A DNA stretch of 64,000 nt from Candidatus Adlerbacteria bacterium. Lineage in GTDB: Bacteria > Patescibacteriota > Minisyncoccia > Phycocordibacterales > SBAW01. Numbering within the stretch: position 1 is the first letter of the stretch; each line of letters starts with the position of its first letter. The stretch spans positions 129,073 through 193,072 of the forward strand of contig JAQBRA010000002.1 of NCBI GenBank assembly GCA_028286685.1. Reading direction: 5' to 3'. The position numbers and the translations under genes were made by a program. Positions 1 to 64,000 of this stretch are shown piece by piece. The notes beneath the pieces are model-generated. The model had not been told where the DNA came from. It was given only the letters and a program-made list of their open reading frames with translations, and did not search any database.

Positions 1-390
1 CTGCCGCACCAGGCGGTGCACGCCGTACTCGTTTTTTAAAATCCCGTATGCATCCTTCCCTTCTACTTCGTACGAGGCGTTGCGGTAGCCGCCGTGATCG
101 TTCTCGTTCTTGTGGAGCTCGCGCATGCTCCAGCCGCGCTTCTCGGAAAATTTCCAATACATCTCCACAAGCATGCGGGCGAAGTCTTCGGCATCGTCAC
201 CCCCGGCGCCGGCCACAAAGCTTACGACCGCCGAGCCGCGGTCGTAAGCACTGCCGCCCTCGGCTTCTATTTTCAAATCCTGCAGCTCTTTTATGAGCGC
301 CTGTGCCTCGTGGGGATTGCTCCAAAAATCCGGCGCCGTCATGGCGCCCTCTATCTCGCGGATTCGATTTTCTATCTCGGCCTTTTCCAT
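1..390 (-). CDS. prfB: Peptide chain release factor 2, N-terminal part (runs off window start)
   Basis: Manual translation from ATG 390: MEKAEIENRIREIEGAMTAPDFWSNP...AGAGGDDAEDFARMLVEMY...NEYGVHRLVRQ, matching RF2 motifs (FW.D/N, GAGG..A.D.A.ML..MY, GVHRLVR); not in the ORF track because it is truncated. Confidence 0.9.
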   Translation of the reverse strand, partial: MEKAEIENRIREIEGAMTAPDFWSNPHEAQALIKELQDLKIEAEGGSAYDRGSAVVSFVAGAGGDDAEDFARMLVEMYWKFSEKRGWSMRELHKNENDHGGYRNASYEVEGKDAYGILKNEYGVHRLVRQ

Positions 391-409
391 AAATGCATGG
401 CGGGCGAAC

Positions 410-485
410 TGGAGCCGAAGGCCGGGATCGAACCGGCGACCTGCGGTTTACGATACCGCTGCTCTACCAACTGAGCTACTTCGGC
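410..485 (-). tRNA. tRNA-Thr(CGT)
   Basis: Cloverleaf GCCGAAG..CTTCGGC, anticodon loop ATCGTAA, T-loop TTCGATC, encoded CCA. Confidence 0.95.
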
Positions 486-514
486 GTATGTATAAAGGCT
501 CCGGGCTAACCGGG

Positions 515-587
515 AGCCGAAGGCCGGAATCGAACCGGCGACCTACTCCTTACCATGGAGTTGCTCTACCAACTGAGCTACTTCGGC
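515..587 (-). tRNA. tRNA-Thr(GGT)
   Basis: Cloverleaf nearly identical to the neighbour, anticodon loop ATGGTAA, no encoded CCA. Confidence 0.95.
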
Positions 588-799
588 TTGTACGAACTTA
601 TGCAGAGTAGCCCATTTCCGGCGTTTTTTCAAACCGGCCCAGCGCTACAGAAGAAACACAGACTTCAGCAAACCTTAATCTTATTCCCGTATTCTGCGTG
701 AGTGCATCAGAAAAGCAGCAGGCGGTTACGCGGGCAAATCTGAAGGAGGCTTCAGTAAGCAGAGAAGTTAGAGGCACGTCTACTTATACACCCACACCC

Positions 800-1945
800 A
801 TGAGCAACCAAAATTCCCTTTCTATAGTTATCCCCGCCTACAATGAGGCCCGCCGCCTGCCGGCTACGCTTGCAAGCGTATATGAGTACCTGCGCTCGGG
901 TGCCTTTCCTGCGCACGAGATAATCGTCGTCGACGACGGCTCCAGCGACAAGACCGTCGAGGTGGCTGAGGAATTTGCCAACCGTCGCGATATAAAAAAT
1001 GTGCGGATAATCCGCGCGCCCCGCAACCAGGGAAAGGGCGCGGCCCTGGCCCGCGGCATACTTGCAAGCCACGGCGAGTTCGTGCTCTGCACCGACGCCG
1101 ATCTTTCCACTCCCATAGGCGAAATGGACAAGCTTCTGCGCCGAGTGCGCCGCGACGGCTTTGACGTGGCTATCGGCTCGCGCAACGTGGCAGAAAGCAT
1201 CGTCACCAAAAAGCCCTGGTACCGCTCAATACTCAGCGGCACCTCCAACCTGCTGATCCGCCTGGTCTTGGGCCTCCCCTTCCGCGACACGCAGTGCGGC
1301 TTCAAGCTCTACCGCCGCGAGGCTGCACTGTCCCTGTTTAGGAATCTCCACTTGCCGCGCTTCAGCTTTGATTTTGAGGTACTCTCCCGCGCCAAGACTA
1401 AAGGACTGCGCGTCGCCGAGGTGGGCGTGCGCTGGGAGCATTCGGACTTTACCACGGTGCGCACGCGCGATGTTTTCCAGTGCCTCGTCGATGTGTTCCG
1501 CATCCGCTTCGGCCTTACCGGAGACGCCTCAATGGCGCAGCTCGGGCGCTTTATGACGGTGGGCGTCGTCAATACCGCCATCGACGCTGGCCTATATTTC
1601 ATGCTCACCCGATTTACCGCCGCGTTTGCGGGAGACATTGTCGCGGCAAAGTTCTTCTCATTCCTGGCGGCCACCGTATCGAGCCTGCTTCTCAACCGCC
1701 GCTGGACCTTCGGCGTGCGTGCACCGCTTACATTTGCCGAGGTCGCGCGCTTTTACGCGACCGTCTCCGCCAGCATGGCGCTCAACGTGAGCCTTATGTA
1801 TATGTTCGTGCACGGTCTTGGCATCCACGACCTCCAGGCGCTCCTGCTTACCACCCTGCTTACCTTCGGGCTCAACTACACGCTGTCGCGCCTCTGGGTA
1901 TTCCCCAAGAAAGACGCCGAGCTTGCTGCGGGCATGAACCTATAA
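800..1945 (+). CDS. Polyprenyl-phosphate glycosyltransferase (GT2, DPM/DPG-synthase-like) fused to a GtrA-type flippase domain
   Basis: SIVIPAYNE, VVDDGSSD, NQGKG, TDADLS, DTQCGFK, FSFDFE motifs; C-terminal four-helix GtrA pattern (RFMTVGVVNT...LNRRWTF...RLWVF); ATG 800 preferred to GTG 698. Confidence 0.88.
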   Translation: MSNQNSLSIVIPAYNEARRLPATLASVYEYLRSGAFPAHEIIVVDDGSSDKTVEVAEEFANRRDIKNVRIIRAPRNQGKGAALARGILASHGEFVLCTDADLSTPIGEMDKLLRRVRRDGFDVAIGSRNVAESIVTKKPWYRSILSGTSNLLIRLVLGLPFRDTQCGFKLYRREAALSLFRNLHLPRFSFDFEVLSRAKTKGLRVAEVGVRWEHSDFTTVRTRDVFQCLVDVFRIRFGLTGDASMAQLGRFMTVGVVNTAIDAGLYFMLTRFTAAFAGDIVAAKFFSFLAATVSSLLLNRRWTFGVRAPLTFAEVARFYATVSASMALNVSLMYMFVHGLGIHDLQALLLTTLLTFGLNYTLSRLWVFPKKDAELAAGMNL

Positions 1946-1948
1946 CCT

Positions 1949-2473
1949 ATGAAAAAACTGCTTATACCCGTTATGTTTCTGGGCCTGCTCTTTGCCGCCA
2001 CTCCCGCGCTTGCCCAGGAGCGCGGGGAAAACCGCGGAAGCGGCTCGGTAGTGCAGTCTATTTTCGATTCACTTGAGCGCGCGCGCGAGTCGCGACAGGA
2101 GCGCGCACGCCAGGCACAAGAAGAGCAGCGGGCATCGCAACAGGAAGTTGCAGCAGACGGGCAGACTGCAACCTCTACGGCCACTTCAACTTCAACTGTG
2201 GCCGCAGCCACCACAACCGCCGCTGCCGCTCGGCCGGACGCTCCAGTTGCACAACAGCCTGCGGCCGCAGCGATCTCAGCGCTGGGCGACCAGAACGGGA
2301 CGCCGCAGGCGGGCGTCTATGAAGCAGAGGGCCTCTCTGCCGCGCAGATGCGGATACTGCTGACTGCCGCACTGGCAATGGCGGTGGGCGGATTCTTATT
2401 AGTGGAGCGCGGGACTCTCGAGCGCCTCCTTGCCGCCGGCCCTGCGCGCCGCACGCACTCCTTACGCGTATGA
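1949..2473 (+). CDS. Secreted Ala/Thr/Gln-rich protein with C-terminal membrane anchor
   Basis: Signal peptide (ALA|Q), low-complexity T/A linker, C-terminal hydrophobic helix and basic tail; coupled to both neighbours. Confidence 0.7.
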   Translation: MKKLLIPVMFLGLLFAATPALAQERGENRGSGSVVQSIFDSLERARESRQERARQAQEEQRASQQEVAADGQTATSTATSTSTVAAATTTAAAARPDAPVAQQPAAAAISALGDQNGTPQAGVYEAEGLSAAQMRILLTAALAMAVGGFLLVERGTLERLLAAGPARRTHSLRV

Positions 2474-3690
2474 GATTAAAGTTTGTCGGATACCTCCTGC
2501 TCGGAGCGGCGCTGCTTGTGCTGCTTGCAGTCATATACCTAAGCTCCGACCGGAGCCGGATCCCACTCATGTTCTCCCCTACGCAAATCCTGGGAGCCAC
2601 CTGGGGACACTACAAGGAGGAGTACCTTGAGCCCGGCACCAATCGCACGCTCGACAAGCAGCGCGAGAATGTCACCACATCCGAGGGCCAAAGCTACACG
2701 ATGCTCCGGGCCGTATGGCAGGGCGACAAAGAGACCTTTGACGCATCCTGGACGTGGACCAAAGACAACCTGCTGCACGACGATGACTGGCTCTTTGCCT
2801 GGATCTTTGGCAAACGCAGCGACGGCTCTTACGGCGTCTTGGCAGAGCGCGGCGGCAATTCGACCGCAAGCGATGCAGACCAGGATATCGCGCTCGCGCT
2901 CATATTCGCCTACGCGCGCTGGCAGGACCCGGCCTACATAGGAGAGGCGCGCCGCATACTCGACGATATCTGGGAGAAAGAAGTGATCATGATACAGGGA
3001 AAGCCCTATCTCGCCGCCAATGATCTTGAGAAATTTTCCTCCTCTGAAACGGCGATCATCAACCCTTCTTATTTGGCTCCGTACGCGTACCGGATATTTG
3101 CGGTTGTTGACTCCAATCATGCCTGGGAAGGCTTGATCGACACGTCCTACGATGTTATCGGGCGATCGATCGAGCTGCCGCTTGGCGCACCGGAAAGCGC
3201 GGGGCTTGCACCGGACTGGGTGCGCATCAACAAGGCAACCGGCGAGCTTACGCCAACTGGCGGGGACTTGACCACCAACTTCGGCTACGACGCGCTGCGC
3301 ATGCCTTGGCGCCTTGCGCTCGATTACCAATGGAACAAGGAAGAACGCGCCCGCGAGACGCTCTCCCGCATGAGCTTCCTCTCGCGGCAATGGAAAGAGC
3401 GCGGCACGCTCAGCACTACCTACAGTCACGACGGCACAGTCTTGGGCGACTACGAGACCCCCGCCTTCTACGGCGGAGTTATCGGCTACTTTATAGTCGC
3501 GGACAAGGCGGCAGCGAGAAACGTCTATGAGCAGAAACTCGGAAGCCTCTACAATCCGGATACCAACGACTGGAAGCAGCGCCTTTCCTATTACGACGAT
3601 AACTGGGCCTGGTTCGGCATCGGACTCTATCACAACCTCCTCCCCAATCTTTCCGACAATTTGCCGGCAAGCGCTTTCCTGACGCCTTAA
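2470..3690 (+). CDS. Glycoside hydrolase family 8 endoglucanase (BcsZ-like), membrane-anchored
   Basis: TTSEGQSYTM, ASDADQDIA, NPSY, YDALR motifs; N-terminal TM helix. Confidence 0.9.
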   Translation: MRLKFVGYLLLGAALLVLLAVIYLSSDRSRIPLMFSPTQILGATWGHYKEEYLEPGTNRTLDKQRENVTTSEGQSYTMLRAVWQGDKETFDASWTWTKDNLLHDDDWLFAWIFGKRSDGSYGVLAERGGNSTASDADQDIALALIFAYARWQDPAYIGEARRILDDIWEKEVIMIQGKPYLAANDLEKFSSSETAIINPSYLAPYAYRIFAVVDSNHAWEGLIDTSYDVIGRSIELPLGAPESAGLAPDWVRINKATGELTPTGGDLTTNFGYDALRMPWRLALDYQWNKEERARETLSRMSFLSRQWKERGTLSTTYSHDGTVLGDYETPAFYGGVIGYFIVADKAAARNVYEQKLGSLYNPDTNDWKQRLSYYDDNWAWFGIGLYHNLLPNLSDNLPASAFLTP

Positions 3691-3737
3691 GCCGCCCTTC
3701 ATGCGCGGCCGCGTATGGTAGCGCTTGTAACCACCCT

Positions 3738-5306
3738 ATGAATAATCACGAACAACCAATTGATCTGCGCACCGCGTTTCTGAAAACCGGCTCTTCGCGC
3801 GCGCTCTTTGCGGCAAATGCGGCACTAGCCGTCCTGTACTTCTGCGTGCTCACCTTCTTCTTCAAGCACGGCAATCCCCTGCTCTGGGGCCTCCTGGTCG
3901 CGGGCGAAGTGTTCCATCTCTGGCAGGTGCTCACGTTCCTCTACACGGTCTGGGACACCGAGCACAAGGCGCGCTTCGATGCCGCACTGGTCCCCGCAGT
4001 CGACGTGTTTATCACAGTAGCCGGCGAGCCCGTTTCGGTCGTCGAAGAGACCGCGCGCGCGGCCAGGAATATGCGCTACGCGGGAGCCTTCTCTGTCCAT
4101 ATACTTAACGACGGCTATGTCGCCAAAAAGGACAACTGGCGCGAGATTGAATCCATGGCTGCGCGCGTGGGCGTGCACTGCATCACTCGTACGGTTCCTG
4201 GGGGTGCCAAGGCCGGCAACATTAACAATGCGCTCAAGCTCACCGTCGCTCCCCTGGTAGCCATATTCGACGCGGACCATGTCCCGCACGAGGATTTCCT
4301 GGAAAAGACGGTCGGGTATTTTGCTGACGAGAAAATGGGCTTCGTGCAGACGCCGCAGTTTTACAAGAATCACGGCGCCAATTACCTGGCCCAGGCATCG
4401 TGGGAGCAGCAGGAGCTTTTCTTCGGCCCCATCTGCAAGGGAAAAAATCGGCACAACGCCGCGACCATGTGCGGAACCAACATGGTTATCAGCCGCGAGG
4501 CGCTTGAGCGCGTCGGGGGCATGTCAACCGAGTCGATCGCCGAAGATTTCGTAACGGGGCTCTTCATGCACTCACTGGGATTAAAGTCGTATTACGTAGG
4601 AGAAGTCCTGGCAGAAGGCTTGGCGACCGAGGACTTCCTCTCCTACTCCAAGCAGCAATTCAGGTGGGCTCGCGGCTCGCTCGATGTTATCTTCCGCTAC
4701 AATCCGCTTTTGCGGCGCGGGCTTACGTTCGCGCAGCGCATCCAGTATCTGGCGTCGGCGAGCTTCTACCTGTCGGGCACGGTGGTATTCATCGACCTTA
4801 TGCTGCCGCTGGCGTTCCTCTATACGGGCGCGGTACCGCTTGAGATCAGCGGCATGTTCTTGGCAGCGGTATTCCTCCCCTACATGTTCCTGACGCTCTA
4901 CTGCGTGCAGCGCAGCTCCAACTTTACGTTTACGTTCGCGTCGCTGGCGCTGTCGATGAGCGCGTTTACGATCCACCTCAGCGCCCTGTGGGCCGCCATG
5001 ACGGGAAAGAAGTCGGCCTTCGTCATAACCTCCAAGGAAGCCGTGTCGGGCAACTTTATCAGGCTCGCTGCGCCGCACATAGCCTATGTCGCCATAGCGG
5101 CCTTCGGCATCTTAGTGGCGCTCAACCGCGAGGGATTTTCGGCATCGCTCGTCAACAACATAGCCTGGGTGGCGCTCAACGCCGCGGTGTTTTACCCCTA
5201 CATAAAGGCAGCTCGCGGCGACGCGCACCCGGCAGCGGCAGCCGAGCCCGGTTCTGTGCCCCTATCGTCTCTTATAAAACCTAAGCACAAAGTTCATGCG
5301 CAGTAA
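3738..5306 (+). CDS. Processive GT2, cellulose synthase catalytic subunit-like (no PilZ domain)
   Basis: DVFIT..GEP, LNDG, GAKAGNINN, FDADHVP, QTPQ, CGTN, AED, QQFRW (QxxRW); 2 N-terminal plus several C-terminal TM helices. Confidence 0.88.
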   Translation: MNNHEQPIDLRTAFLKTGSSRALFAANAALAVLYFCVLTFFFKHGNPLLWGLLVAGEVFHLWQVLTFLYTVWDTEHKARFDAALVPAVDVFITVAGEPVSVVEETARAARNMRYAGAFSVHILNDGYVAKKDNWREIESMAARVGVHCITRTVPGGAKAGNINNALKLTVAPLVAIFDADHVPHEDFLEKTVGYFADEKMGFVQTPQFYKNHGANYLAQASWEQQELFFGPICKGKNRHNAATMCGTNMVISREALERVGGMSTESIAEDFVTGLFMHSLGLKSYYVGEVLAEGLATEDFLSYSKQQFRWARGSLDVIFRYNPLLRRGLTFAQRIQYLASASFYLSGTVVFIDLMLPLAFLYTGAVPLEISGMFLAAVFLPYMFLTLYCVQRSSNFTFTFASLALSMSAFTIHLSALWAAMTGKKSAFVITSKEAVSGNFIRLAAPHIAYVAIAAFGILVALNREGFSASLVNNIAWVALNAAVFYPYIKAARGDAHPAAAAEPGSVPLSSLIKPKHKVHAQ

Positions 5307-6819
5307 TACGGTTTTCTGGCAGCTAGGCGGGCTTATGGCGCTCGTCGCGGCACTGGCCTTTTTCTTTTTCTTCCAGCAGTCGATGCGGCTCGACGAGTCG
5401 CAGAGCCTCTGGCAGACGGGGCGCAGCGCCCCGGAGATACTGACTATCGTCGCGCAGGACGTGCACGTGCCGCTCTATCATGAGCTCCTCCATTTCTGGC
5501 GCGTCTTCGTGGGCGACAGCGTTGAGGCGAGCCGGCTCCTGTCGCTGATATTCTACATGGCGTCCATACCGGCGCTCTACTTCCTCGGCCGGATCGCCTA
5601 TGGCCGCCAAGCCGGGCTTTTTGCCGCAACGCTCCTCGCCATATCCCCGTTTATGAATTGGTACGGCAGCGAGATACGCATGTACACGCTGTTTACCTTT
5701 TTGGTGGTACTCAACCAGTACTTCTTTATCCGCATACTCAAGTCAGCCGAAGAGACGAGAGAGAGGACCGAGCGCGCGTGGGCGCTCTACGCGCTCACCG
5801 CCCTCCTGGGCATATTCACACACTACTTCTTCTTCCTAACGCTCGCGGGCCAGGCGCTCTTTTTCGTCCTGCGCCGCGGGCTCTTTCCCCAAGGATCGTT
5901 CAAGAAATTCTTCGGAATCCTGCTCGTACTTGCGGTCATGTTCGCGCCATGGGTGTGGTGGGTCTTCCATCAGGGTCAGGCGAACCAGGCCTCGCCGGTG
6001 CTCCAGAGCCCCACCTCCATCAACTTCTTTAGCGCATTCTCGCAGTTTATCTTCGGATTCCAGACAGACCATCTCAACACCATCGTGCTGTCCCTATGGC
6101 CCATTACGGTGCTTTTGGGCTTCTTGGCGCTGCGCAGAACCCGCGCGCTTCAGCCGGAAACTTTATATTTCATGATCAGCGTATTTCTGTCGATGGCGCT
6201 GGCATTCATCGTAAGCGTGCTCATCGAGCCCGTGTTCGTCTCGCGCTACCTCATCTTTACCGTACCGTCGCTCTATCTCCTTTTGGGGGCACTCATATCG
6301 GCTTACCCGCCGCGCATGGCTTCCTTTGCCCGCTACGCAATAATCGGCCTCATGCTTGCAGGCCTCGCTATCGAAATGTTCAGCAATTCCACCCCGGTCA
6401 AGGAAAACTACCGCGAGGCGGCGCAGTTTCTGACTGAGAATGCGGCGGCGCAGGATATCGTGATACTCTCGGCACCCTTTACCGTCTATCCGGTCGAGTA
6501 CTACTACCGCGGGCCGGCTCCCATTGCTACGCTCCCCAATTGGGACCGCTACGCGTTCGGACCGCTGCCCGCCTATTCCGCAGATGCAATGCCCCAGGAA
6601 GTTACGGATACGACAAAAAATTACCAATACGCATGGCTCCTGCTTTCCTACGACCAGGGCTACGAGGAAGACATGCGTATTTATTTCGATGAGCATTTCG
6701 AGCGCGTCGACATGCGCGAATTCTCTCCGGGACTCGCGCTCTGGGTCTACAAGATACGCTACGACACGCCGCTTGCCGGCGAGGACTTCGTCCCCGGCAC
6801 CACTACCCCAGAGCAATAG
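5296..6819 (+). CDS. GT-C fold membrane glycosyltransferase (GT39/ArnT/PMT_2-like)
   Basis: RLDE motif after first TM, DVHVPLY, EIRMY, THY, SRY motifs, about 11 TM helices plus an external C-terminal domain. Confidence 0.85.
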   Translation: MRSNTVFWQLGGLMALVAALAFFFFFQQSMRLDESQSLWQTGRSAPEILTIVAQDVHVPLYHELLHFWRVFVGDSVEASRLLSLIFYMASIPALYFLGRIAYGRQAGLFAATLLAISPFMNWYGSEIRMYTLFTFLVVLNQYFFIRILKSAEETRERTERAWALYALTALLGIFTHYFFFLTLAGQALFFVLRRGLFPQGSFKKFFGILLVLAVMFAPWVWWVFHQGQANQASPVLQSPTSINFFSAFSQFIFGFQTDHLNTIVLSLWPITVLLGFLALRRTRALQPETLYFMISVFLSMALAFIVSVLIEPVFVSRYLIFTVPSLYLLLGALISAYPPRMASFARYAIIGLMLAGLAIEMFSNSTPVKENYREAAQFLTENAAAQDIVILSAPFTVYPVEYYYRGPAPIATLPNWDRYAFGPLPAYSADAMPQEVTDTTKNYQYAWLLLSYDQGYEEDMRIYFDEHFERVDMREFSPGLALWVYKIRYDTPLAGEDFVPGTTTPEQ

Positions 6820-6828
6820 GGGTAAGCA

Positions 6829-6910
6829 AAAACCTTTCAGAAAATAGTCTGGCCCGAGAGCGCTCCAAGCGCGATACGGGAGATCCGAGGACTTTTTCTG
6901 AAAGGTTTTT
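6829..6910. terminator. Long inverted repeat between convergent GT-C and GH6 genes (bidirectional terminator-like)
   Basis: AAAACCTTTCAGAAAA ... TTTTCTGAAAGGTTTT arms around a ~50-nt interior. Confidence 0.55.
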
Positions 6911-6921
6911 GTGGAGCTTGT

Positions 6922-8412
6922 TTACTTAACTAGAGAGAGCGCGTACTCGGGCCACCAGGTGCCGGCCGAGGGGCCGCCGTTGCATGCGCCGTCGGATTCG
7001 CCCGGAGTCTTTACCCAGAGATAGGCGTCTATGAGGCTCTGGCCGGTAGCTGCAGACGGACTCTGGCCCGTCTTGCGTCCCCACGGATTGCACCATTCGC
7101 TATTGCCGCCGTTGCCGTTGCGGGCGGTATCGATGACGAAGTGCTTGCCGCCGAGCGCTTGGGACACCTTCGTGCCGTAAGCGGACTCGTCCGATGTCGT
7201 ATTGAAGTTGGACACATTGAGCGAGAAGCCGTCGGCCTTCTGTATGCCCGCCTTCTCTAGCTGCGCAGCCATATCCTTGGCGTCGATCCAGCCCGAGTGG
7301 CCGGCATCGATGTACACTTTTGTATTGCTGTTGCTCTTGAGTATGGAGACTGCCGCGGCGAGCATGTCGGCGCGCTCTCGCTGGCCCGCGCCAGAGAGGC
7401 ACGCATTGCCCGCGAGCGCATCAGGCTCGAGTATGACGACTGCCGAGGCCGAGCCAATGCCGCGCGCAAACGCGCCGATCCATTTCGTATAGGCATCCTT
7501 GCTGGAAGATCCTCCCGCAGAATAACCGCCACAGTCGCGGCCTGGAATATTGTAGGCGACTAGGACCGGCGCAGCGCCTTCCTTTTTTGCCGCATTTACC
7601 ACCTGGGCCGCATCGCTCTGCACATCCTGATTCCAGCCGCCAAACCAGGAAGCAGTCGGCTGCGCGGCCAGATAGCTCATTTTCCTGGCATCATCCGGGC
7701 GATTCTGGCTCCACGAGGCTGCCTGTGCTTTTGCAGAAGAATTTGCATTGACGTAGAAGGTCAGGTCTTTGAGCGGATTTTTGCTTACGACCGGCACGGT
7801 AACCTGTTGGGCCGGCTGCGAAGGCATCGGCTGAGACTGCCCTGCGCTCGAGGTTGCCGCTTGCACCGCGCTGGACGTCGCCACAACAGCTGCCACAGGC
7901 GGCACCGGCACGGATGCTTGCCCGTTCTCTACAAAGATATCGACGCTCTTCTGCCCGATGATCGTATCGTTTTGCCGCGCAATGAAGTTTATTTTGTAGG
8001 GACCCGCTCCCTTCCAGTTCCAGCCGGACACGTCCACACCAGACTCCTTGTGGGGCGCATCAGTGTAGCTGTTGTCCATCCAATTCCATGAGCCGCCGTC
8101 CACCTGCCAGAACATCTCATAGGTACCGGGGTCGACGCCGTCTAGAGCGGCCTTAAACGGCTGGGAGCCGCTGAGGCGCGCGTCGTTCTTGGGCCACCAG
8201 GCACTGACGCCGGAGCTTGCCACCGCGGCCTGCGAAACGCTGAGCGATACATTAATTGGCAGCAGGGTGATATTAGTCAGTATGACACCGAGGAATACCG
8301 CCTTGAAGAATCCATAGCGGCGCGCACGCAAGCGGGATGCCGCAGCGGTTGCCGTGCTGATAATTTTATTATTAAGAGCTTTAAGAGAACGTATTTCTTT
8401 TTCTACTTTCAC
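6922..8412 (-). CDS. Glycoside hydrolase family 6 cellulase with N-terminal TM and a Trp-rich accessory domain
   Basis: YNIPGRDCG, ILEPDAL, YIDAGHSGW, NVSNF, IDTARNG, WCNP, WVKTPGESDG.C motifs. Confidence 0.92.
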   Translation of the reverse strand: MKVEKEIRSLKALNNKIISTATAAASRLRARRYGFFKAVFLGVILTNITLLPINVSLSVSQAAVASSGVSAWWPKNDARLSGSQPFKAALDGVDPGTYEMFWQVDGGSWNWMDNSYTDAPHKESGVDVSGWNWKGAGPYKINFIARQNDTIIGQKSVDIFVENGQASVPVPPVAAVVATSSAVQAATSSAGQSQPMPSQPAQQVTVPVVSKNPLKDLTFYVNANSSAKAQAASWSQNRPDDARKMSYLAAQPTASWFGGWNQDVQSDAAQVVNAAKKEGAAPVLVAYNIPGRDCGGYSAGGSSSKDAYTKWIGAFARGIGSASAVVILEPDALAGNACLSGAGQRERADMLAAAVSILKSNSNTKVYIDAGHSGWIDAKDMAAQLEKAGIQKADGFSLNVSNFNTTSDESAYGTKVSQALGGKHFVIDTARNGNGGNSEWCNPWGRKTGQSPSAATGQSLIDAYLWVKTPGESDGACNGGPSAGTWWPEYALSLVK

Positions 8413-8569
8413 GCTTCTAACTATGGGGTCGTCTTGACATTGACAGCAAGCGGTGCACTTTGGTGCAATGAAGATCTGCTGAATCTTATTGAAAAATAAG
8501 GCCCGTTTGCTTCATACAGGTACATGGCCCTTTCATACAGCGCACATTTTGCGGCTGGAGGAAGGAGTT

Positions 8570-8707
8570 TTAGGAGACGCTACCGACCAGCGAGCGGGCG
8601 AAGTCGAGAATGAGATTGAGTATGGAGATAAAAAACGTGATGATAAGCGTCAGGAACTGGAGGAGAAAATTCAATAAAAGGTTGAATATGTTTATGATGG
8701 CGTCCAT
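8570..8707 (-). CDS. Small hydrophobic protein (45 aa)
   Basis: Manual ORF MDAIINIFNLLLNFLLQFLTLIITFFISILNLILDFARSLVGSVS; TATAAT -10 box just upstream of the ATG. Confidence 0.6.
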   Translation of the reverse strand: MDAIINIFNLLLNFLLQFLTLIITFFISILNLILDFARSLVGSVS

Positions 8708-8779
8708 GGGATTATTATAGCATTTTACATGTACGACCTAGCGGAGCATGGGGACTAAAACACCCGCCCATCACTACAC

Positions 8780-9127
8780 TTACTGCACTAAATACGATCT
8801 TATTCCTATGACGGCATAGGAAAAAATTATTATGAAAATATTTAACATCGGAAGCATTGCGAACATTTTTACAAGTATATGATTTCTCGGAGATTTTATG
8901 GCGGCCACACTGGCAAAACCTCCGATGCTTGAAATTATCAAGACTAGCGGCAAGACATAGATACAGAGCTTGTATAAGCTGTCGACAAAGCCCACCGCCC
9001 CCGAACTAGGCGAAACGGCGGCAAAATACATAACAGTCCAAGCGAGCACTACAGATGGGAACAATAAGACCAGCCATAGCACCGAAAAAAATATAGACCA
9101 CTTTCTGCTCATTGGCCCCGATATCAT
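8780..9127 (-). CDS. Hypothetical membrane protein (3 TM), AT-rich
   Basis: Three hydrophobic helices; lies just distal to the tRNA-Asp-associated element. Confidence 0.6.
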   Translation of the reverse strand: MISGPMSRKWSIFFSVLWLVLLFPSVVLAWTVMYFAAVSPSSGAVGFVDSLYKLCIYVLPLVLIISSIGGFASVAAIKSPRNHILVKMFAMLPMLNIFIIIFSYAVIGIRSYLVQ

Positions 9128-9159
9128 TGGCTAATACTATCACCTCTTGTTTTTGCTTT

Positions 9160-9389
9160 CGGTCAAATCGGCTCGTCAGCGATTCGCTTGCAGTCCTGCC
9201 TCGCGGTTTTGCTGAACGGGACTCGTCGCAGACACAATAAGACGGGACTCGGTCACAGATAATTTTGCAGAGCAAAATTATCTGTGACCCCGCCTCAGAA
9301 ACGCTTCCCCGGAGCGTTTCTTCCGGCCTTCGAGTCCCCGTTGCCCGGCAACCAAAAAGCATCCCCGAAGGGATGCTTTTTACTCGCTG
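9160..9389 (-). repeat. tRNA-3'-associated structured element (Asp copy, with a degenerate second core)
   Basis: Terminator, antisense T-arm (9329-9341), core GGCCGGAAG-hairpin-GAGGCGGGGTCAC-hairpin-GTGACC, direct GAGTCCCGTCT (9240-9250). Confidence 0.85.
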
Positions 9390-9463
9390 CGCGAGAGACG
9401 GGACTCGAACCCGCAACCTCCGCCGTGACAGGGCGGCGCTCTAACCAGTTGAGCTACTCCCGC
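9390..9463 (-). tRNA. tRNA-Asp(GTC)
   Basis: Cloverleaf GCGGGAG..CTCTCGC-G, anticodon loop CTGTCAC. Confidence 0.95.
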
Positions 9464-9514
9464 AAACAGGCCGATTGTAGCCTAAAATAGGCCATTTACC
9501 AATATCGAACCTTG

Positions 9515-9588
9515 TGTCGGTGGAAGGACTTGCACCTTCGACCTTGGCTTTATGAGTGCCATGCTCTAACTACCTGAGCTACACCGAC
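9515..9588 (-). tRNA. tRNA with CAT anticodon (probably elongator Met)
   Basis: GTCGGTG acceptor, loop CTCATAA, T-loop TGCAAGT; Ile2 identity not excluded. Confidence 0.85.
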
Positions 9589-9639
9589 ATACTTGCCCCT
9601 TAAAGGCAAATTCAACGTATCATTTTTCGGGCCCCGAGG

Positions 9640-10374
9640 CTAGTGATGCCCGTGGTGGGACTTCAGTTTCAGGTACACGTGGGCGAAGGCAAACGCCGTA
9701 ATCGGTATAGTTACCAGAAGCCCCACCACCAGGGCTAAAAGGCCCAAAAGATTAAGGCCGATAAGGGCCAGGATAAAGAGCACCAGCTGCCCTTTGACGC
9801 CATGGGTCAGCTTGCTGCTCTTGTCGATGCTCTCTATGATGCCTGCGCCGTCTATGACCGCGAGGCGGGACATGGAGTAACGCAACGACAGATAAAACGC
9901 TCCGACAAGCGCTACGACGCCGATAAGAGCCGCGGCCACGACCGCTACCACGCTTCCCTGCCACGGGCCCTCGGAGAAGTTTACCGATCCAGTAGCAACG
10001 AGGATGCCGAGCGCTAGGAGTCCGCCAACCAAGAGAGGCAGGAAAGAAATAAGGCCTGCGAGGAGGCCGGAGCAGAAGTACTTCCATACCAAGCCGAGCT
10101 TGGGCACCAGGTCGCGGTAATGCGCATGATCGCCCCGGGCAAGCCGCAGGAAGATAACCGTCATGCCGGCTCCTAATACAATGCTAACAACAGAGAAGAC
10201 TACGGACGCGAGAAAAAATGCCGGTCCCGAATCTTCAAGCGCACTTTGTATCGCCGAAGAAAAGAACTGGAACAGTATCATGGTGACCACTACCCCAAAG
10301 ACCAGCCCCGAGTGGGCTTTGACCTTGTGCCAGCCAAATACGACCGACTCCTTTATCGAAAAAATATTTGTCAT
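9640..10374 (-). CDS. Integral membrane protein (DUF975-like)
   Basis: About 6 TM helices; LRYS...D...GIIESI..S..LT.G pattern; leaderless TATACT promoter. Confidence 0.75.
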   Translation of the reverse strand: MTNIFSIKESVVFGWHKVKAHSGLVFGVVVTMILFQFFSSAIQSALEDSGPAFFLASVVFSVVSIVLGAGMTVIFLRLARGDHAHYRDLVPKLGLVWKYFCSGLLAGLISFLPLLVGGLLALGILVATGSVNFSEGPWQGSVVAVVAAALIGVVALVGAFYLSLRYSMSRLAVIDGAGIIESIDKSSKLTHGVKGQLVLFILALIGLNLLGLLALVVGLLVTIPITAFAFAHVYLKLKSHHGHH

Positions 10375-10424
10375 GACTTGCAGTATACCATTTTTCTTAT
10401 ATAATATGTATATAGTGCTTATAT

Positions 10425-10496
10425 AGCGGGGTGGAGCAGTAGTAGCTCGTCAGGCTCATAACCTGAAGGTCGCAGGTGCAATTCCTGCCCCCGCAA
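10425..10496 (+). tRNA. Initiator tRNA-fMet(CAT)
   Basis: AGCGGGGTGGAGCAG start with 1:72 mismatch, anticodon arm TCAGG-CTCATAA-CCTGA. Confidence 0.9.
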
Positions 10497-10671
10497 CACG
10501 AATGAAAGAGTCCCGCACAAGCGGGATTTTTTCGTGTTGCGGGAGAAAGATGCTCAAGCATCTTTCGTGCAGGAATTGCAGGCCGCAGCGTTGCTGTGCA
10601 TTTGCACAGCCGCGAGGCGGGGTCGCAAGCGAGCTTGGCGACGGCCAAGGTCGACTTGTGACCGATTCCTG
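10497..10671 (+). repeat. tRNA-3'-associated structured element (fMet copy)
   Basis: Terminator, antisense acceptor (10531-10543), hairpin, antisense T-arm GCAGGAATTGCA (10569-10580), core GGCCGCAGCG..CGCGAGGCGGGGTCGC..TGTGACC, direct GATTCCTG. Confidence 0.88.
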
Positions 10672-10689
10672 ACTGGCCTTGGCAACACG

Positions 10690-11283
10690 TTAAATCGCGC
10701 CGAATTCCTCAAATACGCGGCGATACTGGTCTATAGCCGTGCGCGTGTCCCGCTCGGTAAGCTCATACGTCTCGCCGCCGTGCGCCACCTGGTTGCGGAC
10801 CTTGTGCGCCTTCCACGCCAAATCGAGCGTACTCATTTGGAAGGGATTCGCCATCTTAAGCTGATCGCCTATCGAGCTACCCTCGTATCCTGCCTCGGCC
10901 AGGACTACCGCCAGCATAATGTCCGCCTCGAGTATCGCGCGGCGCCAGTCGCTCTGGCTCCCCGAGCTTGCCAGCTCCATGACGCGCCTCCAACGCTCGC
11001 TCTGCGGCGGAGCCGCAACGGTTTCTTCCACATGCACCTGATGCTCTTCCTTGCCATGGAAGCCCTCGTGCTCGACCATAAGGAGCTTTATCTGCGTGTA
11101 TACGATCAAGAGGACAAACAGCAGCGTAATAACCATGCCCCAGATGGCCACCTGCGTAGTGAGAAAATGCAGCCACGAAGGCAGCGTGCCCCACAAATCC
11201 CCGACGCTAAAGCTTCCGAAGAAGTCGTAGACGCGCAGCAGCAGGTACTCAAGATTTAAGAAATGAAATCCCTCTTCTTCCAT
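10690..11283 (-). CDS. Conserved hypothetical membrane protein
   Basis: Single TM plus WRRAILEAD..L...AWKAHKVRN helical domain; co-oriented behind gatA. Confidence 0.75.
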   Translation of the reverse strand: MEEEGFHFLNLEYLLLRVYDFFGSFSVGDLWGTLPSWLHFLTTQVAIWGMVITLLFVLLIVYTQIKLLMVEHEGFHGKEEHQVHVEETVAAPPQSERWRRVMELASSGSQSDWRRAILEADIMLAVVLAEAGYEGSSIGDQLKMANPFQMSTLDLAWKAHKVRNQVAHGGETYELTERDTRTAIDQYRRVFEEFGAI

Positions 11284-11288
11284 TCCCC

Positions 11289-12695
11289 TTATTGTATCTC
11301 CTTTCCGAGAGCGAATAGGGTCGCCTCATCCCCATGCGCCGCGATGAGCTGCAAGCCGACCGGCAGCTGCTTGCCGCCGCGCTCTACGGTACCCATAGGC
11401 ACTGAAAGCGCCGGATTGCCGGTAAGGTTCGCGGTTACGGTAAATATGTCTGCCAGGTACATTGAAAGCGGGTCGGACTTCTCCCCTACCGCAAAGGCGG
11501 GAGTCGGCATAGTCGGCGTCGCAACCGCGTCTACATTTTTGAACGCATCGACAAATTCCTGCCGCAATGCCTCGCGCGCGGCACCTGCGCGCCCATAGTA
11601 GGCATCGTAGTAGCCCGAGGACAGCACATAGGTGCCGAGCATGATGCGGCGGCGAGTTTCAGGACCGAAGCCCTCAGCCCGGCTCTTTGCATAGTCGTTC
11701 AAAAGGCTGTCTCCTTTTGCCGAAAGCCCGTAGCGCACCCCGTCAAAGCGCGCGAGGTTTGCCGACACCTCGGCAAAGTTGATGATGTAGTAGGTCGCCA
11801 GGGCAAAAGAGAGCGACGGCAGCTCAATATCTACCACCTCATAGCCCTTCGCCCTGAGCGCCTCGAGCTTAGTCTCGAAGGCGGCGCGCACATCCTCATC
11901 GAGCCCTTCCTCCATAAGCTTGCGCGGTACGCCTACCTTTTTGGTCGGCTTGTGCGGCGCATATAAGCCCGGGTCTATCGAAGTGCTGTCGAGCTCGTCG
12001 CGGCCCGAGATTGTATCAAAAATAATCTGTGTATCTTCTGCAGTTTTCGCCAACGGACCTACCTGGTCAAACGACGAGACCGCTGCAATGACGCCCGAGC
12101 GCGATACCCGGCCGTACGTTCCTTTTAATCCTGCAACGCCGCAGAAACTCGCAGGGTTGCGCACCGAGCCGCCGGTGTCGGTGCCCAAAGCGCCCAGGCA
12201 CAAACCGGCAGAAACTGCCGCAGCCGAGCCGCCCGAGGTGCCGCCGGCCACGCGTGCAACATCATGCGGATTTTTAGTGGGGCCGAATGCCGAATTTTCA
12301 GTCGAGCCTCCAAGCGCAAACTCGTCCATGTTGGTGCGGCCCACAAACACGGCGCCCGCCTCTTTTAGTTTCTTTATGACCGTCGCATCGTAGGTAGCAA
12401 TGTAGTGCTCAAGCATCTTAGAGGATGCAGAGGAAACGCGGCCCTCTATCAAAATATTGTCTTTTATCGCAAGCGGAATGCCGAGCAGTGGGTGGCTTTC
12501 CCCCGCCGCACGGCGCGCATCGGCAGCTTCGGCTTGAGCCACCACATCATCAAACACCTCCAGGTACGCATTCAACTCTTGGTTGCGTGCGTCGATATTT
12601 GCCAAGCAGGCGCGCGCCAAGTCGACTGCCGTTAGTTCTCCGGCAGCCATTTTCTTGCCCGCTTCGGCGATAGTAAGTTTTGTCAGGTCGTCCAT
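11289..12695 (-). CDS. gatA: Asp/Glu-tRNA amidotransferase subunit A
   Basis: Amidase signature GGTSGGSAAAV, GTDTGGSVRNPA, RIMLGTYVLSSGYYDAYY. Confidence 0.97.
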   Translation of the reverse strand: MDDLTKLTIAEAGKKMAAGELTAVDLARACLANIDARNQELNAYLEVFDDVVAQAEAADARRAAGESHPLLGIPLAIKDNILIEGRVSSASSKMLEHYIATYDATVIKKLKEAGAVFVGRTNMDEFALGGSTENSAFGPTKNPHDVARVAGGTSGGSAAAVSAGLCLGALGTDTGGSVRNPASFCGVAGLKGTYGRVSRSGVIAAVSSFDQVGPLAKTAEDTQIIFDTISGRDELDSTSIDPGLYAPHKPTKKVGVPRKLMEEGLDEDVRAAFETKLEALRAKGYEVVDIELPSLSFALATYYIINFAEVSANLARFDGVRYGLSAKGDSLLNDYAKSRAEGFGPETRRRIMLGTYVLSSGYYDAYYGRAGAAREALRQEFVDAFKNVDAVATPTMPTPAFAVGEKSDPLSMYLADIFTVTANLTGNPALSVPMGTVERGGKQLPVGLQLIAAHGDEATLFALGKEIQ

Positions 12696-12698
12696 ATG

Positions 12699-12998
12699 CT
12701 ATTCGTCTTTCTGGATTATCTTGCGTACGACGTTATAGCCGTTCTCCGACTTGGGAAATGCCTCAATCAAAGCCGGTCCCTTCTCCAGCATGACTCCGCC
12801 CTCGCGGGGAATATCCTCGCGCATAATGTTATGCCACAGCCCAGCGTCCTGCTTAATCTCGGGCATGGGCACGGCCGACACCTGCCCGACATAGTCGAGA
12901 ATATTGGAAATGTCCTTCTGCAGGCTCTCCTCCTCTTGGGGGCTAAGCTTAAGCCGCGCAAGCAGGGCCAGCTTCTGTATGTCCTCGAGCGATATCAT
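12699..12998 (-). CDS. gatC: Asp/Glu-tRNA amidotransferase subunit C
   Basis: LA.LARL...ILDYV...N.MRED motif, directly upstream of gatA. Confidence 0.93.
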   Translation of the reverse strand: MISLEDIQKLALLARLKLSPQEEESLQKDISNILDYVGQVSAVPMPEIKQDAGLWHNIMREDIPREGGVMLEKGPALIEAFPKSENGYNVVRKIIQKDE

Positions 12999-13012
12999 GG
13001 GCCAATAGTAGC

Positions 13013-15642
<2,630 letters not shown>

Positions 15643-15648
15643 AAGGTA

Positions 15649-16218
15649 TTATTGCCAGTCGAAGATATTTTCGCGGACGGTTATGACGCGCGTCACGCCC
15701 GACTGGGCGCGCCAGGACACCGCAACCGTGAGCACCGCCTCCCCTGCAGACGCCGAAGCGATGATGATCGTGCGCACGAAGCGCTGCGGAGTAACCGGAT
15801 CGGAGCTGCTATAGGTAAAGTATTTCTGGCCGCCGCCGCCATCGTGCTTGGCCAGGGTCGGACAGCCGCCCGAGGAAACTGCCGGGCATGCAACTATGAC
15901 GTTGGTCGAGGGATCTATGTAGCAGCCAGTGGAACCTGTACAGGCGGTCAAATCCTTAGTCTGCGCAGTCCCGTCGCCGGAGAGCCAATTGGAGCTGCCG
16001 CCAGCAAGCTTGTTGGTGTCGCGCACAAACCGCACGTACTCGACTCCGTCTTGGGCCAGGTAAAACGCCACCATCTGGTCGCGTGCCACCAGAACGGAGC
16101 TGAGTCCTTTTGCCGCAATGGTAAGCGGGCCCGCAATGGCGCTCGTTAAGAGCAGCACTGCCACCAGGGTCTCGATGAGCGTAAAGCCGCGGACTATGTC
16201 TTTCATTTTATTGATCAT
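15649..16218 (-). CDS. Minor pilin, PilV-like
   Basis: RGFTLIETLVA prepilin motif; A.YLAQDGVE. Confidence 0.85.
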   Translation of the reverse strand: MINKMKDIVRGFTLIETLVAVLLLTSAIAGPLTIAAKGLSSVLVARDQMVAFYLAQDGVEYVRFVRDTNKLAGGSSNWLSGDGTAQTKDLTACTGSTGCYIDPSTNVIVACPAVSSGGCPTLAKHDGGGGQKYFTYSSSDPVTPQRFVRTIIIASASAGEAVLTVAVSWRAQSGVTRVITVRENIFDWQ

Positions 16219-16786
16219 ACAGTCGCTGGGTTACGGACGTCTGGAGATCGAAGACGGAATTCTGCGAAACGCTCACCGGCACGGTGCCCGACAGCAGTAT
16301 CACTACGTGCGGCTGCAGCCCGACAGATTCCGCGCCCGAGACATAGAACTGCAAATTGGTAATGGTAACCTCGGTTGCGGTAACGGCCGCATAGGCCGCG
16401 CCGTTTTTCGATACCAGGACGGCGGTGCCTGCGGGGTCGCACGTAGATCCGGCCCCGCGGCAATACTTAATGGTCTGATTGTCGGACGACAGGAAGGCTA
16501 CCGAGGTAGCGGGGATGCTGCTGCAGTCGCGCGGCACGGTAACCGTGCCCGAAGATACATCGCAGTGGTAGTTGACGCCCGTGCGCATCGAGCGCGACAT
16601 CGCATCGAGCGAGAAGTTAAGGTTGTTTATGACCGACTTTAAGGTCTGCGCCTTGCGGTCGCTCTCAGACATTGCCAACAGCGCGCCGAGCGCAATGACC
16701 ATAACGGTCGAGAATATCGCCACCGAGACCATCATCTCAATGAGGGTAAATCCGGCTTTGCGGTTCTTTTTGGGGAAAGTAGTCAT
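16208..16786 (-). CDS. Minor pilin, PilW-like
   Basis: AGFTLIEMMVSVAI prepilin motif. Confidence 0.85.
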   Translation of the reverse strand: MTTFPKKNRKAGFTLIEMMVSVAIFSTVMVIALGALLAMSESDRKAQTLKSVINNLNFSLDAMSRSMRTGVNYHCDVSSGTVTVPRDCSSIPATSVAFLSSDNQTIKYCRGAGSTCDPAGTAVLVSKNGAAYAAVTATEVTITNLQFYVSGAESVGLQPHVVILLSGTVPVSVSQNSVFDLQTSVTQRLYDQ

Positions 16787-16787
16787 A

Positions 16788-17489
16788 TTAGCAAGAGGCA
16801 GGGTCTGCGTTGACCTTGCATACGGCGATCTGGCCCGCGCTGCTTACCTTTACCGTGCGCACATCGGTGCCGGCCGCGGCCTTTAGCTGTACGTAGGCAT
16901 ACGAGTAGACCGGCACGGCATTGACCGCGCATGCGCCCGGATTGCGGCTGGTAGCAAAGCACCCGTCCGGATTGGGGCGCCGGAAGAATATCGTAAGCGA
17001 GGTGATGGTCGTGCCGCCTGACTGGCACTCGTCATTGCCGCTGGCGATATTATGGGCGCAGAAGTCGCTGATGTAGTAGTCGGTGCCGCGGCCGTTGCCC
17101 AGCGTAAAGCGCGGGAGCTCCTCGCCGGCGTCGTACTGCCCGTTGCCTGCACTTGCGGGTATAGTGTCCGCAAATAAAAGGTAGTGGCTGGAGTCCACCA
17201 GCCCACTGTTGCCAAACTGGACGCCGAAGCCCTGGGAGAACTTGCCGGTACCAACACCGCTCTCGCGGACCGAGACGCCGTAGAGCTGCGCTTGGCGCAC
17301 CGAGAGCGCGGAGGAGTAGGCAAGGCTGCGCAGGAGCGTGGAGCTGTTGAAGCCCTGCTGGCGGAAGAGTACGAAGCCGGTAATGAGCACGATAATGAGC
17401 GACACTACCAAAAGCTCGATCAGCGTAAAGCCCCTCGCCGGGCGCGAATGCCTAAAGTAGGAGCGTAAGCGATTGAAAGAAGTCTGCAT
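16788..17489 (-). CDS. Minor pilin, FimT/GspH-like
   Basis: [11 protein letters not shown] prepilin motif. Confidence 0.85.
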   Translation of the reverse strand: MQTSFNRLRSYFRHSRPARGFTLIELLVVSLIIVLITGFVLFRQQGFNSSTLLRSLAYSSALSVRQAQLYGVSVRESGVGTGKFSQGFGVQFGNSGLVDSSHYLLFADTIPASAGNGQYDAGEELPRFTLGNGRGTDYYISDFCAHNIASGNDECQSGGTTITSLTIFFRRPNPDGCFATSRNPGACAVNAVPVYSYAYVQLKAAAGTDVRTVKVSSAGQIAVCKVNADPASC

Positions 17490-18237
17490 GGAAAAAGTAA
17501 GCGGTGGCGGCGCCGAGTATCAGGAACGGCGCAAAGGGCACCTCGCTACTCATTGTATATCTATTTTTAAACACTAAGAGCAGGGCTATTCCTATAAGCG
17601 CTCCGGACCAAAACGCTATGAGGAGCGCCGTAAAGCCGGCCGTCAGCCCCAAAAGCCAGCCTAAAGAAAGCTCTAATATGCCGTCGCCCCACCCCATCCA
17701 TCGGCCGCGGGATACAAGGGATATAAGAAGGAGCGGCCCGGCCAGTATCGGACCGACAAGCAGGCCCCAGTAGCCCATACTCTCCCCTACTATTGCTGAC
17801 TGGCTGAAAAAGCCGAGAAGCGCCCCGCCCAAGGCGAGCGCCATAAGCACAAGCGTCGCCGACCAGGGAATAATTTGGTGGCGCAGGTCGTAGACTACGA
17901 TAAACAAAAGCACGAGCCATACCCCAAACCAGTACAAAAACCACAAAGGCTCCGGATTTTGGAGATACGCAAAGACTGCGAGCACTGCAGCCATAGCCTC
18001 TACCGCCGGGTACTGCCAGGAGATGCGGGCGCGGCAGTAGCGGCACTTGCCGCGCAGAAAGAGATAGGACAGGAGCGGAACAAGATCGAGGCTTGAAAGT
18101 TCGTGGCCACAGCGCATGCAGGCACTCCTGCCTTTAAGGACCGAGCGCCCGGTATTGAAGCGGAATAGGAGCGCGTTAAGAAAGCTCCCCAGTATGAGCC
18201 CCAAGCCCGCCACGAAAATATATACTAGCAGCGGCAT
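17452..18237 (-). CDS. pilD: Prepilin peptidase / N-methyltransferase
   Basis: GSFLN, RS.C..C, GKCRYC zinc site, YD, MGWGD, PFAPFL. Confidence 0.95.
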   Translation of the reverse strand: MPLLVYIFVAGLGLILGSFLNALLFRFNTGRSVLKGRSACMRCGHELSSLDLVPLLSYLFLRGKCRYCRARISWQYPAVEAMAAVLAVFAYLQNPEPLWFLYWFGVWLVLLFIVVYDLRHQIIPWSATLVLMALALGGALLGFFSQSAIVGESMGYWGLLVGPILAGPLLLISLVSRGRWMGWGDGILELSLGWLLGLTAGFTALLIAFWSGALIGIALLLVFKNRYTMSSEVPFAPFLILGAATAYFFHADFFQSLTLLL

Positions 18238-18854
18238 TACGGAGCGACGTCGTAGCAGGCATCAGTGGTCGCAGCGGTTGTGCCAGTGCAGGCAGTTGCA
18301 TTGCCGTTAAAGGTAGCGGCACCCGGAACACTGAGCGTACAAGCAGTGTAGCCGGTATATACGTAGGTGCTCCCGGTGTCAGCATCAACATCTTGAGTAA
18401 GGCCGCCGGCACCCGTAGTATCTTCCATAGCTGCACCCAAGTGATAGGTTACCGGGGGATATGTTGTAGCATTACAGTTTGTGCTGCTTCCAGCTGTATA
18501 AGCAATGTATTTGTAACAACCAGTCCCGGAAGAGCTGGCACAGGCAGCGCTCGAGTTTGGATCGCTGGGGACAACCGGAAGATAAGCGCCAGCCAAACCT
18601 GTATCAGGTGCAGATTTACCACTTATGGTGCTAGCCGCGTAAATATTTTTAGGGTACACACTGTTGTCGTTGTAATAGAGAGACAAGGCAAGCTGAATCG
18701 ATTTTATATCAGCCTGCCGTTTAGCATCTCGTGATTTAGATTTAGCACCCGACAAAGAGACCATGACAATGCTCGCTAAAATTCCAATGATTGCGATAAC
18801 GACCAGGAGCTCGATGAGGGTAAAGCCGCGTCTTGAGGTAAATTCTTTATACAT
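18237..18854 (-). CDS. Type IV pilin (GspG-like)
   Basis: [20 protein letters not shown]...RDAKR..D...I..AL..YY. Confidence 0.92.
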   Translation of the reverse strand: MYKEFTSRRGFTLIELLVVIAIIGILASIVMVSLSGAKSKSRDAKRQADIKSIQLALSLYYNDNSVYPKNIYAASTISGKSAPDTGLAGAYLPVVPSDPNSSAACASSSGTGCYKYIAYTAGSSTNCNATTYPPVTYHLGAAMEDTTGAGGLTQDVDADTGSTYVYTGYTACTLSVPGAATFNGNATACTGTTAATTDACYDVAP

Positions 18855-18883
18855 AACCCTAACTATAACGTTATAAATATAAC

Positions 18884-21175
18884 CTACTGTGGATTAGTAG
18901 GGGCTTCAACTTCTGGCTCCACTTCTGGAGCTTCCTGTTCCAGTGTTTTTGGATTAGAGAATTCAGCAGAGTTGAGAGTTGCACCAGTTTTAAAAGCACG
19001 ATCAATCTTCCCGTCTCCCTCATTATCAACTTGAACAAAAACCGAATCGCTTCTTCCTTCCGAAAGACCCTGTGCGTCAATTGAATAAATATGCGCTTCC
19101 CCTATCTTAGTAGGTATATTTCTTGCATCGAATTGCATAAGTTTACCTCCTACTCTTATGGCAATATCGAGCCCATAGGTACCCTTATCAGTACCAACCA
19201 CCTTATAGAAATAATTATCTTCAGCCGCCAGTACTTTTACCAACTTTTGTTCTTTATTAACAATCGCCAAAGGAAAGGTATTTTTGATCTCTCCGTGAAT
19301 TACCCCCGCCACTTCTCCCTTCTGACTATAAATACTTAGTTCGGCCGGGCTGTGTAATTGTGCACACGTCGTTGTCGAAACTTCTGTTGCATGCATTTTA
19401 TCAATCAAGGGAATTATGTCGCTTGTGGTTGCAGATGGATAGTAGGTATCTATATCATCAAGGACATCTGCAATAAGACCGATATAGGGACAATTATCTC
19501 CGTTATAGCTTTCTGTTGTCAAAATAATCTTCTTTTCCAAGGGACTATAAGTAGTACCAAAAACTGTAGATGTCGAATTTATGTAACTAAACAAGTTAAA
19601 CCTATCCGACAATAAACCCATTCCATCTTTGATATTTGCATAGAAAGACTGCTCAGTGTTTGAATATTGTTTATATGTAGGGTTACTTGAATTTCCCCCA
19701 TAAGGCTTATAGTGTTTTGCTGCAGAATGGTGAGTGCCAGCATTGGTGTAACAGTTTATATAGTCATCTGTATTTATACTTGCGCAAGGCGGAATGGTAA
19801 CAAAACTCCCATATCCCCTATTGTCATAAGTAGAGTGGGGGTTACTAGGTTCATAGAACCAGGCATTAAATGTAATCTGCATGGCGCCGTGTCCATAGTC
19901 AGGACTTACATTCTCATTATTAAACCCAAATGTAGCGCCTCCATTCTCATGTGCAGCAATGCCCCAAACTACCTTCTTCTCATAGTCACCGTCTTTTAAA
20001 TCTGAAATGTTGTTTGAGCCATTATCGCTATCGTATAGAGAATTATTAGAATTTGCGTTATTGTAATAGTGATCTATCGCTTTCAAAATAAGAGCTGGCC
20101 TTGATGAAGTTGCTATATAGTTTGTAGAACTTGCCTCGAGAGCAGCCTGATTTATTGAATCATACGGCAAGTAACTTACTGTCCCTGAGGCATTTGCCCC
20201 TACCATCCAACCTTCAATACCATCAGTCGGATCTGATACTTCATACCAGCGATATCCGTCAGCCACTACATAACCATCTGTCTGGTTTGTCGTACTAGAT
20301 ACATACACTATCCAATCCTCAGGTAGTATTTTTAAGATATCAGCGGACGTGTCAGGATCTTCTCTCAAAGCCAAAGTTCCACTTGGAGTGTTCGATATTT
20401 TTGAATAAAAAGGATTTGATAAGTCAGCATCAAAAATATTATCAACTCTGTATATCGGAGCGCTTCCTGAACTACCGAAAACCAGTCCGGTTAGACCGTT
20501 TTCGACGTAGTGGGAATCAGTTTCACAATTAGGATGAGCGTATATTTGTTCAGGAGAACCGGAGTGATCAACGTCTAAAGTAAAGCTACACAACCCCCCG
20601 TCTGAGATGTCATACGAGAGAGTTAACGTATGCCACGTAGAAGTAGAAATATTTTCAAATATAGGCTGGAAGTTAGGGTTGAGTATGTTATAGCCAGTTA
20701 CACCCCGACCTGTAAAAAAAAGTCCCATATTACCGGAATACACACCCGGATTATTCATTGCAACAACAAAATCACCGTCAAACGGAGGATTAGAAGAGAC
20801 ATAGAAATCTATATTCCACACACCCTTTGTTGTAGTTGCTCCATCGTTTGAAATAGTTGCATAACTACTAGAATTAAACTCCATACATTTTCCCGATACG
20901 CAACCTGATGAAATAACCGAAGGATTCGGTCCTGTTGGATCAGAAATATACGCAACCCAGTTACCTTGTCCTTTTATATTTCCATTTGTATATAGGTCGA
21001 AGTCATCATTGAAAGGCGCTTCTGCCTTTGCTAGGTACGGCACGGCCAGAAATAAGACTGAGACACAGGCGGCAAGTATCGCCAATGCCATACTTAATTT
21101 AGAGTTTTGGGAACAGGATAAGGAGTTTGGCAATAGAGACATTGCCCCAACTTTAGCATGCAGTTGTTTTAACAA
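18884..21175 (-). CDS. Large secreted protein with SH3-like and lytic-transglycosylase-like domains
   Basis: Signal peptide (real start probably 21142 or 21091); LALREDP..WYEV..GWM (SH3b-like); IAAHENG, GHGAMQIT, NIKDGMGLL, SYNG (lysozyme-like motifs); AT-rich. Confidence 0.65.
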   Translation of the reverse strand: MLKQLHAKVGAMSLLPNSLSCSQNSKLSMALAILAACVSVLFLAVPYLAKAEAPFNDDFDLYTNGNIKGQGNWVAYISDPTGPNPSVISSGCVSGKCMEFNSSSYATISNDGATTTKGVWNIDFYVSSNPPFDGDFVVAMNNPGVYSGNMGLFFTGRGVTGYNILNPNFQPIFENISTSTWHTLTLSYDISDGGLCSFTLDVDHSGSPEQIYAHPNCETDSHYVENGLTGLVFGSSGSAPIYRVDNIFDADLSNPFYSKISNTPSGTLALREDPDTSADILKILPEDWIVYVSSTTNQTDGYVVADGYRWYEVSDPTDGIEGWMVGANASGTVSYLPYDSINQAALEASSTNYIATSSRPALILKAIDHYYNNANSNNSLYDSDNGSNNISDLKDGDYEKKVVWGIAAHENGGATFGFNNENVSPDYGHGAMQITFNAWFYEPSNPHSTYDNRGYGSFVTIPPCASINTDDYINCYTNAGTHHSAAKHYKPYGGNSSNPTYKQYSNTEQSFYANIKDGMGLLSDRFNLFSYINSTSTVFGTTYSPLEKKIILTTESYNGDNCPYIGLIADVLDDIDTYYPSATTSDIIPLIDKMHATEVSTTTCAQLHSPAELSIYSQKGEVAGVIHGEIKNTFPLAIVNKEQKLVKVLAAEDNYFYKVVGTDKGTYGLDIAIRVGGKLMQFDARNIPTKIGEAHIYSIDAQGLSEGRSDSVFVQVDNEGDGKIDRAFKTGATLNSAEFSNPKTLEQEAPEVEPEVEAPTNPQ

Positions 21176-21206
21176 GCGTCACTATCCACACCTCCTCTAA
21201 ATCTAA

Positions 21207-22742
21207 CTACTTTATCCCCCGCATGACCCAGTAGGGCTCTGCCAGGCTTTCGGAACCGTACACACCCACATCCCAGGCCGTATCGTCTATGACTAATTCG
21301 TAGCGGTATGACGGATTAAACATAACAGGAGAGCCGTTAAAGTTCTGCCCATTCGCCGGAGGATTACTGAAGTTGGCAGTCCAATACTTGTTGCCGGTCC
21401 TCTGAGAAGCTTCTTCGGCAATAATGTCAGTGCGGCCTAAGAGTGCGGGACGCTTTATAGCTAAGTCTGGGCGACTCTCCTGAGTTGCTGCTTCAACCCA
21501 ATCAGGGCAAGCATCCCCTGCTTCGGTATAGCACCTAATCATGATAAACCAGATGTGCTGAGGAGTGACCAGATTTGTTTCGTCCCTTGCGATAGTTATA
21601 GACTGTAGCGCTCCCCCGCCGAGCGTTGAGCCCTCTCCCAGATCGATTATTGCCTGGTTAGTTTCTTGGCCCAGCTTGTTGATATCATGCCCGTTAACGA
21701 AGCTGAGTTTATCGTCGTCATTGCAGTAAAGCCAGGAGCTCCCGCACAAGAAGGACTCGTCATTCTGCTCCTTCATAGTGTAGATAACAGGCTCTGGGGT
21801 AGTTATTTCCTCCTGATAAACGCCAACTGCAAAAGTGCTCGAGGCCGTATTGCCTGCCGCGTCGCTTGCGGTACAGGTAACGGTAGTGGTACCCAAGACG
21901 AAGGCTGAACCGGATGCAGGCTCGCAAGCTACAACAACTTCACTATCGCGATTGTCGGTAGCCGTAGGGAGCTCGTAGGAAATCTCTATGCTCTCTTGGG
22001 TAGTGGTGGCTACAACATCGGCATGCGGGGCGATAACCGGGGCCGTGGTGTCTGGAATCGCCGTGGCAGTAACGACTACCTTAAACGAGCTGGTAGCCGT
22101 ATTGTTTGCAGCGTCCTTGGCGGTGCAGGCAACCGTGGTAGTACCCAGGGTAAAAGTCGAGCCGGATGCGGGCAGACAGGCTACCGTAACAGTCGCGTCC
22201 ACATTGTCCGTAGCAGTAGGGAGCGCGTAAGAAACCGGGGTGCTCGTTCCTGTAGTAGCGGCTGCAACGTTAGCATGCACTGCAATGACCGGGGCTACGG
22301 TGTCCGAAACTGGAGCCGTAGGCTTGATTACTGTAACCGAGGAACCGTCGGTCGGCGGGCAGAAGCCGATAAACGGCAGGCGCACCGAGGAGCATAAGGA
22401 AATGTTGCCGGCCGTGTCCACCAAGGTCAGGAGGTAGGCAACCTTGCCGGTCGGGTCTTTGGATCCGACGGTGTAGGAAGCGTCCCAGCTGTTGCCGGAG
22501 GAGTTGCGCGCCTTAACAAAAATAGCATGGGTATTTACCAGGACTATCGGAGTAACTTTCTCGTTTGCGGTAAAAGTAATCGTAACCTTGTCCCCTGCCT
22601 TAGCCTGGGCAGGATTAGCGTTATTGGAGCCTATGTGGACCGAGACGACAGACGGAGCAGTCTTATCTTTAGGAGTGGACGCTTCAGCTAATACGGGGCT
22701 AAAAAGACCAAGAACCAGCACAAGGGCGGTTAGGGTTTTCAT
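21207..22742 (-). CDS. Secreted HYR-domain surface protein
   Basis: Signal peptide; two repeats DT.APVI...PTATDN.D...V.C.PASGS.F.LGTTTV.CTA.DAA.NTA. Confidence 0.85.
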   Translation of the reverse strand: MKTLTALVLVLGLFSPVLAEASTPKDKTAPSVVSVHIGSNNANPAQAKAGDKVTITFTANEKVTPIVLVNTHAIFVKARNSSGNSWDASYTVGSKDPTGKVAYLLTLVDTAGNISLCSSVRLPFIGFCPPTDGSSVTVIKPTAPVSDTVAPVIAVHANVAAATTGTSTPVSYALPTATDNVDATVTVACLPASGSTFTLGTTTVACTAKDAANNTATSSFKVVVTATAIPDTTAPVIAPHADVVATTTQESIEISYELPTATDNRDSEVVVACEPASGSAFVLGTTTVTCTASDAAGNTASSTFAVGVYQEEITTPEPVIYTMKEQNDESFLCGSSWLYCNDDDKLSFVNGHDINKLGQETNQAIIDLGEGSTLGGGALQSITIARDETNLVTPQHIWFIMIRCYTEAGDACPDWVEAATQESRPDLAIKRPALLGRTDIIAEEASQRTGNKYWTANFSNPPANGQNFNGSPVMFNPSYRYELVIDDTAWDVGVYGSESLAEPYWVMRGIK

Positions 22743-22845
22743 ATGCCAAGAGAATAGCATGATCCAATAAAAGCGCAAGAGTCGTCAAGAGGCTCCCAAA
22801 ACAAAACCCGGAATATCCGGGGTTTTGTCCGCTATGCATAGAGAA

Positions 22846-23322
22846 TTAATTACAGCCTGCGCCGGTAAACGGAGTTGAGGTTGCACTGCTGACGCAGACC
22901 TCGCCAGCGCCCAAGGTGCCCGCACCAGACTCCAAGTAAGTCCTGATCAGCCAATTGTTGAAATTAGCCGCACCGGTGCCCGCCGTGTTGGATACGGTGT
23001 AGTTGCAGACAGAGACAGGGCTTGCGATACAAGTGCCCGTGCCGGAAGGATCGTTAAATGCGGAGAAGTCCGGAGAGGTGCAGGTAGAAGCAACGCTGTA
23101 CCCTGCAGTCGTGCAAGTAGAGAAAGCTGTAGAAGTGTCAACGCTATTGCTCAGGTTGATAACCCGAACCATCTGGCCGAGCTCGGCTACGCGCTTGGCG
23201 TCGCGGCCCTTGCCGCGTGCGCCGTTAAGGGAAACAAGCACTATAGAGGCCAAAATACCGATAATTGCTATAACGACCAAAAGCTCGATGAGGGTAAAGC
23301 CTCGGGGTTGCTTGTTTTGCAT
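22846..23322 (-). CDS. Type IV major pilin paralog
   Basis: [21 protein letters not shown]; followed by a terminator hairpin at about 22800-22828. Confidence 0.92.
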
Positions 23323-23380
23323 AGCACCAGTATATCCCGCCCCTCCCCCGCTTAGGCAGCGTGTGGGGATAAGGTGCTAA

Positions 23381-23857
23381 CTAGATGCAGCCTGCGCCCG
23401 TAAAAGGAGTTGTGGTCGCATCGCTTATGCAGACCTTTCCTGAAGGAATGGATCCTGCCCCAGACTCAAGATACGTCTTTATCTGCCAGTTATTAAAGAG
23501 AGCGCCGGCCGTCCCGTCTCGCTTTGACACCGCATAATCGCACGGCGCCGAAAGCGTACCCGTGGTGCAAGCAACAGCGCTGGAAGGGTCAATAAAACTT
23601 CCAAAACTGGGAGAAGAACAGGTACTTGCTCGTGCATAAGCGCCTGTGCAGGTAGAAAAAGCCGCACTGGTATCAACGCTGCTGCTCAGGTTGATTACTC
23701 GTACCATTTGGCCTAACTCTGAAATACGCTTTGCATCACGGCCCTTGCCGCGTGCGCCGTTAAGAGAAACGAGAACGATAGAGGCCAAGATGCCAATGAT
23801 GGCGATGACAACCAGGAGCTCGATGAGGGTAAAGCCTCGGGGTTGCTTGTTTTGCAT
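23381..23857 (-). CDS. Type IV major pilin paralog
   Basis: Same N-terminus as neighbours, divergent Cys-rich C-terminus. Confidence 0.92.
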   Translation of the reverse strand: MQNKQPRGFTLIELLVVIAIIGILASIVLVSLNGARGKGRDAKRISELGQMVRVINLSSSVDTSAAFSTCTGAYARASTCSSPSFGSFIDPSSAVACTTGTLSAPCDYAVSKRDGTAGALFNNWQIKTYLESGAGSIPSGKVCISDATTTPFTGAGCI

Positions 23858-23976
23858 AGCACCAGTATATCCCGCCCCTCCCCCGCCTGGCCATCCAGTG
23901 GGGACAAACTGAAGATGCTAAGGAAAACAAAAAACCCGGCTTGGGCCGGGTTTTTTGTTACTAACAGAAAGTTAGA

Positions 23977-24462
23977 TTAGAGGCACTGGTACGGAGTGGA
24001 GGTTGCGCTGCCGATGCAGACACCGCCAGCGACAAGAGAACCTGCTCCGGTCTCGAGGTAGGTGCGTACGCGCCAGTTCTGGGTGGTCATACCTGTTGCA
24101 ACACCTGCCGCAGTAGACATAACATATTGGCAAGCAGCGGAAAGCGTTCCTGACAACGCACACGAAGCAGTTGCAGTGGTCGGGTCAGAGAACTGGGTCA
24201 AGCTCAAGCCTGTTGCAGTACAGGTGCTTACGCTGCCGACCAACGGAGAGACACCCGAACAAGTAATGGGCGCTGCAGGGTCGGTGTCAGCAACTGCTAC
24301 CGCGCGGGCGATCTGCTGGAGCTCGGCTACACGCTTCGCATCACGGCCCTTGCCGCGTGCGCCGTTAAGAGAAACGAGAACGATAGAGGCCAAGATGCCA
24401 ATGATGGCGATGACAACCAGGAGCTCGATGAGGGTAAAGCCTCGGGAGAACTTTTTATGCAT
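23977..24462 (-). CDS. Type IV major pilin paralog
   Basis: Same prepilin helix; terminator hairpin at about 23926-23959. Confidence 0.92.
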
Positions 24463-24592
24463 ATGCTTAAACTAAGTAATAAATCTGCGATTAATGGATA
24501 GGCCGCAGGTAGCCCTAGTATAGCTGCCCTCTGGAAGGCCTCATAGAGACCCTGTGGATAGCTCTCCTTAAGCGACCCCCGGAAGACCCCGA

Positions 24593-25810
24593 CTAGAGGG
24601 CCGAGGCGGTGTTGTATATAGGGAGGAGCACGGCAGCCAAGAGGAAGCCGACACCCAAAGCGAGCGCCACAATGAGTGCCGGCTCGATAAGGGAAACGAG
24701 GGTATCAACCGCGGCATTAACCTCGCGGTTGTAGAACTTGGCCAGGCGTTCGAGCAGGGTCCCCATCTCGCCAGTCTCCTCGCCGATCTGGACCATCTGG
24801 GCAAATATGGCCGGAACGTCGCCGGGACTGTAGCGCGCCAAGGCCTGGGAGAGCGGCGCGCCGCCCTTAACCGAGTCTATCGCGTCGCGCATGATTGCCT
24901 CGTACACGTCGTTTTCCACAACCTCGGCGGTAATCTCCAGAGCGCGCACCATAGCAATGCCCGAGCCGAGCATCACGTTCATGTTGTCGGCAATACGCGC
25001 CAAGAAGAGCTTTTGGTACAGCTGGCCGATGTACGGGACCGAGAGCTGGAGCCGCGAGAGGGCCAGGTGCCCCACCGGCGTCTGCACGTAGCGCCAGATG
25101 AAGTATCCGCTGACAATGAGGCCCACTAAAAGGAATATGCCGTAGTCGATAAGGAAGGTGCTGAACCCGAGAATAATCTGGGTGTAGAGCGGCAGCGCCT
25201 GGCCAGAGTCCGAGAGGATGCCGCCGATCTTCGGAATAACGACCGTGAGCATCAGGACCATGACGCCCACGAACGTAACCATGATAAACGCCGGGTAAAT
25301 AAGGGCGTTGCGGGCCTTGGCAGTAAGCTCGTAGCTACGGTCGATATAATCGGCCAAGAAGAGGAAGGTCTGGTCCAGCTTGCCCGACTCCTCGCCGGCA
25401 CGGACCATGTTCGTATAGAAAGACGAGAAGACCTTAGGGTGTTTGGCCAAAGAAACCGATATAGAGTTGCCGCCCTGCAGGTCGTCGCTAATTTGCGCCA
25501 GCACCTGGCGCAAGTACGGCTTGTCGGCCTGCTCGGCCAAAAGGCGGAAGATGCGCAAGGCGGAAACCTGGGCCTCGAAGAGCGTCGCTATCTGGCGCGA
25601 GAGAAGCACCAGGTTGCGGCTTGATACGCCCTCGAAGAACGACATCTTGCCGAACGATTCCATGAAGGACTTTTCCTGCGCCCCGGTAATGGAGGTAATG
25701 GTGATGCCCTTGCGCTGAACCGCATCAATAGCGCCGTCTTGGGTATTGGCGTTAATGACGCCGCTTTGCGATTTGCCTGCCTGGTCGAGTCCCTCGTACT
25801 TAAATTCCAT
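24593..25810 (-). CDS. pilC: Type IV pilus platform protein (GspF family)
   Basis: AGEESGKL, ALIYP, IGEETG, LIEP duplicated domains. Confidence 0.95.
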   Translation of the reverse strand: MEFKYEGLDQAGKSQSGVINANTQDGAIDAVQRKGITITSITGAQEKSFMESFGKMSFFEGVSSRNLVLLSRQIATLFEAQVSALRIFRLLAEQADKPYLRQVLAQISDDLQGGNSISVSLAKHPKVFSSFYTNMVRAGEESGKLDQTFLFLADYIDRSYELTAKARNALIYPAFIMVTFVGVMVLMLTVVIPKIGGILSDSGQALPLYTQIILGFSTFLIDYGIFLLVGLIVSGYFIWRYVQTPVGHLALSRLQLSVPYIGQLYQKLFLARIADNMNVMLGSGIAMVRALEITAEVVENDVYEAIMRDAIDSVKGGAPLSQALARYSPGDVPAIFAQMVQIGEETGEMGTLLERLAKFYNREVNAAVDTLVSLIEPALIVALALGVGFLLAAVLLPIYNTASAL

Positions 25811-25819
25811 ATATCTATA

Positions 25820-26881
25820 TTAAATCAGCCTTTGCAGGACGTTAGGGTTCAGCGAGCGGGCGTAGGCGCTCTCGACCGAGATTTCCCCGGCACGCACCAG
25901 GTCGGCCAGCGAGCGGTTCATATCTATCATCCCCTCTTGCGCCCCGGTCTCGATAACCGTCTGTATCTCGTGGGAGCGCTTCTCGCGGATCAGGTTCTGC
26001 ACTGCGGGGTTTGATATCAGAAGCTCGCATGCTGGAATGAGCCCGCCCGAGACACGGGGCACGAGCCGCTGGCTGAATATGCCCGCCAAAGAGCCCGCAA
26101 GCTGTACACGTATCTGGTCTTGCTGCGCCGCCGGGAAGGTGTCGATGATGCGGTCGATAGTCTGCGCCGCATTGTTGGTGTGGAGTGTGGAGAACACCAA
26201 GTGGCCGGTTTCTGCGGCAGTTACCGCTGCGGCCATAGTCTCCGGGTCGCGCATTTCGCCGAGCATAAGCACGTCGACGTCCTGGCGGAAGACGCTGGTA
26301 AGCGCCTGCGGGAAGTCGGTGGTGTCCACGCGTACCTCGCGCTGCTCAATAAGCGACTTTTTGTTTTCAAACAAATATTCGATAGGATCCTCGATCGTTA
26401 CGATATGCTCGGCGCGCTCTTGATTTATCTTTTCAATGAGTGCCGCGAGCGTAGTCGTCTTGCCCTGCCCTACCGGGCCCACTACGAGGAAAAATCCCTG
26501 CTCGCGCCCTGCAAAGGACGCGAGCGCGGGCGGCAGATTTAGTTCAGCCAGCGTGCGTATCTGGCGCGGAATAAGCCGGAGCGCCACGCCGGGGCGCCCC
26601 CGCTCGAAGTACGCATTGCCGCGAAAGCGGGCCTTGTCCCCGTGCGCATAGCTAAAGTCCGCCTCCTGCGCCTGCATAAATTTCTGCTTGCGCTCGGGCG
26701 ATATCATCTCGCCGATGAGACCCATCATGTCCTCTTGGGTAAGCGCCTGCTCGGACAGTATCGGGGTCAGCGACCCTGACACGCGGATGATGGGCTGCAC
26801 CCCGGTCGAGAGGTGCAGGTCGGATGCGCCTTGGGCTATAACGAGCTCGATAAGCGTGTTGAGTTTTGTTTTGTAGTCCAT
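25820..26881 (-). CDS. pilT: Type IV pilus retraction ATPase
   Basis: ASDLHL, GPVGQGKTTT, TIEDPIE, GEMRD, AAETGHLV.STLHTN, NLIRE. Confidence 0.95.
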   Translation of the reverse strand: MDYKTKLNTLIELVIAQGASDLHLSTGVQPIIRVSGSLTPILSEQALTQEDMMGLIGEMISPERKQKFMQAQEADFSYAHGDKARFRGNAYFERGRPGVALRLIPRQIRTLAELNLPPALASFAGREQGFFLVVGPVGQGKTTTLAALIEKINQERAEHIVTIEDPIEYLFENKKSLIEQREVRVDTTDFPQALTSVFRQDVDVLMLGEMRDPETMAAAVTAAETGHLVFSTLHTNNAAQTIDRIIDTFPAAQQDQIRVQLAGSLAGIFSQRLVPRVSGGLIPACELLISNPAVQNLIREKRSHEIQTVIETGAQEGMIDMNRSLADLVRAGEISVESAYARSLNPNVLQRLI

Positions 26882-26899
26882 GAAAGTAGCTTTCTCTTA

Positions 26900-28771
26900 T
26901 TACACTTCTACCTCGATTTCTTTTGCCGGAGCGGCGACGGATGCATTGGTTTCTTCCCCGCTTTCAGTAATGGCTACGGGGCTCGGCGCCGCCGCTGCCG
27001 CCGCATCGTCGGCCAGGTCAAATTCGCCGCCCAGGGTGTTTACTTCTTCAAACGGGATCACTCCCTTGGCTGATTTGATGATAGCATCCTCCTTCATGGT
27101 GAGCATGCCGCTTTTGCGCACGATGCCGAACAGTTCGTCCTCGGGCTTGCCCGCCAGAATGGCGCGCTCAAGCTCGGTATTCATATCAAACACTTCAAAG
27201 CAGGCAATGCGTCCGTGGGTGCCCGATGGGCAGTCCGCCGTGGCTTCCAGCCGGTATACCTCCGAGAGGTCGGGCAAATCTTTCTTGTACTCATCCGGCA
27301 GGTCGGCAAATTCCTTCTCGAGCATTTCCTTGGTGCTGCCGTCGACAGTCACTTTCTTGCCGCCGCCCTCGCACAGAGTCTGCACCAGGCGCTGCGCCAC
27401 GCCCAGTATGAGTACCGGCGGAATCAGGTACGGCTCTACGCCCATGTCCAAGAGGCGCGGCACGATGCCCACCGAGTTGTTGGTGTGGATGGTGGAGAGC
27501 ACGAGGTGGCCCGTAAGCGCCGCCTGCACCGCCAGGTTGGCGGTTTCGGAGTCGCGGATCTCGCCGACCATGATGACGTTCGGGTCTTGGCGGAGCGTCG
27601 TGCGCAGGCCGTTGGCGAACGTGTAACCTATTTCCGGCCGCACCTGCGACTGAGAAACGCCCGGGATCACGTACTCGACCGGGTCTTCCAAGGAGAGCAC
27701 GTTGTTGCGCTCGCGGTCGATCTCGTTGAGGAGCGTGTAGAGCGTCGTTGATTTACCCGAGCCGGTCGGGCCGGAAACGAGGATGAGCCCGTAGGGCTTC
27801 TTGATAGCCGATTTGATGAGATTGAGGTTGCGCGGCGTCAGCCCTACGCCGTCGAGCTTCCAGTCCTTGGTCTGCACGCCCAAAATACGCATCACCACCT
27901 TCTCGCCGTAATAGGTCGGGAAGGTCGAGACGCGGAAGTCCACCTTGGTCCCCGACACGCGCGCCGAGAAGCGGCCGTCCTGCGGCTTGCGCTTCTCGTC
28001 CAGGCGCATGTTCGACATAACCTTGATGCGCGCCACGACCGCGCCGTGGACCTTGGGAGGGAGCGTGATGTTGGTCAGGAGCACGCCGTCGACGCGGAAA
28101 CGCACGCGCGTCTGATCTACCAGGGGTTCTATGTGGATGTCGGAGGCGCGCTGCTCGGAGGCATGGCGCAGAATGGTGGCAACGATCTTGGTAACCGGCG
28201 CATCCTCTGACATCGCCGAGGATTCTGTCTCGGTTACCAGTTCCTCGTCTAAGACCACGGAAGCCTTCTCGCCCTTTTTTTCCTGGGCCTGGCTTTCCGC
28301 AATATTTTCAACTTCGAACTCGCCCAGGGCCTTGCCCACCTCGCCCGAGAGCCCCTTATACTGACTGAGCAGCTTCTCAAAGTCGCTCTCGAGGATAAGG
28401 AAGAGTTTGTAGGGCATCCCGACCTTCGAGGATATGAAGGTAAGCGCATCGCGCGCCTCAAGGTTGTCAGGGTCGACAATGCCGACCTCGAGGACACCGT
28501 CCTTGATGCCGATTGGCACTAAGTTGTAATGGCGCGCGGACTCTTCGGGCACGTAGCGCAAAATGTCGAACGGCACCGCAGACTCCCCTATCTCGCGCGT
28601 CGGCACGCCAAAGTACTTGCCTTTGGCCGCCAACAAATCAGAGAGCTTCACGCCGGCCTTCTGCAGTTCAAACTCCGGTTTGGCATCGGGCTTGGCAAGC
28701 AGAACCTCAAGCTCGGGTATCTGTCCCCGCTCGATCAGGCGCGCATCAGCAAGCAATTCAAGAAGATTCAT
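26900..28771 (-). CDS. pilB: Type IV pilus extension ATPase
   Basis: ASDIHIEP, PQDGR, GPTGSGKSTT, LRQDP, GEIRD; N-terminal GspE domain. Confidence 0.95.
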   Translation of the reverse strand: MNLLELLADARLIERGQIPELEVLLAKPDAKPEFELQKAGVKLSDLLAAKGKYFGVPTREIGESAVPFDILRYVPEESARHYNLVPIGIKDGVLEVGIVDPDNLEARDALTFISSKVGMPYKLFLILESDFEKLLSQYKGLSGEVGKALGEFEVENIAESQAQEKKGEKASVVLDEELVTETESSAMSEDAPVTKIVATILRHASEQRASDIHIEPLVDQTRVRFRVDGVLLTNITLPPKVHGAVVARIKVMSNMRLDEKRKPQDGRFSARVSGTKVDFRVSTFPTYYGEKVVMRILGVQTKDWKLDGVGLTPRNLNLIKSAIKKPYGLILVSGPTGSGKSTTLYTLLNEIDRERNNVLSLEDPVEYVIPGVSQSQVRPEIGYTFANGLRTTLRQDPNVIMVGEIRDSETANLAVQAALTGHLVLSTIHTNNSVGIVPRLLDMGVEPYLIPPVLILGVAQRLVQTLCEGGGKKVTVDGSTKEMLEKEFADLPDEYKKDLPDLSEVYRLEATADCPSGTHGRIACFEVFDMNTELERAILAGKPEDELFGIVRKSGMLTMKEDAIIKSAKGVIPFEEVNTLGGEFDLADDAAAAAAPSPVAITESGEETNASVAAPAKEIEVEV

Positions 28772-28878
28772 TTATATAAGTATAGCGCGTCCTCTTGAAA
28801 CGGAGGCGCGCTATCAACAAAAACAAGCGGTGCTTTCGTCCCGAGTACGGGACATACGAGTTGTCGCGGACTCCTCCC

Positions 28879-29232
28879 TTAACGTGCAGAGGTGCTCGAG
28901 CCGGTGGTTGTGCCGGTGCTGGCAGGAGGAGTGCTTCCGCTGGAGCCTACCGGAGCAAATGGATTGCGGCGGCCGGCGGCGGCCGGAGGGATAGTCACGC
29001 CGAAATCCGAGAGCGACACGAACAAGGGGTCGCTAAAGACCGAGTTGTCGAGCTTGATCGTGCGCAGGTTGCCCAAGGTCGCCAGGATTTCTTGCGATAC
29101 CGGAGAGCCGTTTGCTTCGTCAGAAGAGAGGAGCGGCGCAGAACCGCCGGAAGAATAGAAATAGAACAGCGCGCCAAGCGCCACCACGACGATACCGATG
29201 ACAACCATATTTTTCTTGAGAAGGGCCATCAT
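28879..29232 (-). CDS. Pilus accessory protein (PilP-position)
   Basis: Single TM, GRRNPFAP motif; follows pilO. Confidence 0.65.
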   Translation of the reverse strand: MMALLKKNMVVIGIVVVALGALFYFYSSGGSAPLLSSDEANGSPVSQEILATLGNLRTIKLDNSVFSDPLFVSLSDFGVTIPPAAAGRRNPFAPVGSSGSTPPASTGTTTGSSTSAR

Positions 29233-29237
29233 AAAAA

Positions 29238-29786
29238 TTAGTGGAGCCAGTAGGTCCTAATAGTAAGCGCGAAGGTATATTTGCCCGCTCCTGCCGAGAC
29301 AAAGGACAGTTTCTGCACATCGAGAATGCGCAAGCTGTGCTCGATGTCCTGCAAGAAGATCAGGAAGTCCTCGTACGAAGCGACGACGGAAAAGCCAAGC
29401 GACACCGAGCCCAAGGGATCGCCCGAGGGGCCGATAGAGAGGGCATTCTGCTGGGTCGAGGCATTGGACACCTCGCCCAAGACTACGCTCGAGAGCGAGA
29501 GTCCGCGCCGGGCGGCGATGTTGTTTATGTCGATGATAAGGCGGATGTTGTCGACATTGTCGGGAATAAGGCGCACGAGCTTCTGCTCGTCCTCAGGGCT
29601 GAATGCGTTACGCGCCGACTGCAACTTGTCGCGCAAACCCTTGAGTTCCTGGGATTTGTCGAGCGCGTCGTCGTAGGCCGCAACCTTGGTCTGCGTGGCC
29701 TTAAGCCCCTGATAGGTCGGATTGGTCCACGCCACGAAAAGCCCGATGGCTGCGATAGTGAGTATGACGGGGAGTAGGAAGCGCAT
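29238..29786 (-). CDS. pilO: Type IV pilus alignment protein PilO
   Basis: TM plus coiled coil, LIP, SYEDF..FL..IE.S.RI. Confidence 0.8.
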   Translation of the reverse strand: MRFLLPVILTIAAIGLFVAWTNPTYQGLKATQTKVAAYDDALDKSQELKGLRDKLQSARNAFSPEDEQKLVRLIPDNVDNIRLIIDINNIAARRGLSLSSVVLGEVSNASTQQNALSIGPSGDPLGSVSLGFSVVASYEDFLIFLQDIEHSLRILDVQKLSFVSAGAGKYTFALTIRTYWLH

Positions 29787-29787
29787 A

Positions 29788-30384
29788 TTAGTTTTGAGGA
29801 ATCTCGGCGCCGCTAGCGTTGCGGGCGTAACTGAGCAGCGACGGGTCGACCCGGGCCGATACGGAAAATACTACGCGGCCGGAAGAGTCGGTCGTAATGC
29901 CGGAAAATATGACGTCCCGCAAAGCCTTGGCGGCGCTAAACTGGTCGGACTGCAGGGCCAGGCTCGAGAAGGAGTCCGCGACGCCGGCCATCAAGAGCTT
30001 GGCCGAGCCGTCGCCGCTCATTTCCAGGTCGAGCGAGGTAAACTGCACGCGCTCAAGCGTCGTCGCCGAGAGGAAGGTGAACACGCCCGAGGGCGCCACA
30101 TGCCTCCCCAGGAGCTCCTGCGCCTGGTCGAGCCGCATATCAAGACGCTCGAGGTCTTGTATGGAGCGGGTATCAAAGGCTCCTTCCGCTTTTTTAAGAG
30201 ACTCGTCCTTGCTGGCCAAAGCCGAGTCCAGGTATTGGCCGTAGGCAAATGCCCCGCCGGCCGCCGCGAGCGATATCACAAACAAGAGTATCGAGAGGAA
30301 GGTTACGAGTCCGCCTCCGCCGCGAGAGGTCTCCCCTACCAGGGGCTTCTTAGGTATGAACGATGTGGGCACTTGCGGATCCAT
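29788..30384 (-). CDS. pilN: Type IV pilus alignment protein PilN-like
   Basis: TSFIPK N-terminal motif, TM, coiled coil; between pilM and pilO. Confidence 0.7.
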   Translation of the reverse strand: MDPQVPTSFIPKKPLVGETSRGGGGLVTFLSILLFVISLAAAGGAFAYGQYLDSALASKDESLKKAEGAFDTRSIQDLERLDMRLDQAQELLGRHVAPSGVFTFLSATTLERVQFTSLDLEMSGDGSAKLLMAGVADSFSSLALQSDQFSAAKALRDVIFSGITTDSSGRVVFSVSARVDPSLLSYARNASGAEIPQN

Positions 30385-30451
30385 TTAGATACAGTATATA
30401 GCGCAAAATTTAGCAAGCTCCTTCATATCAACACATGAGCCTTTAAAAGCC

Positions 30452-31537
30452 CTAGCCCAAGTCCTGCAATCTGCGCAGCGCCAAGCCCACGGCCACGGAA
30501 AATTCGGGGCCGGCTTCCTTGAGGATCGCCTCGAGAAATGCGGGCGCCTGCGTCTTGCCGAACGGGTCCGAGAGGCGCAGCTCATTCTGTATCTTTGCCT
30601 GCATGAATTCCTTGAGGCCCTTGAGGGTCGCTCCCCCGCCGGTCAGCACCAAGGCGCCCAGGCTCTGGTTGTGCGATTGCTCCCAGGTAGAGGCGGTGCG
30701 GGCAATCTCTGCCACGAGCGGCGTCAGGGAAAGCTCCAGAGACTGCTTGATGCTGTTTTCAGGAATGGAGAGGAGTCCGAACTTGCGCTTGCGCTCCTCG
30801 GCCTGCGCCACCGTAATGCCAAGGCCGCGCGAGGCAGCCAAGGTCATGTCCTGGCTGCCGTGGTTTATGATATGGCTCTCGCGTATGAGCCCGCGCTCGA
30901 CGATATAAAACTTGGTAGTAGCGGCGCCCATGTCCACAACCGCCACCGGAGCCAGCCCGTGGTCGAGCGCGGCGCGCACGGCGCTAAAGACCTCGATTTC
31001 AAAAAAGGATACCGCGAGCGTCGCATCCGCCGCCATGGCGCGAAACTTGGCTATCGTGTCGTTGTGTATCGCCACCAAAAGGACCTCTATCTTGCCGTCT
31101 TTACCCGCCTCCTTGCCGCCGGTAACCACGAACCAGTCCAAGAGCACCTCGTTTATGGGCACCGGTATGTATTTGCGGGCCTCAATCGGCATCACCGAGG
31201 CAAGCTGGCTTTCAAGGGACGACTGGAGCTTAACGAGCGATATGAGGCTCGAGGCGTACGGAATCGAGATGGCGGCATCCTTGGTCGTGACATTTGCCTC
31301 GCGGATAACGTCCTTGAGGGCCTCGCCTATTTTTTCCGCCGAGAGAGAAGTGGCACGGCCGATCTCCACACCCGCGTAGGGGCCGAGCGCTATCGCGCCG
31401 TACGTTTCAAGCACCACGCGGCCGTGCTCGCGGCGCAGCTGCACTACTTTTATAGATGAGGTGCCTATGTCGATGCCCAAGACGCTCTGCGTCGGCTTGG
31501 AGAACATGGTAGACAGCGATGAGAGAGAGAACGCCAT
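30452..31537 (-). CDS. pilM: Type IV pilus actin-like protein
   Basis: LGIDIGTSSIK, EARKYIP, VDMGA, LTGGGA, AVGLALR. Confidence 0.95.
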   Translation of the reverse strand: MAFSLSSLSTMFSKPTQSVLGIDIGTSSIKVVQLRREHGRVVLETYGAIALGPYAGVEIGRATSLSAEKIGEALKDVIREANVTTKDAAISIPYASSLISLVKLQSSLESQLASVMPIEARKYIPVPINEVLLDWFVVTGGKEAGKDGKIEVLLVAIHNDTIAKFRAMAADATLAVSFFEIEVFSAVRAALDHGLAPVAVVDMGAATTKFYIVERGLIRESHIINHGSQDMTLAASRGLGITVAQAEERKRKFGLLSIPENSIKQSLELSLTPLVAEIARTASTWEQSHNQSLGALVLTGGGATLKGLKEFMQAKIQNELRLSDPFGKTQAPAFLEAILKEAGPEFSVAVGLALRRLQDLG

Positions 31538-31556
31538 GATGCTCTATTATATCACC

Positions 31557-32174
31557 ATGCTGCGGAGTTTTATCGCATCTGTAGTGGACTTCATACTTCC
31601 GCCGCGGCGCACGCAGCGCGCAGTCGACATGCTCATGCAAGAAGACCTGCGCAGGCTGCAGAATGCCGGAAAGCTCCCCTACCGCACACCCGAGGCGTCG
31701 GCACTCATTTGGGAGCTTAAATACTACGGCAGCAAGAAGGCGGCCGCACTCGCGGGAGAGTTCCTGGCCGAGGAGCTCTTGGCTATCGCCAGCGAGGAAC
31801 TGGGGCCGCCGCTCCTTATACCGGTGCCCATGCACCCCAGGCGCAGGCAAGAGCGCGGGCACAACCAGACCGAGCTTTTGTGCGAGGCGGCGCTGAGACA
31901 CCTGGGGGCGCCGCCGGATGCTGCTTACGTCTATGCGCCGCGCGCCCTCGCGCGCATTAAACCTACCCAAGAGCAGCAGAAGCTTGGCCGGGCCGCTCGG
32001 CTTACCAATGTAATAGGCTCCATGCAGGCAACAGAGCCTGAGAAAATAAAAGGCCGGGCCTGCGTCGTCGTAGACGACGTTACCACCACGGGCGCCACGC
32101 TCGCCGAAGCGGCACGTGCGCTCAAGGCGGCGGGTGCCGCGCGCGTGCACCTGGTTGCCTTGGCGCAGTCGTAA
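31557..32174 (+). CDS. comF: Competence protein ComF (PRTase-like)
   Basis: LKY, PVPMH..R..ERG.NQ, VVDDVTTTGATL. Confidence 0.9.
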   Translation: MLRSFIASVVDFILPPRRTQRAVDMLMQEDLRRLQNAGKLPYRTPEASALIWELKYYGSKKAAALAGEFLAEELLAIASEELGPPLLIPVPMHPRRRQERGHNQTELLCEAALRHLGAPPDAAYVYAPRALARIKPTQEQQKLGRAARLTNVIGSMQATEPEKIKGRACVVVDDVTTTGATLAEAARALKAAGAARVHLVALAQS

Positions 32175-32182
32175 TTACGTAA

Positions 32183-32737
32183 TTAGCTACGTAATTTGGG
32201 CACGCGCTTCTCCGCGAGACAAAATCTGAGGGCCAGATCTTTTGCCGTCGATATCCCTATGCGCGGCGATACTACTACGCCATAGGGCGGCGCATCACTG
32301 TTTTCTGCAATAAAAAGACTGCTCGCCGCATCCGTCATATCAACGCCGTCGAGCGCGCGGCTTATGCCGAATGCAATGCCTATTTTTCCGGGCCCATCGG
32401 TTTTGATCTCTATCCCGCGCACGGGCTCAACTGCCCGTATGAGCACCGAGCTTGGCGTGCCGGGCCCCTCAGTCACAACATCAAGCAAAAAATACTGGCG
32501 CATGGCGTGGACATACGCATGCCCCGCTTCCTTATAAAGGCTTCGGTTGCGGATCGTCTCGCCCTTAAAGCCGTGCGCTGCGGAATCTCCGGAGGACAGG
32601 TAGGCTTCCGTCTCGATAATTTTCCCCACCACAAGCTTGCCTGCTATTCTTCTTACCAAGAGCTTGCCCAAAAGGCCTTGCGCAACCTCGGCGGGGTTTC
32701 TGTCAAAAAAACTTCTCGACAGAGGATTCAATTTCAT
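32183..32737 (-). CDS. DNA-3-methyladenine glycosylase (MPG/AAG family)
   Basis: IIETEAY, D.A.H, VLIRAVEP, DGPGK, PRIGI. Confidence 0.92.
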   Translation of the reverse strand: MKLNPLSRSFFDRNPAEVAQGLLGKLLVRRIAGKLVVGKIIETEAYLSSGDSAAHGFKGETIRNRSLYKEAGHAYVHAMRQYFLLDVVTEGPGTPSSVLIRAVEPVRGIEIKTDGPGKIGIAFGISRALDGVDMTDAASSLFIAENSDAPPYGVVVSPRIGISTAKDLALRFCLAEKRVPKLRS

Positions 32738-32740
32738 GCG

Positions 32741-33550
32741 TTAGCCTTTGCGGAAGAGGTACGCGGCCACGGGCACGGCGACTATGACCGTGCCAATGCA
32801 CCAAATGGCAGCCATGAGCGCATGATTGCCCATGGGAGTCCCGACCATGAGCGCGCGCATCGCCTCTATCACATGAGTCACCGGCTGGTTTTCGGCAAAT
32901 AGGCGTAAGCCCCACGGCATGCCCTCGGTCGGCACGAATGCGCTTGAAGCGAAGGTTAGCGGGAAGACGAAGAAGAATCCCATCCACTGCACGGCCTCTA
33001 CCGTGCGGGCTAAAAGGCCCATGATAGCGGCGAGCCACGATATCGCAAAGGTAAACAGCAAGAGGAGCCCCAGTATATAAAGCCACTCGATAGGCCCGGC
33101 CGTCGGACGGAAGCCGACCAGGAATGCGACCGCGATGAGTATCGCCGAGGACAGCACGTTGCGTGCCAAGTCGGCAATGACGTGCCCGGTCATAAGAGCC
33201 GAGCTTATGGTCGGGAGCGACTTGATGCGCTCGACAATGCCGCGCTGAAGGTCTGCCGCCAGAGAGATAGAGGTCGTGAGCGCGCCGAAGGCCGCCATCT
33301 GTATGAGTATCCCCGCGACCAGGAAGTTTACGTAGGTAGTACTGCCCGTCTCAATCGCCCCGCCGAACACGTAGCGGAACAAGAGCATGAACATAATTGG
33401 CTGTATCGCCAGGCCCAAGAGCTGATCCTTGTTGGTGAGTATGTGGCGCAAGCTGCGCTGGGTCAGCACCCACGAGTCGCTTAGGGCCCATGCAAGCGCC
33501 GAACGCTTCTGAGGCTGTATCGAGCCAATGGGTTTGGGTGTGTATGCCAT
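32741..33550 (-). CDS. ABC-2 exporter permease (DrrB-like)
   Basis: QPIMF.LLF.YVFGG, SSAFVP..MP..L..FA..QP. Confidence 0.9.
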   Translation of the reverse strand: MAYTPKPIGSIQPQKRSALAWALSDSWVLTQRSLRHILTNKDQLLGLAIQPIMFMLLFRYVFGGAIETGSTTYVNFLVAGILIQMAAFGALTTSISLAADLQRGIVERIKSLPTISSALMTGHVIADLARNVLSSAILIAVAFLVGFRPTAGPIEWLYILGLLLLFTFAISWLAAIMGLLARTVEAVQWMGFFFVFPLTFASSAFVPTEGMPWGLRLFAENQPVTHVIEAMRALMVGTPMGNHALMAAIWCIGTVIVAVPVAAYLFRKG

Positions 33551-33551
33551 A

Positions 33552-34496
33552 TTAGTTTTTTGCCGCGGCCTCCTCGGCCTCGTGGCCGGTGAGCTTCAGG
33601 AATACGTCGTCGAGCGTGGGCTTGTGCAGCGAGAGGCTCTCGACCATAACGCCCGCGTTCTCGAGCGCCTCGAGCGCGCGTCTCACCTCGCCCACGCCGG
33701 CGGCGGCGATGCTCACCGTCCCCTCTTCGCGGTCGACATGCGCGCCTTCCCCCATCGCCTGCGCCGCGCGCTCGACATGCGCCTCGCCCACGACCACCTC
33801 GAGCCTTTCTTTGCCTACCTTGGCCTTAAGCTCGTCGGCAGTGCCCTCTGCAATAACCGTGCCGTGGTCAATGACCGCGATGCGGTCAGCCAGCTTGTCT
33901 GCCTCTTCCAAGTACTGGGTCGTCAGCAGTATGGTTGTGCCCGCGCGACGCAAGCCCTCTATCACCTCCCACATCTGCAGGCGCGAGCGCGGATCAAGCC
34001 CCGTCGTCGGCTCGTCTAGGAATATGATCGGCGGCGTAGCAACGAGGCTTGCAGCCAGGTCGAGCCGGCGGCGCATGCCGCCGGAGTAGGTCTTGGCAAT
34101 GCGCTCGGATGCGTCGGTAAGGCTAAATTGCTCCAAAAGCTCCTGCGCGCGCGTAGCGCTGTCTGCTTTGCTGAGGTGGTAGAGGCGGCCCATCATCTCA
34201 AGGTTCTGCCGGCCGGTCAGGTAGTCGTCTATAGCTGCGTACTGGCCGGTAAGCCCTATCGTGCGGCGCACATCATTTCCCTCACGCACAACATCGAAGC
34301 CGCCCACCTTTACCTCTCCCCCGTCGGGCTCTATAAGCGTCGAGAGGATGCGGACAATAGTGGTCTTGCCCGCGCCATTGGGGCCGAGCAGCGCCAGCAT
34401 GGTGCCGCGCTCCACCACAAGGTCGACGCCTTTTAAGACCGAGAGTTTGCCGTAGGACTTCGTGAGCCCCTTGGTATAAATGGCTGCATCTTGCAT
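33552..34496 (-). CDS. ABC exporter ATP-binding protein (DrrA-like)
   Basis: GPNGAGKTT, YSGGMRRRLD, FLDEPT, PTLDDVFL. Confidence 0.93.
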   Translation of the reverse strand: MQDAAIYTKGLTKSYGKLSVLKGVDLVVERGTMLALLGPNGAGKTTIVRILSTLIEPDGGEVKVGGFDVVREGNDVRRTIGLTGQYAAIDDYLTGRQNLEMMGRLYHLSKADSATRAQELLEQFSLTDASERIAKTYSGGMRRRLDLAASLVATPPIIFLDEPTTGLDPRSRLQMWEVIEGLRRAGTTILLTTQYLEEADKLADRIAVIDHGTVIAEGTADELKAKVGKERLEVVVGEAHVERAAQAMGEGAHVDREEGTVSIAAAGVGEVRRALEALENAGVMVESLSLHKPTLDDVFLKLTGHEAEEAAAKN

Positions 34497-34582
34497 GTAA
34501 TTATAAGTATACCAAATCGGCCCTATGTGAAAAAGAAAATACGCCCGCGCGGGCGTATTTCCAAGAAAACTCGGTGGTGTAC

Positions 34583-35272
34583 TTAGTACGTGAGACGGTA
34601 GCTGGCTACGATAGTGCCCATAAGCGCTGCGGCCGCATCAACGTTTGCCTTCTGCTGCGCCACCTCGCTAGCCGAGAGCTTGGCAATGTCGGAGGTAGTT
34701 ACTACGTCGCGGATCTCAAAGCAGGCCTGATTCTGCTTGATCTGATACGTCGTCGTATTGGTCAGCTGGCCCTCTGCGGTCGCGCTGCTGGCGTACTTGG
34801 TAAAGATAGCGCCATTGATAGTAGCCGTAGACGAGGTGGTCGTCTGCTTTGCGCAGTCGCCCACGTCAGCAGGCTCGGAGCTGACACTGAGCGTAAGGCG
34901 ATCAACAACGGTGCCCATCTGGGCGTAGAGCGCCGCGACGCCGACTGCGCCCGGAGCCTTAAAGCTGCCCGCAGCAAGACCGGTGGTCTGGAGCGTCATA
35001 GTGCCCGGGTACTGGAAGCTAAAGCCGAACGGAGTCGAGAACGACTTGAGGCCGGTAGCGGTGCCGGAGCCCGGAGCCGTAGTCTGGCCGCCAGTTGCGG
35101 CACCCGGCTGTGCAGTACCCGGATTCTGGCCAGTAGTGGCAGGCGTAGTCGTAGCGGTCTGATCCATCGGATTCTGCGGCATAGAAATTACTCCCTGGCT
35201 AAAAAGGATCCACAGGCCGCCGAGGACGACGATAATAAGGGCGAGCACGAGATACTTCATTCGTTGTGTCAT
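34583..35272 (-). CDS. Hypothetical exported protein
   Basis: N-terminal TM, T/G/P linker, FSFQYP motif. Confidence 0.7.
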   Translation of the reverse strand: MTQRMKYLVLALIIVVLGGLWILFSQGVISMPQNPMDQTATTTPATTGQNPGTAQPGAATGGQTTAPGSGTATGLKSFSTPFGFSFQYPGTMTLQTTGLAAGSFKAPGAVGVAALYAQMGTVVDRLTLSVSSEPADVGDCAKQTTTSSTATINGAIFTKYASSATAEGQLTNTTTYQIKQNQACFEIRDVVTTSDIAKLSASEVAQQKANVDAAAALMGTIVASYRLTY

Positions 35273-35403
35273 AAGGTATATGAAATTAATAACTACTAAA
35301 CTTTAGCACGCAAAAGCGGCACCGCCCGGACTCTCTATAGTCCCGCTTGCGGTACCAGGCGAGTATAGGCCCTGCTTCATGAAGAATGCGGGAAGACTCC
35401 AGA

Positions 35404-35562
35404 CTAAAAGCCCGCGAGCGAGACGCCCAAGTAGTAGGGCCACAGCGCGATAGCGAAAACCCCCTTCCAAAAGGGGAGGCTGAGGTAGCCTATGGTAAAC
35501 AGCCACGCCGCTATCCAGAACCCGCCCGAGAGCGTGTGGTGCTCAATTTTTATCTTTTCCAT
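35404..35562 (-). CDS. Small membrane protein (52 aa)
   Basis: Manual ORF MEKIKIEHHTLSGGFWIAAWLFTIGYLSLPFWKGVFAIALWPYYLGVSLAGF, below the ORF-track cutoff. Confidence 0.75.
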   Translation of the reverse strand: MEKIKIEHHTLSGGFWIAAWLFTIGYLSLPFWKGVFAIALWPYYLGVSLAGF

Positions 35563-35612
35563 GAAAATCAGTTAGCCCGTAATAAATGTACTGGCTAACT
35601 GTAGCACTGTTA

Positions 35613-35990
35613 CTAGGCGGAAGGGCTCGGATCGTGCCAGACCACCTCTATATTATTGCCGTCGAGATCATGGATGAAGGCGGCGTAGTAGCCGGGGCCG
35701 TACTCCTTGCGATAGCCAGGGGCGCCGTTGTCTCCCCCTCCGGCCTCAATCCCTGTCTTATGGAAGGCATCTACCTCTTCCTTTGTCTTAACGGCAAAGG
35801 CGGTGTGCCCGCCGCCCGCCGGCTGCTTTACGGAAATCCAAAAGTCGCTATGCTCGGTCTCGCCGAATCCGCACACCTTGTACTCCTCCATATCGGCCCC
35901 GAGCTTGTAGCCCAGAGGCGCCAAAGCCTTCGTATAAAACTCTTTGGACTTTAAATAATCGCTTATGCCTGCAGATGCGTGGTCAATCAT
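35613..35990 (-). CDS. VOC/glyoxalase family protein
   Basis: MIDH, FY..AL, HTAF, DNGAPG.R..Y...YYAAF..DLDGNNIE. Confidence 0.92.
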   Translation of the reverse strand: MIDHASAGISDYLKSKEFYTKALAPLGYKLGADMEEYKVCGFGETEHSDFWISVKQPAGGGHTAFAVKTKEEVDAFHKTGIEAGGGDNGAPGYRKEYGPGYYAAFIHDLDGNNIEVVWHDPSPSA

Positions 35991-36043
35991 ATATAGAGTA
36001 TACGGCGGGTTTCTAAATATTGAAGGAAGAATATTCTGTAAGC

Positions 36044-36943
36044 CTATTTGCACTCAGCCTTAAGCGCCGCCTGGTCCTCGGCACTGAGCGCAAAGCGCTC
36101 GCCCACATTGACCGGATTCATTATCGATTCCTCGCCACTGGTGTGATCCAGGCCCAAAGCGTGCCCCAGTTCGTGGGCAAGCACCCGCAGGAAGGCCGTC
36201 TGGCTGTCGAACTGGTATATGTCTATGCGCTTGCCCGAGGCATCAGACCGGTAGACCCCTTCCTCAAATTGCGTGCCCACCAGCCCGTTGCCGTTTATCT
36301 CCTCGACATTGTCGTTGATATGGTCGACCAGCAGATTGTACTTGTCTATGAGCGCATTAATCTCATCCGCCAGGCGGTTTATCTCCTGCTGCTTTGCCTC
36401 AAGAACGGCTACTTGCTGCATGAGCGTCCGTTTCTGCGCGGCGAGCTTGTCATATTCAGGCGGCGGCGCACCGCCCCGGTCGTTCCAATACTCGACACGC
36501 TCGTTGTAGGCGCTCTGGGCGTCGTTAAACGCCGCCGCCTGCCGCTTAAACTCTGCCTGCGCCGTGTTGTAATCAATCTGCAATGACGAGTACTGCTGCT
36601 TGACCGAACTTGCTACGCGGCCAGTCTCGTCTATCGCCTCATTCAGCTCCGCCGCCTGCTGGGTCACCTGCTGGCGGGTGTCGTATACCAGATTAATGAC
36701 CAGTGCGCCCTGAGCGTCGTACGCAAACAAGGGCTTGCCTTTTGCATCGCTCCAAAGGTCGGCGGCCTTGGCAATATCCCTTAAAAAATCCTCCTCGCTA
36801 ACCCCAAAGCGCGGGTCGATAGTCCCGATCCTATACTCGATAGGCTTGGTGCACGGCACATAGTGGGTCTGCCATGCGTAGGCCGCCGTGGCTGCAAATG
36901 CAATCCACAACAGCAGCGTACCGATATACTTGGGCACCCTCAT
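36044..36943 (-). CDS. Matrixin-family zinc metalloprotease with coiled-coil insertion
   Basis: HELGHALGLDH plus SIM Met-turn; N-terminal signal/TM. Confidence 0.85.
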   Translation of the reverse strand: MRVPKYIGTLLLWIAFAATAAYAWQTHYVPCTKPIEYRIGTIDPRFGVSEEDFLRDIAKAADLWSDAKGKPLFAYDAQGALVINLVYDTRQQVTQQAAELNEAIDETGRVASSVKQQYSSLQIDYNTAQAEFKRQAAAFNDAQSAYNERVEYWNDRGGAPPPEYDKLAAQKRTLMQQVAVLEAKQQEINRLADEINALIDKYNLLVDHINDNVEEINGNGLVGTQFEEGVYRSDASGKRIDIYQFDSQTAFLRVLAHELGHALGLDHTSGEESIMNPVNVGERFALSAEDQAALKAECK

Positions 36944-36986
36944 ATCGCTATTATATGCATTGCCATCAGCTCTGGATACGGAGGCA

Positions 36987-38096
36987 TTACTTGGTAAACG
37001 TAAGGACGACCACCTCGCTATTGGTGCCCACGCGCAGCGGAGGGCCCCAGGTGCCTACCCCGCTACTGGTGTACACCTGCATACTGCCCAGACGCTTAAG
37101 CCCGTACGCAAAGCCTTGGTACGTCAGCTGGGCCAGGTGCATAAACGGCCACTGCTGTCCCAAGTGCGTATGCCCCGACAACTGCAAAGAAATGCCTGCT
37201 CCGCTTGCCACCTCCAGATGTCTGGGCTCATGCTTGAGCAAGATTGAAGGCTTCTCGGGGGCAATAGGCAACGCCGCCAGTACGGCAGCAAACTCATCGC
37301 GACCGCCAGTAGTCTTGTAGTCGACGCCTATAAGCTGCACTCCGTCTATATCGAGTAGCTCATCTTGCAGTACGCGCACATCTGCCGAGCGCAAGGCATC
37401 CATAAATGCGGCCGCGTCGCCATACTCCTCGTGGTTGCCGGTAATAAAATATATGCCCATTGGCGCCTTAAGACTGGCGAGCGGGGCGGCAAGGCGCTTA
37501 AGGTCGGGCGCCGTCGTGCCGTCAAACAAGTCGCCGCCGATGCACACCAAGTCGTGGGCCGTGCTGTTAACAGCATCAACAACGCGCTGCATGCTTTTCT
37601 CTCCGTGTATCTGGCCAAGGTGGACGTCGCTTATGAACGCGAGCCTCCTCCCCTCCCAGGCCGGGGGTAAGTTGGGCAACTGCGCCTCCAGTTCGCGTAC
37701 TACAATGGTGCGCGCATGCGCATAGCCGTACGCACTTACTAGTAGTGCCAGAGCCATAGACGCCCAGCCTACCCACGGCACCAGGCTGCCCGCGACAAAC
37801 ACCGCCACGCCATACACCGATGCCGCAATAAAAAGGTACGCGAACGCGCCCATCCATACCGCAGACGCCTTGTAGTAGGCGCGCGTCCATACAGTGTGGT
37901 ACCGTGTGCCCAAGAAAGTTGAGAGCACGAACGTGCCCGACAACAAGCCCAGCACAAGACCAAGCGTTAGGGCTGGGACCCAGCCGTTGAGCATGAACAT
38001 GGCGGCCCATGCCTCGTATACCACCATGTTGGCGATAAACAGGAATACCGAAAATACGAGCAGGAAGGGTGCGAAGGCAAGCAGACGGCGTCTCAT
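36987..38096 (-). CDS. Membrane metallophosphoesterase
   Basis: SDVHLG, GGDLFD, GNHE, KHEP, SGHTH; four N-terminal TM helices. Confidence 0.92.
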   Translation of the reverse strand: MRRRLLAFAPFLLVFSVFLFIANMVVYEAWAAMFMLNGWVPALTLGLVLGLLSGTFVLSTFLGTRYHTVWTRAYYKASAVWMGAFAYLFIAASVYGVAVFVAGSLVPWVGWASMALALLVSAYGYAHARTIVVRELEAQLPNLPPAWEGRRLAFISDVHLGQIHGEKSMQRVVDAVNSTAHDLVCIGGDLFDGTTAPDLKRLAAPLASLKAPMGIYFITGNHEEYGDAAAFMDALRSADVRVLQDELLDIDGVQLIGVDYKTTGGRDEFAAVLAALPIAPEKPSILLKHEPRHLEVASGAGISLQLSGHTHLGQQWPFMHLAQLTYQGFAYGLKRLGSMQVYTSSGVGTWGPPLRVGTNSEVVVLTFTK

Positions 38097-38112
38097 AGCA
38101 CGTGAGTATAAC

Positions 38113-38190
38113 CTAGCGAGTGAGAGAACAAAAACTTGTTTTTGATTCCGAGCGAGCGACGGTTATATGAGACGTCCTCGTGCTCATATA
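38113..38190 (-). repeat. Promoter-proximal 78-bp repeat, copy A
   Basis: Near-identical to 42976-43053 and 59279-59356. Confidence 0.9.
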
Positions 38191-38204
38191 GCACTATGGG
38201 CTTT

Positions 38205-38669
38205 TTATGCGCCCGATGACAGCTCCACTAGGTAATCAAAATGCTTCTCGCTGACCGGCTGTACCGAGAGCCTGGTGGCCTGCGCCAGCACCATGCCGCG
38301 CAGGACCATGTCGCCCTTAACCTCGGCGAGCGTTATCGGCCGCTTGAACTTCTTTACGAACGCAACGTCCACGAGCCACCAGCGCGGCTTTTCTTTAGTG
38401 GCCTTCGGGTCAAAGTAATGGCTCTTTGCCTCAAACTGTGTGGGGTCCGCGTACGGCTTCCCTACTACCTTAGCCACCCCTACCGCCTGCTTCTCATCGC
38501 CTGAGTGGTAAAACACGCATAGGTCTCCGGGCTGCATGACCATCATAAAGTTGCGCGCCTGATAGTTGCGCACGCCGGTCCAGGCGGTTTTCTTATCGCG
38601 CTTGAGGTCGTCGATGGAATACGTTTCCGGTTCGGATTTTAATAGCCAGTACTGTTTGGGTTCTTTCAT
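38205..38669 (-). CDS. EVE domain protein
   Basis: YWLLKSEP, WTGVRNYQARN, FYHS, RLSVQPV. Confidence 0.95.
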   Translation of the reverse strand: MKEPKQYWLLKSEPETYSIDDLKRDKKTAWTGVRNYQARNFMMVMQPGDLCVFYHSGDEKQAVGVAKVVGKPYADPTQFEAKSHYFDPKATKEKPRWWLVDVAFVKKFKRPITLAEVKGDMVLRGMVLAQATRLSVQPVSEKHFDYLVELSSGA

Positions 38670-38771
38670 ATAAATACCGGCTCAGTATACCGGTGTGTGG
38701 TCAATTATATAAGGGAGTATGCGGCGGGTTTTTTGAAGAGTGGAGGAAGAAAAATATTATAAGACTGGTAG

Positions 38772-39983
38772 TTAATTAATTGAGATAGTACGAGTTTCGA
38801 GGGGAACAGCTGCGGGCTGGTTATCTTGGGGTTCGGGCGTGTCTTGCTTGAATATAGAAATCTGTACCTGTGTGTCGCTTACCCATTTAGCATACGGAAT
38901 GAATGCCGGGAATTCGTTGTACGTACCCAGCGTCTCTCCCGGCGATGCATACAGCACTATTTTTTGAAAAAGTGTCACCGTGTCTAGCACAATAGCCTTG
39001 TGCTCAAGCACCACCAGAAGTTTTCCTCCATCGGGCGATAGTTGAATTTTTTGACTGAAATCCCCATAGTCGATCCCTATGCCCAAATTTCTCTTATCAT
39101 TTCCGGAGATATCCGAAACGAAAAGGCTGCAGCCCGATTCGGTGTAGAGGCGTACCCGACACAAGAAAACACGTGAAGCTGTCTTATATTGCTCTTGGAA
39201 ATCATACGCGCTCTCTGCTGTCTCCTGAAAGAAATAAAGAGCCGAGAGAGGGACGGGGCCGCTGGAAAAGACTCTGTACGACTCTTCCGCGATCAGACTG
39301 CATTGTCCGAATATATTCTTTTGTCTTCCCGGACAATCGCTGGTGTCGACCTGACCATTCTGCACTATTACCATCTCCAGGTTTCCGTTTACGACACGAC
39401 CGTAGTGTGCGGTGGTCTGCGACAATTTTTCGAACGTAGTAAATTCGAGACTCCCCTTCAATTCAGGGACATATATGGAGGCTCTATTAACAAACCCTGC
39501 AGCTTTCAACCGCTCATCGTAATAGCGCAGAAAATCCCTAAACGCCGAACTCTCTTCTCCGATAGCAACCGGAGGACTATGCGTAACTGTGGCTATATAT
39601 TCCTTTGTTGTAGTTGTAACAGAAAAAACCCCTCTTTGATAATCATTTGCCCCGCATTCTTTTCCTTCCGGGCATAGATATATATCCTGCTGCTCGGGAA
39701 ATATTTCTTTCCACTCCAGGTTTGCATACAACGGCGGTAGTTGGTTTTCGTTTATCGTTTGGGGTGCCGGGGGGACATGGTGTTTCTCTTGCCACACCAC
39801 CCCTGCCACTATTCCAGCCGCCAACACCAAACCAAGGACAAGGAACGGAATCCATTTTCGCAATACGGAAGGCTGCAGGATGCTTACGGGAGGCTGTTGC
39901 TCTGATGGCGGCATAGGTGGCCCAACTGTAGCAGTTATAGGATAATCCGAAACCCAGTTATCAACTTTGGGTATCGACGACAT
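38772..39983 (-). CDS. Hypothetical membrane-anchored exported protein
   Basis: Pro-rich N-terminus, single TM, lower GC than core genes. Confidence 0.7.
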   Translation of the reverse strand: MSSIPKVDNWVSDYPITATVGPPMPPSEQQPPVSILQPSVLRKWIPFLVLGLVLAAGIVAGVVWQEKHHVPPAPQTINENQLPPLYANLEWKEIFPEQQDIYLCPEGKECGANDYQRGVFSVTTTTKEYIATVTHSPPVAIGEESSAFRDFLRYYDERLKAAGFVNRASIYVPELKGSLEFTTFEKLSQTTAHYGRVVNGNLEMVIVQNGQVDTSDCPGRQKNIFGQCSLIAEESYRVFSSGPVPLSALYFFQETAESAYDFQEQYKTASRVFLCRVRLYTESGCSLFVSDISGNDKRNLGIGIDYGDFSQKIQLSPDGGKLLVVLEHKAIVLDTVTLFQKIVLYASPGETLGTYNEFPAFIPYAKWVSDTQVQISIFKQDTPEPQDNQPAAVPLETRTISIN

Positions 39984-40001
39984 GCAAAAAGCTCAGTTGC
40001 T

Positions 40002-40562
40002 TCACTTTAAAAGAGTGAGAGTCTTTTCAAAAACAGTTTTTCCTTCTTGGGGGAGATAGGAGTCTTTATAAACACCGCAAACATAGGACTCAGTGCCTGC
40101 AGCGTCCTTGCAATAATCCCAACCCGCGTGTGGCCGAGGAACTCCGGAAGCATAAACATAATTTGTATCCCGAGTAATCTCATCAGGAAAGAAACAAGGA
40201 CCATCTATGCTCGGGTCATTGCAGTCGTTCTTATGCGCATCAAAGTACGCAGCCGGCATTATTTCCAACCGATCAATATTAATTACTCGGGAAGTCTCTT
40301 CGGGGCCACCTAGATACCGGGCGGTTGTCGTCCCTTGCAGGCGCAACCCAAACCATATGACATATTTATTTTCCTCTTGCTTTTCAAGCACGGCGTAGCG
40401 AGTCCAGCTCGAAGGCATCTCGACAGTGAAATTGAATTTACTGTTGTGATACGTACGCTCCGTATGGACAGAGTAAGCGCCTGCCATCTGCGGCACTTTA
40501 TAAAAGAAAAGGGCTCCCCCAATCGCCAGAAGCACAAGTACCCCGATGAGGTATTTATACAT
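40002..40562 (-). CDS. Hypothetical exported protein
   Basis: N-terminal TM, Y.N..FNF...MP..W motif, Cys pairs. Confidence 0.7.
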   Translation of the reverse strand: MYKYLIGVLVLLAIGGALFFYKVPQMAGAYSVHTERTYHNSKFNFTVEMPSSWTRYAVLEKQEENKYVIWFGLRLQGTTTARYLGGPEETSRVINIDRLEIMPAAYFDAHKNDCNDPSIDGPCFFPDEITRDTNYVYASGVPRPHAGWDYCKDAAGTESYVCGVYKDSYLPQEGKTVFEKTLTLLK

Positions 40563-40634
40563 GCCCCAAGAGTAGCACGGGTTAAAATCCTATCGCCATG
40601 GACTCTGAGAACGCTTATTTTTAGCTCAAAAAAT

Positions 40635-40666
40635 GCGGAGAGGGAGGGATTCGGTCACACATAAAA
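40635..40666 (-). repeat. Distal direct repeat of tRNA-Ser 3' end joined to element end (TGTGTGACC|GAATCCCTCCCTCTCCGC)
   Basis: 40635-40653 identical to 42464-42482. Confidence 0.9.
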
Positions 40667-40751
40667 TACTGCTGTATTTTTGCACGGGTCGGGCTTGGCA
40701 TATTGCAAAACCTGTGTTTTTTCAGTACTCTCACTGCGAACAAGAGTTCTT

Positions 40752-41327
40752 ATGGAAGCAGGGAGTTCCGACATGAAACAGCAGGATACCGGGGACCGCC
40801 GAAGGCTCGTAGCCGAAGCCGCCCAAAAGCAGCTAACCGACGGCACCTGGCCACAGGTAATGAAAGTGTTCGGATACCAGAATCCGAAAGCGCCGCGAGT
40901 GCCTGACGAGGAATTCGCCCGGCTCAAGGCGCTCTATGAGCAGGCGGCCTGCCCAAACCTGGCGGCATTCGTCGACCTGGTGCGCTTCAAGGAAAAAGAG
41001 CGCGACGTAACGATGTCGTTCAACCTCAGCCTGCGCTTGCGCCTCGCCTCCGGCGCAGATAATGCCGCACTGATCCTCTCCTCCCCCGACATCATGGTCG
41101 GAACGCGCTACGGAATCGAAGGAGCTGCGGTCTGGCTCAAGAACTTTTTCGAAGCGGTACCGGATTCTGCCCCGGAATCAGTCCAATTGATGGACAAGAT
41201 CTTCGGCGAGGCGGTCGAGTTCCTCCAAGGCACGCCGCGCCAAGCGACGCTCGAGGACATGGTCAAGTTTGCGATTACCGGCGAGGGAGATATTTTCGAG
41301 CCCGCTGACAAGCCACTGAAGCACTAA
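40752..41327 (+). CDS. Hypothetical protein (cargo between tRNA-Ser repeats)
   Basis: Long ORF with its own terminator hairpin at 41333-41360; start 40752 or 40773. Confidence 0.7.
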   Translation: MEAGSSDMKQQDTGDRRRLVAEAAQKQLTDGTWPQVMKVFGYQNPKAPRVPDEEFARLKALYEQAACPNLAAFVDLVRFKEKERDVTMSFNLSLRLRLASGADNAALILSSPDIMVGTRYGIEGAAVWLKNFFEAVPDSAPESVQLMDKIFGEAVEFLQGTPRQATLEDMVKFAITGEGDIFEPADKPLKH

Positions 41328-41380
41328 CACTATGCCGCCGACTCGATAGAGTCGGCGGCATTTTCTTTTTTTATACACCC

Positions 41381-41406
41381 AGGGAAGGATTCGGTCACAC
41401 ATAAAA
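41381..41406 (-). repeat. Internal copy of element end plus partial tRNA-Ser 3' end
   Basis: 25/26 identical to 40641-40666. Confidence 0.9.
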
Positions 41407-41475
41407 AATCAAAGAAACGGCACGGCCCTGGGGTGGGTCGTGCCGTTTTGGTTTCTGCCGGGCTTACCTTTAGCC

Positions 41476-41685
41476 CTACTCGTCGTCAGCCGGCTGAGGT
41501 TCGGGTTTGAGGTTCTGCATGACCCATTTGCGGTCTTCCTCTGACAGCTCGCGGGTAATTTGACCCCACATGACATTGGGGTACATGTCCCGCACGATAG
41601 TGCGCAATTGCGTGCCGTCTTTGGCCGCAATGGCGTCCTTGTACATATCCGCCTCAACAGGCGTCGAGTCTCTCGGGCCACTCAT
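41476..41685 (-). CDS. Small hypothetical protein (69 aa, cargo)
   Basis: AAGGAGG Shine-Dalgarno before ATG 41685; terminator at about 41415-41449. Confidence 0.65.
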   Translation of the reverse strand: MSGPRDSTPVEADMYKDAIAAKDGTQLRTIVRDMYPNVMWGQITRELSEEDRKWVMQNLKPEPQPADDE

Positions 41686-41695
41686 AGGTTCCTCC

Positions 41696-42313
41696 TTATG
41701 CGATTTGAATTGAGCGGAAGCGTTGTGCCCCCGTCCACTCATCACCATCGGCCTTCGGGTAGTCGTACCAGCCGCGCGCCGACCAGTTGTCAACTTTGTG
41801 GCAGAACGCAGCCAGTTCGTTCATCACCCGATGCGTTGATGAGTAGTCCTTGTACTCACCCTCGACATAGGTGAAGCCGTTGAGCTGCATTGGCGTCAAC
41901 ACCAAGCCGTATTCCGCGAGCTTGTCCTCACGGAACTTTTTGAACTCTTCCTTAGTCGAAAGACCGTCGCGGTTGGAAACCTGGCCATCCTCGACCAGTA
42001 TCCGCCACGGTTTCTCCAGGTCGTGGAGGAAGAAGACGAGTAGTGCGTCCGAGAGCGAGAACGGTAACGGCCGGCCAAACGCCCTGTCGAAGGCATAGAG
42101 GTGCCGGGCATAGTTCATGCCATCGACCACGTGGTCGATATAGCCGCCATCCCACGTGTGGTGATTATGAGTCGAGCCTCGTGCCCGCTCGAACAGGGCA
42201 CGATGGTCGGCTAAGATACGCTTGCAGATGCTCCCATTTGACTCGTCGATGAGGTCCAGCAGAGCCTCTATCGGGAGATAGTTGAGGGGAATATACGCCT
42301 CTTTCATAGTCAT
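41696..42313 (-). CDS. HD-domain phosphohydrolase (YhaM-like HD motif, cargo)
   Basis: ARGS..NHH.W.GGY.DHV ... LHDLEK ... D pattern. Confidence 0.7.
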   Translation of the reverse strand: MTMKEAYIPLNYLPIEALLDLIDESNGSICKRILADHRALFERARGSTHNHHTWDGGYIDHVVDGMNYARHLYAFDRAFGRPLPFSLSDALLVFFLHDLEKPWRILVEDGQVSNRDGLSTKEEFKKFREDKLAEYGLVLTPMQLNGFTYVEGEYKDYSSTHRVMNELAAFCHKVDNWSARGWYDYPKADGDEWTGAQRFRSIQIA

Positions 42314-42365
42314 CCCTTTCTAAAGAACTGCCCGCACTATGCCAAAAATAAGGATAAAAAGAAAG

Positions 42366-42463
42366 CCGCGGTCCGGCTTTCGAATCCCTCACGCAAAGTG
42401 CCCCACACTTTGCTCCTCTCCGCTAACAAAAATGGCGCCTCATTGGCGCTCATTCTTGTACTA
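42366..42463 (-). repeat. tRNA-3'-associated structured element, proximal half (Ser copy)
   Basis: Hairpin, antisense acceptor (42415-42425), inserted hairpin, antisense T-arm (42379-42390), then AGCCGGACCG core start. Confidence 0.85.
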
Positions 42464-42464
42464 G

Positions 42465-42555
42465 CGGAGAGGGAGGGATTCGAACCCTCGATACGGATAT
42501 TACCCCGTATGGGGGATTAGCAATCCCCTGCTTTCAGCCGCTCAGCCACCTCTCC
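42465..42555 (-). tRNA. tRNA-Ser(GCT)
   Basis: GGAGAGG acceptor, loop TTGCTAA, long variable arm, G73. Confidence 0.95.
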
Positions 42556-42624
42556 TTGCTTGCTCAATTTACACTAAAAAAGGCCTTAGCGCATCCTGCG
42601 TAAGGCCTTTTTTTGTTTCCCCTA

Positions 42625-42972
42625 TTACATCCCCATATGCGGGATCTCCATCACGTCTATCGTCGCATTCGGGATAGTCGCATGCGGGCAGTCTGCAAAT
42701 ATCTCGCAGGCAGCCTCGTGGGTCTCGGCCTCCACTATCTGGCAGAAGTTAAGGTCGTTGCGCGTATCCTTAACGCCGTCCACGCTTACGGTCTTGGTCT
42801 TGCCCAGGGGCCAGCCCTTCTCAACAAAGCTCGAAGCGTGCTTGGCCATCCACGTGCTCATGTCCTCCCCCAGCTTCTTGCCCTGAGCCATCATCTCCTC
42901 CTGGCTCGTGGTCTTCTTCCACTCCTCCATGGTCGCGACCGGCACGCGGAATATTGCAAAGTATTTTTTCAT
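42625..42972 (-). CDS. YCII-related protein
   Basis: W..W...G..LG.TK.V...G, I.EA...EAA......CPH pattern. Confidence 0.7.
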   Translation of the reverse strand: MKKYFAIFRVPVATMEEWKKTTSQEEMMAQGKKLGEDMSTWMAKHASSFVEKGWPLGKTKTVSVDGVKDTRNDLNFCQIVEAETHEAACEIFADCPHATIPNATIDVMEIPHMGM

Positions 42973-42975
42973 GTC

Positions 42976-43053
42976 CTAACGAGTGAGCGATTAAAAGCTC
43001 GCTTTTAATTCCGAGCGAGTGACGGGCATATGAGACGTCCTCGTGCTCATATG
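42976..43053 (-). repeat. Promoter-proximal 78-bp repeat, copy B
   Basis: Lies between TATACT (43059-43064) and the ATG at 42972. Confidence 0.9.
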
Positions 43054-43086
43054 AGGCCAGTATACCAAACAGGCTAGTCTACTGGT

Positions 43087-44238
43087 TTAGCGCGGCAGGT
43101 CAGCTTCGATCACCGTGTCTACTATCAGACTCTGCTCCAAGACGGGAGTGATGATGTTGCGGTCGATTTTCGATTGCGCCTTAAGCAGCACGTCGAGCTT
43201 TATAGACTTCCTGAGCGCCTCGGCAAAGAGGTCGGACGCTTCCGCGTAGCGGCCTTCCGCAAGCGTGGTGCTCCCCTGCTCCATGAGGCGGTTGATGCCT
43301 ACAAATTCTCCGGAGACTGCCGTTATGGCGGTGGGGTCGATCTTTTCCTTGCCGGCATCAAAGCGTACGCGGGCTGCGGCCAAAGCGTCGGCAGCGCGCA
43401 TCTCTAGCTTGGCTGCACGCTGTTCTTCCTCCGGGCTTCCCGGCACCTCCTCTATCATGTCGTTCTCCAAAGAGACAGTAGCATCAGTGTCGGTCGCCGT
43501 ATCGGTAGCAACCGTCACCGACATAGCCATCATCGTAGTTACTTCAGCAGGCTCGGCGACTTTTGCCGAGCGCATCAGGGCTGCCGGCGCATTGGCAGGA
43601 AGAGCAGATGCAATGGTGCGCGATGCTATTTTTGCAGCAACTGCGCCTGCCCCGTCTTGGTTGGCCTGCGTGCCGCCGCCAAGCGTCGCCAAGATAGCGC
43701 TATGGGCCGACAAGCTCGACTCGAGATTAGTGCGCAGCTCCGTAGCAGCAGCAGGATCCTCGGCCTCCACTTCAGCGGCAAGCGTCTTCGCATTCTCCGC
43801 ATGCACTTCAAAATTGGCCGCAAGCGCGTGCCCGGTCTCGGCCGTAAGTTCGCCTTGCGCAGCCAGGGTCTCGGCCTCTTCAACGCGGCGCTCGGCAAGC
43901 TTTGCCGACACCTCTGCCTTGGCAACCGGCGTCGTTGCAAGCGCGATCTCAACCGTCTCATTAATAGAAACTTTTATAGGGTATAGGAAATCGCCGGGCA
44001 AAGAGCCCTGTGCCGCGCCCGCAGTGCTGGCGCCCACGAACACGACCAAGAGCACCATGGCAGGGGCAAGCACGCGCGCCTGCACGAACTGGAACGAAAA
44101 TATAAAATACGGGCTTTGCTTGGGAGCAGCCTGGGGGGAGGGCGCGCCGAAAATCCGCGCTTTCATGGCGCTTTTTTCCGCAGGCGTCATCGCCAGTTTT
44201 GCGGCCTCGTTCTTCAAATTGTGCAGCGGGTTTTCCAT
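43087..44238 (-). CDS. Putative anti-sigma factor (DUF5667-like)
   Basis: TM followed by SLPGDFLYPIK...E...A..RVEEA; directly behind an ECF sigma. Confidence 0.75.
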   Translation of the reverse strand: MENPLHNLKNEAAKLAMTPAEKSAMKARIFGAPSPQAAPKQSPYFIFSFQFVQARVLAPAMVLLVVFVGASTAGAAQGSLPGDFLYPIKVSINETVEIALATTPVAKAEVSAKLAERRVEEAETLAAQGELTAETGHALAANFEVHAENAKTLAAEVEAEDPAAATELRTNLESSLSAHSAILATLGGGTQANQDGAGAVAAKIASRTIASALPANAPAALMRSAKVAEPAEVTTMMAMSVTVATDTATDTDATVSLENDMIEEVPGSPEEEQRAAKLEMRAADALAAARVRFDAGKEKIDPTAITAVSGEFVGINRLMEQGSTTLAEGRYAEASDLFAEALRKSIKLDVLLKAQSKIDRNIITPVLEQSLIVDTVIEADLPR

Positions 44239-44242
44239 AGTG

Positions 44243-44770
44243 TTATTGTTGCGGCTCCAGCATCGCCTTAAGCTTTTTAAGCCCGCGGTGCACGCGCACC
44301 GACACGACGTTCTCGCTCTCGCCTATCGCCTTGGCAATCTCCTGCGGCGACAGGCCGTCGACATAGCGCATGATGACCGCTTCGCGATACGGCTCGGCCA
44401 AATCCTTAAGCGCCGCCAAGGCCAAGGTGCCGTCGTAGCGGCCCACTGCCGCCTCAAGCGTATTGCTTTCGTCAGCCGGCATATAGTCTTCCACCTCAGA
44501 CTCGTTGCGCTCCGCCATCGCCTCCAAGGACACCGTCTTGTGCTTGCGGTACTCGTCGATAATGAGGTTGCGCAGCGTCCGGTAGAGGAAGGGCCGCAAC
44601 TCGCGGATATCCTCCCCCCCTTTCTGGGCATAGACCCACACCTTCATAAAGCACTCCTGAGTCAGCTCCATGGCCCGCTCCCGGTCGGAAAGGCGCATAG
44701 CGGCATGCCTAAAGAGCTCATCGCTGTAGGCCTCAAAGGCCTCCTCAAAGGTATGTTGCAGGTCTTCCAT
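44243..44770 (-). CDS. ECF RNA polymerase sigma-70 factor
   Basis: Region 2 (ELTQECFMKVW, FLYR..RN..ID.YRK) and region 4 (LSPQEIA...V.VR.HRG..KL). Confidence 0.93.
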   Translation of the reverse strand: MEDLQHTFEEAFEAYSDELFRHAAMRLSDRERAMELTQECFMKVWVYAQKGGEDIRELRPFLYRTLRNLIIDEYRKHKTVSLEAMAERNESEVEDYMPADESNTLEAAVGRYDGTLALAALKDLAEPYREAVIMRYVDGLSPQEIAKAIGESENVVSVRVHRGLKKLKAMLEPQQ

Positions 44771-44815
44771 ATATAGAGACGGGCCAAGTGCCCAAGCCTT
44801 TCCTTCCCCCTTATA

Positions 44816-45970
44816 TTACCGTATAGCCCGCGCTACCGCTTGCGCTATGCCCTTTTCAAAGGGACCGGGTATGACTTTTTGAGCTGTCGGGCGCTTAACA
44901 AGCGCCGCCAGGTTCTGTGCCGCCTTCATCTTCATCTGGTCGGTAATCTTCTGCACCCTATTGTCCAAAGCGCCACGGAAGATGCCGGGGAATGCCAGCG
45001 AGTTGTTGACCTGATTGGGATAGTCGCTGCGGCCTGTGGCCACTACGGCCGCTCCCGCGGCAAGGGCAAGCTCCGGCAGAATCTCGGGCGTCGGGTTAGC
45101 CATCGCAAATATGATGGGCTTTGGCGCCATAGTCTTTATCATGACCGGCGTCAAAACGCCCGGCTTTGATACGCCAATAAATATGTTGGCATCAACCAGC
45201 GCCTTTTCCAGGCTCCCCTCGCCACCAGCAAATACAATGCCGTCTTTTATAAGCTTTTTCTTGGTGTCGTTTAAATCCTGGCGCGCGTTCCCGACAATGC
45301 CGACGCTGTCTACCGCAATAATATTTACTTTGGGCGCGGCAAGTTTCAAAAGGCGCATAATAGCGACACCCGCCGCCCCTACCCCGCTTACCACTATCCA
45401 GCAGTTAGGGTCGTTAAGCTTTTTGCCCACGACCTTGGCCGAGTTGATAAGCCCGGCCAACACCACAATGGCGGTGCCATGCTGGTCGTCGTGCATCACC
45501 GGGATGCTGAGCCGCTTCTTTAACTCCTCTTCAATGTAGAAGCACTTGGGCGCGGCAATGTCCTCGAGATTGATCCCGCCAAACGCCGGCGCCACCGCCA
45601 TAACCGCCGCGATTATCTCGTCGGGGTCCTGCGTGTCCAAAACCAAAGGGAATGCGTCTACGTCGGCAAAGGTCTTAAACAGCGCGCACTTGCCCTCCAT
45701 AACCGGCAACGCACCCAAAGGCCCGATATTGCCGAGCCCCAGCACAGCTGAGCCGTCGGAAATAACGGCGATCATACGGCCCTTAATAGTGTAGTCGCGG
45801 GCAAGCTTCGGATTTTTAGCAACCAGGGACGACACGGCCGCCACGCCCGGTGTGTAGACTAGGGAAAGGTCGTCGCGGTTTGCCACCTTGGCGGCCGGCA
45901 TGATGCGGATTTTGCCGCCCAGCTTCTTGTGCAGGGCAATAGCTGCTTTTGAGACGTCTTTTTTAGCCAT
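44816..45970 (-). CDS. NAD(P)-dependent malic enzyme
   Basis: YTPGVA, DGSAVLGLGNIG, NLEDI, HDDQHGT, ANPTPEI, NQVNNSLAFPG. Confidence 0.95.
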   Translation of the reverse strand: MAKKDVSKAAIALHKKLGGKIRIMPAAKVANRDDLSLVYTPGVAAVSSLVAKNPKLARDYTIKGRMIAVISDGSAVLGLGNIGPLGALPVMEGKCALFKTFADVDAFPLVLDTQDPDEIIAAVMAVAPAFGGINLEDIAAPKCFYIEEELKKRLSIPVMHDDQHGTAIVVLAGLINSAKVVGKKLNDPNCWIVVSGVGAAGVAIMRLLKLAAPKVNIIAVDSVGIVGNARQDLNDTKKKLIKDGIVFAGGEGSLEKALVDANIFIGVSKPGVLTPVMIKTMAPKPIIFAMANPTPEILPELALAAGAAVVATGRSDYPNQVNNSLAFPGIFRGALDNRVQKITDQMKMKAAQNLAALVKRPTAQKVIPGPFEKGIAQAVARAIR

Positions 45971-46007
45971 TGGCAGAGTATATCAAAGAAAAGAAAAAGC
46001 CGTCTTT

Positions 46008-46415
46008 TCAGACGGCTTTTTGCCAGGGCGCCCGGCCGGTAAATATCCAGCGCTTCATTCCGAAGTTCCAGAAGAAGATTGGTATCACCAGCACTATGCT
46101 CGAGCTTAGCTTATTCTCGACTACCAGCTCGTGAAAGATAAATACCCGGGCTGCTAAGTTGGGCGACTTAAGGAACACAAAGAGCGGTAGTTGCCGCCAC
46201 AGCGGCGTGTACTGCGCCCCGAATGTAATAAACCGATGTCCCAAGAAGCTAATACTGTACCCGACTGCAGCCCCAGCCAGCGAAGCTTCCACGCCCCGAC
46301 TTCGTCCCCATATATACAGGCAAGCAAATACAACTGCAGTATCTGTAATGCCTCCGATCATCCCGACGGGCCAGTACCGCAGGCCGCGAAACACATCAGT
46401 CCTAAATGGTCCCAT
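46008..46415 (-). CDS. GtrA-family membrane protein
   Basis: RY..VG, F..HR.ITF, WNF...RWIF. Confidence 0.7.
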   Translation of the reverse strand: MGPFRTDVFRGLRYWPVGMIGGITDTAVVFACLYIWGRSRGVEASLAGAAVGYSISFLGHRFITFGAQYTPLWRQLPLFVFLKSPNLAARVFIFHELVVENKLSSSIVLVIPIFFWNFGMKRWIFTGRAPWQKAV

Positions 46416-46456
46416 GCCTTACTCCTTCTATCCGCCGTTATTGATATACTCCCTGC

Positions 46457-48625
46457 ATGGAGCTGTCAAAGCCGGTTACCGATTACTTCCGCCTCGTCGA
46501 CACGCAAAAGGCGGCGCTCGACCGGCTTGGTATAAAAACCGTGCGCGACCTGCTGCACCATTTCCCCACCCGATATGAGATAGCGGGCGAGGGCGCCGAG
46601 ATAGCCGGGCTGGTATCGGGCCAGGAGGCTTCAGTAGTAGGCACGCTGGAGAAGATGGAGGCCAAAAAAGGCTGGAAGTCGCGCATCCCCATGACCGAAG
46701 GCTACCTGCGCGATAACACCGGACGCATCAAATGCCGCTGGTTCAATCAGCCCTATATTTCCAAAATGTACGCCGAGGGCACCTTGGTCAAAGCGACCGG
46801 CAAGGTAACCGGGAGCGAAGGCAAGCTATACCTCGCCAACCCGCAGCTGGAAAAGGTGTCAGTAACCGAGAGCGCCCTGTTTGAGAAAGAAAAAGTCATC
46901 AATGCCGACTCCGGCGAGGAAGCGCACGAGCTGTTTGCGATCTATCCCGAAAGCCGCGGCACCACCAGCCTCTGGATGCGCCACGCGGTCGCCAAGTTCT
47001 TAACCCAAGAAGTGCTGGATCAGGTAGAGGATCCTATCCCTGCCGACCTGCTCAAGAGCTATCACTTGCCCACCTTGCGGACTGCACTGGTCTGGGTCCA
47101 TACGCCGCACAAATTGGCGCAGGCCGAGGCCGCCCGCAAGCGCTTCGCCTTCGAGGAAGTGTTTATGATCCAGCTGGAGCGCGGCCGCGAGCGGGCCCTG
47201 CAGGCCAAAGAAAAGAGCTTCGCGGTCGATGCACCCGAGCCCGAAGTCCAGAAATTTATAGACGACTTCCCTTTCGACGCGACCGACGCACAGATCGCAG
47301 CCATTGAGGCGATACTGACCGACATGCGTTCGGGCCGCCCCATGTCGCGGCTCTTGGAGGGCGACGTGGGCTCGGGCAAGACCGCGGTTGCGGCCACCGC
47401 CGCCTACGCCGCCGTGCGCACCCGGCCCGAGGGCCAGAAAAACGGCACGCTCCAAGTGGCTTACATGGCGCCCACGGAAATTCTGGCCAAGCAGCACTTC
47501 GAGTCGTTCATCGACTACTTCGAGCACTACCCTATCAACATAGGGCTTATTACCGGCTCGGGCTGCTTTAAATTCCCTTCCAAAATAAACAAAGATAAAT
47601 TTACGCCCATATCGCGCACGCAGCTCCTCAAGTGGGTAGCAGGCGGCGAGATACCGGTACTCATCGGCACGCACGCGCTCATACAAAAGAGCGTCGCCTT
47701 CAAGCACCTGGCGCTGGTCGTTATCGACGAGCAGCACCGCTTCGGCACCAATCAGCGCCGCATGCTTGCGCGCAAGGAGTCGCGGCTGCCGCACCTTCTG
47801 AGCATGACCGCCACGCCCATCCCGCGCACGCTGGCACTGACCGTGTACGGCGACCTCGATCTGACCCTGCTCGACCAGATGCCGCCGGGCCGCAAGCCAA
47901 TCATTACCGAGATAGTTAAGCCGGCCGAGCGCCCGAAAGCGTATGCGAAGATGCACGAGCAGCTGAAGGAAGGCCGCCAGGCGTACGTCATATGCCCGCG
48001 CATCGACGAGCCGGACCCGGACAAGGCCTTCGCGCTCCAGGCCAAGTCGGTTACCGCCGAGGCCAAGCGGCTCAAAAAGGATATCTTTCCGGAATACGAG
48101 ATAGAAATCCTGCACTCCAAGATGACGCCCAAGGAAAAGGACGACGTCATGGCAAGGTTCTCAAAGCACGAGGTAGATATACTGGTCGCCACCTCGGTGG
48201 TGGAAGTCGGCGTCAACGTGCCCAACGCCACGATGATATTCATAGAAGGCGCCGAGCGCTTCGGACTCTCGCAGCTCCACCAGCTGCGCGGCCGCGTGGT
48301 GCGCTCCAACCATCAGGCCTACTGCTTTGTCTGCCCCGAGTCCCGCGGCGAGTCGACACTCAAGCGTCTCAAAGCGCTCACGACCGCCAAGAACGGCTTC
48401 GAGCTCGCGGAGGCCGACCTGCTGCAGCGCGGACCCGGGGAACTCTCCGGCCGCAAGCAGTGGGGCATCTCCGACATCGGCATGGAGGCGCTGAAGAACC
48501 TCAAGCTGGTGGAGGCCGCCCGGCAAGAAGCCCGTCAGCTCATAAAGAAAGATGAGGCTCTCGCCCGCCATCCCCTCCTCTCCCGGGCGCTGGCTGCACG
48601 GGCATCACAGATGCATTTGGAGTAG
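46457..48625 (+). CDS. recG: ATP-dependent DNA helicase RecG
   Basis: GDVGSGKT, DEQHRFG, MTATPIPRT, QLHQLRGRV. Confidence 0.97.
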   Translation: MELSKPVTDYFRLVDTQKAALDRLGIKTVRDLLHHFPTRYEIAGEGAEIAGLVSGQEASVVGTLEKMEAKKGWKSRIPMTEGYLRDNTGRIKCRWFNQPYISKMYAEGTLVKATGKVTGSEGKLYLANPQLEKVSVTESALFEKEKVINADSGEEAHELFAIYPESRGTTSLWMRHAVAKFLTQEVLDQVEDPIPADLLKSYHLPTLRTALVWVHTPHKLAQAEAARKRFAFEEVFMIQLERGRERALQAKEKSFAVDAPEPEVQKFIDDFPFDATDAQIAAIEAILTDMRSGRPMSRLLEGDVGSGKTAVAATAAYAAVRTRPEGQKNGTLQVAYMAPTEILAKQHFESFIDYFEHYPINIGLITGSGCFKFPSKINKDKFTPISRTQLLKWVAGGEIPVLIGTHALIQKSVAFKHLALVVIDEQHRFGTNQRRMLARKESRLPHLLSMTATPIPRTLALTVYGDLDLTLLDQMPPGRKPIITEIVKPAERPKAYAKMHEQLKEGRQAYVICPRIDEPDPDKAFALQAKSVTAEAKRLKKDIFPEYEIEILHSKMTPKEKDDVMARFSKHEVDILVATSVVEVGVNVPNATMIFIEGAERFGLSQLHQLRGRVVRSNHQAYCFVCPESRGESTLKRLKALTTAKNGFELAEADLLQRGPGELSGRKQWGISDIGMEALKNLKLVEAARQEARQLIKKDEALARHPLLSRALAARASQMHLE

Positions 48626-48649
48626 GAGTGCGCTATATTTGGCATCATC

Positions 48650-48721
48650 GGGCGCGTAGCTCAGTGGTAGAGCCGTCGTCTTATACACGACTGGTCGCAG
48701 GTTCGATCCCTGCCGCGCCCA
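48650..48721 (+). tRNA. tRNA with TAT anticodon (tRNA-Ile(UAU))
   Basis: GGGCGCG acceptor, anticodon arm GTCGT-CTTATAC-ACGAC, T-loop TTCGATC, A73. Confidence 0.85.
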
Positions 48722-48864
48722 CAAAAGACACTAGCACCTGCCCTGCGGCAGGTGTTGTGCTTTTGTGGGAGGGGTTTTTCTTATCCACTCATTAAAATTT
48801 AAGGATTAGGTGCTACTATCTAATTTTAGAGATCTCCTGTTCCACTGCATACAGCGAGGCGCCC

Positions 48865-49068
48865 ATGCCATTGGAAATCGACTACACCCTTGAGCGCACC
48901 CACCGCAGGAACATCACTGCCGCAAAAGAGCTCGGCCTTTCCTTCAATAAGGATCTGAACGGCTTTGCCGACAAGGCCGGCAAGCTCGTCGGATGCGGAT
49001 ACGACGAATCGAACGACCGGCGCTGGGGGCACCTTAGTCCCAGCGACGTGGTGAACTGCCACCGCTAA
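48865..49068 (+). CDS. Small hypothetical protein (67 aa)
   Basis: GAGG before ATG, terminator at about 49080-49114. Confidence 0.55.
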   Translation: MPLEIDYTLERTHRRNITAAKELGLSFNKDLNGFADKAGKLVGCGYDESNDRRWGHLSPSDVVNCHR

Positions 49069-49170
49069 AGAGCAACAAAGAATCCCCGACCGAAAGGCCG
49101 GGGATGTTTCTTTTCTCGGGCTTCTGTTAGAGTACCAGCAGCCCAGGATCCCTCTATAGAGGAGTGTTTC

Positions 49171-49350
49171 GTGTACAAAGAACAGGTAGCAAGACTGTTT
49201 GACCAGTGGGACCAGATACTCCCGAACTGGCACCTATACATGGCGGCGCTTTGCTTTAGCATAGCTGCAGTCTTATACGTAAAATTAGTCCGCGTGAAAA
49301 AAGTTCCTGCAAAACAAGCCGAGCGCACCGCCGAAGAAGCCGGAGAGTAG
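49171..49350 (+). CDS. Small single-TM protein (59 aa)
   Basis: GAGGAG then GTG; MYKEQVARLFDQWDQILPNWHLYMAALCFSIAAVLYVKLVRVKK... Confidence 0.55.
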   Translation: MYKEQVARLFDQWDQILPNWHLYMAALCFSIAAVLYVKLVRVKKVPAKQAERTAEEAGE

Positions 49351-49468
49351 GCGTATTGTATTTTCCAAGCCGGAGACCTGAAAGAGATGCAGCTCCCCGA
49401 CTCAGCCTGACAACCAGCGCAGATTAAAAAATCCCCGGCCTTTCGGTCAGGGATTTTTCTTTTTCCTG

Positions 49469-51409
49469 TTAAACGAGCGGCTGGTGCTCTATGTCCTGCT
49501 TCTTTTTGGGGGTGACGCCGCCGGCGATGAGGATCTTTTCGAACTCCTCGCGCTCCAGGGTTTCCTTTTCTACCAGCACCTCCGCAATGGTGTTAAGCAG
49601 CGGGCGGTGCTTGGTAATGATGTCGAGCGCCTTTGCGTATGCCTCGTCGATTATCAGCTTTACCTCGACGTCTATTTCCGACGAGATCTTCTCGGAGTAC
49701 TCCTTGCCGTCTACTCCGCCGCCAAACAGCGCGCGGCCGCCGTCGCCTTCAAGGGCCACGGTGCCCATCTTGTCGGACATGCCATAGCGGGTAACCATGG
49801 CGCGCGCGAGCGAGGTCAGCACCTGCAAGTCGTTAGAAGGGCCGGTCGTAATATCGCCAAAGACCTCTTTTTCGGCAATATAGCCGCCCAAAGACATGGC
49901 AATATCGTCGAGGAACTCCTTCTTGCTCTGCATCTTCTTGTCCTCAAACGGGAGCTTGAGCGTATAGCCGGCAGCGCGGCCACGCGAGATTATCGAAATC
50001 TTGTGGACCGGGTCGGCGTACGGCAAGACCGATGCAACCAGCGCATGGCCGGCCTCGTGGTAGGCAGTAATCTCTTTTTCTTTCTTATTCAAAACATGCG
50101 ACTTGCGCTCCGGTCCGAGCATGACCTTCTCAATCGAGCGGATGAGGTCGTACTGCGCGACCGTCTTGCGGCCCTCGCGCGCAGCCAAGATAGCGCCCTC
50201 GTTCATGAGCGAGAAGAGGTCAGCGCCCGAGAAGCCCGGCGTGCGCTCGGCAATAACCTCTAGATTGATATCCTCGGCCAGGGGCTTCTTGCGAGCATGC
50301 ACCTGGAGAATCGCCAAGCGGTCGCCGCGGTCCGGAAGGTCGATAGTGACGCGGCGGTCGAAGCGGCCCGGGCGCAAAAGGGCCGGGTCCAAAACGTCAG
50401 GGCGGTTGGTGGCAGCCATAACGATAACCTTCTCGTTGGGCTCAAAACCGTCCATCTCGACGAGTATCTGGTTAAGGGTCTGCTCGCGCTCATCGTTGCC
50501 GCCCCCTACCCCGGTGCCGCGCACGCGGCCCACAGCATCGATCTCATCGACGAAAATAATCGCGGGCGCCGCCTTCTTGGCAGTCAGGAAGAGGTCGCGC
50601 ACGCGGGAGGCACCCACGCCCACGAACATCTCAACGAACTCCGATCCGGAAATAGACATAAACGGCACGCCCGCCTCGCCAGCGACTGCGCGAGCCAGCA
50701 AGGTCTTGCCGGTACCCGGCGCACCCATGAGCAGAATGCCCTTCGGGATGCGTGCGCCGATGTCGAGGAATTTCTTCGGGTTCTTTAAAAAGTCGACGAT
50801 TTCCAAAAGCTCCTCCTTGGCTTCCTTAGCACCCGCCACATCCTTAAACGTGATGCGCGTCTCGCTGTCGTTGGGGTCCTGGATGCGCGGCTTGCTTTGG
50901 CCGAACGAGAACGCCTGCATGCCCGCGCCCTTCACTTGGCGCGACAGGTACCAGACAAAGAATGCAATAAGGAGTATTGGAGCCAGGAACGGAGCCAAAG
51001 CTTGGAGCCAGAACTGGAAGGAGCTCTCGCGCTTGATGTCGATAGACACGCGGTCGAGCGCCTCCTTGGCAACGCCGTAATTGGCCAGGGTTTCGGTCAG
51101 ACCCGACTCGGCCTCTTTCTTGGACTTCTTCTCGGTCTGGTCCGCATAGGTCACGGCCAAGTCGTCGCCGTCGACCACTATCTTAGTGATGATCCCCGCG
51201 CTCATGTCTTGAGCCAATTGGGAAATAGCAATCTCCTCCGGCTTTTCCTGGGTATCTCCGGCCAGGTAGCTGTACGCGCCGGCGAACATTAAAAGGAGCA
51301 GCACGGAGACGCCTAGGTTTATCCAGAAAGAGTCCCCTTGCGGGAGCTGGGGAATATTAGAGCGCTTTGGGCGCTTGCCCGTGGGCAGGTCTTTTGGTGT
51401 CTCGGCCAT
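49469..51409 (-). CDS. ftsH: ATP-dependent zinc metalloprotease FtsH
   Basis: Two [29 protein letters not shown]. Confidence 0.98.
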
Positions 51410-51466
51410 GTGACCTTAATACTAGCATTTGCATGAATATTTGGCGAAATGCGGTAGAGTAACTGC

Positions 51467-51910
51467 ATGTCTCTCATAGAGCATAAAAAGGCCAGGCTTA
51501 ACTACGAAATACTCGAGGAATTCGAGGCGGGCTTGGAATTGCTGGGCCACGAAGTTAAGAGCCTGCGCGCGGGCCAGGGCAAATTGGAGGGCAGCCACGC
51601 GATTGTCCGCGGTGGCGAGGCCTATATCGTAGGCATGCACATCCCTCCCTACCAGGCTAAGAACACTCCGGCCGACTACGATCCTGACCGTTCGCGCCGA
51701 CTCCTTCTTACTAAGAAAGAGCTGCAGCAATTGGCTGATTACGAGTCGCAGAAGGGCTTGACAATAGTGCCGCTTAAGGTGTATAATAAAGGAAGGAATT
51801 TGAAGGTGCTCGTGGCTGCGGCGAAGGGCCGTAAGGAATACGACAAGCGCGCCGTCCTGAAAGAAAGGGACTCCAAGCGCGAGATTGAAAGGACTTTGAA
51901 AAATCAATAA
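51467..51910 (+). CDS. smpB: SsrA-binding protein
   Basis: KKA..Y...E.FEAGL.L.G.EVKSLR, R.LLL.K.E, KG.K.YDKR. Confidence 0.97.
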   Translation: MSLIEHKKARLNYEILEEFEAGLELLGHEVKSLRAGQGKLEGSHAIVRGGEAYIVGMHIPPYQAKNTPADYDPDRSRRLLLTKKELQQLADYESQKGLTIVPLKVYNKGRNLKVLVAAAKGRKEYDKRAVLKERDSKREIERTLKNQ

Positions 51911-51972
51911 AGACGAGTGCCTAAATGTGGCACTGCGTAACAAACAGACACAAGGAAGGAAGGGGCTCTGTC

Positions 51973-52587
51973 ATGCTTGAAACCGGAATTGATACCGACC
52001 GCTTTTCTGGCCCTATGTTGTTCGGAATCGAGAACTACGATCCGTCGCGGATTCCCAAGCCGCGTTACCCGGCAGATCCAAGCATCCTCGATATGTCGCC
52101 GATCCAGATAAAGGAGCGGCGACGCAAAGAGGTGCATGCCCTGCTCGCCATGGGCCCGTACTACCGCAAGGCGCCGCCGGAACCTCTGGCCGTTCGTATC
52201 AATGACCGCCACAAGCGCGTTGACGTGTGGGGCCGCTCCCGGTGCCACATAGGCACCGCCGACGACATCAGGACGGTCGCTGGCGACGACGACCTTTCCA
52301 ACCACCTCTACATCGCCGACGACCTGTACTTGCGGGCTACTGGAATGACTCATCCCCTGTCCGACACATACAAAGCGGAGGAGGCGGAGCATTACGTCGG
52401 CGAGATAGACGGAGAAAATCTCAAAAAGTACAGCGAATCTGCCGTTACTGAAAGCGCCGACGAACTGGATGCTCTTCCGCCGGGAGTCCTATATTCTACG
52501 GACTCTGTCCGGCATCGCCTGAACGTCGTAAATATGGAGAAGCGGAGACTAAGGAAAATAAAACGAAGGAAGGAGAAAAAGCTCTGA
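51973..52587 (+). CDS. Hypothetical protein
   Basis: Purine-rich SD before ATG 51973; basic C-terminal tail; flanked by a 19-bp inverted repeat. Confidence 0.65.
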   Translation: MLETGIDTDRFSGPMLFGIENYDPSRIPKPRYPADPSILDMSPIQIKERRRKEVHALLAMGPYYRKAPPEPLAVRINDRHKRVDVWGRSRCHIGTADDIRTVAGDDDLSNHLYIADDLYLRATGMTHPLSDTYKAEEAEHYVGEIDGENLKKYSESAVTESADELDALPPGVLYSTDSVRHRLNVVNMEKRRLRKIKRRKEKKL

Positions 52588-52738
52588 ACATTACGCAACC
52601 ACCTGGAGAAGGCGCGGCACGCTAAGACTCTGTCTTACTGCCCGCCTTCTCCCCACATTTAGGCACTTGTCGCACTCGTTTGTTTTTCTGGCATTCATGC
52701 ATAGCATCGCTCCCCTTTTTATTGGAGAGGTGTTATAC

Positions 52739-53113
52739 GGGGATGCCAGGCTTAGACAATGAGAATGCTTGCTTGATGCGCGAAGTAGCAGTGGGAATCT
52801 GCTTAAAAATATCCCAAAACATAACTGCAAAAACAGTTGCATCGCCGTACTTTTCGGCGAACCAGTTCGCTTTCGCTTACGCCAAAGCGTAACTGGCATC
52901 CTCCTATCCTCGCCTGATGGATAGGTCCGGGTGTTATAAACCGGGCTATAGCTGGTGGCCGTAATCCATCCTCCAGCCGAACAATGGATTTGCAGATATA
53001 CAGTATTTGGTTTGCTTTACAGCTGTATACCTAAAGAAACTCAAAGCAAACTACACTTCGTAGAAGCTCTCGCAGCACCTTATTGCACGGCGGTTCAATT
53101 CCGCCCATCTCCA
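52739..53113 (+). ncRNA. ssrA: tmRNA
   Basis: GGGGATG/CATCTCC-A acceptor with G3.U70, T-arm GGCGGTTCAATTCCGCC, tag frame 52827-52892 AKTVASPYFSANQFAFAYAKA*, next to smpB. Confidence 0.93.
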
Positions 53114-53297
53114 CAAGTAGCACAGCCCGCCTTTCGGCGGGTTTTGTGCTACTTGTGGAAGAAATGGGAGCAAGCGAAGCTTGCGGCGGAATTGAACGGG
53201 CGCAGCGATGTTTTGCACTGGCAAAACCGCGAGCCGGGGTCGCGAGCGACTTTGCTGACGAGCAAAGTCGACTGGTGACTCAATCGCCCATCTCCAC
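53114..53297 (+). repeat. tRNA-3'-associated structured element (tmRNA copy)
   Basis: Terminator, antisense acceptor, GCGAAGC hairpin, antisense T-arm (53185-53197), core GGGCGCAGCG..CGCGAGCCGGGGTCGC..GGTGACT, direct CGCCCATCTCCAC (53285-53297). Confidence 0.9.
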
Positions 53298-53426
53298 CTG
53301 TTAAAACATTAGCGCCCACTTTGGGCGTTTTTGTTTTACAAGAGCTATTTACGCAGTATGCGAGATACGCTATGGTGTCACCAGATCGGGCATCCGCCCA
53401 AAGCACAAAACTCCAAGGAGAGCACC

Positions 53427-53888
53427 GTGGATGCAATTGCCCGGATCATAAAGATCATTGAACTGCCCCACGGCGATGCGCCGGAATGGGTGCGTAGAGG
53501 ATGGATCGGATGCGAGATACCTTGCAAAGGGCTCGAGTGCGGACACATACCCGTGTATGTGCACAGCGTTGTTCCGCGCCTGACCCGCGGCCCGCTTACG
53601 GTTCCCGAATTTCTCGCGCTCCCCAAAGAGCAGAAAATCGACGGCTACACGGTCAACCAAGCCGATGCGCTTATGGCGCTCGAAGCCCACAACCCGGCAG
53701 CGGCCAAATGGTGGAAAGATCACGGGTTCCCTAAGAAAGGCAAGGGCAAGGACGGCTTCCGCTTCAAGCTCTCAGAAGTGAAAGTGGTCGAAGCTTATAC
53801 AGAAGAAGAACTAATGAAGCTTGGCGTTACCCTAAACCGCTACGACGACATGGAACGGGGCACTACGCGCCCTGTTGATCAAAAATAG
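53427..53888 (+). CDS. Hypothetical protein
   Basis: AAGGAG then GTG 53427; P.G.APEWVR..W.G and AA.WW motifs; lies distal to the tmRNA element. Confidence 0.7.
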   Translation: MDAIARIIKIIELPHGDAPEWVRRGWIGCEIPCKGLECGHIPVYVHSVVPRLTRGPLTVPEFLALPKEQKIDGYTVNQADALMALEAHNPAAAKWWKDHGFPKKGKGKDGFRFKLSEVKVVEAYTEEELMKLGVTLNRYDDMERGTTRPVDQK

Positions 53889-53922
53889 AAGTGACTAAAG
53901 CCCCGGCCTGCGTGCCAAGGCT

Positions 53923-54366
53923 TTATTTTTTCTTTGCTTTCTTCTGCTCGAAGTTCTTTACATGCTCGTGGTACTGGTGATAATCGGCGGTAAGCTCCTC
54001 CCCTTTTTTAATTGCGCGAGCGGTAACAAACACCTCGCCATCGTTCTTCGTTACCATGTTCGCCTTCTTGGAGTGATTTAAAAAGTACGACTTGTCTATC
54101 GCATCCATGCCGTAGTCGGGCACGAAATACACGCCATCCTGCAGCGCGCAAAAATCGCGCACGAGCTGCTTGCTCTCCTCAGGCGCGTCGCTCGCCTCAA
54201 GCTCTACCTCCGGAATCTCGAGCACATCCCCGCCTGGGTCGCAGTGCTTAAACGGGTCAACGCCTTTGGGTATCGGCCGTATGGCGACCACCCCTACCCC
54301 GTGGCGCGTAACGGCAAGCCGGCAATAGACGTCATTGAGCGATTTTAAAAATTGCTTCTTGTTCAT
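53923..54366 (-). CDS. SET domain protein
   Basis: HGVGVVA.RPI.KG, FLNHS, AR.IKKGEELTADY. Confidence 0.9.
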   Translation of the reverse strand: MNKKQFLKSLNDVYCRLAVTRHGVGVVAIRPIPKGVDPFKHCDPGGDVLEIPEVELEASDAPEESKQLVRDFCALQDGVYFVPDYGMDAIDKSYFLNHSKKANMVTKNDGEVFVTARAIKKGEELTADYHQYHEHVKNFEQKKAKKK

Positions 54367-54372
54367 AGAGGA

Positions 54373-54720
54373 CTACCCGTGCGTGCGCAGATTGCGGACC
54401 AGGAGAGCGGCACCGCTTAAAAGCATGAACAGATACAGAGGCCAAACGGCGACAATGAGCCACGGTGCAGAAACTACCCACACCAAGGCAGCAAGCGCGA
54501 ACAAAAGCAGCGCGCCGGAGGAAACATGCATGTAAAAGAGCGGGCCGCGCGGGAGCGTGTATCCCATGCGTACGCGCAGCTCCATAAGGCAGACAATGCA
54601 AAGGAGCAACATGAGAGCTGCGCCGTAGCTGCTCGTCCACAAGCTCCACGCCACTGCAGCCGCCAAAAAAGGCGCGAGCGCGGCGGCAACAAAGGCTCCT
54701 CGGGCATAGATGCTATCCAT
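54373..54720 (-). CDS. Hypothetical membrane protein
   Basis: Four hydrophobic helices with conserved-looking E and H residues. Confidence 0.6.
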   Translation of the reverse strand: MDSIYARGAFVAAALAPFLAAAVAWSLWTSSYGAALMLLLCIVCLMELRVRMGYTLPRGPLFYMHVSSGALLLFALAALVWVVSAPWLIVAVWPLYLFMLLSGAALLVRNLRTHG

Positions 54721-54771
54721 CGCTTCTTACTATATAGTGTTTACTAGATTCATTACAGAAAGGACGTTGCA

Positions 54772-55167
54772 ATGGACCCGAAGTTCCTACCTTTGTACGG
54801 AATCATCCCGCTCATAGGGATGATCGGCTACGTCGTGTATAACGGCCGCGCGTACCGTATCGTTAACGACCCACTGATGCTTGATAGGCATCGGGGCGGC
54901 ATCAACTGCGTGACATGGCTCATGGTGCTGGCCATATGTCTCCTTGAGTTCGCCGTACAGACAGGGCCGCACACGCCGCTCTCGCCGCTTTTTTGGTGGG
55001 TTCATCTCCCGCTCGTCGTAGCATTTGCTGTACTCGCTCTTGCCGTACGCTTTGTCTACAACGGCCACAAAAGCGCCTCGCACGGCACGCTTGCCTATGT
55101 GTGCCTCGCACTCTTCGGGGCCGTCGCAGTTACTGGCAGCGTTCTTTGGTACCAGCGATTCATGTAG
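54772..55167 (+). CDS. Hypothetical membrane protein (His-containing four-helix)
   Basis: Four TM helices, His in three helices; AAGGA SD. Confidence 0.6.
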   Translation: MDPKFLPLYGIIPLIGMIGYVVYNGRAYRIVNDPLMLDRHRGGINCVTWLMVLAICLLEFAVQTGPHTPLSPLFWWVHLPLVVAFAVLALAVRFVYNGHKSASHGTLAYVCLALFGAVAVTGSVLWYQRFM

Positions 55168-55209
55168 CACAACTGATCCCGGCCGCGTACGCGCGGCCGG
55201 GATTTCCAT

Positions 55210-56451
55210 TTACCGAGGAGGCTCGTTAAGCGAAATTTTATACACCGCGCCCGCGCGATCATCCGACACATAGGCCACGCCGCCCGGCTCGGCCAATACC
55301 GCTACCGGGCGACCAATAGTGTCACTTGCGCTCTTGCCGCCCGCAGGCAAAAATCCGGTTACAAAGTCGGTCGTAAATTGGTCCTGCCGCAAGGTCCCTT
55401 CCGGATTAAGGAAGTCGATGCGCACCACCTTGTAGCCTGCGGGCTCGGAGCGATTCCACGAGCCATGGTACGCCACTAACGCGTCGTGCCAATACTCTTC
55501 AGGCCAACCTTCTTCCGGCACGAATGCCAAACCGAGCGCTGCCGAGTGCGCTGGCAAGTCTACATGCGCAGCCACTGTATCCGCACAAGGGTCGCGTATA
55601 TATTGGCGCTTGTCGTAGTCGGTATCGTGCACCTTCTGCCCGTAGCAGATAGGCCAGCCGTAATTGCCTCCCTGTTTTATGATATTGAGCTCGTCCGGCG
55701 GAATATCATCGCCGATAAGGTCACGGCCGTTCTCCGTGCCCCACAGCTCGCCCGTTACCGGATGCAGCGCCATAAAGACCGTGTTGCGCAGGCCGGTAGC
55801 GACCGGTGTCATTACTCCCGTTTCCAAATTGACGGACTGCACCGACGCGCGCAGCGGGCTTGATTCTTCGCAAGCATTACAGGAAGATCCTACAGAAACA
55901 AAGAGGCTCTTGTTATCGGGTGCAGGCAGGAGCGTGCGCGTATAGTGTCCGCTGCCGGTCGGAAACGTTGCAAGCGTTTTCTGATAGGTCGCTTTATAGG
56001 TATCGGCATCATAGGCGTATGCCTTAAGCGCGCCCGTCTCGGCAACATAGAGCGTGCAAGAATCCTCTTGCACGCAAATGAACGCAAGTCCGTGCGGCTG
56101 GTCGAGCCCTGACAGCACTTCGACAATCCTGTCTGCTTGCCCGTCGCCATTAAGGTCAGGCAAGGCCGAAACTTTTCCTTCGCTTGTTTGCGAAACCAGC
56201 AGCGCACCTTTGGGATCGCGCACTAAGACGCGCGCACCCTTAACGTCTCGAGCGAATATCGTTGCGGAAAATCCTTCCGGCACCATGAGCGGGGCGGCTA
56301 GACCCTCGGGCAAAGGGGCCGGCGGCTTGGCTGCGGTAAACAGCGCGATGAGAAATGCGGGCGGCCTGTACTTAACGTATTGATAGCCAAAGTATCCCCC
56401 CACTAAAAGTACCAAGAGCACCGCCAAGGCCCACCCGTACTTGTTTTGCAT
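55210..56451 (-). CDS. PQQ-dependent sugar dehydrogenase (glucose/sorbosone dehydrogenase family)
   Basis: SVGSSCN, GLRN, ENGRD, PPDELN, NYGWP, HGSWNR, GRPV, SDD. Confidence 0.9.
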   Translation of the reverse strand: MQNKYGWALAVLLVLLVGGYFGYQYVKYRPPAFLIALFTAAKPPAPLPEGLAAPLMVPEGFSATIFARDVKGARVLVRDPKGALLVSQTSEGKVSALPDLNGDGQADRIVEVLSGLDQPHGLAFICVQEDSCTLYVAETGALKAYAYDADTYKATYQKTLATFPTGSGHYTRTLLPAPDNKSLFVSVGSSCNACEESSPLRASVQSVNLETGVMTPVATGLRNTVFMALHPVTGELWGTENGRDLIGDDIPPDELNIIKQGGNYGWPICYGQKVHDTDYDKRQYIRDPCADTVAAHVDLPAHSAALGLAFVPEEGWPEEYWHDALVAYHGSWNRSEPAGYKVVRIDFLNPEGTLRQDQFTTDFVTGFLPAGGKSASDTIGRPVAVLAEPGGVAYVSDDRAGAVYKISLNEPPR

Positions 56452-56526
56452 GCCGTAAGTATAGCCCCTCGCCCGAATACAGGATGAATATAAAAACCGG
56501 CGCGGATTTCCGCGCCGGGGATTTTT

Positions 56527-56928
56527 CTAATGCCTTTTGCGCTTAGGCGCATAGGCATAGCTTGCCGCTCCAGGACTAAACATGATTGCATAGCGGACGC
56601 GCGGCAGGCCCGAAACGCCTAACTGCCGGGCGCATCCGCCCGAAAGATCGAAGACGCGGCCACGGACAAACGGGCCCCGGTCGGTGACGGGCGCCACGAC
56701 AGATCTGCCGCTAGCGCTTGTAATCTGCACCCGCGTGCCAAAAGGCAGGGTTTTATGCGCCAAGGTACAGGCCGCGTGCCGATACCGCGGGCCGCTTGCC
56801 GTAGGGCCTCCATCGAGCCTTGCTGAGTAGACGCTTGCCGTCACGATCTGCGCCCGTGCTCCCCCGGCAGACATGCCAGAGATCACGAGCGCAAACAATG
56901 CCAATGCAACGTATCTAGAAACGTGCAT
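56527..56928 (-). CDS. RlpA-like (DPBB) lytic transglycosylase
   Basis: AS.Y, TASG, AHKTLPFGT, DRGPF..GR.FDLS; signal peptide. Confidence 0.88.
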   Translation of the reverse strand: MHVSRYVALALFALVISGMSAGGARAQIVTASVYSARLDGGPTASGPRYRHAACTLAHKTLPFGTRVQITSASGRSVVAPVTDRGPFVRGRVFDLSGGCARQLGVSGLPRVRYAIMFSPGAASYAYAPKRKRH

Positions 56929-57048
56929 TTACTTACTCCTATTTTGTTGAATGTAGAACGCTACGCTAGAGAACACAGAGGGACTCTACCTATAGCAAAT
57001 CATCCCGGCCTGAAGCCGGGATGAATCGCCTTTTTTCCTACAGAGAAG

Positions 57049-57297
57049 CTACTGGGTTTGCGTCGGTGCTGGTGCCGGCGCAGCGCCGCCCCCACCTGCA
57101 TCAGAACCGCCAGTATTAGAGCCGCCCGTCGGCAAATTGACCTGTATGGTCGAGCCCGGATTCTGAGCCGGGGCACCGCGATAGCGCGTGAACCATATAG
57201 CGCCGACTGCGACGACTATCAAAAGGATAATGACGGCTACTGCCCATCCCGCAGAGGAATCGCGGGGCTCGCCGGGGTTATTTACAATGGTTGCCAT
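57049..57297 (-). CDS. Small membrane protein
   Basis: Single TM, G/P-rich tail. Confidence 0.65.
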   Translation of the reverse strand: MATIVNNPGEPRDSSAGWAVAVIILLIVVAVGAIWFTRYRGAPAQNPGSTIQVNLPTGGSNTGGSDAGGGGAAPAPAPTQTQ

Positions 57298-57446
57298 AGA
57301 GTTTATTAAAACTGATTACTGGTAATGAGGCTTAACACTATAAGGTAGCGCCTGAACGCCACATGAACCGCTACGGGCGCAGAGGGGGCCGTGGGGCTGT
57401 TATTTTGCCCCAGACGTGGTAGAATAGGTTAGCAGCAGCCACTACT

Positions 57447-58004
57447 TTGGATACCACTCGAGTCAACCATAATATCCGCGCAAAAGAGGTCCGCGTTGTC
57501 GGCGCCGAGGGAGAAAACCTGGGTGTTTTGGCCCTTTCGGACGCTATTGCCCGGGCACAGGAGATCGGGCTCGACCTTATAGAGATCTCCCCCAATGCGG
57601 TCCCCCCGGTTGCTAAAATAATGGAATATGGTAAATTCCAATACGAAGCTCAGAAGAAGCGTCGCGAGATAAAGGCCAAATCCCATGTAACCGAGACCAA
57701 GTCGGTCCAGGTCAAGATAGGCACCGGCGACCACGATATGCAGCTGAAGGCCCGCCGGGCCGCCGAATGGCTCGCCGAGGGCCACCGGGTCAAGGTAGAC
57801 CTCTTCTTGTGGGGGCGCTACAAGTACATGGAGTTCAACTTCCTCAAGGAGCGTTTGGAGCGGTTCCTCAAGCTCATCCCCGAGGACTACAAGCTCGCCG
57901 ACCCTATACAGAAGAGCCCCAAAGGCCTGGCAACAGTGCTCGAGCGGGCCAAGAAGATACAGGCCGCCCCCGCCCCTTCCCCCGCCAAACCGCAAGCAGA
58001 GTAA
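57447..58004 (+). CDS. infC: Translation initiation factor IF-3
   Basis: N..IRA.EVR, LDL.EI.PNA.PPVAKIM.YGK; near-cognate start uncertain. Confidence 0.95.
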   Translation: MDTTRVNHNIRAKEVRVVGAEGENLGVLALSDAIARAQEIGLDLIEISPNAVPPVAKIMEYGKFQYEAQKKRREIKAKSHVTETKSVQVKIGTGDHDMQLKARRAAEWLAEGHRVKVDLFLWGRYKYMEFNFLKERLERFLKLIPEDYKLADPIQKSPKGLATVLERAKKIQAAPAPSPAKPQAE

Positions 58005-58013
58005 GAAACCCGT

Positions 58014-58211
58014 ATGAAAACCAACAAATCTTTCGCCAAGCGCATCAAGGTCACTCGCCGTGGCAAGCTGGTCGCGCGCAAGCCGGGCAAGAACCACTTT
58101 AACGCCAAGGAGGGCCGCAGCACTCAGATGGCCAACAACCGCACCCAGAACCTGACCCTTACCCCCAAGGTCCTGCAGCGCTACATCGGCAATCCCAGCA
58201 AGCACAAGTAA
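58014..58211 (+). CDS. rpmI: 50S ribosomal protein L35
   Basis: MKT.KS.AKR.KVT..GK; between infC and rplT. Confidence 0.92.
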   Translation: MKTNKSFAKRIKVTRRGKLVARKPGKNHFNAKEGRSTQMANNRTQNLTLTPKVLQRYIGNPSKHK

Positions 58212-58227
58212 TTAACTATTTTTATAT

Positions 58228-58578
58228 ATGGCACGCGTAAAAGGAGGCACAACCAGTAACAAACGCCGCAAGAACATTCTTGCGATGACTAAGGGCTACC
58301 GCTTCGGCCGCTCTACCAAGAAGCGCCAGGCGCGCGAGGCCATCTTCCATGCCGGAAAGTACGCCTTTGCCCACCGCAAGGATAAGAAGAACGACTTCCG
58401 TCGCCTCTGGACGGTCCGCATCAACGGCGCTTTGGATGCCATGGGCTCCGAGGTATCCTACAGCCGCCTCATCGGCGCCATGGGCAAGAAGGGCATCCTC
58501 GTTAACCGCAAGATGCTCTCCGAGCTGGCACTCCGCTCCCCTGAGGCCTTCTCCCGCGTCGTTTCCCAGGTCGCCTAG
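58228..58578 (+). CDS. rplT: 50S ribosomal protein L20
   Basis: MARVK, FRRLW.VRIN, NRKMLSELA. Confidence 0.97.
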   Translation: MARVKGGTTSNKRRKNILAMTKGYRFGRSTKKRQAREAIFHAGKYAFAHRKDKKNDFRRLWTVRINGALDAMGSEVSYSRLIGAMGKKGILVNRKMLSELALRSPEAFSRVVSQVA

Positions 58579-58651
58579 TCTTCCACAACTCATACTGAAA
58601 AACCCCGGCCAAAAGCCGGGGTTTTTTGATACTTATTGTTGGGCGCCTCAG

Positions 58652-59275
58652 TTAGAGATGGGCTGCCAGGGAAGCCTTCTCCGCCCCCGCCTCAAAGCGG
58701 AAAGAGGCGCGGTTAACCTTGTCCTTGTTAACGAGCTCGGCCACTCGCTCTACAAGCGCCTTGGGGTCGGAATCAAAGAGGATGCGGTCGTTGGGGCGAT
58801 GGCCCTTTTCGAGTATGTATTTGATCTCCTCGTCAGTCTCCCAGTCGGCCTCCAAGATGCCCATGGGCTTCTGATCCTCAAACGCGATAGTAAACTCGTG
58901 GATGGTTCCGATGCGCCCGCAGCCGAAGAAGACCGCGTCGCACGAGCGGGTAAAGATAAGGTCCCGGCCCGGGAACCCGAAGCCCGTGTAAATGATCATG
59001 TCCATGTACTCGACCGGCAGGTTGTAGGCCTCGATATGCTCCTTTTCGGTATTGGCCGGCGAGAATCCCACCGTAAAGCCGCCCGCCTCTTTAGCGCCCA
59101 TGGCTGCCCACAGAGGAAAGCCGGTGGTTGCGCCGTTAACCAGCACGGCGTCGTGCTTGGCTATCTCGCGACCAAGCGCCAGCCCCTTGTCATACGCGTC
59201 GATGCCGCAATGCCCCGTCTCTGCCGCGCCTGATATGCCGAATTTTAATTTGAGATGCTCGTTCTTGGGATTCAT
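58652..59275 (-). CDS. LOG/SLOG-family protein
   Basis: GA..G.P, GA.EAGG.TVG, TG.G...R, G.IGTIHEF. Confidence 0.8.
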   Translation of the reverse strand: MNPKNEHLKLKFGISGAAETGHCGIDAYDKGLALGREIAKHDAVLVNGATTGFPLWAAMGAKEAGGFTVGFSPANTEKEHIEAYNLPVEYMDMIIYTGFGFPGRDLIFTRSCDAVFFGCGRIGTIHEFTIAFEDQKPMGILEADWETDEEIKYILEKGHRPNDRILFDSDPKALVERVAELVNKDKVNRASFRFEAGAEKASLAAHL

Positions 59276-59278
59276 GGT

Positions 59279-59356
59279 CTAGCGAGTGAGAGAATAAAAG
59301 CGCGGCTTTAGTTCCGAGCGAGTGACGACCATATGAGACGTACTCGTGCTCATATG
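59279..59356 (-). repeat. Promoter-proximal 78-bp repeat, copy C
   Basis: Lies between TATAAT (59362-59367) and the ATG at 59275. Confidence 0.9.
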
Positions 59357-59362
59357 GATATA

Positions 59363-60718
59363 TTATAGCTCAATAGTCGCGCTATCCCCCTGCCCCGGAG
59401 CAGTGGCCTTCACGGCCAAGTAGTCGCGGATGCGCTGGGTCAGGAAGCCGGCTGCGGCGGGCTCGCCCTCTACGACGAACACTTGGGTAAGAGTGCCGGC
59501 GCAAGCCTCCACCAGCTCCATAAGCCCTGCGCCGTCGCGGTGGGCCGAGTAGCCGTACAGGGTCTCCACGTGCGCGCGTACCGGTATGACTTCTTTTCCT
59601 ACATGGAGCTCCTTCTCCCCTTCCAAGAGCCGGCGGCCTATGGTGCCCGCTGCTTGGTAACCCACGATAAGCAAGGTAGAGGCGGGGTCAGGGAGCACGT
59701 AGCGCTCGTGGCTGAGCACCCGGCCGCCGTTGCTCATGCCCGAGCCCGCCAGAATGATCTTGGGTCCCTCAACCGACTGGATGAGGCGGGACTCCTCCTG
59801 GTCGCGGGCAAACTTCATTTCCGGAAAGGAGAAGATCTTTTCCCCCTTTGCAACGCGATCCTGAATCTCGCGGGAGAAGTATTCCGGATGATCCTCGAAA
59901 GCGGCCGTGATCTTCTCGGCCAGGGGCGAGTCCAAAAATACCGGCACTGAAGGTATCATCTTTCCGGTCATGAGCGACCGGATCTCGAATACCAGGTCTT
60001 GCGTGCGCTCGGTTGAAAATGCCGGAATAAGCAGGGTGCCGCCGCGCAAGACCGTAGCCTCAATGACGTTCTCCAAGTCCTCGCGGCGATGGCTGTCGTC
60101 CTGGCGCACGCGATCGCCGTACACGCTCTCGATAACCAAGTAATCGGGATTAGGCAGCGCCTCGGTAAGCGGCAGGAGCGGCGAGTTGCCGCCGCCCAAG
60201 TCGCCCGTTACGACCAGGCTTTTATCTGCGCGGCTAAAGCGCGACATGGCAGAGCCAAGTATGTGTCCGGCGTCATAAAACTCATGAGTCATGCCATCCG
60301 GAAGCTCCAGAGGCTCGTGCAATCCCCGCTCCTCCCACAGCTTGAGCGCATGGTCGATATCCTGCTCGGCATACAAGGGCTCGCGTCCGCCATGCCCGAC
60401 GGCTCGGATCATAAGGCTGAGCGCGTCGCGCATGATGAACTCCGCAAGCGAGCGCGTGGCATGGGTTGAGACTATTTTTCCGGTAAAGCCCGACTTGACC
60501 AGGAACGGTATGCGGCCTACGTGGTCGAGGTGCGCATGGCTGATAAACAGGTGCGAAACCGCCTTTACGTCATAGGCAAACGGCTTGTAGTTGTCTTCTT
60601 CGTGTACGCCCTGCTCGAAGCCGCAATCAATGAGGAATTTGGCGCCCCCGGTATCGAGCATAAAGTTGGAGCCGGTCACGGACCCGGCCCCGCCATAGAA
60701 CGTCAGTGTTGATTGCAT
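59363..60718 (-). CDS. MBL-fold beta-CASP ribonuclease
   Basis: SHAHLDHVG, AGHILGS, TGD, ESVYGDR, SGMSNGGR, YSAH.D. Confidence 0.93.
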   Translation of the reverse strand: MQSTLTFYGGAGSVTGSNFMLDTGGAKFLIDCGFEQGVHEEDNYKPFAYDVKAVSHLFISHAHLDHVGRIPFLVKSGFTGKIVSTHATRSLAEFIMRDALSLMIRAVGHGGREPLYAEQDIDHALKLWEERGLHEPLELPDGMTHEFYDAGHILGSAMSRFSRADKSLVVTGDLGGGNSPLLPLTEALPNPDYLVIESVYGDRVRQDDSHRREDLENVIEATVLRGGTLLIPAFSTERTQDLVFEIRSLMTGKMIPSVPVFLDSPLAEKITAAFEDHPEYFSREIQDRVAKGEKIFSFPEMKFARDQEESRLIQSVEGPKIILAGSGMSNGGRVLSHERYVLPDPASTLLIVGYQAAGTIGRRLLEGEKELHVGKEVIPVRAHVETLYGYSAHRDGAGLMELVEACAGTLTQVFVVEGEPAAAGFLTQRIRDYLAVKATAPGQGDSATIEL

Positions 60719-60776
60719 ACGACAAGTATACAGGAGGGCACTAAAAAAACCGCCCTTGCAGGCAGTTTTTTTAGTC

Positions 60777-60895
60777 GGACTTCGAAAGCAAAGCGTCTAC
60801 TTGAGTGATAGGTGGGTGCCCGCACGTCCGAGCCGCAGCGCGGAAAAATATAGAGCTCCCTGTAGAACACTTAGTAACTTTTGCCCTCGACGTCC
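60777..60895 (-). ncRNA. Putative rod-shaped non-coding RNA
   Basis: TATACT -10 at 60902-60907, long 5'/3' complementarity with G.U pairs on the minus strand, terminator at 60742-60774. Confidence 0.55.
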
Positions 60896-60958
60896 TCTGT
60901 AAGTATATCAAACCGGTTATTTTTGCCAGGTGGACAAGAAATTCCGGATTTCAGCTGC

Positions 60959-61543
60959 TTATTCGTCAATACCGAAGCGCTTGTATTTGTATATAGGGTG
61001 CTTGCCGAACCAGTGCTTTATCTCGTGTGCGGCCTCCTCCGGGGTCTCGCTGGCGTGGATGAGGTTGTAGACCGCGCGCTTCTCGATGTTAGCGCTTATG
61101 GCCGAGTCGGCAGAGTAGTCGCCGCGGATAGTGCCCATCTCAGCCAAATACGGCATCGTAGGGCCGACAATCTTGCGCACCATGTCGACAGAATGCACGC
61201 CCTGCACCACCATCTTGACCATGGGGGCGCTGGTCATGAAATCGATGAGCCATTTGCGCACCTCCTTGCCGACCTTGAGCTTGTCGGTCGTGCCAAAGTC
61301 GCGCTTGACGCTATGGCCGTACTTCTCGTAGGTCGTAGTGGTCTTGTCGCCCAGGCGGGTCAGCCACGCTTCGGTCTTAGGATAATGGTTGTCCATTTCG
61401 ACGCGGGTGGAGAGGAACATTTCCATGGCAACAATCTTGAGGTCGCGCTGTTCGAAGCGCTTTATCACCTCGCCGATAAGCCCTTTGCGCACGCCGTCGG
61501 GCTTGATAAGGACGAACGTCTTCTCTTCTTTCGGATGCATCAT
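60959..61543 (-). CDS. ndk: Nucleoside diphosphate kinase
   Basis: TFVLIKPDGV, GTIRGDY, N.IHASE. Confidence 0.95.
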   Translation of the reverse strand: MMHPKEEKTFVLIKPDGVRKGLIGEVIKRFEQRDLKIVAMEMFLSTRVEMDNHYPKTEAWLTRLGDKTTTTYEKYGHSVKRDFGTTDKLKVGKEVRKWLIDFMTSAPMVKMVVQGVHSVDMVRKIVGPTMPYLAEMGTIRGDYSADSAISANIEKRAVYNLIHASETPEEAAHEIKHWFGKHPIYKYKRFGIDE

Positions 61544-61619
61544 ATGGGCCCGATAGTAGCCCAATTAAGGCGGTAAAGCAAGAATAAGTCCTTCTTATTC
61601 TTCCAAATAAAAAGACAAG

Positions 61620-62381
61620 TTACGCAGTTAAAACCTCAACCCCGTCCTTTGTTATCAAAACCGTATGTTCAGTCTCGGCCGAGCGACTACCGTCAGCGGT
61701 AACATAGGTCCACTCGTCTTCCATAAGCTCTATGTCGCCTCCGCCTTCGGTAAATATGGGCTCTATGGCCAAGACCAGGCCCTCTTCAAGCACATGGCCT
61801 TTGCCCGCCTCGCCCAAGTTGGGCACAAACGGGCCCTCGTGGGGCACCCGGCCAAGCGAGTGCCCGCCCAAGTCCTCGACGACTCCCAGCCCGTATTTGC
61901 GGGCTACGGCCTCTATGGCGGCTCCAATGTCCCCCATGCGCGCACCCGGCCGCGCAACCTTAAGCGCCTCGCGCAGAGCCTCCTGTGTCGCCTCTATCAG
62001 AACCCGGCCTTTTTCATCGCACGCGCCAGCGCACACCGTAATAGCCGCGTCGGCAAAGTAGCCGTCCAGGCTCAAGCCCAAGTCGAGCATCACCAGGTCG
62101 CCCTCCTCAACGAGGCGCTCTTCGTCCGGTATCCCATGGACCACCTCGTCATTAATAGAGACGCACAATGCCGCCGGGAAGGCGTATGCGGCGCCCTCAG
62201 GCGTGTAGTTTAAAAATGCGGGCACGGCACCTGCGGCGCGGATATATTCCTCGGCCGCCAAATCAAGCGCTGCGGTCGAGACGCCGGGCACGACAAGCGT
62301 AGCGGTATGGCGCAGAGCCTCGGCCAAGAGCTTTCCGGCCCGGCGCAGCCCCTCTATTTCTTCCTGCGTTTTTGCAATCAT
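61620..62381 (-). CDS. map: Methionine aminopeptidase type I
   Basis: C.SINDEVVHGIP, D.G, GH..G...HE, AIEP, EHTV. Confidence 0.96.
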   Translation of the reverse strand: MIAKTQEEIEGLRRAGKLLAEALRHTATLVVPGVSTAALDLAAEEYIRAAGAVPAFLNYTPEGAAYAFPAALCVSINDEVVHGIPDEERLVEEGDLVMLDLGLSLDGYFADAAITVCAGACDEKGRVLIEATQEALREALKVARPGARMGDIGAAIEAVARKYGLGVVEDLGGHSLGRVPHEGPFVPNLGEAGKGHVLEEGLVLAIEPIFTEGGGDIELMEDEWTYVTADGSRSAETEHTVLITKDGVEVLTA

Positions 62382-62386
62382 ATACG

Positions 62387-62959
62387 TTACTTGATCCCGA
62401 GCGCCCTGACGACTTCCGCGTGTACGTCTTCAATGCTGTGCTCGCCGCTTACCTCTACCAGGACGCCCTTCTCCCTGAAAAACTCGATAGCGTGCGCGGT
62501 ATGCTCCTCGTACTCGCGGATGCGGCGCTCGACCGTGTCCGACGCGTCGTCGGCACGGCCCTGCTCGCTCTTGCGCACGGCTATGCGGCGCTCAACTTCA
62601 GCGTCCGGAATATTGAGAAATACCGCTTTATACGGACGCTCGAGCCAGGCCGCCGTCTCGTCAAAAGCCTGCGCCTCGTGGAGCCTGCGGCAGGCGCCCT
62701 CAAATACAATCGCGTCTTCTGGGGCAAGGCCAAGCAGCACCTCAACAAACATATGGGATGAAAACCAGTTAGGCAGCAGCTCGCCGCTGTCTATGACTTT
62801 CTTTATTTTATCCGCTACGAAGCCGTGGCCCTTGGCCATTTCGCGCAGACGGTTGCCGGATGAATAGATATCGCAGCCCAGGCGCTTGGCCAACAGCTTG
62901 CCCTGGGTACCCTTCCCCGACCCCGGCCTGCCCATCATCAAAAATGTATTTACTTCCAT
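62387..62959 (-). CDS. adk: Adenylate kinase (short LID)
   Basis: GRPGSGKGTQ, SSG..LR, GR.DD; between secY and map. Confidence 0.88.
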   Translation of the reverse strand: MEVNTFLMMGRPGSGKGTQGKLLAKRLGCDIYSSGNRLREMAKGHGFVADKIKKVIDSGELLPNWFSSHMFVEVLLGLAPEDAIVFEGACRRLHEAQAFDETAAWLERPYKAVFLNIPDAEVERRIAVRKSEQGRADDASDTVERRIREYEEHTAHAIEFFREKGVLVEVSGEHSIEDVHAEVVRALGIK

Positions 62960-63008
62960 AGAAACAGAATAGCAGGATTATTAAAATCGCGCCCTGAGGC
63001 GCAATTTC

Positions 63009-64000
63009 TTAGTACTCCCGGATGGAGAGCTGCGCATCTATGCGGCGCGAGACGTCGAGAATAACGGAGACGGCGATAAGGAGTCCGGTGCCGCCGATGG
63101 CGAGATTCTGGAGGCCGGTCAGGTTCTGCACAATGATCGGCATGACGGCAATAAGTCCCAAGAACAGCGCGCCGACGAACGTGATGCGGGTGATGGTGCG
63201 GCCCAGGTGTTCTGCGGTCGAGGGTCCGGGGCGCACGCCGGGGATGAAGGCGCCGTTCTTCTGGAGGTTCTCGGCAATCTGGTTAGGCTCGAAGGTAACC
63301 GCGGTGTAGAAGTAGGTAAAGAGGAATACCAGGACGAAGTACGTCGCGCCATAGATCCACTGGTTCTGCAGGAGGCCGAGTATGGAGGTCGAGAGTCCCG
63401 CAAGGATCGCGTTGCTCGATGCCTGGAAGAAGGTCGCGAACATCTGCGGCAGCAAGAGGAAGGAGAGCGCGAAGATGATCGGAATGACGCCCGCCTGGTT
63501 GAGGCGCAGCGGGAGGTAGGTCGAGGCGCCGCCGAAGAACTTCATGCCGCGCACGCGCTTGGCATAGGTAACCGGCACCGGGCGCTCGGCCTCGGTAATG
63601 TAGACCACTGCGGCAATGACCGCGAGGCCCGCAGCGATAAAGGCCAAGTAAACCGGAATCTGTGCTGCATCGAACGAGAACAGCGTCTGGCTGATAGCCG
63701 ACGGCAAGCGCGCAACGATGCCCGCGAATATGATGAGCGATACGCCGTTACCCAGGCCGTACTCGGAAATAAGCTCGCCGATCCACATAAGGAGGAGCGA
63801 GCCGGCGACAATAGAAAGGAGGTTGATGGCGAACTGGAAGGGAGACAGCGCCGGCAAAACGCCCTGGCGCTCGAGGATGATAAGGAAGCTGATGCCCTGC
63901 AAGAAGGCGATGGGGAGCGTCAAGAAGCGCGTGTATTGCGAAAAGCGGGCGCGGCCGGCCTCGCCCTCTTCCTGGTACATGGCCTTAAGGCGCGGCACCA
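63009..64000 (-). CDS. secY: Preprotein translocase SecY, C-terminal part (runs off window end)
   Basis: GNGVSLIIFAGI, AGVIPIIFA, FIPGVRPG..T, GGTGLLI.V. Confidence 0.97.
   Translation of the reverse strand, partial: VPRLKAMYQEEGEAGRARFSQYTRFLTLPIAFLQGISFLIILERQGVLPALSPFQFAINLLSIVAGSLLLMWIGELISEYGLGNGVSLIIFAGIVARLPSAISQTLFSFDAAQIPVYLAFIAAGLAVIAAVVYITEAERPVPVTYAKRVRGMKFFGGASTYLPLRLNQAGVIPIIFALSFLLLPQMFATFFQASSNAILAGLSTSILGLLQNQWIYGATYFVLVFLFTYFYTAVTFEPNQIAENLQKNGAFIPGVRPGPSTAEHLGRTITRITFVGALFLGLIAVMPIIVQNLTGLQNLAIGGTGLLIAVSVILDVSRRIDAQLSIREY

Follow-up and report, generated by a model that had tools for sequence, protein, structure and literature searches.

Integron attC sites fold from one strand, conserving their unpaired bases while their tips vary, and are found in arrays at one site with one-gene cassettes. 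Transfer of the IS608 type is not known to duplicate target DNA, and derivatives of the IS200/IS605 family that carry no open reading frame are the PATEs. For islands at tRNA genes Williams is said, in 2002, to have placed the crossover at the start of the T loop. Site choice by IS608 depends on a guide, according to the relevant portions of two papers (PMC5934647, PMC5027513), and in those of the first, long-guide retargeting of this element is something that had to be engineered (PMC5934647). Integrative elements carry their own working gene end, as the pertinent part of a further source describes (PMC4383910).

Here we describe a unit without genes of its own, about 130-200 bases long, which lies at the 3' ends of genes in Patescibacteria and Elusimicrobiota. 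The reading that we favour, at a probability of roughly 55%, is of a non-autonomous, DNA-guided integrative mini-element which would move as folded single-stranded DNA with the help of an enzyme acting in trans.

Anatomy and distribution of the units

The window (the whole stretch of 64,000 nucleotides analysed, from a Candidatus Adlerbacteria bacterium) had initially been annotated as showing one order of parts behind four stable-RNA genes: the RNA end, a terminator-like hairpin, an antisense copy of that end, a shared core and a direct copy. ARAGORN and Rfam agree with the annotated places of the four RNA genes, and all four loci bear out this order, with complete cores at fMet, tmRNA and Asp (Table 1). 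The core consists of two hairpins: P1 has a 3-bp foot, a GNA/GA internal loop and a variable upper stem, while P2 has a conserved G-T pair, a bulged A and a variable upper stem, its 3' foot forming the right junction. A further hairpin, H0, interrupts the antisense arm, with its foot 13-14 nt upstream of the core in 38 of 83 copies of the T-loop class. The folds at fMet, tmRNA and Asp have z scores of -11.8, -10.8 and -11.5, respectively, and none of 200 dinucleotide shuffles folds as well. Contigs from run X1, a possible source of the assembly, span the fMet, Asp and Ser units without differences. No RNA run listed contained this genome, and RNA contigs matched only tRNA and conserved genes, a result uninformative about expression.

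The direct copy had been described as restarting in the T loop. It does so here one base earlier than thought, at C56 (T55 in tmRNA), and that same point, inside the RNA gene, is where the unit begins; a second class restarts at the acceptor end. At tmRNA the crossover lies one base 5' of the usual place and the guide is shifted by one base to match. The Ser core is interrupted by cargo, as had been noticed, but the unit extends further than supposed: the core stops after the left stub of P1, and the unit continues to position 40635 as two cassettes, each closed by the 3' part of P2, the right end of a core, and a displaced tRNA tail. The Atlas clusters nearest to the 205-aa ORF of the first cassette are automatically named putative HD-domain protein. 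Elsewhere in the window, positions 698-8412 hold two family-2 glycosyltransferases, a GH8, a PMT-type transferase and a GH6, and resemble a cellulose-type polysaccharide locus.

Table 1. Positions of RNA genes, units, displaced tails and cargo in the window.
Feature	Position	Strand	Remarks
tRNA-fMet(CAT)	10425..10497	+	Predicted crossover 10478/10479, T loop; ARAGORN, Rfam
fMet, whole unit	10479..10662	+	Replacement tRNA 3' end, terminator-like hairpin, antisense arm, core
fMet, terminator-like hairpin	10508..10529	+	Tip of long arm, T run after it; a simple scan scored the minus strand only
fMet, antisense to acceptor strand and trailer	10533..10543	+	
fMet, hairpin H0	10545..10566	+	At acceptor/T-stem boundary of antisense arm
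fMet, T-arm guide	10569..10580	+	12 nt; its final two bases are paired to the dinucleotide just 5' of the crossover
fMet, core	10581..10662	+	P1, 2-nt linker, P2; covariance model, 95 bits
fMet, displaced and decayed tRNA tail	10663..10671	+	T-loop position 57 unlike the gene
tRNA-Asp(GTC)	9389..9463	-	Predicted crossover just before 9407
Asp, arm	9329..9381	-	Terminator-like hairpin 9354-9381, short hairpin, T-arm guide 9329-9341
Asp, core	9252..9328	-	Covariance model, 48 bits
Asp, displaced tails	within 9161..9251	-	Tail 9240-9251, second tail fragment 9214-9225
Remains of older core beside Asp	9161-9211	-	Plain profile, E=0.15
tmRNA	52739..53114	+	Predicted crossover just before 53095
tmRNA, arm	53115..53197	+	Long hairpin with terminator-like tip, acceptor antisense 53150-53168, H0 53170-53184, guide 53185-53197
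tmRNA, core	53198..53279	+	Covariance model, 94 bits
tmRNA, displaced tail	53280..53297	+	2-nt deletion near junction
tRNA-Ser(GCT)	42464..42555	-	Predicted crossover just before 42482
Ser, arm	42372..42463	-	Terminator-like hairpin, acceptor antisense 42415-42425, H0 42393-42413, guide 42379-42390, P1 left stub 42372-42378
Ser, cassette 1	41381..42371	-	Core right end 41393-41406, partial displaced tail 41381-41393; also a short ORF
Ser, cassette 1 ORF, 205 aa	41696-42313		No Pfam or PADLOC match
Ser, cassette 2	40635..41380	-	3' part of P2 40653-40685, full displaced Ser tail 40635-40653
Ser, cassette 2 sole ORF	40680-41327	+	Opposite strand to cassette; no Pfam or PADLOC match
tRNA-Ile(TAT), arm	48720..48769	+	Fifth locus; acceptor-end class, guide in register, core absent

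The 260 bases behind each of 46 ARAGORN calls were read across the 698-kb Adlerbacteria genome, and the same module was seen behind many of them; a tRNA-Glu call on contig C6 was taken as false and left out, leaving 45 RNA genes. Alignment of 17 cores gave the two-hairpin structure and, from it, a covariance model. In these 17 copies 93.9% of 524 cells are paired and 25 of the 32 pairs have changed on both sides; covariation is 0.56 against 0.19 in shuffled and 0.08-0.13 in slid alignments, the slide control being lenient because the structure was drawn from the same copies. The model is specific: it found nothing up to E=1 in 927 kb of a genome of the same genus (G013), and on the reversed Adlerbacteria genome the best match of a plain profile had E=0.2. 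G013 is 98% complete; it has 13 resolvase-domain matches, no cores, and no match to DprA, YraN, ComM or ComEC.

The Adlerbacteria genome holds 22 cores (the model list has 23 entries, one being a reverse-strand echo of the Asp copy), of which 20 lie on the same strand within 250 bases behind 18 of the 45 tRNA/tmRNA genes. One of the remaining two has an arm and tail that match tRNA-Asn and appears to have been pushed off by a later island across a contig gap, an adjacency that we infer; the other has a tRNA-type arm at a tRNA-like sequence that ends a membrane-protein ORF (C3:130519). Scanning beyond this genome revealed a family much larger than the four loci first noticed. Cores are present in 34 of 41 genomes of the order, where a single genome has as many as 37, in 7 of 150 further genomes sampled throughout the phylum (30 candidates being scored in each), and in 11 of 41 Elusimicrobiota genomes, several of which have 5-13. 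The anticipated linkage to tRNA/tmRNA 3' ends is strong in the Adlerbacteria genome (20/22) and recurs in the order (79/83), in distant Patescibacteria (23/25), among named GTDB matches (30/35) and at Elusimicrobiota loci (26/28). Nor is the element confined to stable-RNA genes, since it also occurs at the 3' ends of the protein genes efp and topA. Among the first 80 loci of a GTDB scan (3 of 64 parts), model-confirmed copies bore the labels Paceibacteria, Parcubacteria, Kaiserbacteria, Adlerbacteria, Nomurabacteria, Taylorbacteria, Moraniibacteriota, 'Saccharibacteria', Patescibacteria and plain 'bacterium', along with one Elusimicrobia genome.

Plasmid and phage records gave no match. In viral contigs one pattern found nothing, and the model confirmed none of 58 and one of 22 pattern loci; this single locus reads as host DNA beside a prophage. 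The core lies outside the named RNA families too: no Rfam family, RttR and group I and II introns included, matched it in the window at gathering scores, and at 15 genome loci searched to E=1 only tRNAs reached a gathering score.

That there is no mobile element here, merely terminators with local duplications or errors of assembly, is hardly credible. Exact tandem doubles at four loci of genome G216 could indeed be assembly products and were set aside as proof of activity, but a covarying core in two phyla, its patchy presence by tRNA and by genome, a fixed register, the cargo cassettes and a clean negative genome all speak against this account.

Several loci deserve separate mention. A second, unrelated type of core, which the model does not score, has the same layout of antisense arm, folded core and displaced tail with a longer guide; it was found behind tRNA-Gln(CTG) of G000:C5 (L016) and also at L459, L141, L119 and L115. 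A core lies on the antisense strand of an apparent 5S rRNA fragment (L198:981-1043), and a core-like match flanked by an inverted repeat lies just past the stop of a polynucleotide-phosphorylase-like gene (L131, G067). Apparent anticodon-loop introns accompany the element at L110 (G018 tRNA-Asn) and L204 (tRNA-Phe). Locus L322, which reads as Elusimicrobia host DNA, combines a prophage end, a DGR-like reverse transcriptase, a displaced tRNA-Ser tail and three stacked cores.

Guide register and the origin of the gene end

Each unit runs from a fixed base inside the gene 3' end to the foot of P2, and the base that follows opens the displaced copy. This base tracks the target when the latter has G or T in that position (L100, L104 and tmRNA in the window), which sets the crossover just before it. 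Three crossover positions were tabulated, of which one precedes C56 of the T loop and the other two are at the acceptor end, with 3 of 108 model matches left out (two duplicates and one reverse-strand echo). At all three positions the stretch leading into the core can base-pair with the target on both sides of the crossover. What the arm matches 3' of the crossover belongs to the unit itself and for that reason requires no tailoring; the two bases on the 5' side lie outside the unit.

In the register test each arm was placed without these two outside bases, and the pairing of the two was then asked, using only the first unit behind each RNA and leaving out 25 arms that could not be placed. The outside bases pair in 41 of 45 units of the acceptor-end class (shuffled mean 6.7, maximum 16 in 10,000), spanning nine different dinucleotides, and in 78 of 81 of the T-loop class (shuffled mean 56.8, maximum 65), while the restart triplet is predicted in 25/45 and 65/81, respectively (shuffled 11.4 and 40.2); the shuffles ignore the kinship of copies, so significance is overstated. 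The effect is present in every set with more than two members. Its edge is sharp: in the acceptor class pairing is found in 34 of 35 units at -2 and -1, in 1 of 35 at -3 and at chance level beyond. The guide ends two bases 5' of the crossover and is followed by one unpaired base and then P1. The target has C at +1 in 119 of 126 cases. Guides track the odd T loops of Asp, Cys, fMet and tmRNA, and T-loop units often show, as a recurring variant, G-A pairs opposite positions 57-58. Non-standard T loops, with G or C at position 55 or 54, were observed at window positions 10425-10497, in G000 tRNA-Cys and at L232, L280, L281 and L305.

The antisense segment had been proposed as a guide, with the flanking segments following the adjacent RNA. 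The pairing of the outside bases agrees with the latter, and the fixed register of both classes argues for the former; judged from sequence, the guide probably sets the crossover.

The protein-gene targets bear on where the duplicated gene end comes from. At efp (L146, G183) both ends encode the same last residues, and their three differences are all synonymous or stop-to-stop; at topA (L219) both encode a homologous C terminus, with 33 identical bases followed by divergence. Such ends are homologues with synonymous differences, hence the unit brings its own working gene end. The two T loops at fMet are likewise not identical. Copying during insertion, which had been put forward earlier, therefore fails as a general origin, and these are very probably integrative units that replace gene ends. 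In some genomes the duplicate extends 11-22 bases past the tRNA and, in Elusimicrobiota, through the terminator and up to H0; we read these over-long duplicates as older units shorn of guide and core after re-insertion at the same site, although copying at insertion fits as well. Changes in the displaced tail concentrate on the fourth and fifth bases past the junction (11 and 12 of 52; 0-5 at other positions), in the stretch with which the guide would pair, and may block re-excision. Neither an excision circle nor an empty site was seen.

It is conceivable, if unlikely, that only H0, guide and core move, the gene end being a target duplication of variable length made by nicking and priming, through reverse transcription or DNA template switching, and the antisense arm a product of that synthesis. 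An exact right junction with a variable left extent would follow naturally, and repeats in distant Patescibacteria that are perfect from C56 as far as the CCA end, duplicates reaching past the tRNA, a spacer common to Gln(CTG) and Ser(CGA) across two genomes from the same family (L135, L137) and cores common to several targets would all be accommodated. Such copying does not explain the synonymous differences at efp and topA or the T-loop differences between gene and displaced tail, nor arms that, read by eye, look target-conserved across genomes (Cys, Ser-GCT, Trp, Glu). Moreover, no reverse transcriptase was matched in G000, G018 or G228, and the enzymes of G120 and G216, which look DGR-like, are encoded at a distance from cores.

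Returning to the integrative unit, its modules appear to have separate histories. None of 60 pairs of cores at the same target in different genomes reaches at least 85% identity, as against 12 of 343 pairs at different targets in the same genome, and the nearest neighbour of a core is from the same genome in 18 of 71 cases (shuffled 9.8; 22 of 2000 shuffles as high). Arms, by eye, look conserved by target and cores do not follow it, which indicates that arm and core modules are exchanged. A non-autonomous element with one core at many targets, as first suggested, is supported. The gap between P1 and P2 is where cargo and additional hairpins tend to be inserted, as though the two formed a left and a right end; at the Ser locus of G018 a whole core is followed by a 2.9-kb cassette, closed in the same way as those of the window and with a Shedu SduA gene inside.

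Substrate and enzyme

The RNA-like strand folds better in 176 of 176 cores, a result that names the strand and not the polymer. Among 294 core loops there are 25 cGNNAg and seven cGNAg, which we take to be DNA-type, and no UNCG and five GNRA, which we take to be RNA-type; for the upstream hairpins it is the other strand whose loops would suit DNA better (78/184). Loop usage favours single-stranded DNA over RNA, and we consider the former the more plausible substrate by a fair measure. An element acting as RNA seems very unlikely. Read-through RNA might fold so that the arm sequesters the pre-tRNA end, as the initial annotation had offered as an alternative, or the core might be a small self-splicing ribozyme, its guide resembling an internal guide sequence, that spreads by reverse splicing. 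It is the RNA-like strand that folds, with a conserved G-T pair and a GA-rich internal loop, the arm as RNA disrupts the tRNA fold in a folding computation, and the targets are ends of highly expressed genes. Yet the RNA gene and the antisense arm are separated by a terminator-like hairpin and its T run, which with the loop counts would weaken the sequestration idea; there is no Rfam match, several core-rich genomes have no reverse transcriptase, and splicing onto decayed displaced tails would give no working tRNA.

The enzyme was sought by a motif scan of genome ORFs, by Pfam searches for tyrosine, serine, Y1, reverse transcriptase and IS110 enzymes, and by applying the core model around the genes found. 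In keeping with the initial remark that the window has no integrase, transposase or reverse transcriptase, no recombinase was found among its 47 proteins scanned. The Adlerbacteria genome (94.5% complete) has one XerC/D-like tyrosine recombinase and no match to Y1_Tnp, resolvase, recombinase, reverse transcriptase or IS110. The initial suggestion to look for a recombinase, HUH or reverse transcriptase gene that co-occurs with the core yielded none, the Y1, serine-recombinase, reverse transcriptase and IS110 leads all lacking a link. Among relatives, Y1_Tnp is matched in 21 of 34 with cores and in 4 of 7 without, and none of nine Y1 loci examined carries a core. The IS110 transposase (PF02371) was matched in none of five core-rich genomes. 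Clustering of ORFs near 160 cores gave no recurring enzyme family, no copy with P1 separated from P2 was found in 401 genomes with the one subfamily pattern tried, and a pattern for the right end of cargo found four metagenomic loci with no enzyme. RAYT-like HUH genes flanked by short palindromes of their own were noted at L154, L156 and L157, two of them beside gap. An enzyme of HUH type is possible, though we hold it doubtful; a rare helper may exist elsewhere.

Conventional double-strand recombination by a visiting integrase, such as the large serine recombinases common at tRNA genes here, would need no guiding, the arm being a spare attachment site or having been perfected later by template switching. 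Gene restoration with displaced fragments is the signature of integrase islands in the portion of the literature that treats them (PMC4383910), template switching homogenises inverted repeats according to the relevant part of another source (PMC8604942), and resolvase-domain genes occur in 21 of 41 genomes, with a tRNA or tmRNA at 16 of 30 loci examined. We nevertheless regard this explanation as improbable. No core was found at the 30 recombinase loci within the approximately 3.4 kb fetched, which often left the far ends uncovered; 8 of 15 genomes with at least eight cores have no resolvase match, and the correlation is not significant (Spearman -0.19, p=0.24). At tRNA-Gln (TTG) of G018 (L459:1900-6700) a large-serine-recombinase island that reads into the tRNA and possesses a displaced fragment of its own is nested between this tRNA and an older mini-element, whose core is different and which has been pushed 4.5 kb away; the island is thus a separate, later insertion. 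One core serves many crossover positions, all seemingly set by the guide, and passive correction would not end so abruptly at -2. At L007:980-1020 and the start of contig C6 there is a decayed T-loop fragment resembling the one beside the recombinase island of G018, which suggests a recombinase-less island with a large surface-protein gene at tRNA-Asn.

Subtracting the core-free G013 from the genes common to G000 and G018 left 144 candidates, of which 28 were scanned; these include ComM, DprA, ComEC, a ComF-like gene, YraN, RNase H and a GIY-YIG protein. DprA is present in 39 and YraN in 33 of 41 genomes, core-free ones included, so that competence is at most permissive; the subtraction used one genome only.

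Proposed mechanism and relation to known systems

In the favoured reading, a unit would leave as a single-strand circle in which the foot of P2 is joined to the crossover base, and would integrate as folded single-stranded DNA, its antisense arm serving as the guide that sets the crossover for the trans-acting enzyme. The arm would anneal to the target's non-template strand where this is exposed, with H0 dividing more than 20 bp of pairing into two short helices, and exchange of one strand at the junction base would insert the unit. Insertion would restore the gene from the unit's own copy and push the old end outward, where it would decay. New specificity could arise when a unit is, rarely, inserted at a near-match, takes up the gene end found there and has its arm corrected in cis; cores would recombine between units. 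The closest chemistry may be HUH (Y1) strand transfer and, second, that of an IntI-like tyrosine recombinase acting on folded DNA.

If the guide sets the crossover, this would be natural long-guide, retargetable insertion without a break in both strands, and it would explain how a minimal genome can accumulate accessory and defence genes at its tRNA ends with no integrase dedicated to each. More tentatively, the units could form a programmable DNA-guided insertion system of Patescibacteria and Elusimicrobiota, with a universal scaffold of 80 bases and a cis guide of 5-25 bases, which would exchange one strand at any matching site before C, restore the gene and on occasion bring cargo, the driving activity being that of a recombinase not yet recognised, of a housekeeping enzyme put to new use or of the folded nucleic acid itself. 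The question thus raised is which enzyme reads the scaffold; were it a conventional integrase, the element would become a variant of integrase-less tRNA islands.

Like integron attC sites, the units fold from one strand, conserve their unpaired bases, vary at the tips, form arrays at a single site and have one-gene cassettes. They differ in that an R-box pair occurs in none of 190 cores, that no IntI gene was found beside cores and that the target is a gene end, apparently chosen by pairing. MITEs are set apart by matching 6-nt ends in only 2 of 190 cores, the ends of whole units having been judged by eye, and retroelements by the lack of a linked reverse transcriptase, the loci of the G120 and G216 enzymes being without a core. 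The IS110 bridge RNA resembles the unit in its modular target-binding segment beside a conserved fold; here, unlike there, the guide is in cis and would pair with a single strand, and the transposase was not matched in the core-rich genomes searched. REP/REPIN sequences with RAYT (TnpA-REP) are likewise short, folded, extragenic and numerous, with a G-N-A-G tetranucleotide at the foot of a bulged hairpin and an enzyme in trans, as the sections of PMC6006769 on these features describe. Among the cores, in contrast, GTAG, which with GTGG is the REP form of this tetranucleotide, occurs in 3 of 190 (GGAG in 101, GCAG in 54), there is no REPtron and arms are target-matched; none of four RAYT-like loci has a core, the palindromes that flank the RAYT-like genes of relatives differ, and the Adlerbacteria genome has no RAYT.

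Closer still are tRNA/tmRNA islands of the Islander type and their integrase-less derivatives, the CIMEs, in which the target gene is also restored, a displaced and often damaged fragment lies at the far end, and tandem stacking and occasional cargo are met with (Shedu SduA in the G018 Ser cassette). Here, however, no unit holds an integrase, cores do not follow targets, one core serves many targets and three crossover positions, an antisense arm stands in fixed register, and the T-loop crossover lies before C56 instead of at the start of the loop.

From IS200/IS605 elements the units depart in a guide of 5 to more than 20 nt that spans the crossover, in place of a tetranucleotide 5' of the site, in natural retargeting to more than 20 targets, and in the absence of tnpA between the two hairpins in any copy seen. 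They carry and replace a gene end, leaving a direct repeat of it where IS608-type transfer would leave no target duplication. A preference such as that of IS608 for the lagging-strand template is not clear here: a bias toward genes co-oriented with replication lacks significance in G018 (21/33 against 5/13, p=0.19) and in the Adlerbacteria genome (11/28 against 7/17, p=1), local skew being noisy. There are also likenesses. Strand-specific hairpins with a guide at the 5' foot that pairs with the cleavage or target site are described in the pertinent part of PMC5934647, and the units, as far as their sequence tells, have a guide in this place; the same part of that paper reports for IS608 retargeting by change of guide, a preference for C at +1 and targeting extended by extra pairing (PMC5934647). 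In open-licence PMC and bioRxiv literature, supplements aside, no description of the element was found. Since the unit lacks a defining feature of each of IS608, tRNA islands, REP, attC, MITE and IS110, it stands apart from every family considered and is likely a new kind of mobile element, one that would choose its insertion site by base pairing, a novelty that we base on these missing features and on the literature, not on mechanism. It is best read as joining targeting like that of IS200/IS605 to gene restoration like that of tRNA islands, while belonging to neither.
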